A DNA stretch of 63,890 nt, counting the filler, from Octopus bimaculoides (lineage: Eukaryota), in the NCBI RefSeq assembly GCF_001194135.2. It is 5 parts of 5 records of this genome, joined end to end, with 100 filler letters (N's around TTAATTAATTAA, not from the genome) between each part and the next. Parts side by side here need not be neighbours in the genome. Positions count along the whole stretch, not along the records: positions 1 to 28,395 come from NC_069008.1; 4 more parts are not named here. One strand, 5' to 3'. The notes under the pieces are model-generated. The model did not search any database. It saw only the letters and a list, made by a program, of their open reading frames with translations, and was not told the DNA's origin. The translations under genes were made by a program, and so were the position numbers. Position 1 is the first letter of the stretch. Each line of letters opens with the position of its first letter. Shown here piece after piece: positions 1 to 63,890 of the stretch.

Positions 1-591
1 ATTTTCTCTTATCAGTATTACTTACAGACTTAGGCTTGTCCATAAATAATCAAAATATATAGACTGTGCATAAATAACCAAAACACAGTACTATCAACTC
101 AGTTCAAGATTGTTTACTAATATAACTGTATTTCTCCACAGAAGTGAAAATAAACCAGCTTTTTCAATATGTCTCCTTTGATTGCTATGAAGAATAAAGG
201 CCCTCAGTGGAGTCAGAAAATACGGCTTTGTGGTTCCTGAAGCCGCTCCGATGTTAGCAGTAAGGCAGTTGTGGTGTTTGCGATAGTGACGTTGTAGTTT
301 TAACACCTGGTGATAGCGTGATGTGATATTGGTGTTTCTGTTGGTGGAGGTATAGAAGCAGAACAATTAGGGTCTCTATACCGAAGACTTCCATTATAGA
401 AAATCATTCAGATCAATCACCGTGGATGATGTAACAGGAACATAGTCCTGAATGGGTAAACACTTAATTTCAACCATTGATAGTTGATGTGTTAATAGAT
501 AATTTTCTTCATTTCATGACAAACAGTTAGACGCCAAACACGCAAACAGTTACAGACGTCGAAGCATAACACGAACAGTTCTCACCAGTTT

Positions 592-650
592 CACACTGCA
601 TGTCTTTACATGTATCATGGGAATCATCGCTGCATTATTATAAGAAAGGT
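592..650. repeat. (ATCT)n microsatellite
   Basis: Directly visible tetranucleotide run. Confidence 0.95.
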
Positions 651-651
651 A

Positions 652-710
<59 letters not shown>

Positions 711-731
711 ACACGGGGTGTGATAGATAGA

Positions 732-960
732 CACGGGGGTGTATGAAAAGTCTTCAGCCTCAAAAATAAAACAAAACATGATATAGATGTTTTCGATCTA
801 GTTTGCATTCTTTGCCATCAAATATGAATTCTTTGCAGAAAACGGTCAACAGACATGCACTGAAGTGTTGCGAACGGTAGAAAGTATGAGTCTTCATCAT
901 CGAAAGAATATTCGATGACCACAAATTGATTCGAAGCTAGTTTCTCGAAATTGGTGTTCA
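732..960. mobile_element. Possible mariner-derived terminal fragment
   Basis: Starts acgggggtgtatgaaaagtcttcagcct, resembling the TIR of the 2824-3426 element (cgaggggtgttcattaaag). Confidence 0.35.
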
Positions 961-1785
961 AGCCTTGGAATTTAATAAGTAAATACATTATAATAAAATA
1001 GTATTTTATTCTTTTAATAATTATTCCTTTGTATTTTATTATAGTTCCTTTTAGTGTATTTACTTATTAAATTTTTCTATATGTGACAGTGGATTTTCAT
1101 GGATGAGTTCAGAAACTGTGGTTCTTTTCTCTAAATTATATATTTATATATTATATACTGTGAAACTTAATTTAATTTTAATTTTCGATAATTTAAATTA
1201 AATTGAGTTTTTATCTGTAAATTTGGATTTTATCCCTAATATTATTATCATAATTACANNNNNNNNNNNNNNNNNNNNNNNNNNNNNNNNNNNNNNNNNN
1301 NNNNNNNNNNNNNNNNNNNNNNNNNNNNNNNNNNNNNNNNNNNNNNNNNNNNNNNNNNNNNNNNNNNNNNNNNNNNNNNNNNNNNNNNNNNNNNNNNNNN
1401 NNNNNNNNNNNNNNNNNNNNNNNNNNNNNNNNNNNNNNNNNNNNNNNNNNNNNNNNNNNNNNNNNNNNNNNNNNNNNNNNNNNNNNNNNNNNNNNNNNNN
1501 NNNNNNNNNNNNNNNNNNNNNNNNNNNNNNNNNNNNNNNNNNNNNNNNNNNNNNNNNNNNNNNNNNNNNNNNNNNNNNNNNNNNNNNNNNNNNNNNNNNN
1601 NNNNNNNNNNNNNNNNNNNNNNNNNNNNNNNNNNNNNNNNNNNNNNNNNNNNNNNNNNNNNNNNNNNNNNNNNNNNNNNNNNNNNNNNNNNNNNNNNNNN
1701 NNNNNNNNNNNNNNNNNNNNNNNNNNNNNNNNNNNNNNNNNNNNNNNNNNNNNNNNNNNNNNNNNNAATCGTAATTTATACGCAT

Positions 1786-2140
1786 ATATTGTTTATATAA
1801 TAAATTACGCTGTGCGTATCTATGTGTGTAACAACTTTAGAGTTCGGATTCTAGAGTTAGGGTTAGTTTTAGGGTTAGGGTTAGGGTTAGGGTTAGGGGA
1901 TTAATACGATATACACCGTTACAGCGCTAACTGTTTTCAACTGAATAGACGTCAGGGATTAGTAGAAATTATCGAAATAAGACAATTTTTTACATGAAAT
2001 AAATTCGAATACAAAATTTTTTTTCTGTTCTATAACACAAAATAGATAAGTATACGAAGTTTGAAAGTCTTTCAGTACCAAAAACACTACATAAAACATA
2101 AATGAAAACTGGTGCCCCCGTTTTGAAATAGATCCCTCAT
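1786..2140. mobile_element. Interspersed repeat carrying an internal (TTAGGG)5 tract
   Basis: Five perfect TTAGGG at 1869-1898. The core aatagacgtcag.gatt.gt.gaaatta.cgaaata recurs at ~27140-27180, there near cataaccctaaccctag (~26972-26988). Confidence 0.5.
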
Positions 2141-2823
2141 TAGTTCCAAATAAGATGGTGACGGTAATTTGAAATCACGTGATTCAAAGGTTCTGAATTT
2201 TTCCTAGAGACATTACTCCTGTTGTATTCAGGTGAAAATTCCTCATTGTCTTATGATTTTTTTAATGTAAACTGTGTGTGTATGTCACTGGGCAATTGGT
2301 GTGCATCCTTTGTATATGTGTCAATCTGTTATCATTGTTGCGTGTTATTTGTGGGTTGTTATGGGTAGAGGCTGATATGTACGATTGTGCGTGTGTGTAT
2401 AGAATGAATTTACGTATCTGACAACGGTGGATAAGCATGGGTAGGTTGTTAAAGTTGTGTGGTTATTCCGCTATATTTTCCTCCAGATAGGAAGAGAGGC
2501 TCGATGTGCAAGCATCACCAAAAGATCTCACTCTTACTGTTTAGATTTATATTTTTGGATTGTTTTCCCTGTAATATCCGAATCTAATCACTACAGTTAC
2601 TCAAAGGTCACATCTCTTTATTCCTCAGATATACGGGTTTGGGCCTATCTTATTTCTTTATTGCCCACAAGGGGCTAAAGATAGAGAGGACAAACAAGGA
2701 CAGACAAAAGGATTAAGTCGATTACATCGACCCCAGTGCGTAACTGGTACTTAATTAATCGACCCCGAAAGGATGAAAGGCAAAGTTGACCTCGGCGGAA
2801 TTTGAACTCAGAAAGTAACGGCA

Positions 2824-3419
2824 GTAAGTCCAGTCGAAACAATGGAAGCATGATAATTCACCACCTTCAAAGAAGGCTCGTGTCCAACCCTCAGCAGGCA
2901 AGGTGTTGCTCACAATCTTTTGGGACCAGCGTAGAGTAGTGGTGACGGATTTTCTGGCAAAGGGCACCACAATTAACGAGGCATATTATGCTTCTCTGCC
3001 GCAGAAATTGTGGGACGCCATCAAAGCAGAGAGGGCTCCCATGATGACCAAAAGAGTCCGACTCATCCAAGACAACGCCCCAGTTTACAATGCTCATTTT
3101 GCCCAGATGAAAATACACTCCTGCGGTTATGAAATCCTTCCTCATCCCCCTTACTCTCCAGATCTGCCACCCACTGACTTCCACCTCCTTCCAACCATGA
3201 AGTCTTTTTTGAAGGGAAAGCACTTTTGGGATGACGATGAACTTATTTCCGAGGTAATGGCTTTGTTCCAGATGCAACCTACCGACTTCTACAGACGAGG
3301 TCTTCACAGCTGCATAAAGCTAATGAAGATGTGGCTATGTAGAGAACGACTAATAATTATGCCAAGTTTCGTTTATCCCAGTCCTCGGGAAGTGGATTAG
3401 GGGTAATCTTTAATGAACA

Positions 3420-3426
<7 letters not shown>
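2824..3426 (+). mobile_element. mariner (DD34D) transposon, 3' part with terminal inverted repeat
   Basis: QPSAGKVLLTIFWD..QDNAP..HPPYSPDLPPTDF (Himar1/irritans-like motifs). Ends ...aatgaacacccctcg; the 5' part is cut off by a SINE. Confidence 0.85.
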
Positions 3427-3468
<42 letters not shown>

Positions 3469-4343
3469 GATAGATAAATAGATAGATAGATATGCGAGTG
3501 CGTATGTATGTAATTATATGTATGCATGTATGTGTGCACATGCGCATGTGTCGGTATATACTGTTATACATTACACCTTTAGCATGAGTAATAACACAAG
3601 TAACAACACATCAATATGTCTTTCAAATACTTGGCGTGTTTGACTATAATTTCTGACTAACCTAAAGCTGGATTTATAGATTTAAGGACGAAATTATTGA
3701 CATAGTCAAACATATTCGTGATTTAAAAAATCGTTACTTTGCACTGTGCGCTGAGAAATCTGAAACGATTATTCGCATATTAATTCTTAATGTTACGTTA
3801 CATTCAGACACAATTACACTAGCCAACAAATTCCAACGTTTTTCTGCTGATCTATGTTCGAGACTTTTTTTGGTGTAATTTGGGGGTCATTGAATTTTAG
3901 AAAAGCAATACTTTTTTTTTTTCTATCACATCGAGATTTTTTCCATGGACTGGCCCACAGTGGCCGCCGCCCGTAACTCCATCTTTCAGAAATTTCTAGA
4001 TGTGTTTTTTTGTATGGTACGTTAGCAGCAAGAGTCCCAATGTCAACTTAGCGTACACTGAGTGAGGTTGTGACGCTCTGTCGGCCTGGTATTTGTACCT
4101 CTGTAGAAGTGCGTTTCCTAATAATCTTATGCTTGAACGCTCGGTCGCCTTGATCTGCGTTTTTAATCTCGTCTTACTATCAACAAATGTACAAAAGATA
4201 TCATAGTTAAACATTTCTGTTGAATATTTATTTCATCTATGTAATTAAGATATATATTTAGCCAAAGATAGATATATATGTTCTTTATTACTTTTTCTCT
4301 CGTTACATATTTATTTCATAAAATAACGCAGGGGTTCAGTAGT

Positions 4344-6351
4344 ATGGCGTCATTGTGAAGGAAATGTTTGAAGTACCCTGACTCCTTTTGTTATATATCT
4401 GGGTGATTTAAAGTGCCAAGTCAAAAAACGAACAGTAGTGACTTTGTGAAAAGATACCACTTGGTTTACGTTAAGATTAAAGTTGGTGATCAGAGTAAAT
4501 AGTAGGTTCTGCACAATGTATGTAAACCCTGTGTCGAAAATCTACGCCAATGGACTAAGAGCACAAGGAAACAACAAATATTTGTCGTTCCTATGGTATA
4601 GCGGGAGCCAAAGAATCATGTAAACGATTGCTACTTTTATCTCACAAAGCCTTCTGGTTATAGCAAGAGAACGCGAGATAAAAAAAGAAGTTACCCAAAT
4701 CTGGATTCAGCAATTCATGCAGTGCTTCACTCAATTGAAATACCAGTACCCGTTTTCAAGGATCTACGTTCACTACAACATGAAAGTGATATATGTAAAG
4801 TAGATGTAAACCATGAACTTGACAGTGATACAGTCTTTGTAGAAATATCAACCAAAGTACGTGAAAACTTCAACCAGGCGGAACTTAATGATTTAGTTAG
4901 AGATCGAGGACTGGCAAAAGAGTTACTAGAACTGCTAGCTTCTCGGCTGAAAGAGAAGAATTTGTTGCAGAAACAGACGTGACTGTTTATCGGAACACGG
5001 AAAAAGGTTTCTTTGCATTCCTTACAACAGGAAAAGATTTCGTTTACTGTTGTGACGTGGTGGGATTGTTAAACGGGATAGCTGTTGAACAGTGTGATCC
5101 TTGTGAATAGAGACTTGTAGTAACGCCTTGTCTCGTGCGCATGCGTGGTGATTGGACATCCAAGTTTGGCGCCCTTATTCATTCTCTTTTCTCGCCGGCC
5201 GACGAAGAGGTCAGACGTCCAACACAGAGCTCTCTCACATGTCAGCACCAGAGCTTCACAAATAACCACGGAAATCATTCAGAATGCGTCTCAGCAACCA
5301 AGGGCGAAGTGCTGTCTATTTCCTTTGTAAATAAATATTGTTGTGTTGATGCTTCAGAATCAGCGTTTCGTTGTTTCTTCAGAATTTAATGTACGAAAGC
5401 GGGTGTACACCTAATGGTGTATAACCAATGAACGATATTTCTTACAGACTCTTTATAGATGGTTCAAAATAGAGTCTGAAATGTGTATTGCAATATAAAC
5501 TTGTTTGGTGCGCTTCCTATTGGTTACTTGTGCACTTAAAGGAGAATTATTATCACATAAAAGTTGTATTTGATTTACTCAAGAATGATGAACGTAAATG
5601 GGTCGTTATATGTGTACCTTGAAATGGTCAACTGTTTACTTGACCAACAAGGAGGGTATACAACATATCTGTTTCTTGTGTTTATGGGATAGTTGAGAGA
5701 GAGACAAACATTGGGAACAGAGACTCTGGATACTTAGGAAACGTTTGACTGTTGGTGAGAAGAATATCATACACCAACCACTTGTTGAGCGAGAAAAATT
5801 CATCTTCTCACCCCTTCATATTAAACTAGAACTAATGAAACAGTTTGTCGCAGCTCTTAATGTGGAGGGCAACTGTTTTAAATTCATATGTGCATCTCCT
5901 GGCTTAAGTTATGATAAAATAACGGCAGGTGTTTTTGATGGGTCACAAACCTGAAAGTTAATGAAATACCAAAATTTCTCGATGACTGACGTAGGAAAAA
6001 GAGTATAGGATTCATTTGTGGCTGACATGAAAGGATTTGGGGGCTGTGAAAAAACTGTAAACTACAAGGATTTTGGTAGAGGCATTACTTGATAGCTTTC
6101 ATCTTTTAAGCTGCAATATGAGCATAAAGCTTCATTTCTGCAATAGCCATCTCGATGAATTTCCTGCTAATCTCGGAGACATGAACAGTGTGTATGGTGA
6201 GCGTTTTCTTTAAGCAATCAAGATTATGGAGGAGAGATATCAGGTCCGATATAATATACATATGATGGCAGACTACTGTTGGAGTATTCAAAGAGACTGT
6301 GTAGATACGAAACACTCCAGACGCTCCCGCAAGCGGAAATTTGTTCCGTGA
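4344..6351 (+). mobile_element. Chapaev3-like (CMC superfamily) DNA transposon; transposase pseudogene
   Basis: Near full-length decayed transposase: N-terminal CLKYPDSFCYI..GDQSK..HNVCKPC..REPKNHVNDCYF, then FNQAELNDLVRD..ELLASRLKEKNLL, RLFIDGSK.SLKCVL, PLHIKLELMKQFV, NMSIKLH, GERF..IKIMEERYQ..HMMADYCWS, ending RSRKRKFVP*. The family name is from my recollection of this motif set. Confidence 0.8.
5116..5446. mobile_element. Solo LTR (331 bp) inserted into the Chapaev-like transposase
   Basis: TGTA...TACA termini, 4-bp TSD GACT (5112-5115 and 5447-5450), internal AATAAA at 5330-5335. Removing the insert restores the frame GAA TAG AGA CTC TTT ATA GAT (E*RLFID). Confidence 0.8.
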
Positions 6352-6532
6352 ATATCAATGTATGCGTATGATTGTTTATCCATCATATTAGAGAATTAAC
6401 AGTATGTATTTAGTAAAAGGTGATGCTACCTTACATTTTGTTTATCATTTCATATTCCACTGACATTATAACTTACGGTTTGAAGCTATAAGACTTAGTA
6501 CACTATCCTGACCAAGTAAATTTCTTATACAG

Positions 6533-6953
6533 TACACCTCAGAAACTCTGCCTCAGACTTGGAGGTTCAATTATTCTACTGAGAAACTTGGAATCTTTTC
6601 GGCTTTGCAACGGCACCCGGTTGGTTGTAACCCAATTGTTGGATGACGTTATCAAGGCTAAAACCATAACGGCTGCTGACACTGTTTTCATTTCTCGAAT
6701 ACCACTAATTCCAACTGACTGTGTATTCCCAGTGAAAAGAGTACAGTTTCTCGTACGTCTAAGCTTTGTCATGACCATCAACAAAGTCCAGGGGCAGTCA
6801 CTCAAAATGGTTGGGCTGGACCTCAGCACTCCATGTTTTTTTACAAGGGCAGCTGTATGTAGGCTGTTCCAGAGTTGGAAACTCGGCCAATCTATTTTAC
6901 TACATTTCCGGAGGAATGACAAAGAATGTGGTTTACAAGGCAACCCTCCAATA
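6533..6953 (+). mobile_element. Helitron RepHel PIF1-helicase C-terminal fragment
   Basis: IILLRNL..LCNGTRLVV..RIPLIPTD..KRVQF.VRLSFVMTINKVQGQSL..VGLDLSTPCF, then frameshifted QLYVGCSRV..KNVVYK: PIF1/Helitron helicase motifs V-VI. Confidence 0.85.
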
Positions 6954-8693
6954 GCTATTTCCATGGAGTTGAAAGCCCTTTAAGGTTAGTCCTTTCTGTG
7001 ATTACTTACTTCTCCGATTAGGTTACTGTTACTCTTCCAAAACTGCCTTACTTTGAAACAGACCATTTTTGATTTTTATTGGATAGCCTTCCACTTGCCC
7101 CAGGTAATCTCACATCAATTTAACACGTAGGTTCATATAGATTGCCTTCCGAGATAAAATTGATTTGCAAAGAACATGCCTTATGTTATTTTATTGCACA
7201 TTGTGTTATTTCACCCCGGAATTTCAAGTCTTTTTGTGTCAGTTTTTGAAAGAAGGATTTTTGCGCCTTTATTGAGTAGCAGTTTCTGTCTGCCTGTCCA
7301 TCGAGTGATTAAAACTTCCATTTATATTTTTATTCGAAGCTAATGTTACTTATCCCGTAGTTCTTACCACTACGCCACTGAAAATCGAAATAAAATACGT
7401 AAGGCAACAGTCGTCAAAGGCAAAAGCCAAAGAACTGTTTATTGCTTAAATATCACTTGCAATATTCACTTTGGAGATAAAACAGCGTTCAGTCTGACGT
7501 ATAGGTGTCAACATGAGGTATGTACTATGGAAGAGTACATCGTGCTTATCCTAATGTGAAAAGTGTTTGAGTGTAAAAAGTTTAAGGTTAATCATGATGT
7601 CCGATTCCACTGGAAGTTGTATATATTGTGGGCTGAACAGCTTTCCTTCATTTTATTGGCCTCATGACAATTTTGTATAGGTTCACTGGGTTAAGATACA
7701 CTATCACTCAATTTTAGAAGAAACAGTCAACAGTTTTAACGTCTCGGGGATCTTTAATTCCCTAACCAAAAGTAACAACCCCATACAATCATCAAACATC
7801 TCCGCAACTTAACACCGTCCAATGGACGGTGGGGGGGAGTTTGCTAGTATGTGTGCGTGTGTTTGTGTGTGTGTAGTGGTTCATACAGGCATAGCGTAGA
7901 TTCGATCCTCGATCGCCAAATTTCACTTAACAGTTCAACAGCACTTTTCTCACGGTGAAACAATAGTTTTTCTGTAAGTGACTGCAGTTACATTTGCCAG
8001 ATGCCTTCGCTAAGCAGAATAATGTCTTTGCCGCTTGACCCTTCTAACCTCTTCTAGGTCACTAAAAGCTAGAATAGAGATAACAGACCGCCAACGAAAT
8101 CTATTGTTTTCAATGATATGTCTATCCTTCTGGCTGGTTTTGGATAGTTATAAAAACAAGAACTCCGAAAGCCAAAGTCAGTTAGTGAGAACCGAGTCTG
8201 GCTGAACAAAACGCCGTTTCTAAAGGAAAAGGGACAACTATGGTAACTAACCAACGAAGCAGTTGTTTCGTCTCACCACTCTCACTTTCTTTTCTCTGTA
8301 ACATTACCATATCTCTCTATATATACTACTATGAGATCGTGTACACACATACCGGCCGAAATTAACTCTTTTTGCCTCGCATGCTTTTCCATTTACTAGT
8401 TATACATACCAACCCATCGCGGTTTTGGATAGATACAAAGTAACGGTAAATAAATATCTCTTTACAACTTCAATCACTGTTCTTCTTCCATCTTACAAAT
8501 GGCAAGCAACGAATATCATTGCCGTTACATATATATATACAACGAGTTTCTTCCAATTTCCGTCTACCAAATCCACTCACAAGGCTTTGGTCGGCCTGAG
8601 GCTAGTAGAAGACACTTGATCAAGGTGCCATGCAGTGCGACTGAACCTGGAACCATGTGGTTGGGAAGGAAGCGTCTTACCACACAGCCACAC

Positions 8694-9043
8694 CTTTCTA
8701 TTATAGGCACAAGCCCTGAAATTTATGAGGAGGGGACTAGCCGATTACATCGATCCCAGTGTTTCACTGGTACTTAAGTTATCGACCCCGAAAGGATGAA
8801 AGGTGGAATTTGAACTCAGAACGGGAAGACAGACGAAATACTGCGAAGCATTTTGCCTGGCTTACTAACGTTTCTGCCAACTCACTGCCTTAATATTAAT
8901 AAAAATAATAACAACCTTCCTACTGTAGGCACAAGGCCTGAAGTTTGGGGGAGGAGAGTAAGTAGATTACATCGACCCCATTGCATAACCGATACTTATT
9001 TCATTGACCCCAAAATGATGAAAGGCAAAGTCGAACTTGGGGG
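8694..9043 (-). mobile_element. Two tandem tRNA-headed SINEs, family A (8694-8890 and 5'-truncated 8916-9043)
   Basis: Core atcgaccccgaaaggatgaaagg..ggaatttgaactcagaac; located immediately downstream of the 1802-aa stop codon. Confidence 0.8.
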
Positions 9044-9094
9044 AATATTTATAATAAAAATAACAACATCAGAGTTTAATATTTATGGAAACAT

Positions 9095-12000
9095 TTATTT
9101 GTCATAATGAAAGAAAGCAAAAGATTGACGTCCTGGAATAATTCCAAAAACCATGAAAGAATTTTCTGAAATATTAAAACCAAGAACTTCGTAAACTTCA
9201 TTATCGTCACACCTGAGGAGTAAATATTTTTGATTATCTTCAGATGTCAGGATTTCAATATCTTCAGTGGTTTGCAATTCAATATGTCCAGGTATTTGGT
9301 AAATATTGTTTTTTCTATCTGTTATATAAACATATTCACTAATTGCAATTAGATGAGCTTTGTCAATGTTATATTCTTGTCCCAGATGGTTTCCTTTTAG
9401 CCTTATCCTCCTGACCAATGACTTTTTCCTGAACCATTCGACAAAAGTGGCATAACACCAATTATCCATAGTCTCTTCCCACCTCACAACAACAACATCA
9501 CCAAGAGATGTGACTCCTACATCAACCACCAACGCTTCTCCCTCTAGTTTTCTAAATATCTTCGTCTTTCCACGACACACTTCATCTTTACATTTACCAT
9601 CTTTCATATCAACCACATCCACATAATAACAGTCGTAGGCATCGGGGTCTTTGCAAAAGTAATAAATGTTGTTGTTGTAGTTTTTTCTTGTGTAGTTCTT
9701 GTCTCTCTCATCTTGAGTTATGTCTCTCATATAATGACCACCACAAACGAGTTGATTGTCGTTGTATTTATAAATTGTGTTGTAATATTTCTCAGTTTTG
9801 ATGGCTTTTAAACAATAGAGATCTCTGTTGAAAGCCATCATTTCTTTACCAAAGGTAACTATGAAACATTCATCTGTCCACTGACAAATACCTAGTGGTT
9901 GTTGTTGTTTAGGAAATTGCTTATGCTGAAGTATGTCACCTGTTATTGTGCCAATTAATGTAACACTTTCTCGAAACATTAACACGCTGACGTTATCATT
10001 CAACTTAATTAGTTTGCTGTTTTGGTCACTAATGTTAAGATAATCATAATTAACAGGTTCATAGAAGGTAGGAATGGAAAGAGGGACCATTGCTGTTCTA
10101 TGTGGCATTCTCCTCACTGATATTTCATCAATTCCTGACATACTATCTGCAATATAATTCCAACATCTCACCTTTAATCCACCTTTACCAATTATTTCAC
10201 CTGGTTTACTTCTTTCTTCTCCATTGTATTTCAGTTTATTAACTAATTCATTGCTGAATATTTCCTTGTTCATCTGATTTATAATGGAAGGGAAATGCAG
10301 ACCAGAATCAAGGTTTAATAGTGTCAAAGATTCCAAAATGTTCACTTGATCACCATCAAGCTTTATGCAATGACATTCGATCAAGTTAATATGTACACAC
10401 CAGTAAATATTTCTCACTTTTCTCCATATCACACCATAAGGTACTTGACATTCCCAAACTTTGCATTTCTCCAAATCTTTTCCATTCAGTTGAAATATTT
10501 CTTGTCTGTTAGGAACTGTGGCCATTATGTCTCTTTCTCTTGTAAAACACACACCACCAACTAAACTTGCAACGTTTCTATAACATAGCAACTTCCCGTC
10601 TTCTTCAAATATTTTAATATTTCCATTATTGGCTTTTTCACACACAACTGTCTTTCCTTCATCAGAGATGTCAATATCTTTTACTTGAACAGTGCAGTTG
10701 TCTGTTTGTAAACGACAAACAGAGAATTTCTCCCGATTCAGCATAAATGAACCTTCAACATACAATTCATTAAATCTCATCTTATGGGCCCCAACAAACC
10801 TTGATCCTTTACAATTTATACTGGAGAAATCCACTACTTCTTTATAAATTCTTTTATTTAAAAATATTCTGCTGTATTCCCCAGTTTGTGTCAAACACAC
10901 AATCTTATCATATTCAGTTAAACCAAAATATTTCTCCCACTCACCATAGATGTACAAGTAACTTTCATCAATTGTCATCATGTTAAAATAATCCTCATAG
11001 TACCCCATGTAGTGTCTAACTGAATGTAAACATTGACCATCACTGTTGAAGAAAATGATAAATCTTTTGTTTAAGACAATGATGTCATCATCAGCAGTAA
11101 CTGCAATATCCTGGATGTCATTCATATAAATTCTACCATTTTCTTTGTATCTTGATAATAAGGTATTAGGTATGTTTATTCTTCTTATTGCATTCACCGT
11201 CGAATGTATTTCATCAATATCAATGAAATACAAACTACGATCGTCTACCCATCTACTACATACCAGTTGACTGTTTGATAGAGAAGCGATATATTTATAT
11301 TTATTTTTCGTATGGTAAATTACCAACGACAATGGAAATTCCAATTTTAATGTCCACAGTTGGTATTTCTTAACATGAGGACCCAAAGTTGTAATAACTA
11401 TTGTGTCTGATTGCCATCGAAACATCATCATTAAGGGAAAAGCATTAAATTTGATAGAGTCCAGAAGTTCACCATCAAATGTGAATATTTTGATGTTTCT
11501 ATTCATCCCATCGCCAACCACAATCACGTTATTTTCAGTAATAACTAAACAGCAAGTCAGCACTAACAGAGTCTCTCCCGGAAGACGAATATGTCTGCCT
11601 TTATCAGAAACTGTCAGATTCTGTAGGTATAATGTAGAAGACAACATTTCACTGACGCAAATGTTTCTGGAAAATACATCTACCAGGTCGATATAAATAT
11701 TAAGTTGATTATTTGTAACGAGATCATTAACCCACAAATTATGATTGTTTATAGCAAACATACGACAGTTGTCTATCAGATAAACAAACATTTCATCAAT
11801 AGATCCACCATTGAGATTAGAGGGACATTTCACCTGGGACAGTAAAACACTGGGGACCATCTTAATACAATAACGACGTTGATGACCAAGGTGCACTAAG
11901 CAAGATTCTGTTTGGGACACTGAAACTTTGAAAGGTATCTCAATACTATGAAGACGACGACCAATATCTATTCTAGTATTGTACTGAAATGCTTTTCCCC

Positions 12001-14503
12001 TAGTAACAATTAATAGCTTTTGTGTTTTCTTGTCTATAAATAATGATTTCACTACAAAAGGGATATTAATTCTATGAATTATTGCAACTTGATTATGATA
12101 ATTGATGGCTAAAATATCTAAATGTGATGGTTTATCACAATAACAAACAATTTCACCTTCACCCATCTTACACACCCGTACATAAGGCTGCCTTAATGAT
12201 ACGCTTCTCACTGTCTTTGATAGGTTTCCAATGACCCTTAATTGTTTCTGTAGGGGTAATGTGACACCTATTTGATGAGAATCCCATCGACATATATCCG
12301 TAGCTGGAGACGGCAGAGATAATCTCGACACAATGTCTCCTTCATTAGAAATGTATAACAAGCAATCATGGTTGATGTCGGACACCACCAACTGTCCATT
12401 ATCCAGATTACATATTTCGCCAATGACAAGTTTTTTGTCATTCTCCTTTTCTTTGAGTCGTAGATTTAGATTTCTGATATAAGGATTTTTCAGGTGTAAA
12501 CAACAGCCAGACGACCGGTCCTGATACTTGTAAAGAAGGACCCTGTTGAGTTGAGTGTCCGGTAGATAAACAGTCCCTTGGAAAACAGCAATGTGAGGGT
12601 GAACAGGGAAAGGCAGTTGCCACTGCCATTTCATTTCTCCATATATATCATAACATATCAGAATAGAGTCTCTCTTGAACAGAAGATAAAAATAAACATT
12701 ATCAGAGTAGATGTGATGGGGGTAGCCATAGAATGGAAGGTATTTTTGAAAAAGTTCTTCACCACATGTGGAATAAAATACTAGTTTATGTTTGCTTCCA
12801 TCTACGACTACAAAATTAATTGGAGTTGCAGCAATGGTGACATTAGAATGTCCCAGAGAAATTCTTTCAATAATGTCAACTTTATCTTCGTTGATCAATA
12901 GGATATGGATCTCATTTTTGTTTTCAGTGGTGGTCACAGCTAAACACTTATTTGATACAATATGACATATTTTAGTGTAATTAGTGTGGACCTTTATTAA
13001 AGGGCCTTCGGTTAATTCAGGACAGGTGATATACTGAAGTCTGTTCATTTCAGGATAAAATACCAGGAATTTGTTTGTGTTTATTCTACAATAGAAAGAA
13101 GGAAGCTCAAGGAAAGTTAAATCATTTTGGCTAATTATTTCCCCAGTCTCAGTGAATAATATAGTTTTCTTATTCCTGTAGATGATTAATATAGAAGATG
13201 TAGACATGGGTAGAATATTTGTAATGTTGTTGCTATCCTGAATATAAATATAGTCTTTCAAACTGGGGGTAGGTAGCTGGTGGTTGCATGACAGTTTGGG
13301 CCAAAAGTCTTTATTTGTTTCAATGGCATGTGGTTTGCCAAAATAATCTGTTACCAAAATGGCATCTGTACCAACAGAAATAGAACGGCAGTTCCTGCCA
13401 ATGTCACTCTGTATCACACCACCTGTAGCTGAAATTCTATAGATAATATGTCCCTGGAGGACATAGAAATGTTTTTGGGAGAAAGTGATTTCAGCTGCTA
13501 AATCCAGAGAATGGATCTCTACCTCAAATAACTGATGGCCATCCAGTTCATAACAGGTAACTATGTTACTATTGGAAAATGATATTAATAACTTAGCCCT
13601 TTGGCCTACAGCAATAGCTGCAGGTATTTCTTTGGTAATGAATTGCTTTGTAATTCTATTATGAAGCCAGTCTACAAAGTATATTGTTCTACTGAACATT
13701 TCCACTCCTACAAGTGAAAAATGCTCTAAGTAAGATACCTTATACAATGCTATTGGGAGTCTTTGTGTCTTAAAACTGAAGGGGTTGATAATAAGTATTA
13801 TGCGTCTAAAAGGGAGGGTTGCTAACACTGTGTCTAGGGCAATCCTGGTAAAATCAGTAACAGGAGAAGGGCAATGAACATCATTTCTGTCACCATCTCT
13901 TGTCATACAAAATATTGTCATACAATGGTGGGAATATGTTATTATTCCCCCTTGTATGACAACAATATTGGATATCGTGTAGTTGACAAATTCATCGCCA
14001 GATTCATCAATGTTTGTTTCTCTGGTCACAACTGGACAAAGAGGTCGAAATTTGTTTGTTATGTTTGGTGGTTCAATGGTCTTGTAGTTGTATGGGTTAC
14101 AGGTGACATAAATATCAAAAAGTCTTTGTTGAAACCAATCAAGATTTTGGTGAACAAAATCGTTATGTTGTTTTGTAAATTGATGAAATATTAGCATTTT
14201 ACATTTGATATTATGCAAAATACTAGATCCATCTAAACCCATAGACTCAAAGTGATTGCATTTATCCTTTACATAATCTATAAACGTACTGATGTGGTCT
14301 GTTTTTATTATTGTTAGATAACACGTTGCAATATGAAGGAAAATTGGTAATATAGATATTTCTTGTTCTTCAGTTTTCCTTGGGTTTTGTGTATGTCTTA
14401 TTTGGGGAAGAATTTGTGTAGTTTTCTGATAAATTGCTGTTGTATCACAGACTGTGGCATGAATGAGAGCCATCATTTTGTTTTCTTCATTAATCTTCTC
14501 CAT
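9095..14503 (-). CDS. Single-coding-exon 1802-aa protein: ~170-aa helical N-terminus plus about six tandem NHL-like (6-bladed) beta-propeller modules; uncharacterised
   Basis: 5.4-kb stop-free ORF in very AT-rich DNA. ATG at 14503 in context AAAATGG with an in-frame TAA at 14519-14521; stop TAA at 9095-9097. A two-blade motif recurs at residues ~177, 427, 694, 982, 1274 and 1496 (e.g. IGEICNLDNGQLVVSDINHDCLLYISNEGDIVSRLSLPSPATDICRWDSHQIGVTLP; VKDIDISDEGKTVVCEKANNGNIKIFEEDGKLL). No obvious signal peptide or TM segment. Confidence 0.9.
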   Translation of the reverse strand: MEKINEENKMMALIHATVCDTTAIYQKTTQILPQIRHTQNPRKTEEQEISILPIFLHIATCYLTIIKTDHISTFIDYVKDKCNHFESMGLDGSSILHNIKCKMLIFHQFTKQHNDFVHQNLDWFQQRLFDIYVTCNPYNYKTIEPPNITNKFRPLCPVVTRETNIDESGDEFVNYTISNIVVIQGGIITYSHHCMTIFCMTRDGDRNDVHCPSPVTDFTRIALDTVLATLPFRRIILIINPFSFKTQRLPIALYKVSYLEHFSLVGVEMFSRTIYFVDWLHNRITKQFITKEIPAAIAVGQRAKLLISFSNSNIVTCYELDGHQLFEVEIHSLDLAAEITFSQKHFYVLQGHIIYRISATGGVIQSDIGRNCRSISVGTDAILVTDYFGKPHAIETNKDFWPKLSCNHQLPTPSLKDYIYIQDSNNITNILPMSTSSILIIYRNKKTILFTETGEIISQNDLTFLELPSFYCRINTNKFLVFYPEMNRLQYITCPELTEGPLIKVHTNYTKICHIVSNKCLAVTTTENKNEIHILLINEDKVDIIERISLGHSNVTIAATPINFVVVDGSKHKLVFYSTCGEELFQKYLPFYGYPHHIYSDNVYFYLLFKRDSILICYDIYGEMKWQWQLPFPVHPHIAVFQGTVYLPDTQLNRVLLYKYQDRSSGCCLHLKNPYIRNLNLRLKEKENDKKLVIGEICNLDNGQLVVSDINHDCLLYISNEGDIVSRLSLPSPATDICRWDSHQIGVTLPLQKQLRVIGNLSKTVRSVSLRQPYVRVCKMGEGEIVCYCDKPSHLDILAINYHNQVAIIHRINIPFVVKSLFIDKKTQKLLIVTRGKAFQYNTRIDIGRRLHSIEIPFKVSVSQTESCLVHLGHQRRYCIKMVPSVLLSQVKCPSNLNGGSIDEMFVYLIDNCRMFAINNHNLWVNDLVTNNQLNIYIDLVDVFSRNICVSEMLSSTLYLQNLTVSDKGRHIRLPGETLLVLTCCLVITENNVIVVGDGMNRNIKIFTFDGELLDSIKFNAFPLMMMFRWQSDTIVITTLGPHVKKYQLWTLKLEFPLSLVIYHTKNKYKYIASLSNSQLVCSRWVDDRSLYFIDIDEIHSTVNAIRRINIPNTLLSRYKENGRIYMNDIQDIAVTADDDIIVLNKRFIIFFNSDGQCLHSVRHYMGYYEDYFNMMTIDESYLYIYGEWEKYFGLTEYDKIVCLTQTGEYSRIFLNKRIYKEVVDFSSINCKGSRFVGAHKMRFNELYVEGSFMLNREKFSVCRLQTDNCTVQVKDIDISDEGKTVVCEKANNGNIKIFEEDGKLLCYRNVASLVGGVCFTRERDIMATVPNRQEIFQLNGKDLEKCKVWECQVPYGVIWRKVRNIYWCVHINLIECHCIKLDGDQVNILESLTLLNLDSGLHFPSIINQMNKEIFSNELVNKLKYNGEERSKPGEIIGKGGLKVRCWNYIADSMSGIDEISVRRMPHRTAMVPLSIPTFYEPVNYDYLNISDQNSKLIKLNDNVSVLMFRESVTLIGTITGDILQHKQFPKQQQPLGICQWTDECFIVTFGKEMMAFNRDLYCLKAIKTEKYYNTIYKYNDNQLVCGGHYMRDITQDERDKNYTRKNYNNNIYYFCKDPDAYDCYYVDVVDMKDGKCKDEVCRGKTKIFRKLEGEALVVDVGVTSLGDVVVVRWEETMDNWCYATFVEWFRKKSLVRRIRLKGNHLGQEYNIDKAHLIAISEYVYITDRKNNIYQIPGHIELQTTEDIEILTSEDNQKYLLLRCDDNEVYEVLGFNISENSFMVFGIIPGRQSFAFFHYDK

Positions 14504-14617
14504 TTTATGAATATAGAATTATCTCTTTCTATTAAATATACTTTCTTCTCAGGAGTTTGTTGTCGTCCTTCAGAATAAAATTTCTCTCTTCACAATTCAA
14601 TGATTTTTATGCCAAAG

Positions 14618-14646
14618 CTGAAATAAAATGGAAACTTTATTAGTTC
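14618..14646 (-). promoter_or_regulatory. 3' splice acceptor of a 5'-UTR intron of the 1802-aa gene
   Basis: Minus strand reads gaaCTAATaaagtttccattttatttCAG|ctttgg: branch-point-like CTAAT, pyrimidine tract and AG about 115 nt upstream of the ATG. Confidence 0.65.
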
Positions 14647-15810
14647 TGTGAAAAGTTCTTGATAAGATAGTTTTTACTTCAATGTTTCAAACAATTTAGA
14701 GGAAAATACATATTTGATTAACTCTTTTGTTACAAACCTGGCTGAAACCGGCTCTGGCTCTGAGTACAAATGTCTTGTTTTCATAAGTTTTGAATTAAAA
14801 TCTTCCACCAAACTTCAGTCACAATTTATGTTCCTAACACTAGCTGAATGATAACTAAGTTATTTTATTAAATTCTTTGTTATATTTAAAGTAATTGAAA
14901 GAAACACAGAGCATCTCAAAATAAATACATGTATGAAAGGGTTAAGTTTACTAAACAAATTGTTTATTTTGCAGTTAAGAATACATTAAAACTATTTTCA
15001 ATAGCATAATCATTAGAAATAAAACTTGGAAGATGTAAGTACACTATTATATGTATTGACTGAATATAAGGAATGGTGAAAAGTTTTGTAGTAAGACAGA
15101 ATATAAGTATTACTAATGATTATATGTACTGGAAATGATGTGACTGTCATGGTTGGCTTGGTTTCCATCATATTTACCTAGATCAAGAGATATCAATAAA
15201 GCTGTAGATAAAACCTGACAAATGCTGTAAATCTCTGATTTTAATATAAGTCACAACATTGATAAACTCGGAAAGCTTATCAAAAGATTGGGTTTAATGT
15301 AATCCCACTGTCACACAGCACATTGAGAAGACCGTTATTATTTGTTCCTGCTTGAGATAATAAAGATTGGTACCAATGAGAAATATGTTTATGTGAAACA
15401 TATTTACGGTGGGTGAAGTGTGTTTTATTTTGTGTTAGGCAAGGAGATATAGCTGAGGTAGTGAGAGATCTGGGGTAATAAATATAATGAAAGGAGCTGA
15501 GTGCTGGGGAGAGACAAGCTGGTCTGCTGCTCCTGTCACTCGAAGGTGGTAGTGGTTCACTCCCTTGCTTGCAATATATCGAATGCAGGTTGCATTGCTA
15601 ACCAGCTAGAGGAGATGTCCCCTTGGGGTTAAAAATCACAGTAATGTCTGTTCCTACAGAACAACCACGTTGAGGTGGCAACAAACATTACTTATGTGTG
15701 TGTGTGTGTGTGTGTGCATGCATTTATGCACATAGGTATATGCATAAAATAGACATACAAACACATATTCACTCACCCATATATATGCATATACATACAT
15801 ATTTTTATAT

Positions 15811-16194
15811 GTTGTTGGCACTCCGTCGCTTACGACGCCGAGTGTTCCAGTTGATCCGATCAACGGAACAGCCTGCTCGTGAAATTAACGTGCAAGTGGC
15901 TGAGCACTCCACAGACGCGTGTACCCTTCACGTAGTCCTCGGGGATATTCAGCGTGACACAGTGTGACAAGGCTGACCCTTTGAATTAAAGGCACAACAG
16001 AAACAGGAAGTAACAGTGAGAGAAAGTTGTGGTGGAAGAGTACAGCAGGGTTCGCCACCATCCCCTGCCGGAGCCTCATGGAGCTTTAGGTGTTTTCGCT
16101 CAACAAACACTCACAACACCCGGTCTGGGAATTGAAACTGCGATCCTATGACCGCGAGTCCGCTGCCCTAACTACTGGGCCATTGTGCCTCCAC
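15811..16194 (-). mobile_element. tRNA-headed SINE, family C, full length
   Basis: Head on minus strand gtggaggcacaatggcccagtagttagggcagcggac..gtttcaattccc (A and B boxes); 14-bp TSD acatatttttatat (15797-15810 and 16195-16208). Confidence 0.85.
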
Positions 16195-16684
16195 ACATAT
16201 TTTTATATATGCATTTATAAATGGCGACTTGTATACGTACTCACTTGGTCTTGATATATATTTATAAATTGATTAATTTAACCTTAAATGGTTGATTGCA
16301 TGCTAACTTAATTTTTAAAATATATATGCATATAGACATAAACACAGTTATACACACATGAATATACACACACACACATATACCATAGGCTTAATCAGTT
16401 CCATTTATGAAATCCACTCACAAGGCTTGAGTCAACCAGAAATATTAGAGGAATTTACCTCTTTAAGGTGCTGTAAAGTCAGGACCCTTCTCTCATTGAC
16501 AAAGCTTTTAAAAAATGCAGTTTATAAAAAACAACCAGTTAATTTAACAGCCATAAAATTGATTTAGAAATTCTAAATTTCACTTGAGAATTAGAAATCC
16601 ACTGTAAACTATCTAAAATACTGTATCATTAGAAGAATATTTCCATTCCTATAATTTCCATCAAATAATCTTTACATATTGTAA

Positions 16685-17402
16685 AATATATTTGCCAACT
16701 AAATGTGTTGGTTCGATAGAGGATGATGTTACTGCTGTTTTTAGCCCCAGGAAGACATCTCCAGTTGGCTAACAGCACACTGCCTGTGTCTGATTAGTAT
16801 TTGTGAGGGGAGGTCATTGCTCCCATCTCTAACTTTACGTTATGTTGGCACTCCGTCGCTTACGAGGTCGAGGGTTCTAGTTGATCCGATCAACGGAACA
16901 GCCTGCTCGTGAAATTAACGTGCAAGTGGCTGAGCACTCCACAGACACGTGTACCCTTAACGTAGTTCTCGGGGATATTCAGCGTGACGCAGAGTGTGAC
17001 AAGGCTGACCCTTTGAATTACAGGCACAACAGAAACAGGCAGAAAGAGTGAGAGAAAGTTGTGGTGAAAGAGTACAGCAGGGTTCGTCACCATCCCCTGG
17101 CGGAGCCTCGGGGAGCTTTAGGTGTTTTCGCTCAATAAACACTCAACGAAACCGCGATCCTATGACCGTGAGTCTGCTGCTCTAACCACTGGGCCATTGC
17201 GCCTCCACAACCTTACGTTATACACAGAACAGATTTTGTATGTATCACATAAGGCGAGAGATGGGAGAAATGACCTGCCCACACAAATACTAATCAGACA
17301 CAGACAGCGTTTTGTTAGCCAACTGGAGATGTCTTCCTGGGGCTAAAAACAGCAGTAACATCATCCTCTATGGGACCACCACATTGAGTTGGCAAATATA
17401 TT
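16685..17402. mobile_element. Foldback/MITE-like element with ~146-bp inverted arms and a SINE inserted in its spacer
   Basis: 16685-16830 is the reverse complement of 17257-17402 (about 90% identical by eye). A diverged relative of the arm lies at ~15590-15655. Confidence 0.8.
16843..17208 (-). mobile_element. SINE family C
   Basis: Near-identical to 15811-16194; 12-bp TSD aac(t/c)ttacgtta (16831-16842 and 17209-17220). Confidence 0.85.
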
Positions 17403-17800
17403 CTATGATTCTGTACTGTTAATGTTTACCTCTTGCTCAAAGATTTAATATAGTTTTTGCATAATTATAACCAAACTATACTTTATACTATATTCTGGAA
17501 ATGAAATGTTTTACTTGTAATGTAACACTGTAAAATGATATAACAGTATCTAGTTTATAAAATACTGCCGGAAAATTAAACAATTTTCAATATAACAGTA
17601 TGTCTATGTCTGAAATAATTATAATGTGTTACTATATTGCTAATTAAAATAATTACCAGAATAATACTTACTAGAGTCAATAATTGTGTTTGAATTTCAG
17701 CCTGAAGTCTTTCTCTCTGTGAATTGATTTTAAAAAATGACAAAATGTGATAATTGCAAGTCTTTTTATAAGTAACAGGAAGAAGTGGGCGTTAATATCT

Positions 17801-17841
<41 letters not shown>

Positions 17842-19017
17842 TTCGCTCACAATCTATCATGTATTTTATCTCGTAGATAAATAATAAACTCTAGGCGTTA
17901 TACATGTATGTCTGTATGTTATGTATGCATATATATATAGATGTGTGTGTGTGTATATNNNNNNNNNNNNNNNNNNNNNNNNNNNNNNNNNNNNNNNNNN
18001 NNNNNNNNNNNNNNNNNNNNNNNNNNNNNNNNNNNNNNNNNNNNNNNNNNNNNNNNNNNNNNNNNNNNNNNNNNNNNNNNNNNNNNNNNNNNNNNNNNNN
18101 NNNNNNNNNNNNNNNNNNNNNNNNNNNNNNNNNNNNNNNNNNNNNNNNNNNNNNNNNNNNNNNNNNNNNNNNNNNNNNNNNNNNNNNNNNNNNNNNNNNN
18201 NNNNNNNNNNNNNNNNNNNNNNNNNNNNNNNNNNNNNNNNNNNNNNNNNNNNNNNNNNNNNNNNNNNNNNNNNNNNNNNNNNNNNNNNNNNNNTACCCAT
18301 ATACATGTATATGTGTCCCATATGAATATTTGTATTTGTCAGTGTGCTGGGTTCCCACGGCAGGTAAAAAGAGAAAAATACTTGGAAATCCGCATACACA
18401 TTCTCATATTTAAATCATCATCATCATCCAGTGTTCTAAATCCGGGTTTCGTCCCCGTTAACGGGGGTGGCTGGATCTACCTCAATGCCATAGCAACCGA
18501 GATAGGCAGGTGCAGCCCACCCCAACCTTTGGGCTGGTTGGGGCCCATTCTCCCTTGCTATCTTGAGGCTTTTTTGGAGCTGGATTTTCTACGGGGAGCA
18601 TGCCCTTACTTACCCCTAACCTCAGTTTCTAGACATGAGTGGTGCCGAGACCAAGGTTTCTATCACGATTTTTAAGAAATGTGGTGGAAAACTAGCACAA
18701 GAAGGCAGGGACACCACTCCCTGAGACCCCTTTCAGAGCCCCTCCTCCTACCTAAATGTACATGCATATGTTCATGTGTGTAGATGCATATGTATATCAA
18801 TACACATATAACATTTACACATATCTATAATATATTCAATGTGAGTGTGTGTCTGTGTGTATTGTATCTGCCTCCAGTCTAATTAAGCAACTGCTATAAT
18901 TAACAGTAATTAACATCCACATTCCAAGCTGGCATAGGTTGGATGGTTTGATTGAGGGTGCACCAGGCTCCAATCCGATCTGGCAGAGTTTCTACAGCTG
19001 AATGCCCTTCCTAACGC

Positions 19018-19058
<41 letters not shown>

Positions 19059-20164
19059 ATGACCACTAAGTGGACATTTAATGTGCTAGAAGAAGATCAC
19101 AAGTTGTCTCTACTAAGACCTAATAATTCTCTGAGATCTCAGATATTTTTTCTGAATCCGTCTGATTCTTTCAATGTGCTAGCTTCCTGGTAATAAATCG
19201 ATATTAATTAATATCTGATTTTTTACCCTATGTTTTAATTTGATTATATATATATATATATATTTGGAGTGGTGTTTTTCAAGTTGTGTGTGTGTAATAT
19301 GGTGAAATATCTAATACATATATGAACGAAAACTGTATGTGTATGTATGTATATCTATGTGGGTCTGTTTCTATGTATTTATGTATGTTTGTATGCATGC
19401 GAATGCATATATATANNNNNNNNNNNNNNNNNNNNNNNNNNNNNNNNNNNNNNNNNNNNNNNNNNNNNNNNNNNNNNNNNNNNNNNNNNNNNNNNNNNNN
19501 NNNNNNNNNNNNNNNNNNNNNNNNNNNNNNNNNNNNNNNNNNNNNNNNNNNNNNNNNNNNNNNNNNNNNNNNNNNNNNNNNNNNNNNNNNNNNNNNNNNN
19601 NNNNNNNNNNNNNNNNNNNNNNNNNNNNNNNNNNNNNNNNNNNNNNNNNNNNNNNNNNNNNNNNNNNNNNNNNNNNNNNNNNNNNNNNNNNNNNNNNNNN
19701 NNNNNNNNNNNNNNNNNNNNNNNNNNNNNNNNNNNNNNNNNNNNNNNNNNNNNNNNNNNNNNNNNNNNNNNNNNNNNNNNNNNNNNNNNNNNNNNNNNNN
19801 NNNNNNNNNNNNNNNNNNNNNNNNNNNNNNNNNNNNNNNNNNNNNNNNNNNNNNNNNNNNNNNNNNNNNNNNNNNNNNNNNNNNNNNNNNNNNNNNNNNN
19901 NNNNNNNNNNNNNNNNNNNNNNNNNNNNNNNNNNNNNNNNNNNNNNNNNNNNNNNNNNNNNNNNNNNNNNNNNNNNNNNNNNNNNNNNNNNNNNNNNNNN
20001 NNNNNNNNNNNNNNNNNNNNNNNNNNNNNNNNNNNNNNNNNNNNNNNNNNNNNNNNNNNNNNNNNNNNNNNNNNNNNNNNNNNNNNNNNNNNNNNNNNNN
20101 NNNNNNNNNNNNNNNNNNNNNNNNNNNNNNNNNNNNNNNNNNCATACAAAGCAAAATCGTGAAG

Positions 20165-20520
20165 GCACCTGTGCCCAGCATTGCCTTTCTGGCACTTGTG
20201 CCCGCGGCATGTGTAAGGACTTTCGAGCGAGATCGTTGCCAGTGCCCTTAGACTGGCTCTTGTGCAGGTGGCACGTAAAATACACCATTTTTAGCATGGC
20301 CATTGCCAGTACCGCTTGACTGGCCTTCGTGCCGGTGGCACGTAAAAGCACCCACTACACTCTCGGAGTGGTTGGCGTTAGGAAGGGCATCCAGCTGTAG
20401 AAACTCTGCCAAATTTAGATTGGAGCCTGGTGTTGCCATCCGGTTTCACCAGTCCTCAGTCAAATCGTCCAACCCATGCTAGCATGGAAAGCGGACATTA
20501 AACGATGATGATGATGATGA
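20165..20520 (+). mobile_element. Retroposon with (GAT)n tail, probably RTE-related; related tails at 18412-18740 (-) and 18915-19018 (-)
   Basis: ggagtggttggcgttaggaagggcatccagctgtagaaac..tccaacccatgctagcatggaaagcggacattaaacgatgatgatg, with internal tandem gtggcacgtaaaa units. Confidence 0.6.
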
Positions 20521-20559
20521 ATTTGGTGGTTTACATCACAGATGTAAATGACTGTGGAT

Positions 20560-21150
20560 CTTGAACATCAATAACTGACTATGGCTGTTCTTGTTGTTCA
20601 GTGCACTTAAAAAACTGGTTGAGAGTTCCTTGAGCTGTCTTCTTTTCCTCAAGGATTACATTATAAGAAACAAAAGCTACGTGACAAGCGCCCATAATCT
20701 TGGGAAAGCATTGAGCATTTGGATCTGTATCCTCGAACATAGAAAGACCTTTGTTGATATATGCAAATGCTTGCTGCATTTTCTTAATAGTAAAGTGACG
20801 TGGCTCAGGTTCAACTTCCCCTTCTTTATGTTACTGCTTGTGAAGCTCTATCAAATCCTCATTCATGAGGAGTTGCTTGTCTTTTTCAAATAAATCTATA
20901 AAATCCTCCTCCTCCAAATCCATTTCCAGTTCTTTGCTTGTAGTCACCAACGTTTTGTTGATGGTAACATTATGAAACCTCTTAAAATCTTTCACAAATT
21001 GTGGGCATACCTTCTTCCATACACCATTCATAGCCATGTTCTCTACATCATTCCATGCCTGCTCCTATGTTCTGTACAGCCTTGTAGATATCGTATCTCT
21101 TCCATAAGTCACAAAGTGTGATGGACACATCAAGATCAGTTGCAGTTATT
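20560..21150 (-). mobile_element. Tigger/pogo transposase C-terminal fragment
   Basis: DLWKRYDIYKAVQNI..AWNDV..MNGVWKKVCPQFVKDF..LMNEDLIEL; AFAYINKGLSMFEDTDPN..SYNVILEEKK..TLNQFF, matching the Tigger1-type C-terminus. Confidence 0.8.
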
Positions 21151-21544
21151 GCTTGTCACAGCGTACGCTTCATATAGTAGCGCTTGAAGGTAGCAATTAT
21201 TCCCTTATCCATTGGCTGCAGAAGAGACGTGGAGTTCAGAGGGAGGTATACGAAAGTAATGTTAGGGTCACTACACTACTTTATGGTGTGTATCTTAACA
21301 TTTGCTGTACATATTTTAATATGATTTTATATGCTTTTATTCTTATTGTACAGTAACATATGTTTTTAATGGTTTTCTAGTGATTTTACGACTCAAATAT
21401 TTGTGGCGGACAGACATAAAGTCAAGTAAAATGACTTAACTCAATTTTTATTTTTCCATATATCATTTTTGAAAACTGACATATAATCAAGATCGACTTA
21501 TATATATTTGGGTGTGTCTCCAGTAGGGGCGACATCATATCACA

Positions 21545-21900
21545 CCACATCTTTAAATAGAGCATTGGGCTCATTTCAGATGACTGTGAAACTGCTGGAG
21601 ACTGTGGTCAAACGATGGCTCAAGAGGGATACTGCTGGAAGGCCATATGTATGGCAGCAGGATTCAACTCTTTGCCATAGTTCCTGAAAGAGTCAGCACC
21701 AATGTCTGACCTCTTAATTCCCCCAGTTGTAATTCCATGGTTTAGAAAGATACCAACTGCTCTGTCTGCCACACCAAGGCCGAGATGGTGGCAACTGTTA
21801 AGGACATGTTTGAAGATCTTCCCAGGCAGACAAATGAGGAATGCATGCATCGAGTTCCAGTGCCATCTTTATGCCGTGGTGGAAGCTAAATAAACTATTG
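21545..21900 (+). mobile_element. maT/DD37D-type Tc1-mariner fragment
   Basis: KLLETVVKRWLKRDTAGRPYVWQQDS..CHSS.KSQ, and a C-terminal part ending AVVEAK. Confidence 0.65.
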
Positions 21901-21949
21901 TCTCCCAGCCTTAAGCTAGGTGATATTTTGGATCAAAAAACATATTTTT

Positions 21950-22385
21950 ATTTTTGGATGGAATATTGCCTTGTTTCTTATTTTCCTTTTATTGTCCCTC
22001 ACAAGGTCACTTTTTCTCACCCACCTCCATCTCACCGATTTTCTCCACATTTGCTGGCTTGAGGTTCAATATCTTTGTTTTCTAGACTGGCTTGTCTCTA
22101 AGTCTGAAGTCAGTAACCCCTAACCTTTGTTGCATATTCTTCACAAAGGAAACACTATGCATTCTCAAGGATCTATCTATCCCATTTTCAAATGAGAATG
22201 TCGTCAGCCTAGCTTGTGAGTCCACCAGAATTATAGGTGACCAGTTGGCTGGTTAATTGGTTTCTTGAAATTAGCTTTGCAGATAATTGTTTTGCATCAT
22301 AAAACTCAAGCAGCCAGCTTCCATTTCCATTTCTCTACCTAAAGCCATAATCTTCATGTACATCCTAGTATCCATCTGAGAGCTG
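21950..22385 (-). mobile_element. RTE-clade LINE, AP-endonuclease fragment (decayed)
   Basis: Minus-strand translation with frameshifts: VRQLSDGY.DVHEDYGF..NGSWLLEF..ANFKK..VTYNSGG...DDILI. Confidence 0.6.
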
Positions 22386-22669
22386 CCTAACATAAGCCTT
22401 TAAACCACCAACACATCCAATGGCTTTGAGCCTTTCATGTTGTGTGAAATAAGAGATGCCTTACTTAAAAAACGTGTGAAAGGACATCCAGCTGTAAAAG
22501 AATGTCATAATAATATGTTCAATTTACTCGTGAGAGCATATAAGAACAGCAACACGAAAACAAGCATTCAGACACATACAAACACAGAAACGTTATTTAT
22601 ATATCTGCTAAAAGACATGGACACACGCACATTACTTTCAAATTTTATATGATGCTACATGGGTTAGAC

Positions 22670-22942
22670 CAGGGATTTTGAAACTTTTTGACTTGCGGAC
22701 CCCTTTATATTTCAGGCTTTACCTTAGGGACCCCCTTATAAACGCTTATGAAATTTATACATAAATATTTGCTTAAAATAACATATTTTTACAATTATTT
22801 ATTTAACAGTATTTAACAAATAGGTTTATTGTCAATTAAAAGATTTCGATTAAAAAACATATATAAAATCAAATTACCCATAAAAAGCATTTGTTGTCCA
22901 CGGACCCCCTGTGGTCCGTGGACCACAGTTTGAAAACCCCTG
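22670..22942. mobile_element. hAT (Charlie-like) MITE, 273 bp
   Basis: TIRs CAGGGATTTTGAAAC / GTTTGAAAACCCCTG; perfect 8-bp TSD GGTTAGAC (22662-22669 and 22943-22950); subterminal ggtccgtggaccacagtttg. Confidence 0.9.
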
Positions 22943-23329
22943 GGTTAGACAATAATACAATGAGGCATGGGCTTCTATTTCAGAGTAAGAGAAAGTTGTG
23001 GTGGAAGAGTACAGCAGGGTTCGCCACCATCCCCTGCCAGAGCCTCGTGGAGCTTTAGGTGTTTTCGCTCAATAAACACTCGGACTGGGAATTGAAACCG
23101 CGAGTCCGCTGCCCTAACCACTGTGCTGTGTTTGTATGTTTCTGAATGCTTGTTTTTGTGTTGCTGTTCTTCTATGCCCTCGACGTTGTAAGCAACAGAG
23201 TGCCAACAACAAAACAAAAGACATGGACACATGCACATTACATTCAAATTTTACATGATGCTACATGGGTTAGACAATAATACAATGAGGCATGGGTTTC
23301 TATTTCAGGGGCCCTTCCTGGTGCTGCCA

Positions 23330-24330
23330 CCTCATCAAAGAGAGGTAATAAAACTGCCAGCATCCCTGTACACGACTTGAATGGCCCTCACTAGCCATTC
23401 TTTGACTCCTAGCTTCTGTAGCAACCACCTGTTGAGTGAGGTACCCTGTCAAAGTTCATGGATGCTACAGACAGTGGTTTATTTGTTGTTAAATACTTCT
23501 GCAATTACTGAACTATTAAGAAAACATCATTTTTGCTTCTTCCAGGTATGAAACCAAACTGCATCTCCTCTAGATTAATTATCTTTCAACAATTTTCATA
23601 ACCTGCTCCAATAATTTGATACCTATGTAATTGCTTCTCCCTAAGGCTTCTTTCACTTCAGTATGATGCTGCTACACCAGCCTTTGGTGAGGATACCCTC
23701 CCCTGCTTGATTTAACTATATGGTGACTAGACCGTATTCTACTCTGTTAGGTATTCTAGGCATTTCAGAGATAATTCCTAATAGAAGAGAGATTTCCCCA
23801 GTCTTCAGATTGTTAATTTATCTATAATACTTTTGTCAACTAGAATGGTTGGACCCTCTGTTAGGTTCACATTAGGACGACTCAAAAATTCATGCCTCAC
23901 AGTAGCCTTTCATAGTGCCATTATCCTGCTGTACACACATCTCAATATTCTATGGTACACTGCTTTGCAGCCCAGGACACCTCGTGCCTTTGGTTCTCAT
24001 ATCATTAAAACATTGACCAGCTTCTTATTTGTCTCCTAGCCATCTGGCGATGTTTTCTGCTGCCCCCAATTCTTCTAAGCCTGTCTCTCTTCACTGTTCA
24101 CTACTACAGATTCACCCTGTAGCCCTCAGCACACTGTCACATAAGAATTTTAAATTGCCTTCTGTTTTACATCTCTATCTCCTCTTCCTAATCTTCATTA
24201 AACACTTTAATTAATATGTTTCTAAATTGGAAAATAAGGAATCAGTTTGGTGAGGGACACTAGACTATATTTCAGCCTTGCGTTCTTCCTTTGTGGTCCT
24301 TTCTGGTTTGTACTGGAGGTCATTGTTGAT
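23330..24330 (-). mobile_element. RTE-clade LINE, linker and start of RT (decayed)
   Basis: IKLLEQVMKIVER..EEMQFGFIPGRSKNDVFLIVQ.LQKYL..FDRVPH, typical of the RTE RT N-terminal region. Confidence 0.75.
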
Positions 24331-24664
24331 GTACATATTTGACAACTTTACCCCATATTCCTATGCAAGGAAAAGCCTCAACTTATGATATTGTTAATAC
24401 ATTTAATGAGTGAAGCATTTAAAAGTTGACAAATATACAGAAAAATGGGGAAATGATACTCAACAATGAACCATGTTTAGGGTCTCCTGGAGGAGGAGCA
24501 TCAGTATAGAGGTCCCTAATTCATGGAAATGGGTGGGTTGGTCGAAACACCAAATAAAAACAAAATGGAATTTTTGGAAATAAATCATTTTAAATTATAA
24601 TTTCCATTACATAAAACAGGAATATTAAAAAGTTGAAAACATACAAAACTGCACTCTTACATTT

Positions 24665-25061
<397 letters not shown>

Positions 25062-25064
<3 letters not shown>

Positions 25065-25646
25065 GTTATATGGCTTCTCTCCTGTATGAATACTTCTGTG
25101 TGTAATTAAGTGACTACGTTGACTGAAAGATTTACCACAGATATCACAGTGATATGGCTTCTCTCCCGTATGAATACGTTTGTGTTTAGTTACATCACTA
25201 TTGTTGGAGAAAGATTTACCACAGATATCACAGCTATATGGCTTCTCTCCCGTATGAATACGTTTGTGTTTAGTTAAGTTACTATTATAAGAGAAAGATT
25301 TACCACAGATATCACAGCGATATGGCTTCTCTCCTGTATGAGTACGTTTGTGAACAGTTAATGCACAACTTTCAGTGAATGATTTACCACAGATATCACA
25401 ACGATATGGCCTCTCTCCTTTGTGAATACATTTGTGTTTAGTTAAGTCACCATTGTGAGTGAAAGATTTACCACAGATAATACAGCGATACAGTTTCTTT
25501 CCTGCATGAATACGTTTATGAATAACTAGGTCATATTTTTGAGAGAAAGATTTTGTACAGACATCACAGTCATATGACAATTTTTGCACCTCTTTTATCA
25601 GGTCGTCATGTAAAATCAATTCTTTAAGTTTGTCAATCTTTTCCAT
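25062..25646 (-). CDS. C2H2 zinc-finger protein with six in-frame fingers (194 aa from ATG 25646), truncated by a frameshift
   Basis: Six CxxC-x12-HxxxH fingers with TGEKPY-type linkers (e.g. [28 protein letters not shown]). The ORF-track start at 25661 is TTG; the first ATG is at 25646 (MEKIDK), with an in-frame TAA at 25695-25697. Confidence 0.9.
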
Positions 25647-25916
25647 TATTCTTTTCTTCAAATCACAATGTATATTTCTTCTTGGTTTTTCTTCTTACAG
25701 TTTACTCTTATAAATGCTTCCACGTACGTAAATTTATTCAAGTTTAATCAATGCACAAACTCATCTTCTTGACATTCCAGTCACTGATGTACAGAAATTT
25801 TGCTACTAATCTCAGGTGACAGCAGATGTTTCATAGGAATTCAACCACAGATTTAGAGAAACAGTGTTGTATATCTGTTCTGTATAACAGTTTCCCTTAG
25901 TCATTGAGAATATCTT

Positions 25917-25980
25917 CTGTTAAGCCAATGAAAAACTAACAGTGTAAGACATAGAAGTCATATTAAAAAAAAAAAAAAAG
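25917..25980 (-). promoter_or_regulatory. Putative 3' splice acceptor of the ZNF 5'-UTR intron
   Basis: Minus strand has a T15 tract, then gtttttcattggcttaaCAG|aagat. A possible donor CAG|GTAAAT at 26041 would give a 125-nt intron. Confidence 0.45.
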
Positions 25981-26139
25981 ATACAACAATGGAAAATTTA
26001 TAACATTTCTACAGAGATAAACTGTGGAAATAAACATTTACCTGAACAACTGAACTCTTTAATTCATTGAAGTTTACATCACAGAATCTTGTATGAAGCT
26101 TATATACTTGTTAACTGCAACTACTCCTTCACATCGTAT

Positions 26140-26499
26140 TTGTCACTTACGATGTCGAGGAGTCGATCCGATCAACGGAACAGCCTGTCCGGGAAATTAA
26201 CGTGCAAGTGGCTGAGCACTCCACAGACACGCGTACCCTTAACGTAGTTCTCGTGACACAGTGTGACAAGGCTGACCCTTTGAATTACAGGCACAACAGA
26301 AACAGGAAGAAAGAGAGAGAGAAAGCTGTGGTGGAAGAGTACAGCAGGGTTCGCCACCATCACCTGACGGAGCCTCCTGGAGCTTTAGGTTAGGTGTTTT
26401 CGCTTAATAAACACTCACAACGCCCAATCTGGGAATCGAAACCGTGATCCTATGACCACGAGTCCGCTACGCTAACCACTGGGCCATTGCGCCTCCACG
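26140..26499 (-). mobile_element. SINE family C
   Basis: Same core; TSD ttcacat(c/t)gtat (26128-26139 and 26500-26511). Confidence 0.85.
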
Positions 26500-27823
26500 T
26501 TCACATTGTATAACAATATTTGAATTAACCTACAGAATAGCGGACAATAATAATATTTTCCCTGCTGAAATATATTTTGACATTGTTGTGTCATCCAAAG
26601 GCAGCTCTAGTTTATAAGCAGAAATATGATTGAAAACATTCCATCCAAGAATATCCTGTATTTCTAGCATTGTACATCTAGGACTGCAACATGCAATAGT
26701 ATTCAATATTCATGATTGAAACTGAAGGGAAATGTGCTGTTATTTCTAGTAGGCTGTGTGACCACAGAGAAAACTATGATGAAAATCAAGTTGTTTTTAC
26801 AGGACCTCAATTTGTATGACAAATGAAACGAAAATATACATGAAGAAAAGACAACAAACAAATATTAAGAAAAAATATAACAGGTGTGGAAGAGGTTAAA
26901 AAGTTTGATTGCTAACCAAGTGATTTCTGGTTCAGTCCCACCTTCAGCAAGTGTATTTTGGCAAAAATACACATAACCCTAACCCTAGAACCCGTACAAA
27001 CGCACGAACGATGTCATAAATAACAGCACCGCCCATAGTTGTTGTTGACAAACAACGGCAGTAATTTTATTCACGGGAAAAGATTCCATTACACCGCACA
27101 ACGTTTTGCTGACAATCCATAGTAGTAATTGTTTTCACCTCAATAGACGTCAGTGATTGGTTGAAATTACCGAAATACAAACACCCCTCCCCTCCTAAAA
27201 TACCAGACGTAAAAAATATCTAAACAGAAAACTCGACATGCTAGAAACAACAACTAAACGACGAATGACGTTTTCAAAATTCTTATTTCCCCACCCCCTA
27301 TTTTGTCCTTAGCCAGTGGGGTGGAGCAGGGGAAAATGAAAATTTTGAAAACGTGTTTTTAGGATTTTCAAAATCAATTTTTATGTACGCTCCAACTAGA
27401 AACAACAGCCAAACCGAAGATCCACTTTATAAATACGAATTACCGAAAAAGAAAAAATCTTTTTTAAATGTTATTTTGTTGTCGTGTGTGTGTATGTGTG
27501 TGCAAAAAATCGGCAGTCATGGTATTAGCTGTCAGAAGTGAAAGTAGAAAAATCTGACAAGGGTCGTCACTGCTGGTGAGCTATCTGTCTGTCTGTCTGC
27601 CTGCTGGTTTCAGCTGATTCTTTGGCTACTGACTCGCCGGAGCTATCTCTCTCTCTGTCTCTATCTATCTATCACTCGTCCACCTTCTTAGAAAACGCAA
27701 ATTTAATATAAAAATATATTTTCTGAAATTGCAAATTATTTAAAATATAAATTTCAACAGAGAGTATTTATCAAAATAGAAAACAAATGAAGTTTGAAGT
27801 TAAGTTTAAAAATAAATAAATAT

Positions 27824-28215
27824 AGGCGCATAAGTGGCTGTGTGGTAAGTAGCTTGCTTACCAACCACATGGTTGCGGCTTCAGTCCCACTGCGTGGCAC
27901 CTTGGGAAAGTGTCTTCTACTATAGCCTCGGGCCGACCAAAGCCTTGTGAGTGGATTTGGAAGACGGAAACTGAAAGAAGCCCGTCGTATATATGTATAT
28001 ACATATATGTGTGTGTGTGTGTGTGTTTGTCCCGCCACCATCGCTTGACAACCGATGCTGGTGTGTTCACGTCCCCGTAACTAAGCGGTTCGGCAAAAAG
28101 TGGTCGAGAGAATAAGTACTAGGCTTCCAAAGAATAAGTCCTGGGGTCGATTTTCTCGACTAAAGGTGGTGCTCCAGCATGGCCGCTGTCAAAATGACTG
28201 AAACAAGTAAAGAGT
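27824..28215 (+). mobile_element. tRNA-headed SINE, family B, near full length; a 3' half of another copy lies at 28529-28757
   Basis: Head ggcgca..gtggctgtgtggtaag..ggcttcagtccc; internal (TA)/(TG) tract; tail ccagcatggccgc.gtca..tgactgaaacaagtaaa. Confidence 0.85.
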
Positions 28216-28495
28216 GATACTTATGCTCTGTAATGTTTCAAACGCATGGATATAGGTGTCGAATTTGTTCCAATAACTTCTCCATTCTAATTTTTACATA
28301 CCTCTCTTATTTCCAAAAGACCCCCAACCATAGATTTCTACACACACACACACGTAATTAAAAAGTTCAAACAGCAAATTATTTCATTCAATATCNNNNN
28401 NNNNNNNNNNNNNNNNNNNNNNNNNNNNNNNNNNNNNNNTTAATTAATTAANNNNNNNNNNNNNNNNNNNNNNNNNNNNNNNNNNNNNNNNNNNN

Positions 28496-28534
<39 letters not shown>

Positions 28535-29458
28535 ATGTATATGTTTGTGTGTCTGTTTTTGTCCCCCTCAACATCGCTTGACAACCGATGCTGGTGTGTT
28601 TACGTCCTCGTAACTTAGCACTTGAGCAAAAGAGACCGATAGAATAAGTACTAGGCTTACTAAGAATAAGTCCTGGGGTCGATTTACTCGACTAAAAGGC
28701 GGTGCTCCAGCATGGCCACAGTCAATTGACTGAAGCAAGTAAAAGAGTAAAAGAGTATATGTATGTATGTATGTATATATAGAATAAGGGGATTTAATTC
28801 ACTAGTGCTCTAAATGAATCGGTACGCTGAGTATGTGCTAAATTTAGGCTTACTCACCAACCCCATATTCAAGCATAATCGCCTATCACTTGGGATATCC
28901 CAGAAACAGATGTACGACCTCAATCAATTTAAGACTGGTATAAAATAATGAATATGAATTGAGATGCTTGTTATGCCTCGGCGTTTGTTGTTCTCTTTCA
29001 CAAATATACATACATACATACATACATACATACATAAGCACGTATGTATGTGTGTGTGTGTGTGTGTGTGTCTGTGTGTGTATGTACATATGTCAATATA
29101 CATATACCTACACACATATACACCTACATATATGTGTCTTTGTATATCAAATATTTACATGCTATTTTTATAGTTTCATATCTGCTCCGAGATCCTGTTC
29201 CAAGGTTCAAATCAGAATTCTACCACGTTCTCTCTAAAGCCCATTAACTCTTATGTCCTAATCGTAAAGTCAGTTGAAGTTATGTAAGTTCCTCCATCAT
29301 ACCTCCTGACTGAATGTGTTTATCTTTCCCACCGAATAGTTTCGCTCCTCGGATTTTCTGGAGTTACAGTTACATGGATGCTTTATATTATGCTACATTG
29401 TAATTGACCTCTGTGTTAGTGCGAGGGACGTGAGTGATAACCGCATGAAATATGTGTA

Positions 29459-29506
<48 letters not shown>

Positions 29507-29529
29507 CACACATTCAATCGGTGGAGGAA

Positions 29530-30260
29530 TAACAGAAGAGAAATTTGGACTGGTAAAGTCGTAGAAATTCTCCAACAACCACTTTTGACTGTTTCCACAG
29601 GCATATGTGGCCAGGAGCCTATTCTTGTTGCTACATCCATGGCCTTCCAGCTGTAAATCTCCAGCCAGAATTTGTCCACAGTCTCCAGCGGCTTCACCAA
29701 GACGTCTGAATAGAGCTTAATTGCCTTGTTCAAAGATGCGGGTCTGAATTCTGGTGTGTGTAGGCTGTCAGGACGCCCACTGCGTCCCTTCCCGGTCGTC
29801 ACGGCTTCGTAGCCTCCGTTGCAGCTGTCCATGTCATGTCTTACAGCCTTTACAATATCTACTGTGCATTGAGGATCAGTCATTCTGTCGGCATTTCGAT
29901 TCTAGCGTGAATCATCACCATACATGTAAATCTTTCCCAATATTCATATGGCTTCCAATCCTCTATGTCAGCTAATTTTTCTCAACTATAACTTCATTCT
30001 TTTATGCTCTCCAATGCCGTTGCCTGTTCACCAATACTAAAAGTTGTCCCTTAAAAATGCAACATAAAACTCGTCGAAAAAAACCCGTAGATTTTGTATA
30101 TTCCATAAAGAAACAAATGTATCGAATGCGATATTTGAGAGATACTTTGCCCAGCGATTTTGAAATAGGCAAAGTTGGTAATCGGTGTAACTTGAACCTA
30201 GATCGCAGAAACTCGAAAAGAATATTTCGAACCATTCTCTCTGATGCTCCACCAATTCAC
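29530..30260 (-). mobile_element. maT/DD37D-type Tc1-mariner, internally deleted
   Basis: GRSGRPDSLHTPEF, YSDVLVKPLETV, LENFYDFTSPNF; same family as 21545-21900. Confidence 0.6.
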
Positions 30261-31567
30261 TACGTGACTATGCTCAAGTTCATAATCCCGGTCTACTGGT
30301 TTCTCTGGCATTTATATTCCTCCCAAGACGGAAGCCAGTCTTGTCGGAGGAACACGCCCTTTTATCAACTGAGTGGAAGGAAGCAACGTGAACTGACATT
30401 TTTTTTTTTTTTCAAGAGCACAGTGCGACACCCGGTCCAGGAATCGAAGCCACAATCCCATGTTCCTAAGCTCTACACCCAAACCACAAAGCCATTCACC
30501 TCCACTGCCGCGTTGATATACTAAATACAAATGTCTGACAACTAAATAAATCTATAAATCGGAATAATTTCATGCAGAAACAACTGGCAGTGGATTTGTA
30601 CCATTCATCATTTATTTTCATATTTCCATTCTTCTTTGAGATGATTTCATTTTCGTTTTTCTTGCATATAAAAAAAAAATCATATTAGCAGCTGTGAAGT
30701 CAATTTTGATATGATTCTTTGACTAATTAACTTTATTACTTGCCAAAGCAATAAAACATAGGAATGTCTGACAGAAAAGAAATACAATTGTGGTGTTAAT
30801 ATATATGTTTATGATTTTCTTAAATATGTTGATAGTTATGGATGTTCAGTTGTAGATTATGATCGTGTTTTGCATAGAGCAATGAGTTGAGCTGCTGTTA
30901 TACTGTTTTTCTTTGAAAATATGAAGTCATTCGTTCGGCTCTCTTTTTACACAGAGACACAAAAACTGAAAGTGGCACTTCGCCGGTTACTACGATGAGT
31001 ATTCAAATTAATCCAAGTGGCTGAGTTTAACGCAGTTCTCGGGGAAATCCAGCGTGACACAGAATGTGACAAAACTGGGAATTTGAATTACATGTAAAAC
31101 TTATTTTTGCCAGTTGAGTAAACAGGAGAAAAACGAAATAAAATATCTTGCTTATGGTTACAATTTGCCGCCGGGAATCGAACTCACGATCTTATGATTG
31201 TGAATGGAATATCCAAGCCACTAAGCCATACGTCTTTAAACAGAGACGCATAATATATTATTTACATAGATGTATACTCTAACCGAAGAGGCCAATCTAA
31301 CTGCATATTCTTTTCTACTCTAGGTACAAGGCCCGAAAGTTTTGAGGAAGGGGCGAGTATATTAGACCGACCCCAGAACACAACTGGTGCTTAATTTATC
31401 GACCCCGAAAGGATGAAATGCAAAGTCAAAGAAATCAACCCAAACGCTTTTACAATGTCTATTTCATGTTCAGAACTTCTCTTTTGTCGAACCGCTAATT
31501 TAAAGAATGGTAAACGCACCAATACCGGTTATCAATCGATGAGGGAAAGACAAACATGCACACACAC

Positions 31568-31629
<62 letters not shown>

Positions 31630-33719
31630 GTAACAGGATGTCAAGTGGTAATGTATGCATACATGTACACGTAAATTCACATTTATTAGCTTAGCCTATT
31701 ATAATCCCGGACAGACCAATGCCTTGCGATAGATCTTCGCAGACGGAAACGGTGTGGAAGGACACAGTACTTGTATATATATATATATATAGGGGTCTCA
31801 GCATACAGAGAAAGACAGAAACAGACAGAGAGGGAGAGAGAGGGAAATTTGCATAGAGAGTAAAAAATCCAGAACACTAAGGAGAGAAGTGCTTTTAACC
31901 CGACAGCTGTTTCTGGATGCTCGGAATAACGCAATAATCGCAATGTTCATAATTAGCAGACAGAATGTGCAAAACACCATGGGTAAATGGTCGCATATAG
32001 ATATTACCATTAGACCAGCTTCCTTCATCACGAGAAAGAAATGGCAAACGCCTTTCACAAAGTAATGTGAGAGATTTAAATATATGTATGTGTATACATA
32101 GATATGTATGTATATTTACGTATAAACGCATGTATGTGTCCCCTGTGTGTATGCATGTATGTATGTATGTATGTACGTGTGTGTGTTTATGAATTGGTCA
32201 GAAAGTCATATCGCTTGCATCTGCTCACGTATGAAACGTATCTACATAAATAAACCTTATTTACACTTCCTTTGTTTTATCCATTACCTCAACACGGGTT
32301 TTCAAAGGTAACTCAGCTTCGAGAGTATTCATTCTGGCTGGATATTCATATGATAAAACACCTAAATTAATACATTTAACATCATTACAATAGATATATC
32401 TTTATATATTTATTCTACAAGTAATTGTGTAGATAAAGGGAAATTTATGACAAAACTGTGATTTTATATTTATTTTATATATTGATTTCTTTTTAAATAA
32501 AACAGAGATATGAATACAGAAATATATTTACACTGAATGGAGAATTAAAATTAATATTCTAAGGAAGAGCATCAACAGCAGAATCGGGGAAGAAAGAATC
32601 GGAATCGAAGAGGAGACATAGTCAGGCGCAGGAATACAAAGAGCGACAAAAAGAGAAAGAGGAAGAGAGAGGGCAAGAGAAAGGAAGATGGAAGGAGAGA
32701 GAGGAGAGAGAGGAGAGAGAGGAGAGTGAGAGTGCAGTAGAGTGATGGAGAGGGAGGGGGAAAGAGAGAACAATAAGGTAAATAGATTTAGCTCATATAA
32801 AGAATTATAGAGGTTTTCACATAACGGTTATAATTTATATTTTCACTCTTTGCACCTTAATTTTAATTTAAAATATTAATTTACCGTATCAAGTTTCGGC
32901 TTTAAACGCAATTTCGCACTGTAATTAATCCTTAAAAACAGTTTACAGATAGATACACTCCAAAACCGTAATGTACTCAAAATACTTTAACGCTGATTAT
33001 TCGAATCTTTGATAAAAATAATCAAAATTTTCCCTCGGCGACAGCTGCATGAACATTCTATAATCCTCTAAAATCTGCCGTCGATTTTACTCCGAATACA
33101 CAGATTCATAATCAGAATAAAGGAAACCACTCGACATCGTCCATCAGTCGCTGATCATCGATCCTACAATTAAAAAGCAGCATCTTTATCGAAAAAAATT
33201 TATCGATCAGTAGCTGCTAGCCCGCGTTGTATCCTTGAGCAAGGCACGTTATTTCGTGTTGTTCCACCCCGCTCATCTGGCAAGAATCTAAATCAAAAGA
33301 CCACCCTTGTCATATTCTGTAATTCGCTGAATCTCTCTGAGAAATACATGAAGGGTACACTTGTCTATGGGGTGTTCAGTCACATGCATGTTGATTTCAC
33401 GTGCAGGCTGTTCCGTTGATCGGATCAACTGAAACCTTCGTTGTCGTAACCGAACGAGTGCCAGTCATTATAAAGCTGCCAGCCATTATGCGCTAGCGAT
33501 TAACCCCATTCAGCAGTAACCAGCTCCACCACATTTATTAAGAAAGCACTTGAACGGTTGAGAAAATGTTCCTTATTTCTGTAGAGTTTTAACTAATGCG
33601 ATTCATGATCATGTATTGCTACATACATACACGAAAACCACACAAAATACATGGATGTGGTGAGCACAATCAGAAGTTTCTATTGCAAAATCCATTTTGT
33701 ACAAATTTTCACTACCTTA

Positions 33720-33998
33720 GAAAACACCTAAAGCTCCACGGCAGGTGATAGTGGCGAACCCTGCTGTACTTTTCCACCACAACTTTCTCTCACTCTTACT
33801 TCCTTTTTTTCTACTGTGCCTGTAAATTAAAGGGTCAGCCTTGTCACACTGTGTCACGCTGAATATCCCCGAGAACTACGTTAAGGGTACACGTGTCTGT
33901 GGAGTGCTCAGCCACTTGCACGTTAATTTCACGAGCACGCTGTTGTTTGATCGAATTAACTGGAACCCTCGACGTCGTAAGCGACGGAGTGCCAACAA
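33720..33998 (+). mobile_element. SINE family C, 5'-truncated; an older copy lies at ~33220-33466 (+)
   Basis: Reverse complement of the 15811-16194 core, ending gacggagtgccaaca. Confidence 0.8.
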
Positions 33999-34513
33999 GA
34001 TATATACTAAAAACTCTATAACATGATCTGATCACTATTTCAGAAAATTACTGCTGTTCGGTTTGAGCATATATAAGACCAATTTAGTTGGGGAAAAATG
34101 AGAAAGGCATGATAAGGTTAATTTGCTTCTTCAGAAAACAGAATCATACACATTAATATCCATCCTTAGACGGTAGAAAAGCAACAAAATTTTACAATGT
34201 CTAGGTCAAATGGAAAATGATCAGGGACAAATGGCACATGGTATGAAATTAACGAGATACGACTACATGAAAAGAAAAAAAAGGGCTCAGCATAAAATAT
34301 TGTGTATAACTTGTTTACGATTTACTGGAATTAATCCCTTTCAGATATATTTAGGCATCATGCAGTTAAAGAAGAGAATAAATTATTGAAGCTAGTCATT
34401 ACTTTAAAATTATCCAATTAGACATTACTGTAGGATTTTGGAACCGGAGCAGACTTCAGCCCCGGTATCCGAAACTCTGAGTTTTATTATGACAACCAAC
34501 TGATTGTCACATA

Positions 34514-34581
<68 letters not shown>

Positions 34582-34929
34582 ATGCGTGTGTGTGTGCGCG
34601 TGTGTATGTGTATGAATATGTCTGCGCGTAATTATTAAATTTTAATCTGAAAATCACGGAAACACTGAGGGGGCGTTTGATTTCCTGTAATTAACATAGA
34701 TTGCCTTTCTATACGTCTGCGTATATAAATACAGAAATGGTGAGATATTCATCACATTGCAGGAAAACGAGATGTCGTAATGCGTTAACCCTGAGATAAC
34801 CGTTGAATGCGCCTTTCGATGTAGACGCAGGAAGTCATGAAAGGGACGTAACTTCACATTGTAAAGAATTGTAGTCGTTGGTGTTTCTGAATTTCTGCCT
34901 ATCTTAGACACAATACTTCATTATATATA

Positions 34930-35333
34930 TGTGCAGGAATACTCAGTGAAAGAGAGATACAAAGTGAAAAACGCAAGGAGAAGGAGAGGGGGAGAAGGAG
35001 AGAGAGAAGGACATGCTGAGGGAGTGAAGAGAGGCAGAGGGTAGGAGAAGGTAGAGAGGAGAGCAAATAAGAAGGTATTTTGTCACAAAGATAGAGAGGT
35101 ACTTAATGAAAAACACAGAAATAGAGAGAGAAAGAGAGAGAGATTGAAGGGAAGAGCGAGAGGAGGGGGAGAGATGTAGCGATAGTGTTGTGTGTGAAAG
35201 TGAGAGTGATAGTGGAAGGGAAAGTGAGAGAGAGCGATAGAGTGGGAGATAGATAGTGAGAGATAGATAGAGTGAGAGATAACATGAGAGAGAAAGAGAA
35301 AGTAAATGAATGAGTGATGACATGCGTAAGAAG

Positions 35334-35366
<33 letters not shown>

Positions 35367-35410
35367 CGAGAGAGAGAGAGAGCGAGAGAGAGAGAGAGAG
35401 AGAGAGATAA
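34930..35410. repeat. GA-rich low-complexity tract ending in (GA)n
   Basis: Directly visible; a similar tract lies at 32640-32770 and a (TC)n run at 36260-36334. Confidence 0.9.
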
Positions 35411-36256
35411 TAAGATAGTCTGTATCCTTACATTCGTTCTTTTTCCAATCATGTCTTTTAAATATAGCGAATATATTATTGGTTATGTTTTACAACCAGA
35501 TTTTATTCCCTGCAGTAAATTATTGCGGCAAAAAAATTGATTGCAGCCGTTTTCCATAAGTTAACTTTTTTTTGCGTTTGTAGAATTAATATCCACTTGG
35601 AAGCTTGAGGATATTGTATATGTCTGCTAAAATATAAATCTGGCAAGTTGTCGAAAGAAAATATTCAATTTAACAAAGAATATTTATTGATATTTTTATG
35701 ATTTGTCGGTTGCTGCTTTTGTTTTCTGTATGTTCTTCAATTCTTTTTTTTTTAAATAGTAATTCTATCTAGCAATTGAAATTACAAGATTGTGTATAAT
35801 TTCACATAACAAGATGAACAACTATATTTCAATACAAATCACAGAATATGCTACATATTTCATAATTTTTGAATTTTTGAAAAATTTGCAAGATTGCGGG
35901 CATTGTTAACTATTTAAAAAAAATTCTAAATTTTGGAGCAATTCACAAATCTAAGCACACAGAATGCAAGATGTCCATGTAATCACCTTCTTAAAGCTTA
36001 AATGAAAGTAATTGCTTTGAATAGAATAGAAATGGTTGTTTTTTATTACACAAATACAATGAACTTTCCTGCCCATCATATGACATACAATTTTCTGTCA
36101 AACATGTTTTATAATTTAAATATTTTAGCATCTTTTAACACAGGTATCTTATCTATTATGCATGTATAACGAAATACGATTAATATAATATCCAATAAAT
36201 TACACATATGTATAAGTCTATCTCTCTACAAATTTATCGCTCCCTCTCTCGCTCTG

Positions 36257-36341
<85 letters not shown>

Positions 36342-36357
36342 ATAGATATATGTATAT

Positions 36358-36743
36358 TCTTTTATTCTTTTACTCTTTTACTTGTTTCAGTCATTTGACT
36401 GCGGCCATGCTGGAGCAACGCCTTTAGTCGAATAAATCGACCCTAGGACTTTTCTTTGTAAGCCAAGTACTTATTCTATTGGTCTTTATTGCCGAACCCT
36501 TAAGCTTCTGGGATGAAACCACACCAATATCCGTTTTCATGTAATGGCGGAGAACAAACACGACACCCGCACACACACATACAGATATGCATACATTTCT
36601 TTCAGTTTCCGTTTATCAAATCTACTCACAAGGTTTTGGTTAACCCTAGGCTATAGTAGAAGGCACTTTCCCGAGGTGTCATACTGTGGGACTGAACAGG
36701 GAAAAGGTGGTTGGGATGCAAGCTACTTACCACACAGCCACGC

Positions 36744-36745
<2 letters not shown>
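36358..36745 (-). mobile_element. SINE family B
   Basis: Reverse complement of the 27824-28215 sequence. Confidence 0.8.
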
Positions 36746-36790
<45 letters not shown>

Positions 36791-36833
36791 CGTGTATGTG
36801 TGTGTGTGCGTGTAAGTATGTGTGTGTGCGTGT

Positions 36834-36871
<38 letters not shown>

Positions 36872-37286
36872 GTGTGTAGAAAAAATATCACCCTTTTAAT
36901 GCGCATTTCAAAGTGTCTGTACGGTTGTCGACACTGAAAGCCACTCACCTGANNNNNNNNNNNNNNNNNNNNNNNNNNNNNNNNNNNNNNNNNNNNNNNN
37001 NNNNNNNNNNNNNNNNNNNNNNNNNNNNNNNNNNNNNNNNNNNNNNNNNNNNNNNNNNNNNNNNNNNNNNNNNNNNNNNNNNNNNNNNNNNNNNNNNNNN
37101 NNNNNNNNNNNNNNNNNNNNNNNNNNNNNNNNNNNNNNNNNNNNNNNNNNNNNNNNNNNNNNNNNNNNNNNNNNNNNNNNNNNNNNNNNNNNNNNNNNNN
37201 NNNNNNNNNNNNNNNNNNNNNNNNNNNNNNNNNNNNNNNNNNNNNNNNNNNNNNNNNNNNNNNNNNNNNNNNNNNNNNNNNNNNNN

Positions 37287-37317
<31 letters not shown>

Positions 37318-37521
37318 ACAAACGATACATAAATGTCAGTTCATCACAGCCTTTTCTAACAAATTTTTTAATTTATCAATGAATACATTATATCATTATT
37401 AAAAACGTTTTCATCAGTTGAACACACGAATTTTACAAATTAAGGACATTAAAAAAATATATATATATATATAATCCACGACACTGATATATTTGGTGAT
37501 TCCGCGATTGAAGCCTACCGT

Positions 37522-37528
37522 ATGCATA

Positions 37529-37564
<36 letters not shown>

Positions 37565-37616
37565 TGTATGCATGCATGTATGTATGTATGTATGTATGTA
37601 TGTATGTATGTATGTA
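37522..37616. repeat. (TATG)n microsatellite
   Basis: Directly visible. Confidence 0.95.
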
Positions 37617-37902
37617 CGCTTGTGTGTGTATAATTGTATGTGTAATGGATTTCGTCATTTCCCAACTAAGAGAAGGTATATTTTATATGCTGTCTTACAA
37701 AAACTATTTAATTATCAATAGACTATATATGTTTGGTATCATCCTTATTTGTTGAACATTTTTTTTCTTAGACTTTTAGTTGTTAAGTGAGCAATTGCTT
37801 CACTTAAAATGTTCTCGTCTCTAATTCTTGCATCAACATTTCGTCCTTTGTTGTAGAGACTCACATTGTCACACTGTGCGTAGCATTTCTGAGTGGTATA
37901 CA

Positions 37903-38120
37903 CAGTAATGCCTCGACTATCGCGGGTGTTACTTTCCAAAATCCTACCGCGACAGGTGAAAATCCGCGAAGTAGAAACAGTACTGTACTGTGTATATATT
38001 TTTTTAATAATTTGTATACATTTATTTTATTATAAATGCAAAACAACACCACAGAGAAATCGACGTAAGCTTAAATAATAAGCCGCGATAGGTGAACCGC
38101 GATATGGCGAGGCATACACG
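37903..38120. mobile_element. Tigger/pogo-derived MITE
   Basis: Imperfect TIRs cagtaatgcctcgactatcgcgg / ccgcgatatggcgaggcatacacg followed by TA. Confidence 0.65.
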
Positions 38121-38199
38121 TAAAAATATCTCTATTTTTTAATTATTTATGTAATACTTTTTCTTACTTCTTTACAAACTTTTGTCCTTGGAATTCTGT

Positions 38200-40100
38200 T
38201 CCTGTCTCCGTTAAACGGAACAAAATTTATTCAATATAGTCTAATATCTATGTACAAAAAGTATATTTTGTTATTTCTATTAAGTGAATTCAACCAGATA
38301 TTTTTTCCACTGTATATAATTCGTATCAATATTGTGGTTCTATGTATTAAATCGATGTCTTCCCCCCTCTGTAGTCCATAACATATATTCCTAGTTGTCT
38401 AATTTTGCATTCACAGTTTAAGAAATTCATCGAAACAAAACGACGTAATCATGGAATTTTTTCTGAAGTTTACCAATCTCCCGATGAGAATGTTCTAAAT
38501 ATATTTACATCCCCAAGTAATACTCTTTGTTTATATTTTCAAGTACCTAGGTATGTTCTTCCAGTTTGATGATTACAAAGATGTGACAATACATTTCAAT
38601 TTTAATTTAATTATAAATACATCGGATGATGTACATCTTTTAGTAGTCGCATTTCCTTTAATTCACCGCTCAATATTATTGTCATTTCGTAGTGATATAT
38701 TCAATTATCAAATCGCTATGACTCTTTTTTTATACAATGTTGCTTAAGACATGTTATATCATATGTATTAACTTGTGTGTATGCTATATTTGCGTAATAC
38801 CTTCCCATTGTTAATAACTATATGAATTTGAAACGAGGTGACCAAGTGTGTATATATGTGTGATACATCATTAATATCCAAGAATATTTGGTACAAATTG
38901 CTTTGAGTGCCCACTTATAATTTGTATTATATCAATACTACACTACACTGGAGACATCTGTCGTTTATATTGTAATAGTTGTAATCATTTCAACAGGCTC
39001 TCCAAACCTCATTTGTTACTAGAAACGGGATCTCGTTTTTGCTTTATGTCAAGCGCATTTACTTCGCAGTTTACTACTGTAAAATAGATTTTGCCGGTAA
39101 GAAAACGACCAAATATTTTGGAGAATAATAATGCTACAATCGATGAAGGAGCATGGATATTATCCCACGTATTAGATAAATCAGCGCTATCGTGTGTTGA
39201 GAAGCTGCAGGAAGCATTGACAACTTATTTTCTTATCCGAAGCTTTCGTTTTTTTCTTCATATTTTAATGAAGAAAGAGAAACATATTTGGATTTCCTAT
39301 TTAGCTCTTTGTTTTCTTAAAAATTACATGAGTTAATTTTAAATATGTAGTTGCAAAAGGTTTATTGTTTTAGAGATGTTTGACTAAAAATAATTTAGTG
39401 GAACAAATTGCATGAAATCAGGCATCAAATTTAACAGTGACAAGAATGGACCAACAACGGTAGGTACGTGTACTTTGTAAAATACCCGTAAGCGTGCCAC
39501 TACATGGTCAACAGTTATCTGAACTGAATGATCTAGAACGAAATAAGTCTCTAACTCTGGTATCGAGCAGGATATTTATCCCGAAGGATATGCAACCGAA
39601 TGTTTTGTGTAACATTATGTCGAAATCTGATGATTTGTATAAGGTTTGGGTCAGATACTGTCTATATGGAAAGACAGGGACTTTGAATGCATTTGTTAGT
39701 GTAAGGTGTATGAAGAATTTAGTGCGTCGATATATCAATTACCTTCTCTGTTGATGTAAACGTATCGCCATTTTAGCCAATGAATTCAGCTCCCTATCAG
39801 GTAATGCCTGGTGATATATTGCATCTTTATGTGAACTGAGAAGCCAAAAATTAGATTGATGAATATCCAGCCTGGAATTAAGAATATATTCTTGATTAGT
39901 GAATTAATTTGGTGTTCCATAATGGAAGTTTTCCCATCAGGCAGCTGAACCAAACTCTCTATATTTGCCTTCAAGCCAAATCTACGATACTATTGCTGGT
40001 TGTCACAATAACTTGAATTTTCTGTCGTTTTTACTCGATAAACGCCATAAATCGGTATTTCTCTAAATTATTTTTCTCTACGTTCTGGAGTTCCACATTT
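38200..40100 (-). pseudogene. Decayed paralogue of the 1802-aa beta-propeller gene
   Basis: Hand translation gives colinear matches: K*FREIPIYGVYR vs NKFRPLCPVVTR; IESLVQLPDG vs ISNIVVIQGG; NKLSMLPAASQHTIALIY vs NITNILPMSTSSILIIY; KYLVVFLPAKSILQ vs KFLVFYPEMNRLQ; LTMGRYYANIAYTQVN vs ISLGHSNVTIAATPIN. Many stops and frameshifts. Confidence 0.6.
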
Positions 40101-42544
40101 GTTTAATGCTTCATATTCTCATTTCTTTTTTTATTTCTCTTGTTTTGCTTCCAATCACGGTCGTCTTTGCATTGGGTCCTGTAGTATTTATTTATTGACA
40201 GCCTACATAGAGAAGCCTTGCGCCCTTAGATCCGTTGGGCCTCCGAACTACAGCCCAGGGTACCCATGTCTTAAGACAGCACCGTACCTTAATACACACG
40301 AATTTGCATTGTTTATTAAATATTCATACAAAAGCTGTTTCATATCTTATATTTCTTAATTATTTCTACTCTAAATTAATATTGGAATTTAATTCGGATT
40401 GCAAATTCATAGGTTCATTCTGAAATATATAATTAGTAACAGACTTTATTATACTTATTTTATAGTCATATTTCAAATAAAATGTGATAAATGTTTACGT
40501 CTATTTTTAAAGTAAATTCTATAATGTAACCTGAACACTGTTTACTAAAAATTCAATATATTGAGCAAGGCAGATAAGCAGAACCCAACAAGCCAACCGA
40601 GAACAAATCTACGGCATTTCTTCATAGTTTCTACTGCATTTCTCTCTGCTGTCAATTTTAATAAATTGTTGGATTTCGATACCAGTGTATTGTTGAAAAC
40701 CTTTTCTATTGTGTATTCTGCACTGATCAACAATTTTAACAGAAAAATGAATTTATTTGCAAATTCGGTACGTTTTTCAGCTGCTATATAACTTCTGTAT
40801 AGGTTATAACTGAATCTATTATTTCTTTCATTATATTTTATTTAGCTGTTGTTATTACTTCTAAAATTTTCTTACGTTCTATTGTTTGACGCCATTTGCT
40901 CTCCAAATATGTTTGACTTTTGTTAAACATTGGGTTTTCGCCATCACTACGATGATTTATTTCTTTTCATATTGTCACTAATTATTTCTATTTGCTTCAA
41001 AGACAGAATTCTCTTGAGAAAAATATTCCCATATTCAGCAGACTTATCCGATATATCTGCCACGTCATCTGTTCTTTATTTTTCTTTGGTTTCTAGAAAA
41101 AGGAAAAACTTCACATTTTCATTTTCATGTTTTACCGCTTTATTTCTATTTTTACTGTATAAGCAGATATATTTCGGTTTTGGTAATTTTCTGTTCTACA
41201 ATTTTGTTCCGTTGTTTTTGTTGATATTATATAAAGAGTGCCTTATTCCATTATGATTCAAGTCTGTTTCCATCGATACAGCTATAACATGTGAGAAAAT
41301 TATATTATTCGCCATATGCTTATGTTTGCGTCTGTCAAAAATATTTTCTGAAGTGTCTCGATGTATATATTTTATTGTTTCCCGACGTCTGAAATTTCCC
41401 TTGTTACATGGTATTTACTTTTGTTGTCATCAGTTCGTTTACTAATTCATGTACAGTATTTTTGTTATATTTTTTACGGAAATTATTCATTGTTGCCTTT
41501 GTCATGTTATTCTCCCATTTGTAGTTAGTATGCATTTGCTGCAACTGACAATATGCATGGTGTTTATGCAAAGAGCATTTTTGTTACTTCGTTTGTTTAT
41601 TTTCATGCCTGGTTTTTACTACACTCTCACAAATGAGTCTCCCTGCTTCATTTGTCACCAATTTTCATGTCAATACCATTCTGTGTCTCTTATTAAATCT
41701 TCAGTGTTTCTAATAAAGTGACAACATAACACTTTCCTTTCAGTTTACAATCGTTACTTTATATAATCCTTTAAAGATTTTATGCGTTTGCTTTGATGAA
41801 AATCAAACTAGAGGAAGTAAATTTTAATATTCTTTAAACATTTGGGGAAAATTCTGGAACTGATTGTGAATATATTGTTGGTGGTGTTGTGACAGTGTGT
41901 AATGGTTCAAAATTTAAAAAAAAACAAGATTTAAACGTTTGCTTTTTCTCACCAGTCTTTAATGTTTTAGCTTTTACATGCTTCAGTCTTTAGACAGCGG
42001 CCATGCTTCGTACCACCTTGGAGAAATTTTATTCGGATGAATTGACCCCAGGACTATTATATCGGTCTCTTATTCTCGAATCACTAACTTACAGGAACGT
42101 AAAAAGACCAAATCCAGTTGTCAAGCGGTGGTGGAGGACGTACACAAACACACACGCGACGAATTTCTTTCAGTTTCCGTCTACCAAATCTACTCACAAT
42201 GCTTTTGTCAGCTCGGAGCTAGAGTCAGAGGCAGTTGCCCAAGATACCAGGCAATGGGAGTAGATTCGATCGTTTTGATTCATTCCCAGTCTCACTGTGT
42301 AAATGGAAGAAAACCTGATTGGATAACAAATGTTTCTAAGCATTACAGAATACCGTTTCTAAGAAATAAGGAGGTAGAAGAATAAATACAAAGATAAACG
42401 ATAGAAATAAATATTTTAGTTTATGGAAGAGAGAGGGAGGGAGAGAGAGGGAGAGAGAGGGGAGAAAGAGACACAGACAGACAGAAAAGTGAGCTGCAGT
42501 CTTACTTGTTTAGATGTAGCAACAACGTTCTTACTCAGAATATA

Positions 42545-42775
42545 TTCTTTTATTCTTTTAGTCCTTTACTTGTTTCAGTTATTTGTCTGCGGCCATGCTG
42601 GAGCACCGACTTTACTTGAGCAAATCGACCACAGGACTTATTCTTTGTAAGCCTAGTACTTCTTCTATCGGACTCTTCCGCCGAAGCGCAAAGTTACGGG
42701 ACGTGAACACACCAACATCGGTTATCAAGCAATGGTAGGGGACAAACACACGCACACACATATATATGTGTGTGT

Positions 42776-42833
<58 letters not shown>

Positions 42834-42995
42834 GACGGGCTTCTTTTAGTTTCCGTCTATCACATCCACTCACAAAACTTTGGTCGGCCCGAGGCTATAG
42901 AAGAAGACACTTGCTGAGGTGTCACGCAGTGGGACTGAACCCGGAACCATGTGGTTGGTGAGCAAAATACGCACCACATGGCCACTCCTGCGCCT
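42545..42995 (-). mobile_element. SINE family B, full length; an older copy lies at ~41960-42245
   Basis: Head-to-tail match to family B with an expanded (TA)n core. Confidence 0.8.
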
Positions 42996-43526
42996 ACATA
43001 TTAATAAAATACAAATATGTCTGTGGAATAATGAATTCGGTCTTAACTTTTTAAGGTTATCGCCTGTCAATATGACACTTCCTGGAAAACATTTTAGAAA
43101 CATAAAGATGTCCAAAGGAAAGACGAATAAAGACGTGTGAAGAATTCTGATTTTAATTCATACAAATATAAGACATGTCAATATGGCTTTCAGGAACAAT
43201 GTTTGACGATACATAAAATACGATGTAATATATTGTGCTCACATCAGCTGGAATATCCATCCGCATCTGCAGCCGGAAAGGTGATGGGTCTGATAACAAG
43301 TATAATGGAAAAAAGGGAAAAACAACTGATCAATTTGCAGGTAAATGAACTTATATTTATAAGGGTGTAACAAAGTGAAGTAGCTATTTCATTTTTTTTG
43401 GGAGGTGTACAGACACACACACACACACACACGCACACACATACACACATGCGCACACACACATACAAGCACACACGCACAAAACATGCACACGCATACA
43501 TACACACATATATATGTATATAGATC

Positions 43527-43910
43527 GTTGTGGCACTCCGTCGGTTATGACGACGAGGGTTCCAGTTGATCCGATCTGCGGAACAGCCTGCTCGTGAAAT
43601 TAATTTGCAAGTGGTTGGGCACCCCACAGACACGTGTACCCTTAACGTAGTTCTCAGGGATATTCAGCATGACACAGTGTGTGACAAGGCTGGCCTTTTG
43701 AAATACAGGTACAACAGAAATAGGAAGAAATAGTTAGAGAAAGACGTGGTCAAAGAGTACAGCAGAGTTCCCTACCACCTCCTGCCGGAGCCTCGTGGAG
43801 CTTTAGGTGTTTTCACTCAATAAACACTCACAACGCCCAGTATGGGAATCGAAACTGCGATCTCACGACCGCGAGTCCGCAGCCATAACCCATGGGCTAT
43901 TGCCCCTCTA
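43527..43910 (-). mobile_element. SINE family C; further partial or degenerate copies at 22984-23122 and ~30970-31235
   Basis: Same core: gcctgctcgtgaaattaa..gtacccttaacgtagttctc..ggagctttaggtgtttt. Confidence 0.8.
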
Positions 43911-44042
43911 CATATAGATATATATTCAGATGTACAGCAAAAATTTAGATTGAGATGGATATGGTACTTAAGTTGAGGCACCATAGTTTAGTACGGTATT
44001 ATCCATAAAATTTCAAAGTAAGATAATTAAAATCAAAATAAA

Positions 44043-44397
44043 CAACAAGGATATCCAGAGGTAATGCAGTACGATCGTTTCATGCAACTCCATTTAATTG
44101 AACAATGCAATCGTTACATCTATTTAAAATGCAGAGCAATCTTTAGCTGCACAAAGACATAGAATTTAATTAAATAACTTCTAAACTGAAGTGAGACAGC
44201 ATGTTCTATCTTCTTAACTTCTTGGAGATGTTGGGTATAATTATACTAATGTGTCTATCTGTTCTAATTTAATTAAGTTCTATGTCTGTGCAGCTGAAGA
44301 TTGCTCTTCATTTTAAATTGATGTAATGATTGCATTGCTCAATTAAATGGAGTTGCATGAAACGATCGTACTGCATTACCTCTGGATATCCTTGTTG
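44043..44397. mobile_element. Foldback/MITE-like element, ~132-bp inverted arms with ~90-bp spacer
   Basis: caacaaggatatccagaggtaatgcagtacgatcgtttcatgcaactccatttaattg (44043-) is the reverse complement of the segment ending 44397. Arms are 44043-44175 and 44267-44397. Confidence 0.85.
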
Positions 44398-44828
44398 CAT
44401 ATTTTCATTTTATGTATATGTATATATATATATGTGTGTGTGTGGTGATTGGCCTCTTCAAACAAACGTGCCAGCATGGTAGGGGTAAATTCTAGTTGTT
44501 GGTTGACAGGTTTGGGTGACGAGAAGCCAGCACCATTTCGCGCTAAATTCGAAATCATATCAAACTAACCAGCATTACTTTTACTGACCTAGCAAAGGAA
44601 AGACGATTTTATTTTTCACTGGAATTTTTTTCTATCATGCTTGTATAAGTATTTTTGACTTCTAGTTTTAACGATGCAGGGGCTCACGTAGTACTCATAG
44701 AGAATGATTAATAAATTTTTCCCTTATGAGGTTTTTCACGCTAACTACTTGATAAATTCTTATAAAGATTTTATCCTATATATANNNNNNNNNNNNNNNN
44801 NNNNNNNNNNNNNNNNNNNNNNNNNNNN

Positions 44829-44884
<56 letters not shown>

Positions 44885-44899
44885 ATATGTATGTATGTA

Positions 44900-44938
<39 letters not shown>

Positions 44939-45623
44939 CTTTTGGATAAGCGGTTTGCAAAGACAAAAAAAAACATTGTTCAAAAGACTTCTCTATAGAG
45001 TGAGAATAAAGTTTTGCTGAATATTTGCTCTTTCTCATCAATAACGTATAATACATTATACCGTATTTTAATTAATATATCGTGTCAGTTATAAATATTT
45101 CTAGAAAGAACTTGTTTCTATATTTTGAGATAATTGTATGTCATTGACATAACATAATCACATTTAGATTAATTATATTACTTCTGGTAAGAATTGAAAA
45201 CTTACAAAAAAATATCAAAATTGCTAAAGACAGATCGGTGGAGAAATTTAATGAACACATTTGAAAACTATCACCATAGATCGCTGTTAATTTTAAATCA
45301 GGAAGCGAAGAGAATAAATTTAAATTGAAATATAAATTATATATTTTTGAAGCAATTCTAATATATCTCCTTTTGCTTGTGGTCGAAGCAGGCTTTCACC
45401 TAGAAATTATTCACTTTTTGCAGTCGATTATCATTTCAAACAGTTTGTCTCTGCATATGAGTGTGCAAGAATATGCGCAAGAGAATAGCCCAATCACTAC
45501 ACATAATAGGTTTATCCATGTTAGTTTTAGCCAATTGACATAATGAACTCTCGAGATAAATTAATGAATAATTCCAATGTAGCCCGGCGCAAGTTTGTAC
45601 TAACAATTAAATGGTTGCTGTAA

Positions 45624-46283
45624 GGGAGCGAGCTGGCAAAATCGTTAGAACGCCGGGCGAAATGCTTAGCGGTATTTCGTCTGCCGTTACGTTCTGAGTT
45701 CAAATTTCGCCGAGATCGACGTTGCTTTTCATCCTTTCGGGGTCGAGAAATTAAGTACCAGTTGCGTAGTGGGGTCGATCTAATCGATGGGCCCTCTTCC
45801 AAAAAATTTCGGTCCTTGTGCCTTGAATAGAGAAGAATTAAATGGTTGCTGTAAAGCGGCGAGCTGGCAGAATCGTTAGCACACCGGGCGAAGTGCTTAG
45901 CGGTATTTCGTCTGCCGTTACGTTGTGAGTTCAAATTCCGCCGAGGTCAACTTTGCGTTTCATCCTTTCGGGGTCGATGAATTAAGTATCAGTACGCACT
46001 GGGGTCGATGTAATCGACTTAATCCCTTTGTCTATCCTTGTTTGTCCCCTCTATGTCTAGGCCCCTGTAGGGAATAAAGAAATAAGAAACGTTAGAACGC
46101 CGGGCGAAATGCTTTACGGTATTTCGTCTGTCTTTACCATCTCAGTTCAAATTCCACAGAGGTCGACTTTGCCTTTCATCCTTTCGGAGTCGATAAATTA
46201 AATACCAGTTGCGTACTGAAGTCGTTCTAATCGGTTGCCCCTCCTCCCCCAAAACTTCGGGCCTTGTTTGTAGAGTATAAACG
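45624..46283 (+). mobile_element. Three tandem SINE family A copies
   Basis: Heads gcgagctggcagaatcgttag..gagttcaaattcc at 45624, 45855 and 46088; spacer aattaaatggttgctgt at 45605, 45836 and 46284. Confidence 0.85.
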
Positions 46284-47846
46284 AATTAAATGGTTGCTGT
46301 GGATATAGGGTGATATTTTTTGATCTTAAGACTTTATTAGCTGTGAAAAACACATTGAATGTAGAGAACAGCAACATAATTTGAACACACACCAAAGAAG
46401 ACATAATCTCACACACGCACACACACATACCGACGATCAAGTTATCCATGCACGGATCCACAAGTATACAGGCTCACGCATCGAAAGAACATACGCTTCC
46501 TGTGATCGTTTGTACAGTAACATTGTCAAGTATGATTGCATAGCTATGTGTCAGTCAACGCTATTTAGTTTGCATCAAGTTAACACATATTAATGTTTGC
46601 TTTTACCGTATAGTTAAACATAAAAATCACATGAATGCTGATATACTGTGCTTTAATATGTCATAAAGATTCATGGCGAAATGAGAGAGTTTGATGAAGT
46701 CGGCAGTAAGTGAAACGAGTGACTCTCACACTAATTCTTCACTGTGGGAGTAGACGAATATACATATACGCATATAATAAAATATATGAAATATATNNNN
46801 NNNNNNNNNNNNNNNNNNNNNNNNNNNNNNNNNNNNNNNNNNNNNNNNNNNNNNNNNNNNNNNNNNNNNNNNNNNNNNNNNNNNNNNNNNNNNNNNNNNN
46901 NNNNNNNNNNNNNNNNNNNNNNNNNNNNNNNNNNNNNNNNNNNNNNNNNNNNNNNNNNNNNNNNNNNNNNNNNNNNNNNNNNNNNNNNNNNNNNNNNNNN
47001 NNNNNNNNNNNNNNNNNNNNNNNNNNNNNNNNNNNNNNNNNNNNNNNNNNNNNNNNNNNNNNNNNNNNNNNNNNNNNNNNNNNNNNNNNNNNNNNNNNNN
47101 NNNNNNNNNNNNNNNNNNNNNNNNNNNNNNNNNNNNNNNNNNNNNNNNNNNNNNNNNNNNNNNNNNNNNNNNNNNNNNNNNNNNNNNNNNNNNNNNNNNN
47201 NNNNNNNNNNNNNNNNNNNNNNNNNNNNNNNNNNNNNNNNNNNNNNNNNNNNNNNNNNNNNNNNNNNNNNNNNNNNNNNNNNNNNNNNNNNNNNNNNNNN
47301 NNNNNNNNNNNNNNNNNNNNNNNNNNNNNNNNNNNNNNNNNNNNNNNNNNNNNNNNNNNNNNNNNNNNNNNNNNNNNNNNNNNNNNNNNNNNNNNNNNNN
47401 NNNNNNNNNNNNNNNNNNNNNNNNNNNNNNNNNNNNNNNNNNNNNNNNNNNNNNNNNNNNNNNNNNNNNNNNNNNNNNNNNNNNNNNNNNNNNNNNNNNN
47501 NNNNNNNNNNNNNNNNNNNNNNNNNNNNNNNNNNNNNNNNNNNNNNNNNNNNNNNNNNNNNNNNNNNNNNNNNNNNNNNNNNNNNNNNNNNNNNNNNNNN
47601 NNNNNNNNNNNNNNNNNNNNNNNNNNNNNNNNNNNNNNNNNNNNNNNNNNNNNNNNNNNNNNNNNNNNNNNNNNNNNNNNNNNNNNNNNNNTATACATAT
47701 ATATATGTAGGCGCGGGGCTGGATGTGTTGTAAGAAGCTTGCTTTCCAACCACATGGTTCCAGGATCAGTCCAATTGCGTGGCACCTTGGGTAAGTGTCT
47801 TGGTAGACAGAACCTGAATGAAGCCCGTCGTATATATGTATATATA

Positions 47847-48419
47847 TTAGGTTGTTTCAGATGAAATGTCGTATTTGAAAGATAACAATAAAATGTTTCA
47901 GAAGTGTTAGAGAACTGATTTATTTAGTCAAAGTATGATCCATCTTCATATATGACATTTACCCAACGTTTCTCTATGTCATATATTCCATCTTTTAAAA
48001 AAATCATCTTTTGCTGTGATAAACTGTTCAAATGCTTCAATTACCTCTTCTTTATTTAAGAACTTTTGTTTCTTTTTCAAATTCTCATGCATACAATCAA
48101 TTTCCTGGCAATACGATGTTGCTGTTACCGTTTTCCCTTGTTGCAAAAATGAATAATGAATAACTCCCTTCGCAGACCACCATACAGTGACCACTAACTA
48201 TTTAGGGTACAATGGTATGTTTGCGCAGTGCTTAGGTGGATCTCTTGCATCTAATCACTGCCCTGTTTTCCTGTTGTTGTCAAAGAGTACCCATTTCTCA
48301 TCACAATAATGATTTGATGCAAAGATGGTCTTTTTCCAGTCGAGAAAGCGATAAGGAACACACTTCCATGTGTCTGCTTTTTATAACCTCGTTCAGTTGA
48401 TGTGGAACAAACCTATCTG
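47847..48419 (-). mobile_element. mariner (Hsmar1/cecropia-like) fragment with TIR
   Basis: DRFVPHQL..CDEKWVLFDN..VTVWWSAKGVIHYSFLQQGKTVT..YCQEID; terminus TA|TTAGGTTGTTTCAG at 47847. Confidence 0.85.
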
Positions 48420-48749
48420 NNNNNNNNNNATATATATATATATATATATACATATGTATATGCAGATGCACAAAAAACACACGCACGCACACAAACACAC
48501 ACGCACACGCACACAGAAACACATACACACATACATAAAAACACTCACACAGTAGCACACACACACCTTATGGTGAAAAGCATCGTTGGATAGATTTCCG
48601 CCTAATGGTGAGTTGTAGTGAAAAGTATAAGAAGTGAAATGGAGAAAATGTATAAATTGAGCGGAATATTTGCTCTAGCCCATCTTTTATTGCGAGACTA
48701 AAAAGCAAAGTACATGATAACATCTCCAACTGTGGCACTGCATCAGGGC

Positions 48750-48819
<70 letters not shown>

Positions 48820-48848
48820 GTTGTTGTTGTTGTTGTTGTTGTTGTTAT
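48750..48848. repeat. Compound (ATT)n(GTT)n microsatellite
   Basis: Directly visible; another (ATT)n run lies at ~61330-61393. Confidence 0.95.
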
Positions 48849-49194
48849 TAATCAATGAAACTCCAAACTAGTCTGTTTTTCACGTTTGATTATTTACAAT
48901 TTTTACAATTTTACAATAAACTTCTTCCATGCGTTACGCAGTCATTGGGTTTATATAGTGACAGTTGTGTTCCATGATTGACAACTGTAGTGAAACGGTT
49001 AGATTTGTAACTCAAGTACCCTCAGATGGGTTCCAGCAGGCTGAATCTTACGAATTGGACTATAACAAATTAATATGTGGTTTAGATGTCACGGTTTGGT
49101 GAATGCGCCAATTTGGTTAGCATTTATCTCGCTTTTTATATATATATATAATTGTTCATTTATATTTATATAAGGGCATTACTACAGAATAATG

Positions 49195-49250
<56 letters not shown>

Positions 49251-49798
49251 NNNNNNNNNNNNNNNNNNNNNNNNNNNNNNNNNNNNNNNNNNNNNNNNNN
49301 NNNNNNNNNNNNNNNNNNNNNNNNNNNNNNNNNNNNNNNNNNNNNNNNNNNNNNNNNNNNNNNNNNNNNNNNNNNNNNNNNNNNNNNNNNNNNNNNNNNN
49401 NNNNNNNNNNNNNNNNNNNNNNNNNNNNNNNNNNNNNNNNNNNNNNNNNNNNNNNNNNNNNNNNNNNNNNNNNNNNNNNNNNNNNNNNNNNNNNNNNNNN
49501 NNNNNNNNNNNNNNNNNNNNNNNNNNNNNNNNNNNNNNNNNNNNNNNNNNNNNNNNNNNNNNNNNNNNNNNNNNNNNNNNNNNNNNNNNNNNNNNNNNNN
49601 NNNNNNNNNNNNNNNNNNNNNNNNNNNNNNNNNNNNNNNNNNNNNNNNNNNNNNNNNNNNNNNNNNNNNNNNNNNNNNNNNNNNNNNNNNNNNNNNNNNN
49701 NNNNNNNNNNNNNNNNNNNNNNNNNNNNNNNNNNNNNNNNNNNNNNNNNNNNNNNNNNNNNNNNNNNNNNNNNNNNNNNNNNNNNNNNNNNNNNNNNN

Positions 49799-50150
49799 CC
49801 ATACCGTGACCACTAACTATTTAGGGTACAATGGTATGCTTGCGCAGTGCTTAGGTGGATCTCTTGCATCTAATCACTGCCCTGTTGTCCTGTTGTTGTC
49901 AAAGAGTACCCATTTCTCATCACAATAATGATTTGATGCAAAGATGTTCTTTTTCCAGTCGAGAAAGCGATAAGGAACACACTTCCAGGTGTCTGCTTTT
50001 TATAACCTCGTTCAGTTGATGTGGAACAAACCTATCTGTTTTCTTGACTTTTCCAATTATTTTATAGGTGTACAAAAACAGTTATGCGAGATGATAGGCG
50101 TTCTGATGAAAGTTTTCGAACCCTTGTTCTCGGATTTCGTTGTCCGCAGA
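49799..50150 (-). mobile_element. Second copy of the same mariner fragment
   Basis: 49799-50039 differs from 48179-48419 at about 5 positions; extends upstream to the IGKVKKTDRFVPHQL region. Confidence 0.8.
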
Positions 50151-50339
50151 GACCAAAACTATATTGTTATTATCATTATTATGGAAAAGGCTGGTATTGA
50201 CTAAATTAATGCTGGAACTCTCAGTAAGTGAACTTTCATTTAACAGGCTGGTATTATGAGAAGATATAATTTGTGAAAGATTCTTTGTGTTGGAGAAGGC
50301 AACTCTAACTATTTGAGAATTAATAATGGAATAATATCT

Positions 50340-51020
50340 AAAAGTTTTTGGAAAGTTCTTACTAACCGATTCAAGTAACTCAAAGGAAGATTAGATTTAA
50401 TTTGCCTTCCATACGGAATAACAAACGAAATAGTATTGCTAGCACCAGTCAAATTGTAAGTTGAATTACCTCTAGAGTCAAAAACGGGCTTAAATAACGG
50501 TTGCCTCCCTTACACTGTAAAACAATTTTATCAAGTTTTGTGTTGTTGTCAATATTAGAATTAAAATCATTCTTCTTATTACAGCTAGATTTCTAGTCTC
50601 GAATATTAGATAAAGGATGAGATTGAGCAGAATCAATGTAGGTAACTTTTTCTTTATACACTGCTTTAACTAAGGCAGAGTTACAAAATTCTGCCTTGTC
50701 GTTAAAAATGTCACCATTGGAGGAGAGTTTAGACAATCTAACTGAAATATTTTAAACTAAATTCTTAGCAATTGCCCTAGCGCGATTACTGGATGGACTA
50801 ATATACTTGATATTGGTGGATAGTTTGTGATATTGGAAGTATGAGTCATAAAAATTGAGTGTCATATCTAAGAAGTTAGCTTTAGTTATCTCATCATCAA
50901 AAACGATGTGAGAGCCCATTCTACGAAAAAACCTAACTAACCTATTCTTAACCATCCGTATCTTTTGATTGGAAACGTTATGTCGAAAGTAAAAGAATTT
51001 GAATAACATCTGCATTCAAC
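50340..51020 (-). mobile_element. Penelope-like element, RT thumb/linker fragment
   Basis: KANFLDMTLNF..YHKLSTNIKYISPSSN..IAKNL..NISVRLSKLSSN.DIF..; further downstream IPYGRQIKSN, a PLE RT C-terminal pattern. Confidence 0.7.
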
Positions 51021-51033
51021 TCCATTTATTTAC

Positions 51034-51089
<56 letters not shown>

Positions 51090-51134
51090 AAATTCCTGGA
51101 CTTCAACAATAGAATAGCAGTATTACTGTAATAT

Positions 51135-52530
51135 ATTGATTTAAGAATTTCAAGAATAAGAATACGGCTAAATTTACCTATTTCGATATTATAGATATTT
51201 GCCCCTCTATATATAGATCGCTGCTTGATAGAGCCTTTGAATTTGTTAAATCATATGTTCATATTGACCCTATAGACCTAGTTTTTATCATGCATGCGGG
51301 GAAAACGCTAGTCTTCAATAAAGGATCAGCATGGGTAAAAAAAAAGTCACAAAATGGGTAATTATTTGATGTATCTTTGGGCTCATATGACAGTGCTGGC
51401 GTTTGTGATCTTGTGGGTCTGCTTATATTAAATACATTGTGGTACCTATTTCATAACGTTGGTCTATACCGTGACGACGGTTTTGGGTATTTCTAATGGG
51501 TGCGATGCACACACCGTTGATAGGTTTAGAAATCACGTTATTTTTACCTTTAACCAGGCCTTCGAATTACAGTAGCTATTGATCTATCTCTAGTTGATTA
51601 TTTAGATGACATAAAAGCCTGATAGCTAACGTTAGTGACAGAGTCTCTAACCTCTCTTCCTCTCAAGAAATTTTCGAGAAAGCCGCCCTGTACTATAACA
51701 ATACCCAAGCCAATAGTTGCTTCAAAGATAAATTAATATTATATTCCCTCTAATATTAATCGGAATGATAATAGATCTAGTGGCCTTAAAGATGAAGTAA
51801 TACATAACCGCTCTAACATTAATCAGAATAATAATAAGAGGTCGAAAAGTAGGCCAATGAAGATTATTGGGTTCGACACTCCCTTTTCGCTTAATATAAA
51901 AACTAAAATACGTAAAAGATTCCAGTCTCTCCTAGACACACACCTTCCAGCGACTCACAGGTTCAGGAAATTATTGTGTGAAATTACCATACAGCCTCTG
52001 CCTTGATATGAAGAGTATCATTATAGGTGGTCAATAAATCCATTTGTCAATAAATCCATTTGTAACTGTTGTGACCCAGGATCCTTTCCACTTGACCAAC
52101 GATGTACGATTGAATCTATCCTATGTGAGACAGAACTTACTGTAAGTCTAAAGGTACAACAGATAAGAAGACCTATATTGGATTATATGAAGGAGAATTT
52201 AAAAATCGCTATGGCTTCCTACATAAGGACAAGAACAATGCTACTAAGATGGCTAGCTACGTATGGAGTTCGAAACATAACGAAACACCGCATGTGATTA
52301 AGAGGAAAATAATTAAGAAACTCATACCTTATGTTAACGGATCGAATAAATGTAGGATTTGTTTAGCTGAAAGAGTGCAGATCCTGTTAGGATCTAAGAT
52401 ACATAGCTCTCTACTGAACTCTAAGTTAGAAATTTTTAGTGGCTGCAGGCATATGTATAAATATGTTTTGAAGAATTGGACAATTCAGCCTATTCCAGAT
52501 CAACTTCTTGATATCTTTCCAGTCTTATAA
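51135..52530 (+). mobile_element. Penelope-like element (RT with YRDD motif plus C-terminal GIY-YIG endonuclease), decayed
   Basis: FTYFDIIDICPSI; FDVSLGSYDSAGVCDLVGL..VGLYRDDG; CNC..FPLDQRC; TYIGLYEGEFKNRY; CRICLAE..LLNSKLEIFSGCRHMYK. Confidence 0.85.
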
Positions 52531-52903
52531 TTTAAGGTCTAAGGAAGATAACTCTTTTATCTTTTTTTAGATTTTAGATTTTGCATTTTACATTTTGTGT
52601 TTACGTTTCCGGTTTCTGTTTTAAACTTCCGTGTTTTTCAAATGCTGCCTTCTTAGTTTTTGTTCGTGTTTCATTTCTTGTTCAATTTTTTTCGCCTGAT
52701 GCATATCTTTGAGAGGGTTCTCAACATATGAAACTATTAGTCCCACTTAAAGACATGCATTGTGTCTTTTAAATAAATTACACATACAATATATATATTT
52801 CTANNNNNNNNNNNNNNNNNNNNNNNNNNNNNNNNNNNNNNNNNNNNTTAATTAATTAANNNNNNNNNNNNNNNNNNNNNNNNNNNNNNNNNNNNNNNNN
52901 NNN

Positions 52904-53187
52904 TATTCTATCGGTCTCTTTTTGCCGAACCGCTAAGTGACGGGGACATAAACACACCAGCATCGGTTGTCAAGCAATGCTAGGAGGACAAACACAAACA
53001 CACGCACACACACATATATATACATATATACGACGGGCTTCTTTCAGTTTCCGTCTACCAAATCCACTCAAGGCTTTGGTCGGCCCGAGGCTATAGTAGA
53101 AAACACTTGCCCAAGGTGCCACGCAGTGGGACTGAACCCGGAACCATGTGGTTGGTAAGCAAGCTACTTACCACACAGCCACTCCTT
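52904..53187 (-). mobile_element. SINE family B; other partial copies at 8520-8692 (-), 47709-47846 (+) and 53430-53650 (+)
   Basis: acgacgggcttctttcagtttccgtctaccaaatccactca..ttaccacacagccactcc. Confidence 0.8.
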
Positions 53188-54574
53188 GTGTGTCACCTTC
53201 GGCAACTTTTTTTTTTCATGAACCTAGGCTAACCTAAACTCGTGAGAGGATTTAGTTATCGGAAACTGAAAGAAGTCGGTCGTATCTTTTACTTGTTTCA
53301 GTCATTTGACTGTGACCATGTGTGTGTGTGTGTACGTGTGTGTCCATGTGTGCGTGAGAGAGTGTATGTGTGTGAGTGAGTGTGTGTGTATGTGTGTGTG
53401 AATATATGTGTGTGAGTGTTTTTGTGTGCGTGTTCGTATTTGTGTGTCTCCCACCACAGCTTGATAACTGGTGTTGGTTTGTTCACGTCACCATAAGCTA
53501 ACGGTTCGGCAAAAAGAGTCTGATAGAATAATTACCAGTCTTAGACAACAAAAACAAATCTAACTACAGGCGCCGATTCGTCCGACTAAACCCTTCAAGG
53601 CAGTGCACCAGCATGGCCTCGGTCTAATGACTGAAACAAGCAAATGGTAAATGATAAAAAATGTATAATAATTAAATTACATATACATCCAATATACATC
53701 CAATATACATCCAATATCCGTCGAATGTAAATAATGTAAATAATGTAAATAATGTATATCCAATTGTGTTTTGTTGCGTGTGTGTTCCTCGACCCGTGAA
53801 AAATTTGTCTTGCATNNNNNNNNNNNNNNNNNNNNNNNNNNNNNNNNNNNNNNNNNNNNNNNNNNNNNNNNNNNNNNNNNNNNNNNNNNNNNNNNNNNNN
53901 NNNNNNNNNNNNNNNGATAAATTAAGTACCAGTTGCGTACTGGGGTCGATCTAGTCGACTGGCCTTGTACCTAGAGTAGAAAAGAAAGCGATATATTTAT
54001 CATTACTGCTGCCCATTTTTCCTCACTCCCCAATGCAGTTGACTATACGTGATCATTTCGTCTGTAAGAAATGTCAGTTAAATCTCACTCAAATCGCTCC
54101 TTTGTCTATTTGAAAGTGTCTGAACTAATAAACCGGTTGTTCTTGGCTTAAACGCCTGCAATCATGGAATTGTTCGATTATTCTTGATCGGGAGCTACAA
54201 GAATTCCTTTTTTCAGAGAAATAATTGTTTCTAAGAGAGACTCAAGGCCAGAAATTTATGTGAAGTGCTTTACAAGTATTTAATGCAGTGCTTGACAAGT
54301 ATTTAATGGACCTCGATGAAATAAAAAGCAAGTTACACTCCGCACAATTTGAATTCAGCTCGTAAAGACCCGAAATAAATCCTGCAGAGCATTTTGTCCG
54401 ACTCTAACGATTCTACAATGGAACAATAGAATCGTTGGAGAATTTTTCATCAATATGATTTGGCATTTCGAAAGTCAGAGGCGACAGTTGTCACTGTTAA
54501 TCTCAGAACACCAGAAAGAAGCATAATCTACTTCAATACACTCTAATTTTCATAGTTTATTATTACACAATTTC

Positions 54575-54945
54575 AGGCGGCGTAATGGCAGAATCGTTAG
54601 CACGCCAAGCAAAGTGCTTAGCGGCATTTCGTCCGTCTTATGATCAAGTTACGCCGAGGTCGACTTTGCCTTTCATTCTTTCGGGGTCGATAAATTAAGG
54701 ACCAATGAAATGCTGGAGTCCCCAAAATTTTAGACCTTGTGCCTTTAATAGAAAGGATTGTTACACATTTCCAGGAGGCGTGTTGGCAAAAACGTTTGCA
54801 CGCCGGGCAAAATGCTTAGCGTCATTTCGTCTGAGTTCAAATTTCACCGAGATCGACGTTGCCTTACAGCTTTTCGGAGTTGTTAAAGTACTGATGTCGA
54901 TATAATCAACTTACTTCCTCCCCCGAACTTGCTGGCCAAAATTTG
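54575..54945 (+). mobile_element. Two tandem SINE family A copies; other copies at 2648-2824 (-), 31311-31430 (-) and 53915-53985 (+)
   Basis: ggcggcgtaatggcagaatcgttagcacgcc..gaggtcgactttgcctttcattctttcggggtcgat. Confidence 0.8.
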
Positions 54946-56527
54946 AAAACATTATTACCCATTTCTGTTAAAATCATCAATCAATTTATGCTCCCGATAA
55001 ATACAGATGTTTTAGATGACAAAAAGAAAAACAACCAATACACAAGTATTGAATAACTCTTAATGTGCGTATAAAACATCTGATATAGCAAAACGTGACG
55101 GAATAAACAGTTTATCTTTAAACCGTACGTAACTTTTGTTGATAGATCACTGTTGTACCATTCACTCACCATGTCACATCATATTCTTTCTTCTCACCCG
55201 TCTATTTCTGGTAGTAGGGTAGTATAGTTACTTAATTTCTAAAATGTTTCCATTCGAAGCGGTGGGGAAAGGAAAGGAAATAGCGTGTCGATTCTATGGC
55301 ACAACAAGCACTACACTAACAATAGATTAGACGTAGACCTCCTTTCTGAATCAGAAACTAAGCGCCTAATGTTGTTTGTTACCATTGTGACAATGATTAG
55401 CCGTTAATTGTTGACTGGAAATGGTACTTGATCACGTGATAGAATAATTCTACTGTGCGTCAGTCAGCTCCTTGCTTCGTCTTAACCAGTCAGAATATTA
55501 CTAGCGTGAAAGGCAACTTCTTCGCCGAAGATACACTTCTAAATAAGTATAGAAACAACCATCGAGTACCGAAAGTGTTGCTGTTCTGAAAATATCACCG
55601 TAACGTGGGGCTTTATAGAGCGAAACCTATTTTACTATTGGATTCCTTATTATATGGAAGACAATGATCATGGAAATCAATGGCAAATTATGTTTTGTAT
55701 TCCAGGACCTCACGTTACGCCAAAATGTTCATAAACACAATGCTTCTGTAACGTGAATAATGCCTGTGTTATGCAAAAAAAAAATTCTTCCATAAAATGA
55801 ATATAAAGAGAACAAATTGTAAGCTGTATCCGAAATAGCAAACATTTTACAAAACAGGAAAAATACAAATATTCTTATCTGCTACTCAACCACTTTCGTT
55901 ATCATTTAGATATTAGTAGAAAAAATGATAGGAAGCGAATTCCATTGTGCATTCATTACGTCCAACTATCTCTTTCATCTCACAAATACATAACAATAGA
56001 ACAATTACATCTCATCAATTTATCATTATTTATATATATACATTTAGTAATTATTTTTCAAACGATGTTGATAATATTAGGAATAATTAGATTATACTAT
56101 CCGTTGGAAGCTTTCTTGTTGAGCTGACTGCTTTGTTTATCATTACTGCTCTGTTCATAAGGTGTGGCTTAATTTATCAGTTAATAAAAGTTGAAAATGT
56201 CAACTATGTTTCGAGAGATTGCGTAGAAATACAGAATCCTAGCCAGACGGTTGAAAAGAATGTTTCTAACCTATTTAGCATGATAAACACTTTGTAACGC
56301 TCACAACATATTTCGGAAAAATTATGATTATTTCGAGCACAAGAAACTTAATTCGATAATCATCATGAACTGTGAACTTACAGTGGTAGAGTTTATGTAT
56401 TAGCATGGCCACTCTACAAAAATTTCTGTATGACAGGTTTTTCAAATTTCAGCTTTGTAATATAGATTATAATGCAGCTGAATCAAACTACGTTGAATAT
56501 TAAAATGTGGAAAACTTCAATATTCTA

Positions 56528-57050
56528 CAGGGTGTCCCAGAATTAATTATCTATTTCAAAGAAACTGGGCAAATAAGAAAAAAACTGTCAGAGATTTATG
56601 TTTATTAGTTAATTATAATGCTAAAACAAATATATTTATGAATCTTACATCAAAACTTTATTGAAATTTTCAACATGTGTTCCGTCTGTATCCCTGCAAA
56701 TTTCAAATCTATTTTTAGTGTTGCAAAACACATTTTGAAGCTTTTCAGGAGTTATCTCTTGCACTGCTAACTGAATGCGTTCTTTAAGTTCAGCTAAACT
56801 ATTTCGTCCTGAGGATGGCGGTAGAGAAAATGACTGCAGCCAATTTGAAAAAATACTGTCGTAGACAGATAAGCGGGATCCAACAGGAATGAGAATAAAA
56901 TTATTTTTAAAAATTATAAAAATTATAAAATTATAAAACAAAATTTAAAATCTATAAACTTTTGACATATATTAAACTTGATAAACATGAATAAAAGTAA
57001 ATTTTTAAAAACTTTGATTTCTCTGAAATAGCTAATTCTGGAAAACCCTG
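56528..57050. mobile_element. Internally deleted Tc1/mariner element, 523 bp
   Basis: TA|CAGGGTGTCCCAGAATTAATTAT ... ATAGCTAATTCTGGAAAACCCTG|TA (23-bp TIR, 4 mismatches). Minus strand retains SLAELKERIQLAVQEITPEKLQNVF..RFEIC...G.HVE. Confidence 0.85.
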
Positions 57051-57848
57051 TATAATAGATACTAACAGAACTTTTTACTAGCGCTTCTCCTCTCCCAGCT
57101 GTCACATCCTCGATGTTCCTCCATCAAGGGTATCCATACTTGTTAGCGACGACAGAGGCATCTAATAAAAAAGAGAAAAAAAAACTAAGGAACGCGTGGT
57201 ACTAGTTATCATTCATATTTGCTTGCGAGTGACGATTGCACCATTCAAGCATGCAATGCATCTTTTACTGTCCACAAATCTTAATGTATTCCAAGAGCTT
57301 TTAGGTCAAATGAGACTATTCCAGTACCTATTTGGGGAGCATGTTATTGACACAATAACAATGAACAACGAAGTTAGACTCACACGATATTAAGAATAAA
57401 AACGGGGTTAAGTGAAATTTAATAATGCATATCATTTATACTGGTGCTCTAAAGTCTCAAAACTTGAAAAAGCCTTAGGAAATATAAACATCTTGAATAT
57501 ATTTTAGACTTCAGTTAAGAGATAAATTTCTGATGAATCAGGTTTCTTGGAAGCTGTTTAATTACTAACATAACAAAAATTTTGAGATTTCATACGTTTT
57601 TGTGACTCGAGAGAGAATTGATGTCATTTACAACGTAACATCTACACGATTAAGATCATAATTGTAATAACGCTTAAGCATATTCTGATGTGACTTACCA
57701 GACTAATTTCACGAAACAATATTTTCAGTGTCACGGCTTCAAAAAATTTGAATTCACATAATGTTTTACAGTTTCTTAAATGTATGCATGTATTTTCACA
57801 GTAGAAACAAGTAATTTTAATGCGTTAACGTGCAATGCACATAGATAT

Positions 57849-57849
<1 letters not shown>

Positions 57850-57909
<60 letters not shown>

Positions 57910-58009
57910 NNNNNNNNNNNNNNNNNNNNNNNNNNNNNNNNNNNNNNNNNNNNTTAATTAATTAANNNNNNNNNNNNNNNNNNNNNNNNNNNNNNNNNNN
58001 NNNNNNNNN

Positions 58010-58053
<44 letters not shown>

Positions 58054-58579
58054 TATAGTACACACACACACACACATGCGTGCGTGCGCACACGCACACA
58101 CACACATATATATATATGTTTATATATGTTTATATATGCATGCATATGGATATATACATGTATATATATGTATATATATATGTAAATAGGTATGTATATG
58201 TATGTGTATATATATGTGTGTGTGTATATATATATATATGTGTGTGTGAGTGTGTGCGTGTGCGTGTATAATATATGGTAATGTGTGTGTTTGTGTGTTG
58301 GCGTTCATCTTCGCACGTCCCCTAACCCCTTTTACAGGACACGTTTTGTGTCGTGTTATGTGGTCCCTTGTGGCCAATAAGGGAGCGTCATCGTCATCAT
58401 CATCATCACTACTATCATAATAATAATAATGATAATAATAGTTATTATTATTATTACTATTATAATTTTACTATTATTATTGTTGTTGTTGTTGTTACAT
58501 CAGACCGTCTCATTAATGAAATCATCATTTCTCCTGCAATATCAACCTAATTGCGGTTCCATCCCCTCTTTTCATCTTC

Positions 58580-58614
<35 letters not shown>

Positions 58615-59839
58615 GTGACCATCATTATCATTATTGTCACCACCACCACCACCACCACCACTGCCACCACCACAACCATCATCATCATTATCGTCGTCGT
58701 CATCATCGTCACAAGCACTAGTACCGGCACCACCACCACCAACATCANNNNNNNNNNNNNNNNNNNNNNNNNNNNNNNNNNNNNNNNNNNNNNNNNNNNN
58801 NNNNNNNNNNNNNNNNNNNNNNNNNNNNNNNNNNNNNNNNNNNNNNNNNNNNNNNNNNNNNNNNNNNNNNNNNNNNNNNNNNNNNNNNNNNNNNNNNNNN
58901 NNNNNNNNNNNNNNNNNNNNNNNNNNNNNNNNNNNNNNNNNNNNNNNNNNNNNNNNNNNNNNNNNNNNNNNNNNNNNNNNNNNNNNNNNNNNNNNNNNNN
59001 NNNNNNNNNNNNNNNNNNNNNNNNNNNNNNNNNNNNNNNNNNNNNNNNNNNNNNNNNNNNNNNNNNNNNNNNNNNNNNNNNNNNNNNNNNNNNNNNNNNN
59101 NNNNNNNNNNNNNNNNNNNNNNNNNNNNNNNNNNNNNNNNNNNNNNNNNNNNNNNNNNNNNNNNNNNNNNNNNNNNNNNNNNNNNNNNNNNNNNNNNNNN
59201 NNNNNNNNNNNNNNNNNNNNNNNNNNNNNNNNNNNNNNNNNNNNNNNNNNNNNNNNNNNNNNNNNNNNNNNNNNNNNNNNNNNNNNNNNNNNNNNNNNNN
59301 NNNNNNNNNNNNNNNNNNNNNNNNNNNNNNNNNNNNNNNNNNNNNNNNNNNNNNNNNNNNNNNNNNNNNNNNNNNNNNNNNNNNNNNNNNNNNNNNNNNN
59401 NNNNNNNNNNNNNNNNNNNNNNNNNNNNNNNNNNNNNNNNNNNNTCATCATCATCATCATCGTGACCATCATTATCATTATTGTCACCACCACCACCACC
59501 GCCGCCGCCGCCGAAATACTACCGCTACAACAACCACCAAACCACTACTACCACAGCAACAACCATTACTCCGTTGTACACTAACACCGCAACACAACAT
59601 ACCACCACCACCACCATTATCATCATTACCGCCACCTTCGCCATCACCAACGACAGCGAACACACTAGCAGTATTATACATCGCCACACGTCACCAACTC
59701 GCAGTAGAACCGCTGACCACTGTACACGACACAGGGAATTAGCACACCTCCACCGCAACACCGCAACACCATACACTATGCATTATACACTATACATTAT
59801 GAATGGCGGCAGTGGTATGACAGTGGTGATGTAATGTAG

Positions 59840-59872
<33 letters not shown>

Positions 59873-60090
59873 CGTATGTATATATATATATATATATGTA
59901 TATACATATGTATATATGTATATATATATATGTATATATATATATGTATACACACACACATATATATGCATGCATACTTACACGCACACGCACACACATG
60001 CATATCTATGCATGCATACATACACACACACACACGCACATAGACACACGCACACGCACACGCACACGCACACGCACACAACTACGCACA
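57850..60090. repeat. Low-complexity block: (CA)n, (TA)n and CAT/CAC/ACC trinucleotide repeats around assembly gaps
   Basis: Directly visible; further CA-rich degenerate repeat at 62419-62790. Confidence 0.9.
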
Positions 60091-60613
60091 GACATATTAT
60101 AATGCCTGGGGAGCGGTTGTACGGGTTGTAAAATTCTCAGAATCTGGAAACTGGGCAAAATCCAAAGCAATTCTAATAAAACCTAACGAAAAATAGATAA
60201 ATACAAAACTACAACACAAACAAAACAAAAACGAGATAACATCATACAGACCAGTCACCCTTCAATGCACAGCAAAATAATATTAACAAAAAATAGATAA
60301 AAATATTAAAAAAAACACGTAAAAAAAACGAAAACAAAAATGGAAAAAGAAATAAAAGTTATATAAAGTCAAACGTTTCACATCACACGCACGCCTCCGC
60401 TCTTTCCAAAGCACTACACGGACTCCGGTTCCCACACTCACTCAACTAGCACACAATTAACGAACCTAACACAGCTAATAGATGACAGTTTCACCAAATA
60501 AATGAATAAATAAAAAAAAAAATTTTTTTTTTTTAATAAAAAAATGTCATTTTAAGTACCATCAATATCAGAAAAGCTTTTGATTCTATTTGACGCTAAC
60601 CAATCATAAAAAC

Positions 60614-60649
<36 letters not shown>

Positions 60650-60744
60650 TGAGAGTGAAAGATAAACAGCCTTGAGAAGCGATACAAAACGCTGGTTAGC
60701 AAAACACTGAAAGGTCGCCCTGCGTATGTATGTCGTGTTAAAAA

Positions 60745-61330
60745 TCCTTCTCGTATTTTGGTAAAAGGTTAGTAATTTTGAGCGATGGGGGAAGTCGATT
60801 ACATCGACCTCTGGTGTTCAATTGCTACTTATTTCTTTGACCCCGAAAAGATGAAAGGCAAGGTAGACTTCGGCGGGCTTTGAACTCAGAACGTAACGAA
60901 GGATGAAACGCCGTCAAGCATTTTCTCTGGTGTCCTACCGATTCTACCAACTCACCGTTTTAATAATAACCCTTTTTACTAAAGGCACAAGGCCTGAAAT
61001 TTTGGAGGAGGTGACTAGTCGATTAATTCGACCCCAGTGTTTCACAGGTATTTAATTTATCGATCCCGAAAAGAATGAAAGTCAAATGCGACCTCGGCGG
61101 AATTTGAACTCGGGACGTAAAGTCGGTCGAAATGGCACTAAGAATTTTTCCCGGCGTGCTTAGCGGCATTTCATCTGTCTTAACGTTCAGAGTTCAAATC
61201 CCACCGAAGTCGATTTTACCTTTCATCCTTTTGGGGTCGATAAATTAAGTACCAGTTGAGTACTGGGATCGATGTAATCGACTAACCTCTACCCCAAATT
61301 TCAGGCCTTGTACCTATAATAGAAAGGATT
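60745..61330. mobile_element. Cluster of three SINE family A copies: 60745-60958 (-), 60972-61155 (-), 61151-61330 (+)
   Basis: Family A core in both orientations; the last two are joined head-to-head. Confidence 0.8.
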
Positions 61331-61343
61331 ATTATTATTGTTA

Positions 61344-61393
<50 letters not shown>

Positions 61394-62418
61394 GCCTTTG
61401 CACAGCTTCTAGCGCTGGAGATGTACTACAGTGTCAGNNNNNNNNNNNNNNNNNNNNNNNNNNNNNNNNNNNNNNNNNNNNNNNNNNNNNNNNNNNNNNN
61501 NNNNNNNNNNNNNNNNNNNNNNNNNNNNNNNNNNNNNNNNNNNNNNNNNNNNNNNNNNNNNNNNNNNNNNNNNNNNNNNNNNNNNNNNNNNNNNNNNNNN
61601 NNNNNNNNNNNNNNNNNNNNNNNNNNNNNNNNNNNNNNNNNNNNNNNNNNNNNNNNNNNNNNNNNNNNNNNNNNNNNNNNNNNNNNNNNNNNNNNNNNNN
61701 NNNNNNNNNNNNNNNNNNNNNNNNNNNNNNNNNNNNNNNNNNNNNNNNNNNNNNNNNNNNNNNNNNNNNNNNNNNNNNNNNNNNNNNNNNNNNNNNNNNN
61801 NNNNNNNNNNNNNNNNNNNNNNNNNNNNNNNNNNNNNNNNNNNNNNNNNNNNNNNNNNNNNNNNNNNNNNNNNNNNNNNNNNNNNNNNNNNNNNNNNNNN
61901 NNNNNNNNNNNNNNNNNNNNNNNNNNNNNNNNNNNNNNNNNNNNNNNNNNNNNNNNNNNNNNNNNNNNNNNNNNNNNNNNNNNNNNNNNNNNNNNNNNNN
62001 NNNNNNNNNNNNNNNNNNNNNNNNNNNNNNNNNNNNNNNNNNNNNNNNNNNNNNNNNNNNNNNNNNNNNNNNNNNNNNNNNNNNNNNNNNNNNNNNNNNN
62101 NNNNNNNNNNNNNNNNNNNNNNNNNNNNNNNNNNNNNNNNNNNNNNNNNNNNNNNNNNNNNNNNNNNNNNNNNNNNNNNNNNNNNNNNNNNNNNNNNNNN
62201 NNNNNNNNNNNNNNNNNNNNNNNNNNNNNNNNNNNNNNNNNNNNNNNNNNNNNNNNNNNNNNNNNNNNNNNNNNNNNNNNNNNNNNNNNNNNNNNNNNNN
62301 NNNNNNNNNNNNNNNNNNNNNNNNNNNNNNNNNNNNNNNNNNNNNNNNNNNNNNNNNNNNNNNNNNNNNNNNNNNNNNNNNNNNNNNNNNNNNNNNNNNN
62401 NNNNNNNNNNNNNNNNNN

Positions 62419-62480
<62 letters not shown>

Positions 62481-62989
62481 TACATAAACCTGTTACAGCA
62501 TATACACACTATCCTACACACACATTTCACACATACCACAGCACACTCATACACGCTATCTTACACACACATACACAAACACAGACGCACACAAACACAC
62601 ACACACACACTACAGCACACTCACACACACTATCAAACAAACACAAATACACATAGATTTCACACATATTTCACACACACACACATACAACCATACATAC
62701 ACACAAACACACACATAAATACACAGAAAAAGCAGCATACATCGAAACATCGCCCACAAGAATACAGTACATACACACCCACACCCACCNNNNNNNNNNN
62801 NNNNNNNNNNNNNNNNNNNNNNNNNNNNNNNNNTTAATTAATTAANNNNNNNNNNNNNNNNNNNNNNNNNNNNNNNNNNNNNNNNNNNNAAAAACTGCAT
62901 TATTTATGAGATGACCCAATACATGTGTTCTTATATATTATCTATACTTTGCACTTTATGATATAGCCCTCTGATTTTGCTGTTATTTT

Positions 62990-63890
62990 TATCTAACTAT
63001 ATTGAAACATGTGACTTAATTTTGAAAGAGGATAAATTTTTGAAGTGCAGATGGGTGGAGCTTCAGTCACTAAAACTATTGAATTGCTTAATATTTTGAA
63101 AGGTACGGTTTAAAATTAGGTTGGATTTTCAAAATCAAAGTAAAACTAGCTCTGACAAGCATAATTCTGGACAGAATAGTGAAACATATTGTGCTTAAAA
63201 CCATCAAAGAACAGCAGCAAAGGTGACAGTAGATCTGAACTACTACTTTGCCAACCTTGTGTAAACCATAACCATTTATCATGACCTCTATAAAGCTGGA
63301 TGTCATGGAATGGTTGCAATTGTTAAACCACTCCTGTCCCCAACAACACTGATAAGCAGAAAAAATAGTGTTTAGATTATCAGATCAATGACTCATCGGA
63401 ATAACATAATCTTCTTTAATGAATGATCTTTCTTTTCTGTCTTCAATTTTGATCAAGTTTATACCTGGAGACAGTCTATAAAAGTGTTAAACCCTGACTG
63501 CATGGCTTCTACTGGGAAGCATGGAGATATGTCTGTGATGATTAGGGCACTCGTATCACCGAATTTTTTGGGCCCTTAAAGTTGTTTTACATAGCAGAGT
63601 TAATACTATTGATTACCAGAGTATTTTGGCTGATCATGTCCATCCTATGGTATAAAAATTGTTCCTCGATGGTTGTGCAATCTTCTAGGATGATATTGCA
63701 CCAATTCTCACGGTGAATGTTATTCATAATTGATATGAAGAGCACAGAAGTGAAGTAGACCATTGGGATTGGCCCACAGAATCACTTGATCTCAATATAA
63801 TTTAACATTTGTGGAGCATTTTGGAAGTGCATGTGAGAAGCTGCTTCTCTTTGTCACCATTGCTGAAAGAGCTAAATAGGTTTTACTTGA
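62990..63890 (+). mobile_element. Tc1 (DD34E-type) transposase pseudogene, running off the window end
   Basis: F*DDIAPI (FQDDNAPIH-like) and DWPTESLDLNII*HLWSILE (WPxxSPDLNPIEHLW-like). Confidence 0.75.

What the first reader, a model, noticed from the sequence alone, without database searches (positions are those of the whole stretch)
9095..14503. Giant single-coding-exon protein built from about six tandem NHL-like beta-propellers
Seen: an intact 1802-codon ORF among decayed repeats. A two-blade signature (hxxhxxhxxGxhhhxD...hhxxxGxhh...PxxhxxhxxxxhhVThPxxxxhxhh) recurs at residues ~177, 427, 694, 982, 1274 and 1496, i.e. every ~220-290 aa. Closing-blade motifs are also present (ILVTDYFG 382, VYLPDTQLNRV 645, ICVSEMLSS 948, VYITDRKNN 1725). 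Established: NHL/6-bladed propellers normally occur once, C-terminal to RING/B-box/coiled-coil in TRIM-NHL proteins (Brat, LIN-41), where they bind RNA or proteins. Inference: here the propeller is multiplied about sixfold, there is no RING or B-box, and an in-frame TAA six codons upstream of the ATG prevents upstream coding exons being added through the 14618 acceptor. The modules are highly diverged from each other, so the duplications are old, yet the frame is intact, implying selection. It may be a lineage-specific multivalent cytosolic receptor or scaffold; function is unknown.
Basis: partly seen in the sequence, partly recalled or inferred. Interest (0 to 1): 0.82.

Follow-up and report, generated by a model that had tools for sequence, protein, structure and literature searches.

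The report
Octopus protein of six NHL-type propellers
This is an intact, selected Octopus bimaculoides gene for a 209-kDa protein made of a helical head and six tandem beta-propellers, each derived from the NHL domain of TRIM-NHL proteins; it belongs to a fast-evolving, octopod-only gene family that no one has described.

Summary
The window (Octopus bimaculoides, record CM046628.1) carries an intact 1802-codon single-exon ORF at 9095-14503 (-).

AlphaFold2 gives a low-confidence helical head (residues 1-134) and then all-beta domains: five confident, one poor. Foldseek matches only multi-propeller proteins.

Pfam finds nothing in the protein itself. An exhaustive profile search links it to cephalopod RING/B-box/NHL proteins, which in turn match solved TRIM2, TRIM3, TRIM71 and Brat NHL domains. 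All six modules align in register to that propeller: 98.5% probability for modules 3 and 4, 94-95% for 5 and 6, 46-58% for 1 and 2. All scores lie far above shuffled controls.

The gene belongs to a family of at least 40 members, found only in Octopus and Argonauta. Every locus examined has a single-exon CDS, and most copies cluster on one small chromosome. dN/dS is 0.4-0.55. dS is mosaic along the gene, and the loops on one face of propeller 4 are hypervariable.

Most likely function, by inference only: a RING-less, multivalent cytosolic binder. Expression could not be tested.

The parts
9095..14503 (-). Complete coding sequence: 1802 codons plus TAA stop (9095-9097), one exon. Product is 209 kDa, pI 6.9, 58 Cys, with no signal peptide or convincing transmembrane segment.
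14102..14503 (-). Residues 1-134: N-terminal helical region. It is the most variable part of the family (31% identity even among close paralogues).
   Evidence: AF2 helices at low pLDDT; conservation; no match to the TRIM N-terminus or to Pfam
13976..14101 (-). Residues 135-176: linker with family-invariant residues (N135, I142, K150, F151, S167). Disordered in the model.
13304..13975 (-). Residues 177-400: propeller module 1. pLDDT is about 85, with about 21 strands; signature at 178; ILVTDYFG at 382.
12509..13303 (-). Residues 401-665: propeller module 2. Six four-stranded blades by my reading of the strand list, with strand 414-420 read as closing blade 6. VYLPDTQLNRV at 645 is the B strand of blade 6. 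Conserved (77% identity within the cluster).
11609..12508 (-). Residues 666-965: propeller module 3. The most conserved module, net charge +8, with a disordered insert at about 848-877. Its D-A and B-C loops (L729-I736, T747-L750) are invariant across the family.
   Evidence: (98.5%, E 1.9e-15)
10748..11608 (-). Residues 966-1252: propeller module 4. Six blades, and the best full-length match to the TRIM-NHL propeller (222 columns). Its inferred top-face loops are hypervariable.
   Evidence: (98.5%, E 2.9e-15)
10094..10747 (-). Residues 1253-1470: module 5. The sequence is highly conserved (VKDxDxSxxGxxVVxEKANxG...GGVC), but the AF2 model is poor (pLDDT below 50). Matches the NHL propeller over about 3.5 blades.
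   Evidence: (93.9%)
9098..10093 (-). Residues 1471-1802: propeller module 6. pLDDT is about 85, with about 6-7 blades and inserts; acidic (net -9); VYITDRKNN at 1725.
   Evidence: (95.2%)
14504..14617 (-). 5' untranslated part of the coding exon. It contains the in-frame TAA at 14519-14521, six codons before the ATG.
14618..14631 (-). Putative 3' splice acceptor (ccattttatttcag). It is conserved in the O. vulgaris P0001 locus.
   Evidence: splicing itself not shown
9075..9080 (-). ATTAAA poly(A)-signal-like hexamer 15 nt after the stop codon, shared with the P0001 locus. Similarity to that locus ends at 9051.
14942..15454 (-). Upstream flank collinear with the O. vulgaris P0001 locus (77-86% identity). 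It may be intron or promoter sequence of the duplicated or orthologous unit.

Best explanation
SHOWN. This is a functional, protein-coding Octopus bimaculoides gene with a single coding exon. Its product is a cytosolic-type 209-kDa protein: an N-terminal helical region of about 135 residues, a short conserved linker, and six tandem beta-propeller modules of about 220-330 residues each. Every module is a diverged copy of the six-bladed NHL propeller found at the C-terminus of cephalopod RING/B-box/coiled-coil (TRIM-NHL) proteins. The RING, B-box and coiled coil are absent. The gene belongs to an octopod-only family (Octopus and Argonauta) of about 1650-1900-residue proteins. A few members are conserved one-to-one between Octopus species. 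Most form a cluster on one small chromosome that evolves by birth-and-death and probably by gene conversion.

INFERRED. It works as a RING-less multivalent binder. Each propeller offers a ligand-binding face, as NHL domains do for RNA (Brat, LIN-41) or for proteins. The conserved propellers 2, 3 and 5 would hold a partner common to the family. The variable head and propellers 1, 4 and 6, above all the hypervariable loops on one face of propeller 4, would give each paralogue its own specificity. I consider recognition of a fast-changing target (viral or transposon RNA or protein) the most likely use, at about one in four.
For: - ORF and gene call.
- Fold: all-beta domains at 177-395, 414-659, 694-925, 970-1250 and 1470-1802 with pLDDT 72-90. 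The best Foldseek PDB matches are all multi-propeller proteins, E 1e-21 to 1e-12.
- NHL origin: the exhaustive profile search finds RING/B-box/NHL proteins as the nearest non-family hits, E 5e-6 to 8e-4. That family matches solved TRIM3, TRIM2, Thin, TRIM71 and Brat NHL domains at E 2.5e-21 to 6.5e-13.
- All six modules align in register to its propeller: scores 36-108 against shuffled 15 +/- 3.
- No RING, B-box or any other Pfam domain.
- Selection: dN/dS is 0.55, 0.48 and 0.45 for the window gene, and 0.39-0.40 for orthologue pairs.
- Family and clustering.
- Mosaic dS of 0.12-0.95 along the gene, against an orthologue dS of 0.10-0.18.
- Conservation by module.
- Propeller-4 inferred top-face loops: entropy 1.61 bits against 0.55 for the opposite face; dN/dS is 1.53, 0.80, 0.87 and 0.91 against 0.03-0.60.
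- No signal peptide or conserved hydrophobic segment.
Against: - Pfam's NHL model does not reach threshold on this protein (best 11.2 bits, E 0.41, cut-off 20). Direct matches to solved NHL domains are insignificant (E 0.2-1).
- Modules 1 and 2 reach only 46-58% hhalign probability.
- Module 5 is poorly modelled (pLDDT below 50).
- No per-domain structural superposition on an NHL propeller could be made.
- The top/bottom face labels rest on the strand order in DSSP and on propeller convention, not on inspected coordinates. I also looked at module 4 only after seeing its raised dN/dS.
- dN/dS of 1.53 over 65 codons is not significantly above 1.
- No transcript, protein or ligand evidence was obtainable. 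Every family record found is a genome-derived gene model or an unnamed database entry.
- Nothing ties the family to immunity.
Confidence: 0.6

Rival explanations
1. It is a real gene and a real multi-propeller protein, but a structural or housekeeping scaffold (for example cytoskeletal, ciliary or trafficking, like the EML, IFT-A, DDB1 or WDR multi-propeller proteins it resembles in fold). The fast evolution would then reflect relaxed constraint after duplication, not diversifying recognition.
For: The best Foldseek hits are IFT-A, DDB1 and doublet-microtubule proteins. Family-wide dN/dS is about 0.4-0.55 with no region significantly above 1. Conserved single-copy members exist on large chromosomes.
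Against: Those hits share only the generic propeller fold (7-11% identity, TM 0.1-0.25). Sequence homology points to NHL, not WD40. Variation is not uniform but concentrated on one inferred face of one propeller. A tandem cluster of tens of diverging copies is unusual for a housekeeping scaffold.
Confidence: 0.2
2. The propellers are not NHL-derived. They would be another class (WD40, YWTD/LDLR-B, SGL, Sema), and the NHL-like motifs would be convergent blade chemistry.
For: There is no Pfam NHL hit above threshold. A bacterial delta-60/DUF5122 propeller also scores (E 2.8e-10, 12 short stretches). UniRef names one family fragment 'Sema domain-containing'.
Against: All six modules align in register over 137-222 columns to one TRIM-NHL propeller profile, which itself hits solved NHL domains at E 1e-21. 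Family member P0048 reaches 18.5 bits on Pfam NHL. Every animal non-family hit that has any Pfam match (P0066, P0067, P0068, P0070) matches NHL; P0069 has no Pfam match.
Confidence: 0.05
3. The ORF belongs to a transposable element or an endogenous virus, and is multi-copy because it is selfish.
For: It is multi-copy with a single exon. It sits among transposon remnants (mariner at 2903-3400, SINE-like repeats). One O. vulgaris gene model carries a DUF4371 (hAT-type) stretch.
Against: The protein has no transposase, integrase, RT or capsid domain. No terminal inverted or long terminal repeats flank it. The viral structure library gives only generic propellers. Copies are 44-75% identical rather than near-identical. 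Orthologues are kept at 86-94% identity, and one pair (P0072/P0042) has an upstream flank about 90% identical. dN/dS is 0.4-0.55. Similarity to the distant paralogue P0040 stops inside the CDS.
Confidence: 0.03
4. It is a secreted or membrane-anchored adhesion or receptor protein (as teneurin NHL or LRP YWTD propellers are). The signal peptide would lie on an unseen upstream exon, or the hydrophobic stretch at residues 48-66 would act as an anchor.
For: LRP4 and LRP2 ectodomains are among the fold hits. The protein has 58 cysteines, many of them invariant. A hydrophobic helix lies at 48-66 (Kyte-Doolittle 1.77).
Against: The in-frame TAA six codons upstream closes the reading frame, here and in five relatives. 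Residues 48-66 lie in the least conserved part of the family. There are no EGF, LDL-A or other extracellular modules. The parent TRIM-NHL family is cytosolic (established knowledge).
Confidence: 0.05
5. It is a non-functional open frame: a recent pseudogene or an annotation artefact.
For: No expression evidence was obtainable. The neighbourhood is decayed (a frameshifted zinc-finger array and transposon remnants).
Against: 5.4 kb is open at dS 0.31 from its nearest relative, and dN is significantly below dS (0.169 against 0.310, about 7 standard errors by my estimate). The start, the upstream stop, the acceptor and the poly(A) hexamer are conserved with the O. vulgaris locus.
Confidence: 0.02

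Closest known systems
TRIM-NHL proteins (TRIM2, TRIM3, TRIM32/Thin, TRIM71/LIN-41, Brat, Mei-P26), and specifically an unnamed cephalopod RING/B-box/coiled-coil/NHL family (P0066 of Acanthosepion pharaonis; P0068-P0070)
   Same: Each of the six modules is homologous, in register, to the C-terminal six-bladed NHL propeller of these proteins. The blade motif is shared (hhVxDxxNxxhxhF..G; P.GIC.W....VTLP). Both have a cytosolic-type sequence.
   Different: It has six propellers instead of one. There is no RING, B-box or coiled coil, so no E3 ligase module. An unrelated helical head takes their place. The modules are too diverged for Pfam's NHL model. The coding sequence is a single exon. The family is octopod-only and clustered.
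Multi-propeller scaffolds: DDB1 (three WD40-like propellers), IFT-A subunits, Utp21, EML-type microtubule proteins, LRP4/LRP2 YWTD arrays
   Same: Overall architecture of several beta-propellers on one chain. These are the best structural matches.
   Different: No sequence relationship (7-11% identity). They are of a different propeller class, mostly seven-bladed WD40 or extracellular YWTD with EGF spacers. TM-scores are only 0.1-0.25.
Lineage-specific, tandemly expanded TRIM families used in innate immunity (for example primate TRIM5, fish finTRIM); from my own knowledge, a lead only
   Same: TRIM-derived; clustered paralogues; raised dN/dS; variability focused on loops of the C-terminal recognition domain.
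   Different: Those use a B30.2/SPRY recognition domain and keep the RING. Here the recognition domain is NHL, multiplied sixfold, and the RING is lost. No immune link was tested.

Membership tests
NHL-repeat beta-propeller (Pfam PF01436; CL0186 six-bladed propellers) | Match to the Pfam NHL repeat model above its gathering score (20 bits) | tested here: not met
   No Pfam hit on the whole protein. Best on slices is 11.2 bits, E 0.41, in module 4. Family member P0048 reaches 18.5 bits.
NHL-repeat beta-propeller (Pfam PF01436; CL0186 six-bladed propellers) | Demonstrable homology to a bona fide NHL propeller | tested here: met
   The profile of residues 400-1480 finds RING/B-box/NHL proteins (E 5e-6). 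Those hit solved TRIM3, TRIM2, TRIM71 and Brat NHL domains at E 2.5e-21 to 6.5e-13. hhalign of modules 1-6 against that propeller gives 57.8, 46.4, 98.5, 98.5, 93.9 and 95.2%, all scores at least 7 sd above shuffles.
NHL-repeat beta-propeller (Pfam PF01436; CL0186 six-bladed propellers) | Closed six-bladed propeller of four-stranded blades, about 250-280 residues | tested here: inconclusive
   AF2 DSSP gives 23-26 strands, which I group as six blades, in modules 2 and 4. Modules 1, 3 and 6 have about 21 or more strands with less clear grouping. Module 5 has pLDDT below 50. Coordinates could not be inspected and no per-domain fold search was possible.
TRIM / RBCC proteins | N-terminal RING, B-box and coiled coil | tested here: not met
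   No RING or B-box in Pfam scans. The N-terminal 175 residues do not match the TRIM-like N-terminus (hhalign probability 0.2%).
WD40 multi-propeller scaffolds (DDB1, IFT-A, Utp21) | WD40 repeat signature or sequence homology | tested here: not met
   There is fold-level similarity only. The window protein has no WD40 Pfam hit. Weak WD-type hits (E above 0.004) appear in a few relatives.
Transposon or viral protein | Transposase, integrase, RT or capsid domain, or terminal repeats bounding the unit | tested here: not met
Octopod 'hexa-propeller' family (unnamed; NCBI 'uncharacterized protein LOC...') | Full-length collinear homology (about 1650-1900 residues), single-exon CDS, upstream in-frame stop | tested here: met
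   44-75% identity over 96-100% of the length to Octopus members, and 38% to Argonauta. Single-exon CDS in six loci. Upstream stop at -6 or -7 codons in all six.

The most novel reading that the evidence does not exclude
Octopods built a new class of intracellular recognition protein. They multiplied the NHL propeller of a TRIM-NHL ancestor sixfold and dropped the ubiquitin-ligase module. They then expanded the result into a clustered, recombining array beside C2H2 zinc-finger genes. In this array a conserved propeller core signals or anchors, and a hypervariable face of propeller 4 (plus the variable head) reads fast-changing targets such as viral or transposon RNA or proteins. This would be an invertebrate analogue of TRIM5- or NLR-type diversified sensors.
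Probability: 0.15. Interest if true: 0.8.

Novelty: new variant of a known kind. Interest (0 to 1): 0.56.

Why it matters
NHL propellers are known as single C-terminal RNA- or protein-binding modules of TRIM-NHL regulators. A chain of six of them without any E3 module is an architecture I could not find described: there is no Pfam annotation, all records are 'uncharacterized', and four literature searches returned nothing.

The family is restricted to octopods. It is large, clustered and fast-evolving, with variability focused on one propeller face. That makes it a concrete candidate for a lineage-specific recognition system in animals whose innate immunity and genome defence are poorly understood. 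It also gives a clean example of how domain multiplication can push a family beyond the reach of standard domain models.

Tried and rejected
- BLASTP self-comparison found no internal repeats. The repeats show only with profiles.
- Pfam on the whole protein, on 16 relatives and on seven slices gave nothing significant.
- phmmer and hmmsearch of the protein and of the family profile against PDB gave only insignificant TRIM2, TRIM3 and TRIM71 hits.
- The two word-indexed homologue searches on the protein and on the family profile returned only Octopus. The third, with the TRIM-like profile, returned almost nothing.
- Four literature searches found no paper on the family. One paper I opened was irrelevant.
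- The two cluster look-ups on family fragments, made to find transcript evidence, returned only genome-derived gene models or unnamed database entries.
- My first flank comparison mixed two loci held in one file. I redid it per locus. The zinc-finger match belongs to the O. bimaculoides P0040 locus, not to the O. vulgaris one.
- A transposable-element origin is rejected: no terminal repeats and no mobile-element domains.
- A viral origin is rejected.
- The N-terminal head as a remnant of the TRIM coiled coil is not supported.
Full report
**1. The observation**

The piece (1-28395) holds one genuine long ORF, at 9095..14503 on the minus strand: 1802 codons plus TAA. The other long 'ORFs' are artefacts of three assembly gaps of N at 1259-1766, 17959-18293 and 19416-20142.

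An exact look-up places the ORF on Octopus bimaculoides GCA_001194135.2, record CM046628.1 (18.6 Mb), at about 13.71-13.73 Mb. A gene with exactly this 1802-residue product is called there, with no Pfam family on record.

The ATG is preceded by an in-frame TAA six codons upstream (14519-14521). A ccattttatttcag acceptor ends at 14618. The four 'closing' motifs start at 382, 645, 948 and 1725.

**2. Is the sixfold recurrence real?**

BLASTP of the protein against itself finds nothing, so the copies are very old. Profiles do see them.

- The six signature segments align to a common pattern, I..I..h..G.hVV.D.....I.IF...G.hh.......P..IC.W.....VTLP.
- HMMs built from one module's segment across 16 family members hit other modules in register. 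Module 1 hits module 3 at 11.6 bits, module 6 hits module 3 at 10.7, module 6 hits module 2 at 7.1, and module 4 hits module 5 at 6.5. The best score in 300 shuffled proteins is 2.7-5.1 bits.
- hhalign between module profiles gives in-register matches of up to 91% probability.

**3. Fold**

I ran AlphaFold2 on two overlapping halves, each with a 24-row family alignment.

| Region (residues) | Result | pLDDT |
|---|---|---|
| 1-134 | helical | low |
| 135-176 | disordered but conserved linker | low |
| 177-395 | all-beta | about 85 |
| 414-659 | all-beta | about 77 |
| 694-925 | all-beta | about 72 |
| 970-1250 | all-beta | about 80 |
| 1252-1467 | strands present | below 50 |
| 1470-1802 | all-beta | about 85 |

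Grouping the DSSP strands by the motif register gives six four-stranded blades for modules 2 and 4. On my reading, strand 414-420 closes blade 6 of module 2. The counts are less clean for modules 1, 3 and 6. This grouping is mine, from the strand lists; I could not inspect coordinates.

Foldseek against PDB returns only multi-propeller proteins: IFT-A subunits, LRP4/LRP2, DDB1, Utp21 and doublet-microtubule WD proteins. E-values run from 1e-21 to 1e-12 over 700-1000 columns, with low TM-scores as expected when domain orientations differ. The viral library gives only generic propellers.

**4. Which kind of propeller?**

Pfam finds nothing in the whole protein or in 16 relatives at useful E-values. 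On slices, the NHL model reaches 11.2 bits (E 0.41, cut-off 20) in module 4. Direct searches of PDB sequences give only TRIM2, TRIM3 and TRIM71 NHL domains, but at E 0.2-1. Taken alone, then, this protein fails the standard NHL test.

The link comes through an intermediate family.

- An exhaustive HMMER search of a profile of residues 400-1480 against 1.84 billion representatives finds the family itself.
- The nearest other animal hits are P0066 (Acanthosepion pharaonis, 656 aa, E 5e-6), P0068, P0069 and P0070.
- P0066 carries RING, B-box and NHL in Pfam; P0068 and P0070 carry B-box and NHL. NHL is above the cut-off in P0066 and P0068. P0069 has no Pfam match.
- A profile of that family hits solved NHL domains strongly: TRIM3 2.5e-21, TRIM2 1.2e-19, Thin 3.9e-19, TRIM71 3.5e-18, Brat 6.5e-13. 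Its N-terminus hits TRIM28 RBCC structures.
- Its propeller begins with IVVSD....LKKF.FDG..L....L.SPPHGIC.W....VVVTLP...QI, the same two-blade signature as the modules here.

hhalign of each module profile against that propeller:

| Module | Probability | Score | Detail |
|---|---|---|---|
| 1 | 57.8% | 38 | 171 columns |
| 2 | 46.4% | 36 | |
| 3 | 98.5% | 108 | E 1.9e-15 |
| 4 | 98.5% | 108 | 222 of 280 columns |
| 5 | 93.9% | 55 | |
| 6 | 95.2% | 63 | |

All alignments are in register. Twenty-five column-shuffled controls give a mean score of 15, sd 3 and maximum 28.

I conclude that all six modules derive from a TRIM-NHL-type propeller. The N-terminal 175 residues do not match the TRIM N-terminus.

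**5. The family**

The word-indexed searches and the exhaustive search find about 40 clusters at 90% identity. All are Octopus vulgaris, O. sinensis or O. bimaculoides, plus two Argonauta hians proteins of 1913 and 1925 residues. Nothing comparable turned up in squids, cuttlefish or any other animal in these libraries. All records are named 'uncharacterized' or 'hypothetical'.

At least 25 of the O. vulgaris clusters lie on one 29.2-Mb record. The O. sinensis copies lie mostly on one 15.1-Mb record. The window gene, P0037, P0040 and P0051 lie on the 18.6-Mb O. bimaculoides record.

Orthologues between O. bimaculoides and O. vulgaris or O. sinensis are 92%, 94% and 86% identical for three sub-lineages. 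Two of these lie on large chromosomes. The window protein's best match is only 72%, and Argonauta is 38%.

In all six loci I fetched, the coding sequence is one exon, with an in-frame stop 6-7 codons before the ATG.

The window and the O. vulgaris P0001 locus are collinear from about 950 nt upstream to 44 nt past the stop. The shared stretch includes the acceptor and an ATTAAA hexamer at +15. Similarity to the more distant P0040 locus is confined to the CDS. No terminal repeats bound the unit.

**6. Selection**

Nei-Gojobori estimates:

| Pair | dN | dS | dN/dS |
|---|---|---|---|
| window vs P0001 | 0.169 | 0.310 | 0.55 |
| window vs P0040 | 0.350 | 0.726 | 0.48 |
| window vs P0031 | 0.361 | 0.802 | 0.45 |
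| orthologues P0040/P0031 | 0.071 | 0.177 | 0.40 |
| orthologues P0072/P0042 | 0.039 | 0.099 | 0.39 |

So the frame is under purifying selection, but a weak one.

Against P0001, dS runs from 0.12-0.20 (codons 500-850, the orthologue level) to 0.95 (codons 200-350). This mosaic is best explained by exchange between paralogues; that is inference.

Within the cluster, modules 2, 3 and 5 are 74-79% conserved. Modules 1, 4 and 6 are 59-65% conserved, and the head only 31%.

Taking strands A-D in DSSP order, the B-C and D-A loops form the conventional 'top' face. In module 4 these loops have entropy 1.61 bits, against 0.55 for the A-B and C-D loops and 0.85 for the strands. In modules 1 and 3 the top face is the more conserved one.

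dN/dS of the module-4 top loops is 1.53 (window vs P0001), 0.80, 0.87 and 0.91. The opposite face gives 0.03-0.60 and the rest of the protein 0.35-0.51. The sample is small (50-65 codons), the value is not significantly above 1, and I chose the region after seeing its raised ratio. It is a lead, not a result.

**7. Mechanism**

Shown: an intact, selected gene whose product is a helical head plus six NHL-derived propellers. It has no RING, B-box, signal peptide or conserved hydrophobic segment.

Established for the parent class: NHL propellers bind RNA (Brat, LIN-41) or proteins on one face.

Inferred: a RING-less multivalent binder, with a conserved core (propellers 2, 3 and 5; the top loops of propeller 3 are invariant) and paralogue-specific surfaces (the head and propellers 1, 4 and 6). 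A role in recognising fast-changing targets fits the clustering, turnover and focused variability, but it is untested.

**8. Surroundings**

The gene sits among decayed elements.

- A mariner transposase remnant at 2903-3400 (+).
- A weak Pif1-helicase-like remnant at 6588-6983 (+).
- SINE-like repeats.
- A frameshifted C2H2 zinc-finger array at 24666-25661 (-).

A similar array lies beside the paralogue P0040. One O. vulgaris gene model fuses zinc fingers to a family member.

**9. Verdict**

The gene models are public but unannotated and undescribed. The architecture is a new variant of a known domain class. Function, expression and per-domain structure remain open.

Noticed in passing
window 24666-25661 (-): A C2H2 zinc-finger array with an 84-nt period and about 11 units. 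The open part (25062-25661, 199 aa, six fingers, Pfam E 1e-47) is followed by further fingers in the other two frames with stops, so it is a frameshifted, pseudogene-like copy. It lies about 10 kb upstream of the big ORF on the same strand.
   Followed up: partly
L003 22300-23319 (-) and protein P0006: The paralogue P0040 locus also has a zinc-finger-like gene about 7 kb away that matches the window's array. The O. vulgaris gene model P0006 fuses about 6 C2H2 fingers (residues 30-190) in frame to a complete family member that starts near residue 270. So the family seems embedded in a zinc-finger cluster. Whether the fusion is real or an annotation artefact is unknown.
   Followed up: partly
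window 2903-3400 (+): Remnant of a mariner-type transposase (Pfam Transposase_1, 35.8 bits; DDE_3 weak). It is a 165-aa fragment only.
   Followed up: yes
window 6588-6983 (+): An ORF whose sequence looks like the C-terminus of a Pif1/Helitron-type helicase. Pfam Pif1_2B reaches only 17.5 bits (below cut-off).
   Followed up: partly
window 1852-1898: A (TTAGGG)n-type telomere-like repeat (TRF unit TAGGGT, 7.8 copies) about 85 nt from the assembly gap at 1259-1766. It could be an interstitial telomeric repeat or an assembly join.
   Followed up: no
window 15779-16153, 16843-17210, 26142-26459, 22982-23103: Several copies of a SINE-like element of about 300-370 nt, 80-95% identical to copies in the O. 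vulgaris and O. bimaculoides paralogue loci. Two copies form the direct repeat 15804-15966 / 16834-16996 (92%).
   Followed up: partly
window 1259-1766, 17959-18293, 19416-20142: Runs of N (assembly gaps). They create spurious six-frame 'ORFs' and the low-GC dips in the composition profile.
   Followed up: yes
window 12100-13900 vs 11950-13000 (-), i.e. codons about 200-350 vs 500-850: Synonymous divergence from the nearest O. vulgaris relative varies eightfold along the gene (0.95 against 0.12-0.20). Orthologue pairs of the family are uniform at 0.1-0.25. This suggests gene conversion or recombination among paralogues.
   Followed up: partly
proteins P0042/P0071/P0072 and P0048/P0074/P0075: Two deep branches of the family are single-copy, lie on large chromosomes, and are 92-99% identical among three Octopus species. 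This contrasts with the turnover in the small-chromosome cluster. They may carry the ancestral function.
   Followed up: partly
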